Shown here one piece after another: positions 1 through 32,000 of a stretch of DNA of 32,000 bases. Below the pieces are notes generated by a model. It was given only the letters and a program-made list of their open reading frames with translations. It made no database searches and had not been told where the DNA came from. Numbering within the stretch: position 1 is the stretch's first letter; every line of letters begins with the position of its first letter. The stretch is from NCBI RefSeq assembly GCF_000025925.1, contig NC_014033.1, positions 60,001 to 92,000 of the forward strand, given 5' to 3'. This DNA comes from Xylanibacter ruminicola 23. GTDB taxonomy: Bacteria > Bacteroidota > Bacteroidia > Bacteroidales > Bacteroidaceae. A program made the translations under genes and the position numbers.

Positions 1-325
1 CGGGCACTACCAAGGGTACATCGTCGTCCATACGGAATGCACTCGAGTTGTCAATCATTACAGCACCATACTTTGTGATAGTCTCGGCAAACTCCTTCGA
101 TGTGCCTGCACCTGCTGAAGTGAAGGCGATGTCGACATCCTTAAAATCGTCGTTGTGCTGAAGCAGTTTAACCTCAATCTCCTTACCTTTAAAATTGTAC
201 TTCGTTCCGGCACTGCGCTCTGAGCCAAACAGTACCAGTTCGTCCATTGGGAAATTTCTCTCAGCGAGGATGCGCAGAAACTCTTGTCCTACGGCTCCAC
301 TTGCACCTACAATTGCTACTTTCAT
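1..325 (-). CDS. asd: aspartate-semialdehyde dehydrogenase, N-terminal part (gene continues past the left window edge)
   Basis: Absent from the ORF track because it is truncated. Reverse-complement translation from the ATG at 325-323 reads [52 protein letters not shown]...[21 protein letters not shown]. This shows the GxSGxVG Rossmann start and the [15 protein letters not shown] block typical of Asd. Confidence 0.85.
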
Positions 326-394
326 CTTGATAATCCTTTAAATGGTTACAATTTGGCCGCAAAATTATGTTTTTTTTTTCATTTTACCAAAAAA

Positions 395-2548
395 ATGAGT
401 ACCTTTGTAGCCAAAATGACATTATTATTATCATATTTGCCGATTACAGACCCAACTTTTATCTTTTTTGTGGTGCTGATGATCATTCTGTTTGCTCCTA
501 TCGTGATGAGTAAACTTAGAATTCCGCATATCATTGGCATGGTTCTGGCGGGTATCGCCATCGGTCAATATGGTTTTAATATTCTGGTCCGCGACAACTC
601 GTTCGAACTTTTTGGTAGGGTAGGTCTCTACTATATTATGTTCCTGGCCGGACTGGAGATGGACATGGAAGGTGTGAAGAAGCATTCGCGCCGATTCCTG
701 CTGTTCGGACTGCTGACGTGCTTTGTCCCGCTGATACTTACCTATGCCATGTCGGTAACCATCCTCGACTATTCGTCATCGGCTTCGTTCCTGTTGGGCT
801 GTATCATGGCGTCAAATACCTTGATTGCTTATCCTATTGTTGGTCGATATGGTTTGCAGAAGCACCAGAGCGTGGCTCTGAGTGTAGGTTCGTCGATGAT
901 ATCACTGTTTATGGCGCTGGTGATGCTGGCTGCTATCTCAGGATCGTTCAGCAAAGATAGTGGTTGGTGGTTCTGGGTGCTGTTTGTGGTTAAGTTTGCC
1001 GCCTTCTGTGTAGGTAGCGTTGTTCTGATACCTAAGTTGACGCGCTATTTCCTGCGCCGATACAGTGATGCCGTGATGCAGTACACCTTCGTTATGGCGG
1101 TGATGTTTCTCAGTGCGGCACTCTCGTCGCTCATTGGTATCGAGGGTGTGTTTGGCGCATTCTACTCTGGTCTGATATTAAACAGATATATCCCACGTGT
1201 GTCGCCACTGATGAACCGCATCGAGTTTATCGGTAACGCGCTGTTCATCCCCTATTTCCTGATTGGTGTGGGTATGCTCATCAATCTGGGTACGCTGTTC
1301 TCTAGCATGCAGATGGTATGGATTGTACTGCTTATCGTGTTCTTCGGAACATTTGGTAAGGCTGTGGCTGCCTATATCTGCAGTCTGCTGTTCCGCCTGT
1401 CAAAGGCCGATGGTCACATGATGTTCGGTCTTACATCGGCCCATGCGGCTGGTGCCATCGCTATGGTGATGGTGGGCATCCGTTTAGAGGTGGCTCCCGG
1501 CGAATACCTGGTGAGCGACGACATGCTGAATGGTATCATTATGATGATATTGTTTACCTGTATCATCAGTACCATGATGACCGAGCATGCTGCCAAGAAG
1601 ATTATCATTCAGGAGAAGACCCATCTGCAGGGTGATGTACCTAAGGATGACGACGAGAAGATATTGTTATGTGTGAAATATCCTGAGATTGCACCACATC
1701 TGCTGTATATGTCGATGTTTATGCGTAACCAGCGTTTGAATCGCGACTTGGTGGCGTTGAATGTGGTTTACGATGATGAGCGTAGCAATGCTGCTCGCGA
1801 AGAGGGTATCCGATTGTTGGAGCAACTGCAGCATACGGCCAGCGCCAGCGAGGTAAAGGTGCAAACGCAGGTGCGCTTGGCTACCAATATCGCCAATGGT
1901 ATTAAGCACGCTTTCCGTGAGTTTGGATGCTCGGAGATTGTGATGGGGATGCACGTGCATACCGATATCAACCCCAGGTTCTGGGGAGAGTTTATCCAGA
2001 GTTTGTATAATGGCTTGAACCGCCAGATTCTGCTGGTACGTTTCGTTCAGCCTATGACCACGTTGCGTCGTATTCGTGTGGCAGTACCTTCACGAGCCGA
2101 GTTTGAGCCTGGTTTCCATCGTTGGCTCGAAAGGTTGAGTAGGTTGGCTGGTCAGTTGGACTGCCGTATCCAGTTCCATGGTCGCAACGAGAGTCTGATG
2201 CTCATCAAGGAGTATATCAACAACCGCCATCCCAATGTGCGTGCCGAGTACACCTACATGGCCCATTGGAACGAGTTGCCTCAGTTGGCTGCGGGTATTG
2301 CCGACGACCATCTGTTTGTGGTAGTTACAGCCCGTAAGGGTACCATCTCATACAAAACAGCGTTAGAGCGACTGCCTGATGAGTTGCAGAAGCACTTCTC
2401 GGGTAAGAACCTCATGATAATCTTCCCCGACCAGCATGGTGATACTAAGGACGAGCGCATGAGCTTTACTGAGGCACAGCACCACGAGGAGAAGAGTATC
2501 TATGATACTATTCTGCGCTGGATACACGAGAGGAAGATTAAACATTAA
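395..2548 (+). CDS. cation:proton antiporter (CPA2/Kef-type membrane domain) with a long cytoplasmic C-terminal domain, possibly Usp-like
   Basis: The track ORF 284-2548 starts at a TTG that overlaps asd. The first ATG is at 395 (MSTFVAKMTLLL...) and an alternative ATG is at 416. About 12 hydrophobic helices include the KLRIPHIIGMVLAGIAIGQ motif typical of CPA2 exchangers, followed by ~300 soluble residues. The start is uncertain: a perfect TAccTTTG box sits at 400-407, inside the 395 model, and a near-consensus TAcaaTTTG lies at 347-355. Confidence 0.8.
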   Translation: MSTFVAKMTLLLSYLPITDPTFIFFVVLMIILFAPIVMSKLRIPHIIGMVLAGIAIGQYGFNILVRDNSFELFGRVGLYYIMFLAGLEMDMEGVKKHSRRFLLFGLLTCFVPLILTYAMSVTILDYSSSASFLLGCIMASNTLIAYPIVGRYGLQKHQSVALSVGSSMISLFMALVMLAAISGSFSKDSGWWFWVLFVVKFAAFCVGSVVLIPKLTRYFLRRYSDAVMQYTFVMAVMFLSAALSSLIGIEGVFGAFYSGLILNRYIPRVSPLMNRIEFIGNALFIPYFLIGVGMLINLGTLFSSMQMVWIVLLIVFFGTFGKAVAAYICSLLFRLSKADGHMMFGLTSAHAAGAIAMVMVGIRLEVAPGEYLVSDDMLNGIIMMILFTCIISTMMTEHAAKKIIIQEKTHLQGDVPKDDDEKILLCVKYPEIAPHLLYMSMFMRNQRLNRDLVALNVVYDDERSNAAREEGIRLLEQLQHTASASEVKVQTQVRLATNIANGIKHAFREFGCSEIVMGMHVHTDINPRFWGEFIQSLYNGLNRQILLVRFVQPMTTLRRIRVAVPSRAEFEPGFHRWLERLSRLAGQLDCRIQFHGRNESLMLIKEYINNRHPNVRAEYTYMAHWNELPQLAAGIADDHLFVVVTARKGTISYKTALERLPDELQKHFSGKNLMIIFPDQHGDTKDERMSFTEAQHHEEKSIYDTILRWIHERKIKH

Positions 2549-2569
2549 AAATTAAACATTAAAGATTAG
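2535..2569 (+). repeat. five tandem AT-rich heptamers (ANATTAA) spanning the antiporter stop codon up to the next start codon
   Basis: The sequence reads AGATTAA ACATTAA AAATTAA ACATTAA AGATTAG, then AG ATG (start at 2572). The antiporter stop TAA (2546-2548) lies inside the second unit. Confidence 0.8.
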
Positions 2570-2571
2570 AG

Positions 2572-3255
2572 ATGATTGATATAAAGAATATAACCAAGAG
2601 CTTTGGCTCGTTACAGGTACTGAAGGGCATCGACCTCCATATCAACAAGGGCGAGGTGGTAAGCATTGTAGGTCCCAGCGGTGCAGGTAAAACCACGTTG
2701 CTGCAGATTATCGGTACACTCGACCGTCCTGATACGGGTAGTGTAGTGGTTGATGGTATCGATACAACCACGCTCTCATCCAAGCATCTTGCCGATTTCC
2801 GCAACCGCCATCTGGGATTTGTATTCCAGTTCCATCAGCTGTTGCCCGAGTTTACTGCTATCGAGAATATCATGATTCCCGCTTATATAGCTGGCACATC
2901 GCAGAGTAAGGCTAAGCAGCGTGCCAAAGAACTGCTTGAGTTTATGGGACTGGCCGATCGTGCTACCCATAAACCCAACGAACTCTCTGGTGGTGAGAAA
3001 CAGCGTGTGGCTGTGGCTCGTGCGCTGGTAAACAATCCTGCAGTGATTCTTGCCGATGAGCCTTCTGGCTCGCTCGACACAAAGAATAAGGAAGAGTTGC
3101 ATCAGTTGTTCTTCGATCTTCGTGATCAGTTCGGACAGACTTTTGTGATTGTTACCCACGATGAGGGACTTGCTTCGATTACAGATAGAACTATTCATCT
3201 TAAGGATGGACTGATATTACCTACGGAAAACATTGAAATAACAGAGGAAATATGA
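2572..3255 (+). CDS. ABC transporter ATP-binding protein, LolD/MacB/FtsE-like
   Basis: Walker A is GPSGAGKTT, the signature is [15 protein letters not shown] and Walker B is [11 protein letters not shown]. Length is 227 aa. No permease gene is adjacent. Confidence 0.88.
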
Positions 3256-4097
3256 TAAAATTAGGAGATTACAATACCTTGAAAATCGTGAAGTCGGTCG
3301 ACTTCGGACTTTATCTCGACGGTGGCGAGGAAGGCGAAATTTTGCTTCCCCAGCGTTATGTTACTAACGATATGAAAATTGGTAACGAGGTTACGGTGTT
3401 TATCTACCTCGACCAGGAGGAGCGACCTGTGGCTACAACAGAGACACCTTATGCCAAGGTGGGCGAGTTTGTAAGTTTAGAGGTGGCATGGGTTAACCAG
3501 TTTGGCGCATTCCTTAACTGGGGTCTGATGAAAGATATCTTCTGCCCCTTCCGTGAGCAGAAAAAACGTATGGAGCAAGGTCAGCGTCATATCGTATATA
3601 TTAAGGTAGATGAAGACAGCTATCGCCTGATGGCTACGGCTAAGGTAGAGAAATATCTCACTACACCTATCATTACCGATCTGCCATCGTTGCAGCATGG
3701 TGCCGAGGTGGATATTTTAGTGTGGCAGAAGACCGATCTGGGCTTCAAGGTGATTGTGAACAATAAGTTCCAGGGCCTGATATTCGAGAATCAGATTTTT
3801 CAGCCTCTGCACAGTGGTATGAAACTCAAGGCCTATGTGGATCATGTGCGTCAGGATGGCAAGATTGATATCGTTCTGCAGCAGACAGGCAGACAGCAAA
3901 CGCTGGACTTTGCTGAGACACTGCTACGCTATCTTTACGAGAACGATGGATTCTGCAATCTGGGAGATAAGTCGCCTGCCGAGTTGATTTATGACCGCTT
4001 CCAGGTATCAAAGAAAGCCTATAAGAAAGCTGTTGGCGATCTCTATAAGCGTCGCCTCATCACCATCGAACCTGATGGCATTCGCTTAGTAAAATAA
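3252..4097 (+). CDS. S1-like RNA-binding protein, CvfB/YitL family
   Basis: The 281-aa protein begins [37 protein letters not shown] and carries repeated S1-like beta-barrel segments, resembling the CvfB/YitL family. Its ATG overlaps the stop of the ATPase gene (ATGA at 3252-3255). Confidence 0.7.
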
Positions 4098-4103
4098 AGG
4101 CAA

Positions 4104-4136
4104 TAAAAAACCTCGCCGATTGGCGAGGCTTTTTTA
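4104..4136. terminator. bidirectional rho-independent terminator between the cvfB-like gene and asnS
   Basis: The sequence is AAAAAACCTCGCC-gatt-GGCGAGGCTTTTTT. The GC stem (4111-4117 / 4122-4128) is flanked by an A-run on one side and a T-run on the other, and it sits between two convergent stop codons. Confidence 0.8.
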
Positions 4137-4139
4137 TGT

Positions 4140-5579
4140 TTAGAACTCTGCTGATTTCGGAGTACGTGGGAAGGGGATCACGTCGCGGATGTTCTGCATA
4201 CCTGTTACGAACAGGATGAGACGCTCGAAACCAAGACCGAAACCGGCGTGTGGGCATGAACCCCACTTGCGGGTGTCGATGTACCACCAGAGGTGGGTCT
4301 GGTCCATCTCGCGGCGATTAATCTCGCCCATCAACTTATCGTAGCTCTCCTCACGAACACTACCACCGATAATCTCACCAATCTGTGGGAAGAGTACATC
4401 GGTACCCTGCATGGTAGGACCAGGGGCAACAGCACCCTTATAACCTACTGAACCACCATCGGCAGTGTCCTGGTTCTGCTTCATATAGAACGACTTGAAT
4501 GCACGTGGGTAGTCGGTCATGATAACAGGCTTCTTGAAGTGCTCTTCAACCAGGTAGCGCTCATGCTCGCTGGCCAGGTCGTCGCCCCAGTTGCAGGGGA
4601 ACTCGAACTTCTTGCCGTTCTTGATAGCCTCCTGCAGGATATTGATACCCTCAGTGTAAGGCAAGCGAACGAAGGTCTCCTTGAGTACACCCTCCAGACG
4701 CTCGATCAGAGTTTTATCAATCATCTTGTTCAGGAACTCGAGGTCGTCCTTACAGTTATCGAGAGCCCAGCGTACGCAGTACTTGATGAAGTCCTCTTCA
4801 AGATCCATCAGCTCTTCCTGATCCAAGAAAGCAACCTCAGGCTCAACCATCCAGAACTCAGCCAGGTGACGAGGTGTGTTACTGTTCTCTGCACGGAAAG
4901 TAGGACCGAAGGTGTAGATAGAACCCAGTGCGGTAGCACCCAGCTCACCCTCCAACTGACCAGATACAGTCAGCGAAGTCTGTTCACCGAAGAAATCATC
5001 GTCGTAGATAATCTTGCCGTTCTCGTCCTTCTTCAGGTCGTACAGGTTCTTGGTAGTTACCTGGAACATGTTACCTGCTCCCTCACAGTCACTGGCAGTA
5101 ATCAGTGGGGTGTGGAAGTAGAAGAATCCATGCTCGTGGAAGTAGGTGTGGATAGCCATCGCCATGTTGTGGCGGATGCGCATCACTGCACCAAAGGTGT
5201 TGGTGCGCAGACGCATGTGAGCGTTCTTACGCATTACCTCGAAGCTCTGGCCCTTCTTCTGCATGGGGTAGTCGTTGCCGCACAGACCGTAAACCTCAAG
5301 CTTAGTAGCCTGGATTTCGCTGCTCTGACCGGCACCCTGACTCTCAACCAGTGTACCCTCGGCGCTGATGCAGGCACCAGTGGTGATATCCTTCAATACC
5401 TGCTCGTCGAACTTAGTGGGATCAACAACAATCTGCACATTCTTGATGGTAGAACCGTCGTTGAGTGCAATGAAGTCTACAGCCTTAGAGCTGCGGTGCG
5501 TGCGCACCCAACCCTTAACGCAAACCTCCTTGCCATATTCAGTGCTCTTCAGCACATCAATAATCTTTGTTCTTTTCAT
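4140..5579 (-). CDS. asnS: asparagine--tRNA ligase
   Basis: [51 protein letters not shown]... shows an OB-fold N-terminus. Class II motifs are present ([30 protein letters not shown]). The track start at 5585 is a TTG; the ATG at 5579 is preferred. Confidence 0.95.
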
Positions 5580-5581
5580 TA

Positions 5582-5609
5582 TCAATTGTCAATTATCAAT
5601 TGTCAATTA
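5582..5609 (-). repeat. four tandem heptamers (coding strand YAATTGA) filling the rluB-asnS junction
   Basis: The minus strand reads TAATTGA CAATTGA TAATTGA CAATTGA, then TA ATG. The first TAA is the stop codon of the upstream gene (5609-5607). The array ends 2 nt before the asnS ATG (5579). Confidence 0.8.
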
Positions 5610-6956
5610 CTCATAAGCTCCCATACGCAGGCGGTCAACCTCCTCCTCGGTCAGGTAGCGCCAGTCGCCACGCTTCAGGTTCTTCTTAGTCAGACCAGCG
5701 AACTGTACGCGGTCGAGCTTCTGAACACGGTAGCCCAGGCTCTCGAAGATACGGCGAACGATACGGTTCTTACCTGAGTGAATCTCGATGCCAACCTGCT
5801 TCTTATCGGTAGGATGAGCATACTGAACGTCGTCGGCCTTAATCTCACCATCCTCAAGCTGGATGCCCTCGGCAATCTGTGCCAGGTCGTGAGCGGTAAC
5901 GTTCTTATCGAGGTAAACGTGATAAATCTTCTTCTTCAGGTACTTAGGATGTGTAAGCTTAGAAGCCAGATCGCCATCGTTGGTGAGCAGCAGCACACCA
6001 GTGGTGTTGCGGTCGAGACGACCTACGGGGTAGATACGCTCAGGACAAGCGTTCTTAACGAGGTCCATTACAGTCTTACGCTGCTGAGGATCGTCGCTGG
6101 TAGTAACGTAGTCCTTTGGCTTGTTGAGCAGTACGTAAACCTTCTTCTCGATGTTTACGGGCTGATCGTGGAACTTAACAACATCGGTACGCAGGATCTT
6201 TGTTCCCAGCTCGGTTACAATCTCGCCGTTAACCGATACTACACCTGCCTGGATGAACTCGTCGGCCTCGCGACGGCTGCAAACACCAGCATTAGCCAGG
6301 AACTTGTTCAAACGCAGTGGCTCGTTTGGATCGTAGTTAATCTCCTTGTACTCGATGCGCTTCTTCATAGAGTACTTTGCATTTGGATCGTAGTCGGCTG
6401 TGCGCTGACGTGGACCCTTCTTATAAGGAGCTGCTCCGTAAGGCTTGCCATAGCCACCCTGCTGAGGACGACCGTAGCCACCCTGCTGAGGACGACCGTA
6501 GCCACCCTGCTGGGGACGACCGTAACCACCCTGCTGAGGACGACCGTAGCCACCCTGCTGAGGACGCTGGCCATAACCGCCACCCTGTGGACGCTGGCCG
6601 TAGCCACCCTGCTGGGGACGACCGTAACCGCCCTGCTGAGGACGACCGTAGCCACCCTGTGGGCGCTGGCCATAACCACCCTGACGCTGCTGACCGTAGC
6701 CACCATCGTTATTGTAGTTGTTACGTGGACGATAGCCTCCCTGAGGACGCTGAGGTGCATTGCTCTGCAAACCTGCGCCGAATCCCTCTGGGCGGAACTC
6801 GCCTTCGTCGTTGTTATTGCGATAGCTGGGACGCTCATATACTGGGCGCGCAGCGGTATGAATGCGTGGACGTGGTGAACGACCTGGACGATACTCCTTC
6901 TGATATCCGTCCTGTGCAGTCTCTTCCTGTTTTTTCTCGTTGTTTTCGAAATCCAT
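5607..6956 (-). CDS. rluB: pseudouridine synthase, RsuA/RluB family (S4 domain plus catalytic domain) with a ~200-aa low-complexity Gly/Gln/Tyr/Arg/Pro N-terminal extension
   Basis: The S4 domain reads LRLNKFLANAGVCSRREADEFIQAGVVSVNGE. The catalytic block is YPVGRLDRNTTGVLLLTNDGDL. The N-terminal half consists of GGYGRPQQ-type repeats. The rluB symbol rests on family resemblance only. Confidence 0.85.
   Translation of the reverse strand: MDFENNEKKQEETAQDGYQKEYRPGRSPRPRIHTAARPVYERPSYRNNNDEGEFRPEGFGAGLQSNAPQRPQGGYRPRNNYNNDGGYGQQRQGGYGQRPQGGYGRPQQGGYGRPQQGGYGQRPQGGGYGQRPQQGGYGRPQQGGYGRPQQGGYGRPQQGGYGRPQQGGYGKPYGAAPYKKGPRQRTADYDPNAKYSMKKRIEYKEINYDPNEPLRLNKFLANAGVCSRREADEFIQAGVVSVNGEIVTELGTKILRTDVVKFHDQPVNIEKKVYVLLNKPKDYVTTSDDPQQRKTVMDLVKNACPERIYPVGRLDRNTTGVLLLTNDGDLASKLTHPKYLKKKIYHVYLDKNVTAHDLAQIAEGIQLEDGEIKADDVQYAHPTDKKQVGIEIHSGKNRIVRRIFESLGYRVQKLDRVQFAGLTKKNLKRGDWRYLTEEEVDRLRMGAYE
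6448..6705 (-). repeat. in-frame tandem repeat (24-nt unit with 21/27-nt variants, about 10-11 copies) encoding (Q)GGYG(R/Q)(R)PQ units
   Basis: The plus strand shows CCGTAGCCACCCTGCTGAGGACGA repeated almost identically at 6448, 6472, 6496, 6520 and 6544, with variants up to ~6705. The translation is QGGYGRPQQGGYGRPQQGGYGQRPQGGGYGQRPQQGGYGRPQQ... Confidence 0.9.
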
Positions 6957-7009
6957 GACTTGTTATTCTTTAAAATGTTACTAATTTCTATAAATATACT
7001 AATGTGTAA

Positions 7010-8356
7010 TTAAATGCCTGTATAGGTTGATGGGGTAATGGCACGAAGTTCTTCTTTTACATCCTCACTCACCTCGAGTGTTTCAATGAAATTCTTGATC
7101 TTTTCGCCAGTCAGCTTCTCGTTGGTACGAGTCAGCGCCTTCAGGGTCTCGTATGGGTTGGGGTAGGCCTCACGACGCAGAATAGTCTGGATAGCCTCGG
7201 CTACTACTGCCCAAGTGTTGTCGAGATCCTCCTGCAGCTTCTCCTCGTTCAGAATGAGCTTGCGCAAACCCTTCAGTGTGCTCTGGAAAGCAATCACAGC
7301 ATGACCCATAGGTACACCTACGTTACGCAGAACGGTAGAGTCGGTCAGGTCGCGCTGCAAACGGCTTACGGGCAGCTTTGCTGCCAGGAACTGCAGAATG
7401 GCGTTGGCAATACCCAGGTTACCCTCAGAGTTCTCGTAGTCGATGGGGTTCACCTTATGTGGCATAGCACTCGAACCAACCTCGCCCTTCTTGATCTTCT
7501 GCTTGAAGTAGTCCATAGAGATGTACATCCAGAAGTCGCGATCCAAGTCGATAACGATGGTGTTGATACGACGCATAGCATCAAAGATAGCACCCAACCA
7601 GTCGTAGTTCGAAATCTGAGTGGTGTACTGCTCGCGCTCCAATCCTAACTTTTCGCTTACGAATGTGTTACCAAACTCACGCCAGTCGTACTGTGGATAA
7701 GCCACGTGGTGAGCGTTGTAGTTACCGGTAGCACCACCGAACTTGGCAGTGATAGGGGTAGCCTTCAGACCGCGCAGCTGCTCTTCCAGACGGTACACGT
7801 AAACCATTACCTCCTTACCCAAGCGGGTTGGCGATGCAGGCTGTCCGTGGGTCTTGGCCAGCATAGGGATGTTCTTCCACTGCTCGGCATAATCGTGCAG
7901 TTGCTCAATCAGCTCCTCCACCATAGGATAGTAAACCTGCTCCAGAGCCTCCTTGATAGAAAGGGGAACGCTGGTGTTGTTAATGTCCTGCGATGTGAGG
8001 CCGAAGTGGATGAACTCCTTGTAGCTCTCGAAACCGCCCATGGCGTCGAGCTGCTCCTTGATAAAGTACTCTACGGCTTTTACGTCGTGGTTAGTAATCG
8101 ACTCAATGTCTTTCACACGCTGTGCATTAGCGGGTGTGAAATTACGGTAGATGTCACGAAGTTGATCGAATGTTGAGTGGTTGATACCCTGAAGTTGAGG
8201 TAATGGCAATTCACACAAGGCAATAAAATACTCTATTTCAACGCGTACCCTGTAACGTATCAAGGCATACTCTGAAAAGTATTCTGCCAATGGTTCGGTC
8301 TTACTTCTGTAACGGCCATCAATAGGCGAGATGGCTGTCAATAAACTTAAATCCAT
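7010..8356 (-). CDS. purB: adenylosuccinate lyase
   Basis: MDLSLLTAISPIDGRYRSKTEPLAEYFSEYALIRYRVRVEIEYFIAL..., the SSAMPHKVNPIDYEN signature loop and a length of 448 aa all match PurB. Confidence 0.95.
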   Translation of the reverse strand: MDLSLLTAISPIDGRYRSKTEPLAEYFSEYALIRYRVRVEIEYFIALCELPLPQLQGINHSTFDQLRDIYRNFTPANAQRVKDIESITNHDVKAVEYFIKEQLDAMGGFESYKEFIHFGLTSQDINNTSVPLSIKEALEQVYYPMVEELIEQLHDYAEQWKNIPMLAKTHGQPASPTRLGKEVMVYVYRLEEQLRGLKATPITAKFGGATGNYNAHHVAYPQYDWREFGNTFVSEKLGLEREQYTTQISNYDWLGAIFDAMRRINTIVIDLDRDFWMYISMDYFKQKIKKGEVGSSAMPHKVNPIDYENSEGNLGIANAILQFLAAKLPVSRLQRDLTDSTVLRNVGVPMGHAVIAFQSTLKGLRKLILNEEKLQEDLDNTWAVVAEAIQTILRREAYPNPYETLKALTRTNEKLTGEKIKNFIETLEVSEDVKEELRAITPSTYTGI

Positions 8357-8415
8357 GTTTTAAATTAATTCCTGTAATTATCGATAATTTCTAAACGTTC
8401 AATATCCTTCTTTAA

Positions 8416-8443
8416 CCCAAAACCGCAACCTCATCGGCTGCGG
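8416..8443 (-). terminator. probable terminator downstream of tRNA-Val
   Basis: The minus strand reads CCGCAGCC-gatga-GGTTGCGG, followed by TTTTGGGTT. The stem has one G.U pair. Confidence 0.5.
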
Positions 8444-8463
8444 AAAGCGGATTTTTTGTGTTG

Positions 8464-8538
8464 TGGGCGTTGACGGATTCGAACCGCCGACCCTCTGCTT
8501 GTAAGGCAGATGCTCTAAACCAGCTGAGCTAAACGCCC
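8464..8538 (-). tRNA. tRNA-Val (anticodon UAC)
   Basis: The manual cloverleaf is GGGCGTT TA GCTC AGCTGGTTTA GAGC A TCTGC CTTACAA GCAGA GGGTC GGCGG TTCGAAT CCGTC AACGCCC A. It has a 7-bp acceptor stem, a TTCGAAT T-loop and anticodon TAC at positions 34-36. CCA is not encoded. Confidence 0.9.
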
Positions 8539-8558
8539 TTGTTTCTTGTTTGCGGGTG

Positions 8559-8566
8559 CAAAGGTA
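8559..8566 (-). promoter_or_regulatory. candidate Bacteroidota -7 box (TAccTTTG) for tRNA-Val
   Basis: The minus strand reads TACCTTTGCA about 20 nt upstream of the mature tRNA 5' end. This matches the TAnnTTTG consensus of Bacteroides-type sigma-A promoters. Confidence 0.45.
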
Positions 8567-8567
8567 C

Positions 8568-8616
8568 AAAGAAAAAATGAAACTGCAAAATTTTCAGGCG
8601 AAAATCTTGCAGTTTC
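8568..8616 (-). terminator. rho-independent terminator of the paaK-ACT operon
   Basis: The minus strand reads GAAACTGCAAGATTTTC-gcct-GAAAATTTTGCAGTTTC. It forms a 10-bp outer stem plus a 6-bp inner stem, followed by ATTTTTTCTTT. Confidence 0.75.
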
Positions 8617-8624
8617 TTGTAAAT

Positions 8625-9050
8625 TTATAGCTGATAGAGGTCGTTTGCGGCCATCAACTCCACTTTTTTGTCTGAAAGTATCTTCTCGCAGGCATCCAAA
8701 TCGGTGGGGCGGATTACCACTGTGGCCACATCGCCATTAGCAAACGAATACATATACTCGATGAAAACACCGTTCTGTGAGAGGTGCTTCAGTACGATGG
8801 CCAGCGAACCACTGGTGTTGGGGCATACAAATCCGATCACGTCAGTAATCTTCACGGCAAAGTGTGCCTCTTTCAGAACCTGATAGGCTTTGTCGGGATC
8901 GGAAACGATGCAGCGCAGAATACCAAAGTCGCTGTTATCGGCAATACTCATGGCCGAAAGGTTGATGCCTGCTGCACCAAGCACCTCGGTCACCTCAGTC
9001 AGACGGCCTGACTTGTTCTCAAGGAAAATTGATAGTTGCTTAGTCTTCAT
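8625..9050 (-). CDS. ACT domain-containing protein (two ACT-like halves)
   Basis: MKTKQLSIFLENKSGRLTEVTEVLGAAGINLSAMSIADNSDFGILRCIVSDPDKA... is an ACT-type beta-alpha-beta-beta-alpha-beta pattern. The ATG at 9050 is preferred over the longer track ORF, which would overlap the paaK stop. Confidence 0.75.
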   Translation of the reverse strand: MKTKQLSIFLENKSGRLTEVTEVLGAAGINLSAMSIADNSDFGILRCIVSDPDKAYQVLKEAHFAVKITDVIGFVCPNTSGSLAIVLKHLSQNGVFIEYMYSFANGDVATVVIRPTDLDACEKILSDKKVELMAANDLYQL

Positions 9051-9066
9051 AATTACGATTGTATTT

Positions 9067-10365
9067 TTAGATGTTACGTTTGTCAATCACACGCTTGGCC
9101 TTGCCCTCCGAGCGCTCAATGCCCTTTGGCTCAACCAACTTAACCTTGAAGCCCAGTCCGATCACGCTACGCAGCTCGCCTTCCAGCTTCTTCTGCAAAC
9201 CAACCATCGTGGCCATATCGTCGGTAAAGTACTCCTCCTTCACCTCAACCTTCAACTCTGAGGTATCGGTATTGTTCACGCGGTCAACAGTGAGCAGGAA
9301 GTGAGGCTCGTACTCAGGCAACTTCAGGATGACATCCTCAATCTGCGATGGGAATACGTTCACACCACGGATAATCAGCATATCATCGCAACGGCCCAAG
9401 ATACGATCCATACGTACCAAGGTACGTCCGCACTTACACTTGTCGTAGTGCAGGGCTGTCAGGTCGTGGGTGCGATAGCGGAGCAATGGCATACCCTCTT
9501 TAGTAAGGTGGGTGAATGTCAGCTCACCGAACTGACCTTCTGGTAGAGGCTCGCCTGTCTTTGGGTCCAGAATCTCTGGATAGAACAGGTCCTCGTTCAG
9601 GTGGGTGCCGCACTGGTGCTCGCACTCGTAGCCTACGCCAGGACCGGCAATCTCGCTCAGTCCGTAGATATCGTAAGCTTTAATACCCAGACTCTCTTCC
9701 AGTTTCTTACGCATCTTCTCGGTCCAAGGCTCTGCACCAAACACGCCCACTTTCAGCTTAAACTCATCGCGGCTCCATGGGCACTCTTTCATGGCTTCGC
9801 CCAGGAACATGGCGTAGCTGGGGGTACAGCACAGAATGGTGGTGCCAAAGTCGTGCATCAGGGTCATCTGCTTCTGGGTGTTACCTGAAGAGATGGGGAT
9901 TACCGATGCGCCGATATTGGTGGCTCCGTCGTGAGCGCCAAGACCTCCAGTAAACAGGCCATAGCCGTAAGCTACCTGGAAGATATCGTCCTTACCTGCA
10001 CCATAGGCGGTAAAGGCACGACTGATGGCTTCGCTCCACATAGCAAGGTCTTTGCGGGTGTAAAGTACTACAACTGGTTTACCGGTTGTTCCCGATGAGG
10101 CATGGATTCTGACAATCTGACTCATGGGCACGGCAGCCAGTCCGAAGGGATAGTTGTCGCGGAGGTCGAGCTTATTAGTAAAAGGCAGCTTGGTAATGTC
10201 GTCGATACTCTTGATATCGCCTGGTTCCAACCCCATCTCCTGAAACTTCTTACGGTAGAAGGGGGTGTTGTAATATACATACTCTGCCATTTTTACTAGG
10301 CGTTGACTCTGGATTTCGCGAAGCTGTTCGCGATCCATACACTCCATTGTTTCATTCCAAATCAT
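9067..10365 (-). CDS. paaK: phenylacetate--CoA ligase family protein (PaaK-like adenylate-forming enzyme)
   Basis: MIWNETMECMDREQLREIQSQRLVKMAEYVYYNTPFYRKKF... matches the family. The AMP-binding P-loop SSGTTGKPVV and the YGLSE motif are present, at 432 aa. Confidence 0.88.
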   Translation of the reverse strand: MIWNETMECMDREQLREIQSQRLVKMAEYVYYNTPFYRKKFQEMGLEPGDIKSIDDITKLPFTNKLDLRDNYPFGLAAVPMSQIVRIHASSGTTGKPVVVLYTRKDLAMWSEAISRAFTAYGAGKDDIFQVAYGYGLFTGGLGAHDGATNIGASVIPISSGNTQKQMTLMHDFGTTILCCTPSYAMFLGEAMKECPWSRDEFKLKVGVFGAEPWTEKMRKKLEESLGIKAYDIYGLSEIAGPGVGYECEHQCGTHLNEDLFYPEILDPKTGEPLPEGQFGELTFTHLTKEGMPLLRYRTHDLTALHYDKCKCGRTLVRMDRILGRCDDMLIIRGVNVFPSQIEDVILKLPEYEPHFLLTVDRVNNTDTSELKVEVKEEYFTDDMATMVGLQKKLEGELRSVIGLGFKVKLVEPKGIERSEGKAKRVIDKRNI

Positions 10366-10404
10366 GTCTGTTTCTTGTCGTTGATTATATGTACTTTACG
10401 GGCA

Positions 10405-10412
10405 CAAAGTTA
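10405..10412 (-). promoter_or_regulatory. candidate -7 box (TAacTTTG) for paaK
   Basis: The minus strand reads TAACTTTGTG about 40 nt upstream of the ATG at 10365. Confidence 0.45.
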
Positions 10413-10496
10413 AGGTATTTTTTTGAATCAACCAAGAAAGTACCATCAAAAGTATATATTTTATTTATTTGGTTTGGAACTTTCGTATATTTATCG

Positions 10497-10504
10497 TATT
10501 TTTG
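10497..10504 (+). promoter_or_regulatory. candidate -7 box (TAttTTTG) for the MBL hydrolase gene
   Basis: TATTTTTGCC lies 26 nt upstream of the ATG at 10530. Confidence 0.45.
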
Positions 10505-10529
10505 CCCCAGTTCTATATATTAATAAGGT

Positions 10530-11264
10530 ATGAAGAAACTATTTTTATTGCTAATGGCCGTTTTAGGTCTCAACACAGCCTGTGGCCAGTCACCTTACGA
10601 GGTAGATGAGTTTACCACCGCGAGTGGAAAAACCGTTAAGTTTCATGCGCTGATGCACTCGTGTATCCGTATTCAGTATGATGGCAAGGAGATACAGATT
10701 GATCCTGTGACGAAGCTGGGCAATCGTTCTATCAACTATGCAGCCATGCCTAAGGCCGATTACATCTTTGTAACCCATGAGCATGCCGACCATTACGATG
10801 CTGCTGCACTTAAAACATTATCGGCTGACAAAACGCAGCTGGTGATGAATAAGCGCTGTGCCGATATGTATGGTTCTGGTAAGGTGATGGCGAATGGCGA
10901 CAATCTGCAGTTAGCCGATGTTAGCGTTGAGGCTGTGCCTGCGTATAACTCTACGGTAGGTCGCGAGCAGTTCCACCCCAAGGGGCGCGATAATGGCTAT
11001 ATCCTTACTATCGATGGTTTGCGTATCTATATTGCCGGCGATACCGAGGATATCCCAGAGATGGCACAGATTAAGGATATCGACATTTCCTTCCTGCCTT
11101 GTAACCAGCCTTATACGATGACGCCCGATCAGTTGGTACGTGCAGCAAAGGTTATCAAACCCAAGGTGCTGTTCCCTTATCACTACGGACAAACCGACCT
11201 GAGCTCGATACCTGCTCAGCTTGAAGGAACAGGCATCGATGTAAGGATTCGTCATTACGAGTAA
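10530..11264 (+). CDS. MBL-fold metallo-hydrolase, secreted or lipoprotein
   Basis: The signal peptide MKKLFLLLMAVLGLNTAC has a lipobox-like Cys. The metallo-beta-lactamase motif THEHADHYD is present, at 244 aa. Confidence 0.85.
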   Translation: MKKLFLLLMAVLGLNTACGQSPYEVDEFTTASGKTVKFHALMHSCIRIQYDGKEIQIDPVTKLGNRSINYAAMPKADYIFVTHEHADHYDAAALKTLSADKTQLVMNKRCADMYGSGKVMANGDNLQLADVSVEAVPAYNSTVGREQFHPKGRDNGYILTIDGLRIYIAGDTEDIPEMAQIKDIDISFLPCNQPYTMTPDQLVRAAKVIKPKVLFPYHYGQTDLSSIPAQLEGTGIDVRIRHYE

Positions 11265-11278
11265 GGGCTACTCGTAAT
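11254..11278. other. 10-bp perfect hairpin formed across two convergent stop codons
   Basis: The sequence is ATTACGAGTA-agggc-TACTCGTAAT. The left arm contains TAC GAG TAA (end of the MBL gene) and the right arm is the complement of GAT TAC GAG TAG (end of the DUF2461 gene). No flanking T-run is present. Confidence 0.6.
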
Positions 11279-11993
11279 CGTCGATTACTGAGTTCATGAA
11301 ATCCATCATTGGCTTGGCGGCTTTGAACATGCGTTCAATTTCGTCGAGCCATTTTTCGCCTTCATAAAAGTCGTCTGGCACCTGATGCCAGCAACAGTAA
11401 TCCTTCATGCGCAGATACTCTACGTAGGGCCAGTCTTTGGGGAATCCTACTGGGCATTTCTTTAGTTTCTCCAGTCCAAAGCCCTGGGGCTGGTCCCAGC
11501 TCGATACATCCGTTGGTGTCGAGAAGCTGCTGGCTACAGGGCTACCGTAGTATTTCTTGAATTCTTTATTCTCTACGCACTTCAGCCACTCTGCTGTGTT
11601 GCCCATCATCTCATTGCGGCACGATGTGAGTATATTGGTTGGCAACCAATAGTTACCACACGCCACCATGCAATGTCCTGGCTCCAGGTGCAGGTAGTAT
11701 CCGCCATGCAGAGCTTTCTTACCATGGGCTGCAATATAGCCGCCAAAGTGGTTCTTGTAGGGCGACTTATCGGGTGAGAAACGTGTGTCGCGATTAAAAC
11801 GATACGTGCAATCCTTTACTGTAAGATGTGCAATCGAGGGGTCGAAACTCGCAATCCTGTTAATAGCCATTTCAATTCCAGCTTCGAAATCTGCCCTTAC
11901 AGCATCATACTCCGCCTTATGCTCCCAAAACCAATCACGGTTGTTATTTGCCATCAACTGCTTCAGATAGCTTAGAATTCGTTTTGTATCCAT
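11268..11993 (-). CDS. DUF2461 (TIGR02453) family protein
   Basis: MDTKRILSYLKQLMANNNRDWFWEHKAEYD...YRFNRDTRFSPDKSPYKNHFGGY... carries the NNxxxWF and RDxRFSxDKxPYK signatures that I associate with DUF2461. Confidence 0.75.
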   Translation of the reverse strand: MDTKRILSYLKQLMANNNRDWFWEHKAEYDAVRADFEAGIEMAINRIASFDPSIAHLTVKDCTYRFNRDTRFSPDKSPYKNHFGGYIAAHGKKALHGGYYLHLEPGHCMVACGNYWLPTNILTSCRNEMMGNTAEWLKCVENKEFKKYYGSPVASSFSTPTDVSSWDQPQGFGLEKLKKCPVGFPKDWPYVEYLRMKDYCCWHQVPDDFYEGEKWLDEIERMFKAAKPMMDFMNSVIDDYE

Positions 11994-12004
11994 ATCCTTT
12001 GTTT

Positions 12005-12499
12005 TTATTTTGTTTTCTGATAAGCCAGGCGTTCGTCGCCCGAAAGTAGGTAGATGATGCCGCAGTAGGTAAAGCCTTCTTTGAGAATGACGTGCTGCAT
12101 AATTTGATTGTCGCGATGGGTGTCGATGCGGATGTTGCTGTCGTGGGCAAAGCAGAAGTCCATGATGCTCTTAAAAACACCGTGGGCATCAGGATAACTG
12201 GCAATGCGGTGCACTACGTGATAGGGTAGAGTGTCCTCTATCCAGTTGCCCTCGTAGATTTTGGCGTAAGTTGGATCTGGACTGGGTAGAAAGGCGAAAT
12301 AGGCCACGATGGTGCCATCGTCTTCTACCACATAGCCGCCACCAATCTCTATGTCGTGCAGAATCACATCTGTTGTGGGGTAATTGTCGGCCCATTGGTG
12401 CATGTTGCCCGATTGCCGCATAATCTTTTTGGCTGCAGCGATGACGTTCATGATGTCGTCAACCTGCTGCGGGTTGGCTTTTGTGATGGTTCTATTCAT
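12005..12499 (-). CDS. GNAT family N-acetyltransferase
   Basis: The 164-aa protein has an N-terminal QQVDDIMNVIAAAKKIMRQSGNMHQWADNYP block and a C-terminal IRIDTHRDNQIMQHVILKEGFTYCG block. It resembles small Bacteroidales GNAT proteins. The call rests on family-level pattern recognition only. Confidence 0.65.
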   Translation of the reverse strand: MNRTITKANPQQVDDIMNVIAAAKKIMRQSGNMHQWADNYPTTDVILHDIEIGGGYVVEDDGTIVAYFAFLPSPDPTYAKIYEGNWIEDTLPYHVVHRIASYPDAHGVFKSIMDFCFAHDSNIRIDTHRDNQIMQHVILKEGFTYCGIIYLLSGDERLAYQKTK

Positions 12500-12537
12500 T
12501 GTCTGATTATCAATTATTAAACTTTTTAATTCGCCGG

Positions 12538-12545
12538 CAAAGTTA
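12538..12545 (-). promoter_or_regulatory. candidate -7 box (TAacTTTG) for the GNAT gene
   Basis: The minus strand reads TAACTTTGCC about 39 nt upstream of the ATG at 12499. Confidence 0.45.
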
Positions 12546-12604
12546 CAAAAAACTTATGAAACAGGCGCTGGAAAAGTACTATTAATGAACGGCACAAACG
12601 ATTA

Positions 12605-12638
12605 TTTAACAAATAAGGGCTCGCTTGATGGCGAGCCC
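12605..12638 (-). terminator. rho-independent terminator of the lipoprotein gene
   Basis: The minus strand reads GGGCTCGC-catcaa-GCGAGCCC, followed by TTATTTGTT. Confidence 0.7.
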
Positions 12639-12673
12639 CCTCGTGTTTTTCAGGTACATGTTAATGACATAAT

Positions 12674-14635
12674 TTATTTCCACCAGAACTCATCTACAAA
12701 TGTACCTTGTACATAGTCTGTGAATTTCTTATTTTCATTAGCAATATTTCTTCTTTCTGGTACAGGTACGAATGTGTCGTCGACCAGTATCTTACAGGCT
12801 GCTTCACCTGTTGTGGCCTGGAGCTCCATCCATGAGCCGTTCTTATATACCTCAATCTTAATATTCTTAATCTGCTCGGGAGTGGTGTACTCGCCGGTAA
12901 TCTCGAACTCAACGGGGTCAACATTCGGACCAGCACCCGTGTTATACATCTTATATTCGCCCTTTTCGTTGGGAGTTGTTTCGCCGAACAAGCCATGAAC
13001 CTCTATGCCCATCACTCTGAGTGGAAGCACACCGCCAGCACAAATCAGTCTCAGTGTGGTCTTGCCGCCTTCGGCCTTCACTACGTCGAAGACAACGTCG
13101 TTGAAGTCGAAATCTCCAGCTTCTGAAGCCGACAGGTCCTCAGCAATCACGCGGTAGAGTGGGGTGCTGCCGCCAACAAAGCCTGGGTTACATGGTGTTT
13201 CGGGAATGGTAATATTGGGCTTGCCCGATTTGAAACCGGCCGCGTAGATGTTGTCAGCTATGCCGAAACCATCAACTGCGTAGATAACCGTTCTGCCGGC
13301 ACCGCTGTCGCCTTGTGCGAAGTGAGTCTCTGCCGAAACATAGAGGTTGCCGCCGTAGATGATTGCGCCATGACTGTTGGTACTAGCAAGAGATGGGTCT
13401 CTGACAATATCCTTAGCCTGGAATACTGCATACCCATCTGGCGAGATGCCATAGATGCCATATCCTGAATCACCGGTTCTTCCGCATTCAAACTGGGCTG
13501 TTTTCTCAACTTTAAACACAGCATTCTCGCCCATCAAGATCTTAAATGGACCAGAAACGGCGCCAGAGCTTGAGTCTCTACCTCCATAGAAATTCTCTGT
13601 TACTACACCGCAACCAGCATCAATCTTGAAGGCACCTTCGGCAGATGAGATGTTCATCTCAAAGTCGTGGGTCACCTCAAGGAAACAGTTGTTGATTACG
13701 TTCTCGCTTCCACCGATGTAAGCATAGTCATAAGTAGTCCAATGTCCATTGTTTACCCAGCCAGAGTTGGTAGATTGGATTTTGGTGGTGTTGGTAACGT
13801 TACACTCGGCGTTGTTCTGTATAGCAGCTGCTTTTACAGTAACATTGGTGGCAGTGATGGTACCATCGTTTACAATTCGGCTATTGTTACTTTCGATATT
13901 TATGTTTCCTGCTTCCAGTGTGCCGACATTATAGAGGAAACCTGATACGTTAGTTTCGAAGGTGCCAACTTTGATGGTTCCATGATTGTAGATCTTGGTG
14001 CTATTGTTAGCCTTGAGGAGACCTGATGCCTCGAGTGTGGCACCTGCGGCAATATAAATGGCATCAACATTGAGAGTGATGGCACTAACCTCGCCTAACT
14101 TTAAGGTTGCTCCTTCAATCAGATAGATTGCCGATCGATAGTCAGGTGCAAATTTGGGGGAGTTGGCATCAGTGTCGCTATCTGATAAATCTACGGTTCC
14201 TGTTACATAAATCGTGCTGGCGCCAGCATACGTAGAAACAGATGGGGTTTCTGCATCAATGTAATAATTACCTGCTCCACCTCCCCATGATGGCAGTCTG
14301 TTGACACCTGCAGGTACTGCATTCAAGAAATTGCTGGCATTGCAGTCGGTCGGGAATGTGATGGTAGGCTGTAAGTTACCTTTGTACGAGGCATAAGTGC
14401 CCGCAGCACGGGTAAGGGCGCGTGTGTTGGCTTTCTTGCTGCTGAATCCCCAGTCAACATTGGAACCAACCTTACCAAACGCTTTTTCAAAAGCTGCAGC
14501 ATACTTTTCGTTCAAATTCTGTTCAACTTTCTCTTCGCTGTAGAGATATTTATCATGACTACACGACGAGAGCATGATCGTAACCAGAAGGGTGGTTACA
14601 ATTGCTATAAATCCGAAATTTCCTTTTGTTGTCAT
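12674..14635 (-). CDS. surface lipoprotein with Asn/Gly/Thr-rich beta-helix-like repeats and a C-terminal LruC/DUF4842-like domain
   Basis: The signal peptide plus lipobox is ...TLLVTIMLSSC. The central region has repetitive NxGTI/NVT segments. The C-terminal block YRVIAEDLSASEAGDFDFNDVVFDV resembles the acidic DxDFNDxV motif of LruC-domain proteins. The domain assignment is from memory, not a search. Confidence 0.65.
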   Translation of the reverse strand: MTTKGNFGFIAIVTTLLVTIMLSSCSHDKYLYSEEKVEQNLNEKYAAAFEKAFGKVGSNVDWGFSSKKANTRALTRAAGTYASYKGNLQPTITFPTDCNASNFLNAVPAGVNRLPSWGGGAGNYYIDAETPSVSTYAGASTIYVTGTVDLSDSDTDANSPKFAPDYRSAIYLIEGATLKLGEVSAITLNVDAIYIAAGATLEASGLLKANNSTKIYNHGTIKVGTFETNVSGFLYNVGTLEAGNINIESNNSRIVNDGTITATNVTVKAAAIQNNAECNVTNTTKIQSTNSGWVNNGHWTTYDYAYIGGSENVINNCFLEVTHDFEMNISSAEGAFKIDAGCGVVTENFYGGRDSSSGAVSGPFKILMGENAVFKVEKTAQFECGRTGDSGYGIYGISPDGYAVFQAKDIVRDPSLASTNSHGAIIYGGNLYVSAETHFAQGDSGAGRTVIYAVDGFGIADNIYAAGFKSGKPNITIPETPCNPGFVGGSTPLYRVIAEDLSASEAGDFDFNDVVFDVVKAEGGKTTLRLICAGGVLPLRVMGIEVHGLFGETTPNEKGEYKMYNTGAGPNVDPVEFEITGEYTTPEQIKNIKIEVYKNGSWMELQATTGEAACKILVDDTFVPVPERRNIANENKKFTDYVQGTFVDEFWWK

Positions 14636-14686
14636 AATTGTAATAGGTTAGATTAGTAATTGCATTCATCATTGATATATTTGGCG

Positions 14687-14694
14687 CAAATATA
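14687..14694 (-). promoter_or_regulatory. candidate -7 box (TAtaTTTG) for the lipoprotein gene, with a second TAtaTTTG on the opposite strand at 14676-14683
   Basis: TATATTTGgcgCAAATATA (14676-14694) is a near-palindrome that carries a consensus -7 box on each strand. The minus-strand box lies 52 nt upstream of the ATG at 14635. A further TAttTTTG on the minus strand is at 14751-14758. Confidence 0.4.
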
Positions 14695-14886
14695 CGAAAA
14701 ATACAAGTATGTTGTACTTGGTGTATGGTTAATTAGTGTTAACTGTTGCGCAAAAATAATGTGTTCGAAAATAAAAAGCATTGTATGGTCGATAGATTAC
14801 GCGTGGTATATGCCAGAATCTTAGATGCCCTATCGTATATTTTTTCTATACAATAAACATTATTATTATTGAAAATTATGTAATTA

Positions 14887-14902
14887 GCCTACATGCCTAC
14901 AT
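14887..14902. repeat. outer left inverted repeat GCCTACATGCCTACAT
   Basis: It is the exact reverse complement of 15408-15423. Confidence 0.9.
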
Positions 14903-14945
14903 GTTTTTATCGTAAATGCCTATTATACAATATGTTACAAAGTTT

Positions 14946-15011
14946 AAAGCCTACATAAAGCCCCACAAAAGCCTACATAAAGCCTACATAAAGCCTACAT
15001 GCAGCCTACAT
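14946..15011. repeat. six consecutive 11-nt units (AAAGCCTACAT consensus), left inner array
   Basis: The units are AAAGCCTACAT AAAGCCCCACA AAAGCCTACAT AAAGCCTACAT AAAGCCTACAT GCAGCCTACAT. Positions 14947-14989 match the reverse complement of 15320-15362 at 41 of 43 positions. Confidence 0.9.
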
Positions 15012-15086
15012 GTTTTTGCCGTTTACCCACGTACTAACAGATATTGTTTGCCTGGTTAGCAGCTTTTATCCTTAATACTTGTTACG

Positions 15087-15104
15087 AAATTCTCTAGAGA
15101 ATTT
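15087..15104. repeat. 18-bp perfect palindrome AAATTCTCTAGAGAATTT (copy 1)
   Basis: The sequence is self-complementary and identical to 15152-15169. Confidence 0.9.
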
Positions 15105-15151
15105 TGCTACTACCTAGGCACTCAGCAATGTTTAGTAAGGCACTTAGCCGA

Positions 15152-15169
15152 AAATTCTCTAGAGAATTT
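15152..15169. repeat. 18-bp perfect palindrome AAATTCTCTAGAGAATTT (copy 2)
   Basis: It is identical to copy 1, with 65 bp centre to centre. The flanks are also loosely similar in direct orientation (..CG-palindrome-yGCnnCnnCC..TAGG). Confidence 0.9.
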
Positions 15170-15229
15170 CGCAGCATCCTTTAGGAAGAAATATTGCAAG
15201 TACATTAATAAGTATGTTTTCGCAAGGCA

Positions 15230-15310
15230 GAAAGTAGCTTTTCGCATACTGATAAGTAAGCATCAAAAGGCCCAAAAGCTACTTTTCGTACCCTAAAAAG
15301 CTACTTTTCG
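15230..15310. repeat. 15-mer family: GAAAGTAGCTTTTCG (15230-15244), inverted relative to two direct copies AAAAGCTACTTTTCG (15274-15288 and 15296-15310)
   Basis: Read directly from the sequence. A 12-nt stretch of copy 1 is perfectly complementary to copies 2 and 3. Confidence 0.85.
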
Positions 15311-15319
15311 GTCGATTTT

Positions 15320-15363
15320 ATGTAGGCTTTATGTAGGCTTTTGTGGTACTTTATGTAGGCTTG
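15320..15363. repeat. four consecutive 11-nt units (ATGTAGGCTTT consensus), right inner array, inverted relative to 14946-15011
   Basis: The units are ATGTAGGCTTT ATGTAGGCTTT TGTGGTACTTT ATGTAGGCTTG. The degenerate unit is in the mirror position of the degenerate unit in the left array. Confidence 0.9.
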
Positions 15364-15407
15364 AAAACGCCAGAAACCCTTTATGCATGCGGTTTTCGAG
15401 CGATTTT

Positions 15408-15423
15408 ATGTAGGCATGTAGGC
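15408..15423. repeat. outer right inverted repeat ATGTAGGCATGTAGGC
   Basis: It is the exact reverse complement of 14887-14902. The preceding CGATTTT also precedes the inner array (15313-15319 and 15401-15407). Confidence 0.9.
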
Positions 15424-15480
15424 AATATGCCGAAAAATTTTGGGTGGAAATGGAATCATATGGAATACTGGTTGATTGAG

Positions 15481-15521
15481 AAATAAAACAAAAGAGGTGC
15501 AGACGTTGAATCTGCACCTCT
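15481..15521 (-). terminator. rho-independent terminator of dnaK
   Basis: The minus strand reads AGAGGTGCAGA-ttcaacg-TCTGCACCTCT (11-bp stem at 15493-15503 / 15511-15521), followed by TTTGTTTTATTT. Confidence 0.85.
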
Positions 15522-15548
15522 TGGTTATGTTGTAAGTAAATCAGTTGT

Positions 15549-17465
15549 TTACTTTACCTCCTCAAAGTCGGCGTCCTGGATGTCCTCAGCCTTTGGACCT
15601 TCCTGCTGGGCCTGCTGCTGACCGCCCTGGAACTGATCGCCACCAGGCTGACCGGCTGCACCGCTCTGCTGGTACATCTGCTGCGAAGCAGTCTGCCAAG
15701 CAGTGTTCAGGGCTGCGATAGCTGTGTCGATAGCAGCTACGTCGCCTGCCTTGTGGGCATCCTTAAGCTGCTGCAGAGCCTGCTCGATAGCTGGCTTGTG
15801 CTGTGCAGGGATCTTATCGCCAAGCTCCTTCAGCTGATTCTCGGTCTGGAAAATCATAGAGTCGGCCTGGTTCAGCTTGTCAATGCGCTCGCGCTCCTTC
15901 TTATCGTTCTCTGCATTCTGCTCAGCCTCGGCCTTCATGCGGTTGATCTCGTCCTGTGACAGACCAGATGAAGCCTCGATGCGGATGGCCTGCTCCTTAC
16001 CTGTAGCCTTATCCTTGGCAGATACCTTGAGGATACCGTTGGCATCGATATCGAAGGTTACCTCGATCTGAGGAATACCACGGCGTGCAGGAGCGATACC
16101 TGTGAGGTTGAACTGACCGATTGACTTGTTCTGTGAAGCCATTGGACGCTCACCCTGCAGAACGTGGATAGTTACCTCGGTCTGGTTATCAGCTGCAGTA
16201 GAGAATGTCTCGCTCTTCTTGCAAGGGATAGTGGTGTTAGCCTCGATCAGCTTGGTCATTACGCCACCCATGGTCTCGATACCCAGTGTAAGAGGAGTAA
16301 CGTCGAGCAGTACGATGTCGCCTACGCCACCTTCCTTGTTCAGGATAGCACCCTGGATTGATGCACCTACGGCTACAACCTCGTCGGGGTTAACACCCTT
16401 TGAAGGCTCCTTACCGAAGTAGTTCTTAACCAGAGTCTGAACAGCTGGGATACGGCTTGAACCACCTACCAGGATTACCTCGTCGATATCAGCTGTGTTC
16501 AGCTTAGCATCGGCCATAGCCTTCTGACATGGAGCCAGACAAGCCTGGATGAGGTCGTGAGCCAGCTGCTCGAACTTAGCACGGGTAAGAGTCTTAACCA
16601 AGTGCTTAGGTACACCTGCTACAGGCATGATGTAAGGCAGGTTAATCTCGGTGCTTGTAGAAGAAGACAGCTCGATCTTAGCCTTCTCGGCAGCCTCCTT
16701 CAGGCGCTGCATAGCCATAGGATCGGCAGTCAGGTCGGCACCCTCGTCGTTCTTGAACTCCTGTACCAGCCAGTCGATGATAACCTGGTCGAAGTCGTCA
16801 CCACCCAGGTGAGTATCACCATTGGTAGAGAGTACCTCGAATACGCCGCCACCGAACTCCAGAATAGAGATATCGAATGTACCACCACCCAAGTCGAATA
16901 CGGCAATCTTCATATCCTTGTTAGCTTTGTCAACACCGTAAGCCAGAGCTGCGGCTGTAGGCTCGTTTACGATACGCTTTACGTCGAGACCGGCAATCTG
17001 ACCAGCCTCCTTAGTAGCCTGACGCTGAGAATCAGAGAAGTAAGCAGGTACGGTGATAACAGCCTCGGTAACCTCCTGACCCAGATAGTCCTCTGCAGTC
17101 TTCTTCATCTTCTGCAGAACCATAGCAGAAATCTCCTGTGGAGTGTACTTACGACCGTTGATGTCAACACGTGGGTAGCCACCCTCGTTAACTACAGTAT
17201 ATGGTACACGACCAATCTCTTTCTCGGTCTGCTGCCAATTCTCACCCATGAAACGCTTAATAGAGTAAACAGTGTTCTTAGGATTAGTGATGGCCTGACG
17301 CTTAGCAGGGTCACCGATCTTACGCTCACCGTTATCAACAAAACCAACTACTGAAGGTGTTGTACGCTTACCCTCGCTGTTGGCAATTACTACTGGCTCG
17401 TTACCCTCGAATACGGCAACACAGCTGTTGGTAGTTCCTAAATCGATTCCAATAATCTTTCCCAT
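15549..17465 (-). CDS. dnaK: molecular chaperone DnaK (Hsp70)
   Basis: [21 protein letters not shown]..., [12 protein letters not shown] and [14 protein letters not shown] are all present. Length is 638 aa with a Gln/Gly-rich tail ending in EEVK. Confidence 0.98.
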
Positions 17466-17606
17466 AATTCTTATATTTTTTTAATTTATACTCAATTTGT
17501 CACAATCGGGAGTGCAAAGCATGTGCCAAAATGTCCTTTTATGATAAAAATGTTTTTTATTACGTCATTTTGGCACAAAATATTTGGATATTCATCCGAA
17601 AAAGTC

Positions 17607-17614
17607 TATCTTTG
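17607..17614 (+). promoter_or_regulatory. candidate -7 box (TAtcTTTG) for the 17646 gene
   Basis: TATCTTTGCA lies 32 nt upstream of the ATG at 17646. Confidence 0.45.
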
Positions 17615-17645
17615 CACACAGAATTCTATATTAAAACAATCGGTC

Positions 17646-19046
17646 ATGATGAAAAAAACGTTTTTAACTGCCTGTATGGCGTTTGCCTTTATGGCAGCCT
17701 CGGCTCAGACCAACTCTTATATTGTAAAGACTAAGGGCGCTACCAAGAGTGCTCAGAATCATATGGCAGACGAGATTGCCGAAGCGATGGAGGAGGATGA
17801 GGAGAGTGCTAAGGACTTCATCAGCCAGAACTTCCGCTTCCACAGTTTGTGCGATTGGGAGGAAGGTATGAAGTTTATGGTGATGCCTGATAAGTACGAC
17901 CTGGTGGTGAAAACTTTTACTGAAACTGCCACGGGCAAGAATGTGAGCAATCTCACATTGAAGTATAAAATCATGATCTATAAAGGCCATTCGGAGAGTA
18001 AGGATGGTCATGCCCTGATTAACTTCCAGTGTCAGGATGATGGCAAATCCTATTATTACGAGATAGATTACGGCACCTTTGAGGACTATTGCTTCCAGAA
18101 AACGGGTGTGCCCACATTGGCCTATCTGGGCGATGTGGATATTGCCAAGGAGAAGCTGATGGATAAGATGCTGTACACCAAGACCAAGCTTTACCGTATG
18201 GATACCGAGTATGATGGCGAGGGCTATCAGGAGGTGCTGGTTGACCAGGATATGGTGGTTAAGGTAGTGGCTGTAGGTGTTGGCTCGCGTAATTTCCCTG
18301 TTAAAATCGTGGTCGAGGATAAGGATGGCAACCAGTTCTATCAGAACGTAACGATGTCGAGAACCAACTGTGGACTGCGCGACGATGAGTTGGCAGGTGA
18401 AGATGCTCGATTCTTGTTTAATAACTCGTTTGAGTTGCAGGACGACATCATGTCAATCAGCAGTCGTAACTACAAGCTGTTTATTGGTAAGGTGGTACAC
18501 ACCAAGATTCCTGTAAAGATGCTGAACGAGGTTACCAGCAAGCAGCAGGCAATACCACGTTTGGCTGAGTACAAGATTGAATCGATTACGCCCCACAAGA
18601 GCGATAATATGGCTACCGTTAAGCTGAAGAATACCACCCTTGGTACCTACTTCTATTCCGAGTGCTTCCTTGATCAGTATCAGAGCGAGGCTCATCCCGA
18701 TCAGTTCTTCGGTTTGATATTTGCTCCTGGTCCTGGTAAGAAGGTTGTAACCAGCGAAGCCAGTCGTGCTATGATTCGTGCCGGACACGTAGGTGTCGGT
18801 ATGAGCGAGGACGAGGTTCAGATGGCAGCTGGTGAGCCCGATAAGGTCGAGCCCGGACAGGGTGGACAGTACTTCTGGGTGTTTAACCGCTCGAACGATA
18901 AACTGCTGTATGTAGAGTTCGACGGAACGGGTGTGGTTAAGAAAACCAGCGTAAAGGATATGAACGAAGGCACTGGTAAGAAAAAGAAGAAGCCTCAGCC
19001 AGTAAAGGGTTGGATGGGTGGTAAAGCCGATCCAACAGCCGAATAA
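17646..19046 (+). CDS. secreted protein of unknown function with a possible SmpA/OmlA (BamE)-like C-terminal module and a Lys-rich tail
   Basis: The internal ATG at 17646 gives the signal peptide MMKKTFLTACMAFAFMAASAQ. The longer track ORF from 17523 lacks any start context. The C-terminal GMSEDEVQMAAGEPDKVEPGQGGQYFWVF resembles BamE-like folds, and the protein ends GTGKKKKKPQPVKGW... No confident family was recognised. Confidence 0.6.
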   Translation: MMKKTFLTACMAFAFMAASAQTNSYIVKTKGATKSAQNHMADEIAEAMEEDEESAKDFISQNFRFHSLCDWEEGMKFMVMPDKYDLVVKTFTETATGKNVSNLTLKYKIMIYKGHSESKDGHALINFQCQDDGKSYYYEIDYGTFEDYCFQKTGVPTLAYLGDVDIAKEKLMDKMLYTKTKLYRMDTEYDGEGYQEVLVDQDMVVKVVAVGVGSRNFPVKIVVEDKDGNQFYQNVTMSRTNCGLRDDELAGEDARFLFNNSFELQDDIMSISSRNYKLFIGKVVHTKIPVKMLNEVTSKQQAIPRLAEYKIESITPHKSDNMATVKLKNTTLGTYFYSECFLDQYQSEAHPDQFFGLIFAPGPGKKVVTSEASRAMIRAGHVGVGMSEDEVQMAAGEPDKVEPGQGGQYFWVFNRSNDKLLYVEFDGTGVVKKTSVKDMNEGTGKKKKKPQPVKGWMGGKADPTAE

Positions 19047-19085
19047 ACAATTATCCCAGCCAAGCGGCTGGGATAATTGTTTTTA
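19047..19085. terminator. bidirectional terminator between the 17646 gene and recA
   Basis: The sequence is ACAATTATCCCAGCC-aagc-GGCTGGGATAATTGT, a 15-bp perfect stem (19047-19061 / 19066-19080) followed by TTTTT. The A-rich left flank would serve the opposite strand. Confidence 0.85.
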
Positions 19086-20108
19086 TTATTTCTTGTCAGC
19101 GATAGCTTCCATAATCTTTGCTTCGAGTTCCTCGCAAAGCTCTGGATTATCCTTGAGCAGCGCTTTTACTGCATCACGGCCCTGAGCCAACTTCGAGTCG
19201 CCATAGCTGAACCATGAACCACTCTTCTTGATAATCTCGTACTCAACACCCAGATCTACAATCTCGCCAATCTTTGAGATGCCCTCGCCAAAGGTAATCT
19301 CGAATTCGGCCTTGCGGAATGGGGGAGCTACCTTATTCTTAATCACCTTTACGCGTACCTGGTTACCAATGATGTTGTCGCCATCCTTAATGGCAGTAAC
19401 CTTGCGGATATCCAGACGTACTGAAGCGTAGAACTTCAGGGCGTTACCACCTGTGGTAGTTTCGGGGTTACCGAACATTACACCAATCTTCTCACGCAAC
19501 TGGTTGATGAAGATACAGGTAGTGTTAGTCTTCGAGATGGTTGAGGTGAGCTTGCGGAGTGCCTGGCTCATCAGACGGGCCTGCAGACCAACTGCAGAAT
19601 CACCCATATCGCCCTCAATCTCCTTCTTAGGAGTCAGAGCGGCTACAGAGTCGATGACGATGATATCGATAGCACTCGAACGAATCAACTGGTCGGCAAT
19701 CTCCAGAGCCTGCTCACCATTATCGGGCTGTGAGATATAGAGGTTCTCTACATCAACACCCAGGTGGGCTGCATAGAAACGGTCGAAAGCATGCTCGGCA
19801 TCGATGAAAGCGGCAATACCACCATTCTTCTGGCACTCGGCAATAGCGTGGATGGCCAGTGTGGTTTTACCTGACGACTCGGGACCATATATCTCGATGA
19901 TACGACCTTTGGGGTAGCCACCTACACCTAAGGCTGCATTCAAACCTATCGAACCTGTTGGGATAACTTCTACATTATCTATCTGCTCGTCTCCCATGCG
20001 CATAATCGAGCCCTTACCATAGTCTTTCTCAATCTTCGACATGGCGGCCTGAAGCGCTTTCAACTTCTCCTGCTGAGGCGACAAGGCCTCATCTTTTTCT
20101 TTTGCCAT
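19086..20108 (-). CDS. recA: recombinase RecA
   Basis: The Walker A motif is [28 protein letters not shown] and the [35 protein letters not shown] block are all present, at 340 aa. Confidence 0.98.
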
Positions 20109-20148
20109 AGTTAGTTATACTATTTGATGAGTTATTATTTATAATTGA

Positions 20149-21387
20149 TTATAATTCCAAGTCGCCATCGTGGATCTCATGCCAAGGCAGACCCTGCTTG
20201 TTGAGCTGCTCCATGAATGGATCGGGATCGAACTCCTCTACGTTGTGAACGCCTGGGGTGTTCCAAAGACCCTTGCAGAACATCATGGCACCAATCATCG
20301 CTGGTACACCTGTGGTATAGCTAACACCCTGCATACCGGTCTCCTCGTAGGCGGCACGGTGGCTGCAGTTGTTGTATACATAATAGGTGTGCTCCTTGCC
20401 ATCGTTGCCAATACCACGGATGCGGCAGCCGATAGAGGTTTGTCCCTCGTAGTTCTCGCCAAGATCCTGTGGGTTAGGCAGCACAGCCTTCAGGAACTGC
20501 AGAGGTACAATTTTTACCTTGGCAGTACCAGTACCATCGGCCAATGGTGCCTCGTATTCTACCTCGTCGATACGGCTCATGCCAATGTTCTGAATCACCT
20601 CGAGGTGCTTCAGATACTGCTGACCGAAGGTCATCCAGAAACGTGCACGCTTGATGGTGGGGTAGTTGATAACCAGACTCTCGATTTCCTCGTGGTGCAG
20701 CAGGTAGCTGTCGCGAGGACCGATCTCTGGATAGGTAAGATCCTTGTGAATCTCCAGAGGCTCAGTCTCAACCCACTTGCCATCTTCCCAGTACAGTCCC
20801 TTCTGGGTAATCTCGCGGATATTGATCTCTGGGTTGAAGTTGGTAGCGAAAGCCTTGTGGTGGTCGCCAGCGTTACAGTCAACAATATCCAGATACTGAA
20901 TCTCCTTGAAGTGATGCTTGGCAGCATAAGCGGTGTAGATTGAAGTAACACCTGGGTCGAAACCGCAGCCCAAGATAGCTGTCAGTCCTGCCTTCTCAAA
21001 GCGCTCGCGATAAGCCCACTGCCATGAGTACTCAAAGTGAGCCTCGTCCTTTGGCTCGTAGTTGGCTGTATCGAGATAGTTGCAACCGCAAGCCAAGCAA
21101 GCATCCATAATAGTCAGGTCCTGATAGGGCAGGGCCAGGTTGATAACCAGCTCGGGCTTGAAATCGTTGAACAGCACCTTGAGCTGCTCTACATCATCTG
21201 CATCAACCTGAGCGGTCTTAATATCCATTTTATATCCAGCCTTGTGGATATCCTCCACAATTTTATCACACTTAGCCTTACGGCGACTAGCAATCATAAA
21301 CTCTGTAAACACGTCAGCGTTCTGAGCAATCTTAAACGCTGCAACGGTAGCCACGCCACCAGCGCCAATCATTAATACTTTTGCCAT
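20149..21387 (-). CDS. saccharopine dehydrogenase family protein, most likely carboxynorspermidine dehydrogenase/synthase (polyamine biosynthesis)
   Basis: The protein has the MAKVLMIGAGGVATVAAFKIA Rossmann start, plus the LDTANYEP and FATNFNPEINIRE blocks that I associate with CANSDH. Length is 412 aa. Confidence 0.78.
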   Translation of the reverse strand: MAKVLMIGAGGVATVAAFKIAQNADVFTEFMIASRRKAKCDKIVEDIHKAGYKMDIKTAQVDADDVEQLKVLFNDFKPELVINLALPYQDLTIMDACLACGCNYLDTANYEPKDEAHFEYSWQWAYRERFEKAGLTAILGCGFDPGVTSIYTAYAAKHHFKEIQYLDIVDCNAGDHHKAFATNFNPEINIREITQKGLYWEDGKWVETEPLEIHKDLTYPEIGPRDSYLLHHEEIESLVINYPTIKRARFWMTFGQQYLKHLEVIQNIGMSRIDEVEYEAPLADGTGTAKVKIVPLQFLKAVLPNPQDLGENYEGQTSIGCRIRGIGNDGKEHTYYVYNNCSHRAAYEETGMQGVSYTTGVPAMIGAMMFCKGLWNTPGVHNVEEFDPDPFMEQLNKQGLPWHEIHDGDLEL

Positions 21388-21400
21388 AGTCCTATAATTT

Positions 21401-21457
21401 TTAATGTTTAATTTCTTAATGTTTAATGTTTAATTTTTAATCTTTAATCTTTAATCT
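21401..21457 (-). repeat. eight tandem AT-rich heptamers (coding strand ANATTAA) at the junction of the hypothetical gene and the CANSDH gene
   Basis: The minus strand reads AGATTAA AGATTAA AGATTAA AAATTAA ACATTAA ACATTAA g AAATTAA ACATTAA. The array starts in the last codons of the upstream gene (GAG ATT AAA GAT TAA). It ends 13 nt before the ATG at 21387, or 6 nt if the degenerate AAATTAT unit at 21394-21400 is counted. Confidence 0.85.
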
Positions 21458-22049
21458 CGTCGGCTTTGATACCGAGTGCTGCCATCAGCGAGTAGCCTAA
21501 GATTTCCTGACGATAGTTGCCGCCTGTTTGTGGCTGCATGCTGAACACGGTGATGCGCTTGTCATCATCGTCGGCATGGCGCAACGTCTCGCGTACCTTA
21601 TTATATATAGAGGCATCTTCGGCATTAGGAATCACCATCAGGCGCTTAATGTTCTTCTGGGCGCAAACCAGTTCGAGTACCTCGCAAAAGAAATCGCCAG
21701 TCTTGGCAAACTCTTCGGGCTGGTAGGCATTGATGGTAAACTCGCCCAGATGATCCTTGAATGCCTTTTCGCTCAAGTCGTTAGCATAGTTTCCTGGTAC
21801 GAAGTTTTTCATCTGCTGCTGGTCCTTCTGGTGAATCAGGATTACCTGTATATCGTTCTCACCCTCTCTCACGCCGCCATCGAGTGCCACGCAGTCAAGC
21901 CACTTGGCGATATCTGCCTGTGGAATGCGTCTTCCAATCATGCGCTCGAAGTTAACAATGAGATTAAATGCCACAGTGTCAACGTAGTCTGCATCTACCA
22001 GTACCACGTTGTCACTCCACTTTACTTCATTATTCAGTTCGTTGTTCAT
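21444..22049 (-). CDS. conserved hypothetical protein
   Basis: The ATG at 22049 gives MNNELNNEVKWSDNVVLVDADYVDTVAFNLIVNFERMIGRRIP... (201 aa). The track start at 22088 would begin upstream of the likely promoter. No family was recognised with confidence. The VVLVDADYVD start is vaguely reminiscent of PIN/NYN-like folds, which is speculative. Confidence 0.55.
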   Translation of the reverse strand: MNNELNNEVKWSDNVVLVDADYVDTVAFNLIVNFERMIGRRIPQADIAKWLDCVALDGGVREGENDIQVILIHQKDQQQMKNFVPGNYANDLSEKAFKDHLGEFTINAYQPEEFAKTGDFFCEVLELVCAQKNIKRLMVIPNAEDASIYNKVRETLRHADDDDKRITVFSMQPQTGGNYRQEILGYSLMAALGIKADEIKD

Positions 22050-22057
22050 ATGGAGTG

Positions 22058-22065
22058 CAAATATA
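22058..22065 (-). promoter_or_regulatory. candidate -7 box (TAtaTTTG) immediately upstream of the 22049 start
   Basis: The minus strand reads TATATTTGCACTCCAT ATG, so the box ends only 8 nt before the ATG. This would imply a leaderless or very short-leader mRNA. Confidence 0.35.
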
Positions 22066-22177
22066 CAAACTTTTTCGCTAAGCAACAAACTTTTCGGGTT
22101 TTATTTGGTATTCTTCTCACTTATTATTACCTCTGAGCTTCGCTCTAAGGTACTTCCGTTCGAGAAAACTCAAATAA

Positions 22178-22211
22178 TATTTGGTTTTCTTCTCACTTAT
22201 TCGTACCTTTG
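22178..22211 (+). promoter_or_regulatory. candidate nhaD promoter module (-33 TTG at 22181-22183, -7 TAccTTTG at 22204-22211)
   Basis: TATTTGGTTTTCTTCTCACTTATTCGTACCTTTG has a 20-nt spacer between TTG and TAccTTTG. The box ends 43 nt upstream of the ATG at 22255. A degenerate copy lies at 22102-22135. Confidence 0.5.
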
Positions 22212-22254
22212 CAGCCAAATTCAAAACAATAATTAAAAAGTATTCTAAACAAAA

Positions 22255-23586
22255 ATGTCAACATTAACAATTTTGATTGTCGTTGTGTTCTGTATAGGCT
22301 ATCTTTGTATAGCTCTTGAGAGCCTGACAAAAGTAAATAAAGCGGCTATTGCGCTGCTGATGTGTGTGCTGTGCTGGACACTGCTTATGCTCGATCCAAT
22401 GTCGTATTATCCCAGCTTACTGGGCAGTGATGTGATGCACCACATATCCGAAGTTATCGAACATCATTTGGGCGATGCCGCAGGTACCTTGTTCTTCCTG
22501 ATGGGTGCCATGACCATCGTAGAGATTGTAGACTCAAACGGTGGTTTTAACTTTGTTCGCGATGCCATAAAGACACGCTCTAAGCGTAAGCTGATGTGGC
22601 GAATGGCCTTTATGACCTTCTTCCTTTCAGCTATTCTTGATAACCTAACAACATCTATCGTGATGATTATGGTGCTGCGTAAGTTGGTTCAGAGTCGTAA
22701 CGACCGATTGATCTATGCAGCTCTGGTTGTTATCTCGGCTAACTCGGGAGGCGCATTCTCGCCTATTGGCGATGTAACCACCATCATGCTTTGGATTAAG
22801 GGCGTTATTACTACTCAGGGTGTGCTGACCGAAATCTTTATCCCATCGCTGATTTCTATGCTGGTACCTGCCTTTATCCTGCAGTATCAGTTGGAAGGCA
22901 AGTTTGATAAGGAGCAGAATCTGCCAAAGGCCGATGTCAGTACCTTTACCAAGTCGCAGCGCGACATCATCTTCTGGCTGGGTGTAGGCGGTCTGTGCTT
23001 TGTGCCCATCTTCAAGACGATTACTCATCTGCCTCCATTCATGGGCATCCTGCTTGTTCTGGGTCTGCTTTGGACAGTTACAGAGATCTTCCACTACAGT
23101 GCTTCGGATGATGACACCATGGCCAAGCGTGTAAGCGATCTGCTGTCGCGTATCGACCTGTCTACCATTATGTTCTTCCTGGGAATCCTGATGGCTGTAG
23201 CCGTACTGCAGGAGGTTGGCGTACTCACCATGCTGGGTGGCGTACTTGATACCACTTTCGAGGGTAATCACTTCCTGGTAACAGGTATTATCGGTGTGCT
23301 CTCGTCGATTGTTGATAATGTGCCTCTGGTAGCCGGATGTATGGGTATGTATCCTGTGGCTGCTACTGGCGATATGGCTATCGATGGTATCTTCTGGCAG
23401 TTGCTGGCCTACTGTGCTGGTGTGGGCGGTTCAATGCTTATCATCGGATCGGCTGCTGGCGTGGTTGTGATGGGCCTCGAGAAGATTACCTTTGGCTGGT
23501 ATATGAAGAAGATTACCTGGGTGGCTTTTGTGGGCTATCTGGCAGGTATTCTTACTTACTGGGTTGAAAGAGCATTGTTCTTCTAA
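22255..23586 (+). CDS. nhaD: NhaD-type Na+/H+ antiporter (ArsB/NhaD permease superfamily)
   Basis: The protein is polytopic and 443 aa long. It has the FFLSAILDNLTTSIVM and ANSGGAFSPIGDVTTIMLW blocks characteristic of NhaD. Confidence 0.85.
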   Translation: MSTLTILIVVVFCIGYLCIALESLTKVNKAAIALLMCVLCWTLLMLDPMSYYPSLLGSDVMHHISEVIEHHLGDAAGTLFFLMGAMTIVEIVDSNGGFNFVRDAIKTRSKRKLMWRMAFMTFFLSAILDNLTTSIVMIMVLRKLVQSRNDRLIYAALVVISANSGGAFSPIGDVTTIMLWIKGVITTQGVLTEIFIPSLISMLVPAFILQYQLEGKFDKEQNLPKADVSTFTKSQRDIIFWLGVGGLCFVPIFKTITHLPPFMGILLVLGLLWTVTEIFHYSASDDDTMAKRVSDLLSRIDLSTIMFFLGILMAVAVLQEVGVLTMLGGVLDTTFEGNHFLVTGIIGVLSSIVDNVPLVAGCMGMYPVAATGDMAIDGIFWQLLAYCAGVGGSMLIIGSAAGVVVMGLEKITFGWYMKKITWVAFVGYLAGILTYWVERALFF

Positions 23587-23591
23587 ATAAT

Positions 23592-23624
23592 AAGCCCTCG
23601 CTAAATGGCGAGGGCTTTTTTTTA
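23592..23624. terminator. bidirectional terminator between nhaD and the last histidine kinase gene
   Basis: The sequence is AGCCCTCGC-taaatg-GCGAGGGCT (23593-23601 / 23608-23616), followed by TTTTTTTT. The T-run overlaps the stop codon of the minus-strand kinase gene (23622-23624). Confidence 0.85.
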
Positions 23625-26363
23625 TTTCCTTGGTATCCACATCCAGAAGGTAGAACCATGACCTTCACCTTCTGATTCAACACCAATCTTTCCTTCGCAT
23701 CGTTCGGCAATAGCTTTACAGATACTCAATCCTAAACCTGTACCCTGTACAAAGTCGTTGAGCTTTACAAAACGCTCAAACACAGCAGCCTGCTTATCCT
23801 TGGGGATACCAGCACCTGTATCTTCGCAGTAGAAGTAGATGCCGCCATCCTGCTCGCGATAGCCCACCTTGATGTGTCCTTCGTGGGTGTACTTGATGGC
23901 GTTGGTGGTAAAGTTGGTAAGTACCTGTTGTATGCGGCCCTTATCAAGCGTAGCAGGGAAGGTTTCGTATGGATTATCCTTGATGAACAGCACGCCAGCC
24001 TCATCTACACGTTGTGCCAAGGTCTGACAGATGTCGTCGAATACCTTGGCAAAGTCAACCTGCTCGGGCTGGATGGCCAGTGCCTGACCAACATTCGAGG
24101 CTTCGAGGATATCGTTGATGAGTCGCATCAGCATGTCGCAGTTGTTACGGATAATGCGGATAAACTCCATACGCTCGCTATGTTCCTCAACCACTGGCAA
24201 CAGATCGCTGAATCCCACAATGGCATTCAGAGGGGTACGTATCTCGTGTGTCATATTGGCCAGGAAGGCGGCCTTCATCTTACCAGATTCTTCGGCACGC
24301 TGCGTCTCGTCCTTTAGTTTCTGTTGGGCCTCCATCAGAGTGTTGATGTTACGGGCCACACCAAAGTACTTACAAACATTCCCGGAGCTATCGAAGCTTG
24401 GGATGCCGCTGATGGCATACCATACGGGTTTGGGTTCGCTTGGTGTGTGGTTGAAGTGAATGGTCGTATTATATGGTTTGCCTTGGCGCATAGTTTCATA
24501 TACCTCGCGGATACCGGATTCGCGATATTCTTCGGTAGCACCAGCAAAGAATTCCTCGATGGTTTCGGTGTAGTCGGATTTTCGGCCGCTTCGACTAAAG
24601 TGGATGATGCCCTCGTTGGTATAGAAGCTCCATACGAACATGTTACTGTTCATCAGCAGGTAACCTAACTGTTCCTCATAGGTCTTGATATTCTCGGTGG
24701 CTTTACGAATCTCGGTATCGTGCCTATGCTGTTCCAGATATAGGTGTCGTTCGGCAGTCATATCGCGGGCCGTTACCACGTAGAACTGCATCTCGCCATT
24801 CTCATCGAATGTTGGGCGCACCTTAATCTCGATATACTTGTAGATGCCTATCTCGGGATAGAACATGCGCTGACAAACGTGGAAGTTCTCTTTTTCGCCT
24901 TTGTGGTACTGGCCTTTTACCAGGGGAACTTCGAACAGGTTCATCTGGCGGAAGAACTCCTCGCCATCCTTGTCAAACTCGCAGAGGTCGGCCATGCGAC
25001 GGTTCACGTCAATCAGTTTACCATCCTTGTCATAGAACGACATGGCTATCAAGCCATATTCGAACATGTTCTGGTATTTGCTGGCTATCTCTTCGTTCAT
25101 GCGCTCCTCTTGTACCTCGTTGGTGTAATCCCTGAACGAGGTAATGATGTAACGTGGCTTGTCTTCGTCGTATTCTACTACGGCGTGTCCCTCAATCCAA
25201 TGCCAGTCGGGCTTTTCTATCGTTCCTCTGTTATAACGACGCTTCAGATAGCCCAGATCCTTATGACCTTGACTCATTAAGCGCATGGCTTCGCTGAATT
25301 TACCCTTATCTTCTTCGGGGAGGCGTTCCATAAACACGGCGTGACTCATACCTTCTTCGGGTAGCATATCGCCATATCTGTTTTTCAACCATTGTGTCTG
25401 GATGTCGAACTCTATCACATAGTATTTACCTGAACTCAGTGCTTTCTGCATCATCTCGTTCAGGTCAACCGATTTCTCAACAGCCTTTCGAACGCGGGTA
25501 CGCATCACCTGACTGAACAGCAGGAAGATGATGGCTGCTGCGATGATGCCAACCAGCAGAATGAGTGCCATGGGCGATGCATCGTTGTGTACATTCTCGG
25601 GATGGAACCACCTGTCGTATATCCTTTCGATATCGCCCGACTGCTCCATACGTGCAAATGTATCATCGATGGCGTGAATCAGATCCTTATCGTAACCGAT
25701 GATACGCAACTCGCCAGCAGGGATGTCGGTCTCGTCAAACTCAATGCCATCAATGTTCAGCTCCTTAACCTTCATCATCAGTGGCTGTTCGCCCCACATG
25801 TAGTACTTGTACTTGCCACTTCGGATACCCATCAGGGCCTCGCGGGGCGAATGGTATTCTACCCTAAACGGCTTGCTCTTCTGTTCGGCTACCTTCAAGT
25901 CAACATAGTCGTTTTTCTTTACTGTCAGTGTGTCATTCTTAGTAAGCTGACTGATGCGTCGGAGCGGACGGGTCCCCTTCAGTCGTACAGCCCTCACATT
26001 ATAATAGGTAATCATGTTCTGGGTGTACTCGAATGGGGGACGGTCGTATTTAAACTTCAGACAGTGGATAAGGTCGGCCTCGTGCCTGTCGAAGGTCTCT
26101 GTACACTGGTACCACTCTTTCATGATGAACTTGTGCGGAATACCCAGTTTGTCTAATATCAGGTTCAGTACCTCAACATTATAGCCATCGGGTTCGCCCA
26201 TGTCGTTTCTGAACTCATAAGGCGGAAACTCCCAGTCGCTCACAATAATCAGCGGTTTATCGGTGGTGTATTCACGTATATATTTAGCTGCCGCTTGCTG
26301 CACGTGGCACAAGGCAAGCAAACTGGTAATAGCAAGTATGAATATCTTTTTTGTCATGATCAT
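23622..26363 (-). CDS. sensor histidine kinase HK1: periplasmic solute-binding (SBP_bac_3-like) domain, TM, PAS repeats, HisKA, HATPase_c; no receiver
   Basis: The protein has a signal peptide and a type-3 SBP-like region (IIVSDWEFPPYEF...GYNVEVLNLILDKLGI...IYDRWFHPE). The TM segment is MALILLVGIIAAAIIFLLF. The H-box is MTHEIRTPLNAIVGFSDLL (His codon 24246-24248), the N-box is TNAIKYT, G1 is EDTGAGI and G2 is GTGLGLSICK. The ATG at 26363 is preferred over the TTG at 26366. Confidence 0.88.
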   Translation of the reverse strand: MIMTKKIFILAITSLLALCHVQQAAAKYIREYTTDKPLIIVSDWEFPPYEFRNDMGEPDGYNVEVLNLILDKLGIPHKFIMKEWYQCTETFDRHEADLIHCLKFKYDRPPFEYTQNMITYYNVRAVRLKGTRPLRRISQLTKNDTLTVKKNDYVDLKVAEQKSKPFRVEYHSPREALMGIRSGKYKYYMWGEQPLMMKVKELNIDGIEFDETDIPAGELRIIGYDKDLIHAIDDTFARMEQSGDIERIYDRWFHPENVHNDASPMALILLVGIIAAAIIFLLFSQVMRTRVRKAVEKSVDLNEMMQKALSSGKYYVIEFDIQTQWLKNRYGDMLPEEGMSHAVFMERLPEEDKGKFSEAMRLMSQGHKDLGYLKRRYNRGTIEKPDWHWIEGHAVVEYDEDKPRYIITSFRDYTNEVQEERMNEEIASKYQNMFEYGLIAMSFYDKDGKLIDVNRRMADLCEFDKDGEEFFRQMNLFEVPLVKGQYHKGEKENFHVCQRMFYPEIGIYKYIEIKVRPTFDENGEMQFYVVTARDMTAERHLYLEQHRHDTEIRKATENIKTYEEQLGYLLMNSNMFVWSFYTNEGIIHFSRSGRKSDYTETIEEFFAGATEEYRESGIREVYETMRQGKPYNTTIHFNHTPSEPKPVWYAISGIPSFDSSGNVCKYFGVARNINTLMEAQQKLKDETQRAEESGKMKAAFLANMTHEIRTPLNAIVGFSDLLPVVEEHSERMEFIRIIRNNCDMLMRLINDILEASNVGQALAIQPEQVDFAKVFDDICQTLAQRVDEAGVLFIKDNPYETFPATLDKGRIQQVLTNFTTNAIKYTHEGHIKVGYREQDGGIYFYCEDTGAGIPKDKQAAVFERFVKLNDFVQGTGLGLSICKAIAERCEGKIGVESEGEGHGSTFWMWIPRK

Positions 26364-26375
26364 CAAGTTTCGGAT

Positions 26376-29153
26376 TTAACAACGTTCCATTTCTATCAGC
26401 TTACAAGGTATCGAGAACCATACCATGGTGCCCTTGCCTTCGGTAGATTTAAGCTCTATCTGTCCGCCCATATACTCTACCAACTCATGGCAGATACTGA
26501 GACCCAAGCCTGCACCATTGTTGGCACCGGTTACAAATCGGTCGAATATGTGCTCGATGTCTTCTTGCTTAATGCCACATCCGGTATCTTCTACCGATAC
26601 AATCAGGCGGTCGGCAATAAACTCGTAGCGTGCCAATACCGATCCCGAGGTGGTGTGTTGTATGGCATTAGTGAGTATCTTGTTGAGAATCATCGATGCA
26701 TTGGGCTCATCAATCTCAACTATCAATCGCTTAAACGGATTCTGTGCAATATACTCTACGCCTGGTTGCCTGTGGTTGTCCCATACAGATGAGCAACGGC
26801 CCTCGAAAATGCTGGCCAGATCGATGGGCTGAGGCGAGATGGTAATCATGCCGGCATCCAGTCGCGACAGGAACAGAATGTCGTTGATCAGTTTGAGCAG
26901 CGAGGCCGAGCTCTCCTTAATCTCATTGATAAATACAGCCTCGTCTTCAGGCGAGTGATCCATCTCAAACAATTCGGAGAATCCTACTACCGTATTCAAT
27001 GGTGTACGTATCTCGTGGCTCATGTTGTGCAGGAAGGCGTTCTTCACTGTCTCTACCTCCTGGGCACGAACCGACTCCAATGCCAATTTCTCTTCCACGG
27101 CCTTTATATCACTGATGTCACGAATCAGTCCGAAGTATTCCACTATCTGTCCATCCTTATAGGTGGGCACAAAGTTAAACTGCAGGTGCAGGGTTACGTG
27201 GTCCTTGCGCCTGATGCAGGTCTTGATTTCGGCTCGCAGACTGCCAGGCTGCTTATTATCCATCTTGTTCAGTATGCGCAGTGCCTGTTTCTCTGATGAG
27301 GGGGCGATGAATGCCAATGCTCTGGTTTGGGTTAGCGAATATTTCTCGTGATTGATTTCGCTGAATACGGTTAGTGTATGCGTGTCAAGGTGATACTTGG
27401 CCAGACTGATGCCTCCTACAGCCAGCACATAGTCGATATTACGCACATAGCTTGTAACCTCGTCCTGTGCCTCTTGCAGTTCGTTGGTGTTCTCCTGCAG
27501 CTGTCGGTACGAATGGGCAACCTCGGTTACATTACGTCCAGAACCGAAGAAACCGATGCGCTTACCATTGTTATCGCGGATAGGCATTACCTGCAGCTCG
27601 TAGTATAACTTGTCGCGTTTCAACAGATTGTTCAGTATACGCCCATCGTCAGGTCCGTTGTAAATCTGTGTGGCATAGAAGATTTCGAAGTCGTCGAGAT
27701 CCAAATCTTCTATACCCAGCACATCGGATAGCGAGATGTGCTGTTTTCTGATTGTTTCTATGTCAACTCCTACTACAGCAAGTGATTTGGAGTTCATATC
27801 GGTGATATAACCATCGGCATCATAGTACACCATATCAACCATAGCCGAGTTAAACAGCGACTGATAACGCAGCATCGACTCCTTAATGAGCTGTTGGCGC
27901 ATGCGCTCCTGGGTGGTATCGGTCTTCGAACAGATAATAACTGATGGTTTCTTGTGTTTATCGCGTCGCAATACCGACAGGGTAGCCGTGTAGTTGTTGC
28001 TATGAATCAGGTCGTTCTCGTATTCCTTGAGTTGCAAGGTAAAGGTAGGAACTTTCTCCTCGATAACCAGGCGCAAGGCTTCGGTAAGTTGCGTAAAGTC
28101 GTTAGGATCGAATCGGTGTGAGAATTCCAGCAGCGAATAGTTGCGCTCGGGGTAGCCGGCCGAGTCCATCATCACAAAGAACTGTGAGTCCACATCGTAA
28201 GTACAGAACTTTACGTTACTGGTACGCATAACCAACGACAGACGTTCGTTTTCCCTCAAGATCTTCTTTGTCATTTTGTGTTCGCGAATCTTGAAGAAGG
28301 CGTAGTAAATGATAATGGCTAAAGCCAGGATGGCAAAGAACTTAATCCAATCCCAAATCCATGAAGGGATACCCGATTCCTGGCGCTCTGGGTAGAACCA
28401 CTTGTTCTGGATAGCAGTCAACTGGTCGTTGGCGCGCAGTTTCGAGTAAACGCTGTCCAGTTGCGCCAGCAGGTGATGGTCGTTGGCAAAGAACTTATAT
28501 TCGCCATAGGGAAAGTCGAAGGGAGTGAGTTCCAGGTTGTCGGTATGGTATTTCATCATCAGCCACTTCAGCGACATAGAGTTCCAAAGTATCACACCTT
28601 TGTTTTCAGAACTTACTGTCTGTATGGCCTCTTTCATGTCGTCGAAGGGGATGATTTCCTTGGCCCATCCGTTATCAATCAGTTTGTGGTGACTGAAACT
28701 GCCCTCATGCACAATGATAGAGTAGTCGGTAAGGTCTTTTCCTGCCTTGGCATGGATAGCCTGACTTTTAGGAGTTACCAGACTATGGGTGAATATCTGC
28801 ACAATGGTTTTTCCGTAGGATGAGTTGTTGCGGGCAAAGTCGGCATCCATTCTCAGCATCAGGTCCGACTTATGGTCTTTCAGGTCTTTCTGTGCTTCCA
28901 GAGTAGGGCGTAGTCTGATAACGTATGGAATGTCGAGTTCTTTGAAAATCATCTTCAAAAGGTCGATATTATAGCCGTCAGGTTCGCCGTTCTCGTTCAG
29001 GAATACATAGGGCCACAGGTCCCAGGCATCCTCATACACCAGCGGTCGCTGATCATTGTAAACAATGATGCTGTCTTTTTGAGCGTATGCGGTGCCAAAT
29101 GACAGGTGGCAGGCCAAAAGTAGTACAAATATTCTAAATCTATTCATAATCAT
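26376..29153 (-). CDS. sensor histidine kinase HK2: SBP_bac_3-like periplasmic domain, TM, PAS repeats, HisKA, HATPase_c; no receiver
   Basis: The SBP-like region reads WDLWPYVFLNENGEPDGYNIDLLKMIFKELDI...IQNKWFYPE. The TM segment is IKFFAILALAIIIYYAFF. The H-box is MSHEIRTPLNTVVGFSELF (His codon 27015-27017). TNAIQHT, EDTGCGI and GAGLGLSICH are present. The start ATG overlaps the stop of the upstream kinase (ATGA at 29150-29153). Confidence 0.88.
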   Translation of the reverse strand: MIMNRFRIFVLLLACHLSFGTAYAQKDSIIVYNDQRPLVYEDAWDLWPYVFLNENGEPDGYNIDLLKMIFKELDIPYVIRLRPTLEAQKDLKDHKSDLMLRMDADFARNNSSYGKTIVQIFTHSLVTPKSQAIHAKAGKDLTDYSIIVHEGSFSHHKLIDNGWAKEIIPFDDMKEAIQTVSSENKGVILWNSMSLKWLMMKYHTDNLELTPFDFPYGEYKFFANDHHLLAQLDSVYSKLRANDQLTAIQNKWFYPERQESGIPSWIWDWIKFFAILALAIIIYYAFFKIREHKMTKKILRENERLSLVMRTSNVKFCTYDVDSQFFVMMDSAGYPERNYSLLEFSHRFDPNDFTQLTEALRLVIEEKVPTFTLQLKEYENDLIHSNNYTATLSVLRRDKHKKPSVIICSKTDTTQERMRQQLIKESMLRYQSLFNSAMVDMVYYDADGYITDMNSKSLAVVGVDIETIRKQHISLSDVLGIEDLDLDDFEIFYATQIYNGPDDGRILNNLLKRDKLYYELQVMPIRDNNGKRIGFFGSGRNVTEVAHSYRQLQENTNELQEAQDEVTSYVRNIDYVLAVGGISLAKYHLDTHTLTVFSEINHEKYSLTQTRALAFIAPSSEKQALRILNKMDNKQPGSLRAEIKTCIRRKDHVTLHLQFNFVPTYKDGQIVEYFGLIRDISDIKAVEEKLALESVRAQEVETVKNAFLHNMSHEIRTPLNTVVGFSELFEMDHSPEDEAVFINEIKESSASLLKLINDILFLSRLDAGMITISPQPIDLASIFEGRCSSVWDNHRQPGVEYIAQNPFKRLIVEIDEPNASMILNKILTNAIQHTTSGSVLARYEFIADRLIVSVEDTGCGIKQEDIEHIFDRFVTGANNGAGLGLSICHELVEYMGGQIELKSTEGKGTMVWFSIPCKLIEMERC

Positions 29154-31132
29154 TCAGTAATTTCTTGTTTACATGGAATCCATACCCAGAAGGTGGAGCC
29201 ACAATCCTTGCCTTCGGATGTAACGCCAATCTCGCCACCGCTATTGTCGGCAATAAGCTTGCAGATGCTCAGACCCAGACCTGTGCCCTGTACAAAATCA
29301 TTCAGCTTTACAAAGCGGTCGAACACTTTTCCTTGGTGCTCCTTGGGTATGCCTGCACCGGTATCTTCGCAGTAGATGTACAAGCCTTCCTTATCCTGTC
29401 GCATCTGCTGCTCATAACCAATCTTTATATGTCCCTGTTGGGTATATTTGATGGCATTGGTAACAAAGTTGGTTACTATCTGTTGGGTACGTCCGCCATC
29501 AATGGTTGTGATATAGGTGGGGTAGGGACTCTCTACCAGGAATTCTATCTTGGGGTTCTTGATGCGCTGTGCCAACGAGGTGGCCACGCTGTTAAAACAC
29601 TTGGCAAAGTCGGTTCTGGTGGGCTTGACGATGATGTCGCCACTCTCTAACGATGAGAGTGCCAGAATATCGTTCACCAGACGTAACAGCATGTCGCAGT
29701 TGTTGGATATCACTTGTATAATTCCCTCTCGCTCTTCGGGTGTACTCATGGTTGCCAATACATCCGAGAAACCTACGATGGCATTCAGTGGGGTACGTAT
29801 CTCATGACTCATGCTGGCCAGGAAGGTACTCTTGCGCATACCCGCCTGGTTAGCGCGTTCGGTTTCTTCCTTCAGTTGTTCCTGCTTGTAAATCAGGTCG
29901 GTAACGTTTCTTACCACACCATAGGTGCCTGTCTGCTTGCCGTTCTCATCATAGTATGGAATGCTATCGATAAAGGTCCACTCCAGTTCATCGCTGTCGT
30001 GGAAGAACGGACGCATATGGGTCAGGGTCGACTTAGGCTCGTTAAAGAACTCGTAGGGATGGCGTAATCCTTCGGCAAACGGATCGTCGATAAAGTGGGT
30101 AATGAGCTCGTCGAAACCCATTTTGCTTTCTATCACGCTCATCTCGCGATAGAAGGTAACCTCGCGTTTCTCGAACGAGGTGCGGAAAAAATGCATGTCA
30201 ACATTCTCCATCAGGTATTTCAGCTCTGTCTCGTACTGTTCGATGGCCTGGTTGGTACGTTGCAGCGATGCTTCGTTCTCCTTGTCCTGCTGGTATAGCT
30301 CACGTTCCTGGGTAACATCTCGCATATACAGTGTGAAGAACTCCAATTGGTGATCTTCATTGAAAATGGGATGTATTCTTATTTCTGAATAACAGTTCAC
30401 GCCACGCTCATACATCACTGTCTTGGTGCAGAAGTAGAGGTCGTCGGTAAGATCCTTTCGTAGAATATAACGGAAGGTTGGCAACTCAAACAGACTGTAG
30501 CGATGATAGAATGGGTCGTCTTCTGTCTTAAACTTCAGTATCTCGCGCAACTTGTGGTTGGCTGTTAGCAGATGGCCATCCTTGTCGTAGAAAGCCTGCC
30601 CCACGATGCTCTGTTCAAACAGTTTGCGATAGCGGTCGGTTAGTTCCCGTTCTTCCTTTTCGGTCAGTATCTGGTCGGTCTGGTCGTCCAGAATACAGTA
30701 AAAATTGATTGGCGTTTTCTTGTCATCATAGTCGTATTCCACAATACCTATATCGTGAATATAGCGCCATTGTTCTTCATGCTTGTCCAAACTGCTATCC
30801 CATCTGAAGATACACTCCGATGATTCGGCACCTTTTACTAACCGAATAATAAACTCGCTATAGAAATGACGGTCGTCGGGGTGTATGTATTCCAGACTCT
30901 GTTCGAAAGTCATACCGTTGGCAGGCAGGAAATCGCCATATAGGTTATAGGCCAGGTGGTTTTGCAGTTTGAGTCGTACCACATAGTTGTTGTCGTTTAG
31001 TGTGCGTTGCATGATGGTAGCCATATCCTTGGCTCTCCAGGTATTCTTTCGAATGCTGTAGAGTGTAATGCGGTTCAATATCATGCCTATGATAATCACC
31101 ACCAGGGTTAATATAACTATCAGTATCTGCAT
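29150..31132 (-). CDS. sensor histidine kinase HK3: single N-terminal TM anchor, PAS repeats, HisKA, HATPase_c; no periplasmic domain and no receiver
   Basis: MQILIVILTLVVIIIGMILNRI is the only hydrophobic segment. The H-box is MSHEIRTPLNAIVGFSDVL (His codon 29804-29806). TNAIKYT, EDTGAGI and GTGLGLSICK are present. The kinase core is very similar to HK1. Confidence 0.88.
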   Translation of the reverse strand: MQILIVILTLVVIIIGMILNRITLYSIRKNTWRAKDMATIMQRTLNDNNYVVRLKLQNHLAYNLYGDFLPANGMTFEQSLEYIHPDDRHFYSEFIIRLVKGAESSECIFRWDSSLDKHEEQWRYIHDIGIVEYDYDDKKTPINFYCILDDQTDQILTEKEERELTDRYRKLFEQSIVGQAFYDKDGHLLTANHKLREILKFKTEDDPFYHRYSLFELPTFRYILRKDLTDDLYFCTKTVMYERGVNCYSEIRIHPIFNEDHQLEFFTLYMRDVTQERELYQQDKENEASLQRTNQAIEQYETELKYLMENVDMHFFRTSFEKREVTFYREMSVIESKMGFDELITHFIDDPFAEGLRHPYEFFNEPKSTLTHMRPFFHDSDELEWTFIDSIPYYDENGKQTGTYGVVRNVTDLIYKQEQLKEETERANQAGMRKSTFLASMSHEIRTPLNAIVGFSDVLATMSTPEEREGIIQVISNNCDMLLRLVNDILALSSLESGDIIVKPTRTDFAKCFNSVATSLAQRIKNPKIEFLVESPYPTYITTIDGGRTQQIVTNFVTNAIKYTQQGHIKIGYEQQMRQDKEGLYIYCEDTGAGIPKEHQGKVFDRFVKLNDFVQGTGLGLSICKLIADNSGGEIGVTSEGKDCGSTFWVWIPCKQEITE

Positions 31133-31133
31133 A

Positions 31134-32000
31134 CTATATCACTATTTTTCTTTCAAAGTCAATCATCTCGCAGGGCAGGGCGATAAAGAACGAGCTACCC
31201 TTGTCGGGTTCCGACAGCACATCGATGGTACCGCCCATCTGTTCTATCATCTCTTTTACGATAGGCAGGTCCAGTCCTGTGCCAATGCGCTTGTTCTTGC
31301 CATCGCTTACAAAGCGGTCGAACATCTTGGTGGCATCTTCCAGGTCCATACCGCCATCTGTGCTGTCAACAATCACAATCAGCTCGTCGTGCAGGTATTC
31401 GTATCTTGATTTGATAAGTCCCTCGTTGGTACTCAAACCTACATAGTTACACAACTTCTCGATGGCAATACCCAAGTTGTGCTTATCAATTTTTACACGA
31501 AGCGATTTATAGGAGTTGTTGATGATCTTTCTGGCATCATTGCTCGTCTCGCTCCAACCATGCTGGCACCAACTGTCGAACAAGGTGGCAAAGTCGTGCA
31601 CCTCGTAATTGTATTCTATCATGTGGGCATCCAGACGCGATATGAACAGGATATCGTTAATCAGGTTCAACAGCACATCTGTGTTCTTCTTGATTTCGTT
31701 GGCAAATATCGGCTCGTCTTCCAGGCTATGCTCTGTTTTGAACAAGTCGGCAAAACCAATCACTGCGTGTAAGGGCACGCGCAGCTCATAGCTCATGTTC
31801 AACAGGAAGGCGTTCTTCAGCTGCTCCTCTTCCTGGGCTTTGGCTGTTTCTTCCTGCAGTCGCATTTCAGTGTACGACATCTCTGTGTCGTTTCGTAGCA
31901 GACCGAAGTAATGCGTTACTATGCCATCGTGGTTGGTGATGGGCATCAGGTTAAAGTTCAAGTAAATGTCGCGTCCCTGCTTGTCGGGCAGTTTGGTATG
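31134..32000 (-). CDS. histidine-kinase-like protein HK4, C-terminal part (open to the window edge), with a degenerate H-box and ATP-lid motifs: probable pseudokinase
   Basis: The reading frame has no stop from 32000 down to the TAG at 31136-31134. The track start at 31961 is only a TTG, so the gene continues upstream. The H-box position reads NMSYELRVPLHAVIGFADLF (TAT at 31788-31790). G1 is DSTDGGM instead of EDTGxGI, and G2 is GTGLDLPI instead of GxGLGLSI. The stop lies 1 nt before the HK3 ATG. Confidence 0.8.
   Translation of the reverse strand, partial: HTKLPDKQGRDIYLNFNLMPITNHDGIVTHYFGLLRNDTEMSYTEMRLQEETAKAQEEEQLKNAFLLNMSYELRVPLHAVIGFADLFKTEHSLEDEPIFANEIKKNTDVLLNLINDILFISRLDAHMIEYNYEVHDFATLFDSWCQHGWSETSNDARKIINNSYKSLRVKIDKHNLGIAIEKLCNYVGLSTNEGLIKSRYEYLHDELIVIVDSTDGGMDLEDATKMFDRFVSDGKNKRIGTGLDLPIVKEMIEQMGGTIDVLSEPDKGSSFFIALPCEMIDFERKIVI

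Follow-up and report, generated by a model that had tools for sequence, protein, structure and literature searches.

The DNA analyzed here, a 32-kb stretch referred to as the window, contains a 913-bp intergenic region between dnaK (15549-17465, minus strand; Pfam HSP70, E 1e-257) and a lipoprotein gene (12674-14635, minus strand). The latter comprises a 653-aa ORF with a lipoprotein signal (..LSSC) and a UniRef homologue called 'Lipoprotein', so that the identities given to both neighbors in the original prediction are supported. The intrinsic terminator of dnaK is located at 15492..15522 (minus strand), and the lipoprotein gene has its Bacteroidetes -7 promoter motif, TATATTTG, at 14687..14694 (minus strand), outside the repeat element that occupies the middle of the region. 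The promoter-proximal sequence of the lipoprotein gene is also kept in two further loci (L131 and L132), both of which are devoid of the element. As had been claimed, the region holds no credible ORF (the longest has at most 62 aa), and none of the 19 window ORFs scanned encodes a transposase or a site-specific recombinase. The reported AT-richness is real, with a GC content of 38% for the element compared to 48% for the window, but as the 913-bp intergenic region has a GC content of 35% it is not specific to the element. DnaA boxes (TTATCCACA, ≤1 mismatch) were not found between 7700 and 17332, and a reading of the element as oriC was rejected for lack of a DnaA-box cluster in this range. A scan for sigma-70 promoters yielded one weak site, fewer than in shuffled sequences; as the sigma-70 consensus is not applicable to Bacteroidetes, the promoter scan was redone with TAnnTTTG.

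The element itself is built from the octamer GCCTACAT, which occurs 12 times in the window as compared to 1.06 ± 1.03 times in shuffles, none of 100 of which reached 12. All 12 exact copies are confined to 14887-15423, with seven on the plus strand (left) followed by five on the minus strand (right), and are joined by two degenerate units. From left to right, an A/T-rich terminal segment (..ttgaaaattatgtaatta; 14861..14886) lies outside the left outer doublet GCCTACATGCCTACAT (14887..14902, plus strand). The doublet is followed by a 46-nt spacer of 'B type' (14903..14948, plus strand), the type on the HU-gene side of intact modules (see below), and by the left inner array of six units with an 11-nt period (14946-15011, plus strand; first exact octamer from 14949). 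This array includes five exact GCCTACAT octamers and one degenerate unit, with linkers that are mostly AAA; four of its 11-nt units read AAAGCCTACAT, one has a GCA linker and the degenerate one (14957-14967) reads AAAGCCCCACA. The 308-nt core (15012..15319, 37% GC) is of the long-form type and contains two perfect 18-nt palindromes AAATTCTCTAGAGAATTT at 15087..15104 and 15152..15169, whereas 0.1 would be expected. It further contains four copies of a 12-15-mer (AAGTAnnTTTTCG / AAAAGCTACTTTTCG) with a 22-nt spacing at 15210-15310. Two of them are direct copies of AAGTAnnTTTTCGCA 22 nt apart (15210..15246, plus strand), found by repeat search and forming conserved blocks in the orthologue alignment; the other two, AAAAGCTACTTTTCG, are again 22 nt apart (15274..15310, minus strand), inverted relative to 15231-15242 and likewise conserved in that alignment. 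The right inner array (15320..15363, minus strand) mirrors the left one with three exact units and one degenerate unit (TGTGGTACTTT, 15342-15352). It is followed by a 47-nt spacer of 'A type' (..CCGCATGCATAAAGGG..; 15361..15407, minus strand), the type on the primase-helicase side of intact modules, and by the right outer doublet ATGTAGGCATGTAGGC (15408..15423, minus strand), which is the exact reverse complement of GCCTACATGCCTACAT. In the right terminal segment (15424..15449) approximately 16 nt match the L039 locus upstream of its VapE promoter, after which the homology ends.

All repeat coordinates of the original prediction proved correct, and so did the mirror symmetry of the inner arms, which are 94% complementary over 50 nt (14943-14992 vs. 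15317-15366), with the degenerate unit being second from outside in both arms. The same degenerate unit is found in the loci L129, L039 and L110, whereas L130 and L060, orthologues at a greater distance, show ordinary units at this position. This distribution implies that the change arose once and was copied from arm to arm, which makes the earlier inference of arms copied from each other a sound one. The palindromes, the 12-15-mers and the conservation of about 26 nt beyond each doublet had been overlooked.

A repeat family in rumen Prevotella and Xylanibacter

More than 120 loci share the plan of the element, nearly all of them from rumen Prevotella or Xylanibacter. Sixty-five complete elements and 47 single ends follow one plan, which consists of an outer doublet, a spacer of 46-48 nt, an inner array at an 11-nt period, a core and the mirror image of these parts; the inner arrays have three to six units in every family member. 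In all 65 complete elements plus-strand arrays are followed by minus-strand arrays, and the outer doublet is present at both ends (≤2 mismatches). The spacer keeps its length in 168 of 177 ends despite its diverged sequence, and its column profile exhibits a conserved A at position 13 and a conserved T at position 34. Elements of the family span 237-624 bp and contain no ORF between their mirror-image ends. Two palindromes AAATTCTCTAGAGAATTT are carried by 43 of 48 long-form cores. Short forms contain no palindromes and little or no core (30 nt), yet they multiply. The 26 nt outside the doublets have, in 61 elements, the consensus aa.tttt.tt..AAAaTt...Aaa.A, and information is zero farther out.

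While the window holds one copy in 32 kb, the metagenome-assembled genome RUI569 contains at least 14 loci, RUG14681 at least nine and several other genomes at least five to six. The copies of RUI569 are near-identical, with the DNA being unique beyond approximately 50-230 bp, and five loci of RGIG6721 (L009, L041, L044, L094, L098) share one spacer subfamily within one genome. Long forms also occur beside unrelated genes, far from the module genes described below, and 5 of 37 copies are situated in convergent intergenic regions. At many loci short-read contigs break inside the arrays. Single ends are adjacent to housekeeping genes, their neighbors being trpB, trpE, tsf, rpsB, hipA and mutS2; inspection of single ends in 8-kb loci for a distant partner and a transposase led to the rejection of a large autonomous element.

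A blastn search of the element against plasmid and phage collections yielded nothing relevant. Among viral contigs, a single one was found to carry just three tandem units, and the primase-helicase introduced below was absent from the viral contigs examined. A plasmid or phage origin of the element was rejected on these grounds. A literature search did not retrieve the repeat strings, and the published MITEs of Prevotella and Porphyromonas are other elements.

Association with HU-HIG and primase-helicase genes

When the ORFs of the loci were clustered, 13 loci turned out to have an HU-HIG gene (PF18291) and 11 a gene with BT4734-like_N and VapE-like domains (PF08800 + PF05272). The two genes diverge from the element on either side, and in 15 loci the long form is located between a divergent HU-HIG gene and a divergent BT4734-like primase + VapE helicase gene. 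Four of these 15 loci (L133-L136) had been picked by protein similarity alone, independent of the repeat; they exhibit the HU-HIG gene, then the same element architecture and then VapE, with AACTACAT or ACCTACAT as octamer. Polarity is identical in all 15 gene-anchored loci, with the B spacer pointing toward the HU gene and the A spacer toward the VapE gene, and the window element has the polarity that synteny predicts. A survey of HU-HIG proteins found almost no conserved gene linkage (PMC5499826); here, a shared structured DNA element ties HU-HIG and primase-helicase genes together. Genes for primase-helicases of the BT4734/BF3469 type occur widely among the Bacteroidales of gut and rumen, as do the expanded HU-HIG genes.

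The primase-helicase, a replication-type protein of about 705 aa, combines an archaeo-eukaryotic primase domain of the BT4734-like family with a helicase domain of the VapE-like family. In PHROGs it falls into families of DNA helicases and DNA primases, and PADLOC reports a PrimPol domain. BT4734-like proteins are a family of AEP primases, and VirE has been predicted to act as a helicase in the replication of mobile elements (PMC5862659). In the Prevotella protein, residues 400-644, which form the VapE-like domain, match residues 114-361 of 7pds_A (E 6.9e-8), and 7PDS is the Rep1 protein of SaPI1 bound to DNA (PMC9371898). SaPI Reps bind 6-12 iterons, half of them on each side of an AT-rich center, with at least two per side and in opposite directions (PMC9371898).

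Promoters of the TAnnTTTG type precede both divergent genes, each about 85-130 nt outside the element, and in intact modules the palindrome reappears in variant form in the region of the HU-HIG promoter. Upstream of homologous genes in other genera there are also short tandem or inverted arrays, though with differing sequences: the Bacteroides finegoldii homologue is preceded by three copies of GCTGACAATAAG, inverted copies and 22-nt units, and the Parabacteroides distasonis homologue by 22-nt units containing GTTTCTCCTAGAGGAAAC. With VapE identities of 77-90% from species to species, the module seems to have been inherited vertically, and it lacks the look of an obvious plasmid, phage or island. 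The octamer variant (GCC- vs. AAC-TACAT) did not correlate with the VapE or HU identity matrices or clades.

The window copy is an orphan, as the primase-helicase and HU genes were lost in its lineage. The locus L018 has the gene order HU, element, VapE, dnaK. L130 retains, between dnaK and the element, the VapE promoter and a BT4734-like remnant of 59 aa; in L039, residues 85-273 of VapE are deleted; L110 includes a fragment of VapE and an HU gene truncated at its 5' end; and the window, L129 and L025 contain neither of the two genes. A tblastn search of the 32-kb window did not reveal any VapE or HU remnant. Homology between the window and L039 extends from 14872-15439 (7372-6838 in L039), and the BLAST homology with L110 ends 5 nt beyond the doublets; flanking deletions in the window and in L110 end at the element termini or about 6-34 nt from them. 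The core of the window copy is 96.8% identical to that of L110 and 95% identical to that of L039. With the more distant loci L130 or L060, octamer positions are 82-92% and palindromes 92-100% identical, whereas the remaining element is 57-59% and the flanks are about 40% identical. Among the five aligned orthologue sequences, palindrome 1 is unchanged in all but L060, in which it carries substitutions. Conservation of octamers and palindromes while the rest diverges points to selection on these motifs. A repeat family is thereby documented whose cis element outlives its genes.

Alternative explanations

The original prediction had offered a MITE-like element, an invertible segment, a protein-binding array and a structured RNA as candidates. 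The first of these ideas stood in part. Like MITEs and foldback elements, the Prevotella element is small, non-coding, intergenic and multi-copy, with terminal inverted repeats of tandem units, a variable unit number and a variable center; Drosophila-type foldback elements likewise have long terminal inverted repeats built of short tandem subrepeats. The octamers might accordingly be binding sites for a transposase encoded elsewhere which moves the element by cut-or-copy transposition, with the gap between HU and VapE being merely a favored or ancient insertion site. That genomes hold numerous sharply bordered copies in unrelated surroundings would fit such an element, as would the common spacer subfamily in RGIG6721, the contig breaks within the arrays, the multiplication of short forms with a 30-nt core and the deletions at or near the termini in the window and L110, which resemble transposon-adjacent deletions. 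The idea was to fail for a single-copy element fixed at its position; the family is multi-copy in relatives, and the window copy occupies one fixed site in at least five related genomes. What did not hold is the presence of target-site duplications and of a transposase partner. Direct repeats at offsets of 0-12 and 14-34 nt were distributed as in shuffled left/right pairs, so that target-site duplications at offsets of 0-34 nt were not above this null, no copy encloses a gene, no recurrent transposase was found in 1031 neighboring ORFs (8-kb windows), and no autonomous partner was found. Moreover, the long form has a fixed context and polarity: chance insertion would not yield 15 of 15 primase-helicase loci with one polarity, four of them sampled blind to the repeat, and in other genera the homologous genes are accompanied by arrays that are analogous but differ in sequence. 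Foldback-type transposition appears rather unlikely as an explanation. It seems somewhat less likely still that the role of the element is purely transcriptional, with an operator array or insulator controlling the two divergent promoters of the HU-HIG and primase-helicase genes, and that the window copy is a functionless fossil yet to decay. Its position between two TAnnTTTG promoters, the palindrome variants near the HU promoter and the fact that the lipoprotein gene has its own proximal promoter, which is kept in species without the element, are in line with this reading. However, the motifs are intact where the flanking genes are fragmented or gone and where neighboring non-coding DNA is at about 40-58% identity, copies are present in convergent gaps and far from module genes, and at least 12 sites with a fixed 47-bp architecture appear excessive for simple repression.

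Phase-variable inversion, in which a recombinase would flip 15012-15319 between the arrays and thereby switch lipoprotein expression, was brought up by the inverted repeats around a segment that precedes a rapidly evolving surface lipoprotein gene. In this respect the element resembles the invertible promoters of Bacteroidales, inverted-repeat-flanked segments of a few hundred bp upstream of surface lipoprotein genes; sequence exchange between the arms, as seen from the mirrored degenerate unit, and assemblies that break in the arrays would also be compatible. Unlike these promoters, it contains no internal promoter: TAnnTTTG is absent on both strands of 14887-15423, and the promoter of the lipoprotein gene lies outside. 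No recombinase gene is among the 19 ORFs scanned, and the orientation of the core is the same in the window, L129, L025, L130, L060, L039, L110 and all gene-anchored loci. A metagenome search for the inverted junction retrieved 0 contigs, as did the control search for the normal junction, so that this search carries no weight. An inversion is most improbable, and the region does not appear to be a switch of the lipoprotein gene. The chances of a structured non-coding RNA, or of a sponge RNA with repeated GCCUACAU protein-binding motifs, across the region are similarly slim. The core does fold better than shuffled sequences (z -4.7 for the plus and -5.6 for the minus strand), but this stability is symmetric on the strands, as it originates from invariant palindromes at the DNA level. 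No Rfam family was matched at gathering or permissive thresholds, no promoter motif is aimed into the element and the dnaK terminator is situated upstream of it. Single spacers seemed hairpin-like with compensatory changes; this idea was rejected after RNAalifold on 165 distinct spacers gave no consensus structure, with no covarying column pairs and no antidiagonal of paired columns standing out.

A putative origin-like protein-assembly site

The protein-binding array, proposed earlier by comparison with iterons, is the best-supported of the candidates: conservation is confined to units and palindromes, the geometry is rigid across 177 ends, and the home of the element is beside a primase-helicase gene with iteron-binding relatives. 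On balance, we favor the view that the element is an orphaned conserved non-coding element of the gap between the HU-HIG and primase-helicase genes of Prevotellaceae and a putative, origin-like protein-assembly platform, for which the odds appear slightly better than even. It would provide multiple sites for protein assembly on double-stranded DNA, with about 12 CTACAT-core octamers in two mirror sets. In each set a spacer of constant length (about 47 bp) separates the outer doublet from an inner array with an 11-bp period, and the long form adds two TTCTCTAGAGAA palindromes and four 12-mers in its core. From the analogy with SaPI origins we infer which protein would bind which motif and that replication might be initiated at the element: the opposed iteron sets may position two helicase/initiator complexes flanking the core, and the HU-like protein may bend the DNA between them. 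The palindromes are probably operators which might also control the HU-gene promoter. In the lineage of the window the HU gene and the primase-helicase gene, the latter formerly situated between dnaK and the element, were deleted while the element stayed. As it was kept with intact motifs, it may still be read by factors encoded elsewhere or be selfishly maintained. The region is a relic of a neighboring module and may still be protein-bound. As copies of the bounded unit have arisen at further intergenic sites of related genomes, the behavior of the family is MITE-like too, and the element is probably an origin-like helicase-loading site or an operator which also spreads in a MITE-like manner. 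The pairing of HU-HIG and primase-helicase genes around it suggests a replicon-like or helicase-loading module.

The closest likeness is to the origins of SaPIs with self-loading helicases (Rep or PriRep). Both have short iterons in two opposed sets around a center, 6-12 of them in SaPIs and 12 exact octamers in the window element (seven plus on the left, five minus on the right), and both lie beside a gene for a primase-helicase-type initiator, which in the family applies to 15 loci while the gene is absent from the window. The VapE-like domain of the Prevotella protein furthermore matches SaPI1 Rep1 (7PDS) by sequence. However, SaPI iterons are penta- or hexamers, whereas the Prevotella element has octamers in a strict 11-nt period with an outer doublet 47 bp away; the SaPI origin is located downstream of rep, the element upstream of its gene; and the SaPI center is short and AT-rich as opposed to 230-400 bp with palindromes and 12-mers. 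Other differences are the HU-like gene of the Prevotella module, its apparently chromosomal and vertically inherited nature and the many gene-less copies of the element.

Origins of theta plasmids and of phage P4 also contain tandem short repeats with a helical-turn period that are bound by their own initiator; in P4, the octamers of ori and crr are bound by the alpha primase-helicase. Iteron origins further have inverted repeats near the rep promoter for autoregulation, and they need a bending protein of the IHF/HU type. The Prevotella element is alike in its tandem short repeats at a helical-turn period and in the HU-type partner, but it has no DnaA boxes, is mirror-symmetric and is not found on a plasmid or phage. 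The parC centromere of plasmid R1 has its 11-bp iterons in two sets of five around the parMR promoter, where ParR binds them. There, too, two sets with an 11-bp period bracket a core beside the genes of the user proteins; unlike the mirrored arrays of the Prevotella element, however, parC repeats are direct, and the element has neither ParM/ParR genes nor a promoter in its core.

Several observations count against the origin model. The element is upstream of the gene, its center of 230-400 bp is full of other motifs and its AT content does not exceed that of the remaining intergenic DNA. The module looks vertical, phage and plasmid collections contain practically no copy of the element, and the octamer variant tracks neither the VapE nor the HU clade.

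Multiplication of short forms without palindromes or core is not explained by the origin model alone. A family which is both self-propagating and origin-like, i.e., iteron-bounded helicase-loading sites that originated in the HU/primase-helicase module and were copied by a replication-linked route and not by a transposase, is conceivable but improbable. Replication would then start at the element, and template switching or foldback would carry copies into new intergenic sites, where they might persist as functional secondary loading or nucleoid-organizing sites after the adjoining genes have died. If this were true, rumen Prevotella chromosomes would carry dozens of dispersed platforms for a domesticated primase-helicase.

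For binding and replication assays, the CTACAT octamers and the TTCTCTAGAGAA palindromes offer concrete sequences. The element also explains why contigs repeatedly break in metagenome assemblies of Prevotella.

Anatomy of the window copy

The original prediction of a mirror-image repeat between dnaK and the lipoprotein gene is confirmed: its repeats, coordinates and mirrored arms were all re-found in the window, where the element proved more structured than stated. The 32-kb window contains 12 copies of GCCTACAT, compared to about one expected (0 of 100 shuffles reached 12), and all are confined to 14887-15423, where seven + strand copies precede five on the − strand. In each arm, an outer doublet (14887-14902 and 15408-15423) is separated by a 46- or 47-nt spacer from an inner array with a period of 11 nt (14949-15011 and 15320-15363). 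The degenerate unit is indeed mirrored, being the second from outside in each arm. The core of 308 nt additionally contains motifs absent from the original list, namely two perfect 18-nt palindromes AAATTCTCTAGAGAATTT (15087-15104 and 15152-15169; 0.1 expected) and, at 22-nt spacing, a 12-15-mer (AAGTAnnTTTTCG or its complement) that is present four times. The element is located downstream of dnaK (15549-17465, − strand; terminator at 15492-15522) and upstream of the lipoprotein gene (12674-14635, − strand; 653 aa). The best description of it is an orphan copy of the iteron-bounded cis element from a Bacteroidales HU-HIG/primase-helicase module, and it is also a member of a dispersed, MITE-like repeat family.

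Association with an HU-HIG/primase-helicase module

Clustering of 1031 ORFs from the family loci yielded only two recurrent protein families adjacent to the element, an HU-HIG protein (PF18291, ~130 aa; 13 loci) and a primase-helicase with a BT4734-like N-terminal and a VapE-like domain (PF08800 and PF05272, 704-719 aa; 11 loci), in the following termed VapE. Both genes point away from the element. As these loci had been chosen via the repeat, four extra primase-helicase genes (80-87% identity) were sampled by protein similarity alone, without reference to the repeat. All four loci exhibited the order HU-HIG, a gap of 665-1066 bp, VapE, and every gap included a doublet, a spacer, 11-nt arrays, two palindromes and a mirror arm. 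As the octamer varies to AACTACAT or ACCTACAT in two of these four loci, its conserved core is CTACAT. Relative to the VapE gene, all elements share a single polarity, and the window copy agrees with it. The HU-HIG and VapE genes each have a TAnnTTTG promoter of their own, located 85-130 nt beyond the element, and a variant of the palindrome is also present in the HU promoter region.

According to previous work, BT4734-like proteins are an archaeo-eukaryotic primase family and VirE/VapE is a predicted helicase in mobile-element replication (PMC5862659). PHROGs assigned the protein to DNA helicase and DNA primase families, PADLOC identified a PrimPol domain, and the VapE domain matched PDB 7pds_A (E 6.9e-8), which is SaPI1 Rep1 in complex with DNA (PMC9371898). 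In SaPI origins, short iterons, six to twelve in number, are divided equally between the two sides of an AT-rich centre, and at least two on each side are oppositely oriented; the C-terminal winged helix of Rep binds them, and two hexamers probably load, one on either side (PMC9371898). The window element, with its 12 octamers, shares this logic. By analogy, we infer that it may function most like a SaPI-type origin or a helicase-loading site with built-in operators.

Homologues of the 'BT4734/BF3469 family' in Bacteroides and Parabacteroides lie opposite an HU gene or have short tandem/inverted arrays of different sequence upstream. Such arrays were observed in Bacteroides finegoldii (L127, 3554-3790), Parabacteroides distasonis (L128, 3658-3776) and Bacteroides sp. 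CACC 737 (L126, 3698-3785), and include a 42-nt inverted repeat, GCTGACAATAAG in three copies with further copies in inverted orientation, and two kinds of 22-nt unit, one of CACGGnnGTGA type and one containing GTTTCTCCTAGAGGAAAC. All three records bear a plasmid label, yet contain housekeeping genes, e.g., priA and proC. The module loci L133-L136 and L110 are flanked by variable genes, often of defence or mobile type (Fic, HepT-like toxin, AAA_21, N6_N4 methyltransferase, T5orf172), which suggests that the module is located in variable genomic islands.

A dispersed repeat family

Among species-representative genomes, an exact 19-mer, representing two adjacent units, matched more than 120 loci. 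Apart from about four chance matches, the sources among the matches listed were rumen or gut Prevotella, Xylanibacter and unnamed Bacteroidales. Parsing yielded 65 complete elements and 47 single ends, with 3-6 units per array and the arrays invariably ordered + then −. Spacer sequences are widely divergent, but 168 of 177 ends keep a spacer length of 46-48 nt. Short cores (n = 17, 29-61 nt) lack palindromes; two TTCTCTAGAGAA-type palindromes are present in 43 of the 48 long cores (118-407 nt). Conserved sequence reaches ~26 nt beyond the doublets. No published description of the element was found in the literature.

This family multiplies. The MAGs RUI569 and RUG14681 contain at least 14 and at least nine loci, respectively, and four others at least 5-6 each; copies are more alike within than between genomes. 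Short forms in RUI569 are almost identical, and their shared flanks give way to unique DNA after only ~50-230 bp. Long forms adjoin unrelated genes (MgtC, UpxY-like, Fic, AraC, AsnC and others). Where both neighbours were called, the intergenic regions were divergent in 18, tandem in 14 and convergent in five of 37 cases. The suggested MITE-like nature holds with regard to a dispersed, multi-copy family with unrelated neighbours, but not with regard to transposition hallmarks: target-site duplications did not exceed a shuffled-pair null, and no recurrent transposase was found near the elements among the 1031 clustered ORFs. No gene enclosed by a pair of ends was found among the loci. Many contigs end inside an array, including two with the window's own lipoprotein gene.

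Single ends, consisting of doublet, spacer and inner array but lacking a mirror arm, adjoin housekeeping genes (e.g., trpB, tsf) at L099 (1599-1900), L101 (5100-5479), L093 (3800-4266) and L066 (2500-2917). Beyond them come tandem repeats of other kinds, whose 22-nt units have a CACGT or ACACGTT core; it seems as though the GCCTACAT end could be joined to other repeat modules. In RUI569, short forms (L005, 650-900, and other loci) are followed on one side by an array of the 22-nt unit gcgacagcaagcaggagNcggt, together forming a non-coding mosaic repeat of ~0.5 kb. Three contigs binned as Pseudobutyrivibrio or Candidatus Saccharibacteria (L021, L027, L048) include a Prevotella-type element, in L048 besides an HU-HIG gene; this most likely reflects MAG bin contamination.

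Orphaning, constraint and alternative readings

The orphaning of the window copy can be followed through its relatives by sequence comparison. The gene order in L018 is HU, element, VapE, dnaK, and window positions 15457-17104 align to the L018 DNA directly after VapE. In L130, whose dnaK is 92% identical to that of the window, the interval from dnaK to the element still includes the VapE promoter and a BT4734-like remnant of 59 aa; VapE of L039 (X. ruminicola D31d) lacks residues 85-273, and L110 retains a fragment of VapE and an HU gene truncated at its 5′ end, both abutting the element. No VapE or HU remnants were detected by tblastn in the window, L129 or L025, and the window flanks exhibit short traces of the former promoter regions. 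At least five genomes (the window, L129, L025, L130 and L060) carry the element at this site, with the left spacer of L025 lost via a deletion between repeat units.

Between the window and L130, dnaK is 91.9% and the element 68.6% identical. In the orthologue comparison, octamer positions are 82-92% and palindromes 92-100% identical, the remaining element 57-59% and the flanks ~40%. As this uneven divergence also holds in lineages whose adjacent genes are already fragments, the motifs are maintained in one of two ways: they are under selection and their binding factors come from other sources, or they are continually recopied from one copy to another. The predicted copying from arm to arm is borne out by the mirrored degenerate unit, which is common to the window, L129, L039 and L110 but absent in L130 and L060.

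An invertible segment, as had been considered, is not supported, given the lack of a Bacteroidetes promoter motif inside the element, the single polarity of all gene-anchored loci and orthologues, and the absence of a recombinase among the window ORFs scanned. A metagenome junction search returned zero matches for both orientations, the normal-junction control included, and so does not weigh for or against inversion. Nor is the element a switch for the lipoprotein gene, which is independent of it because two more distant homologues, in other contexts and without the element, retain the proximal promoter. The proposed structured RNA fails as well, with no Rfam match, no covariation in the spacers, and equally stable folding of both strands owing to the invariant palindromes. 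DnaA boxes, expected for an oriC, are absent, and the element is essentially missing from plasmid and phage collections.

The lipoprotein gene had no Pfam, NCBIfam or PADLOC matches; its nucleotide identity between the window and L129 is 85.6%, compared to 98.9% for dnaK, and it may encode a surface protein under diversifying selection. Elsewhere in the window, a tandemly duplicated promoter-like module containing atttggtNttcttctcacttattNNtacctNtg (22099-22219), whose second copy ends with TAccTTTG, is located upstream of the gene for a CitMHS transporter (22255-23586). Modules of this type, without an Rfam match, were also found in L082, L107 and, likewise duplicated, in L008 (5727-5917), there directly adjoining a GCCTACAT element. 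A pseudouridine synthase ORF (5607-6956) has an N-terminal low-complexity region with a weak prion octapeptide repeat match, which overlaps a local GC peak (63% at 6401-6800).
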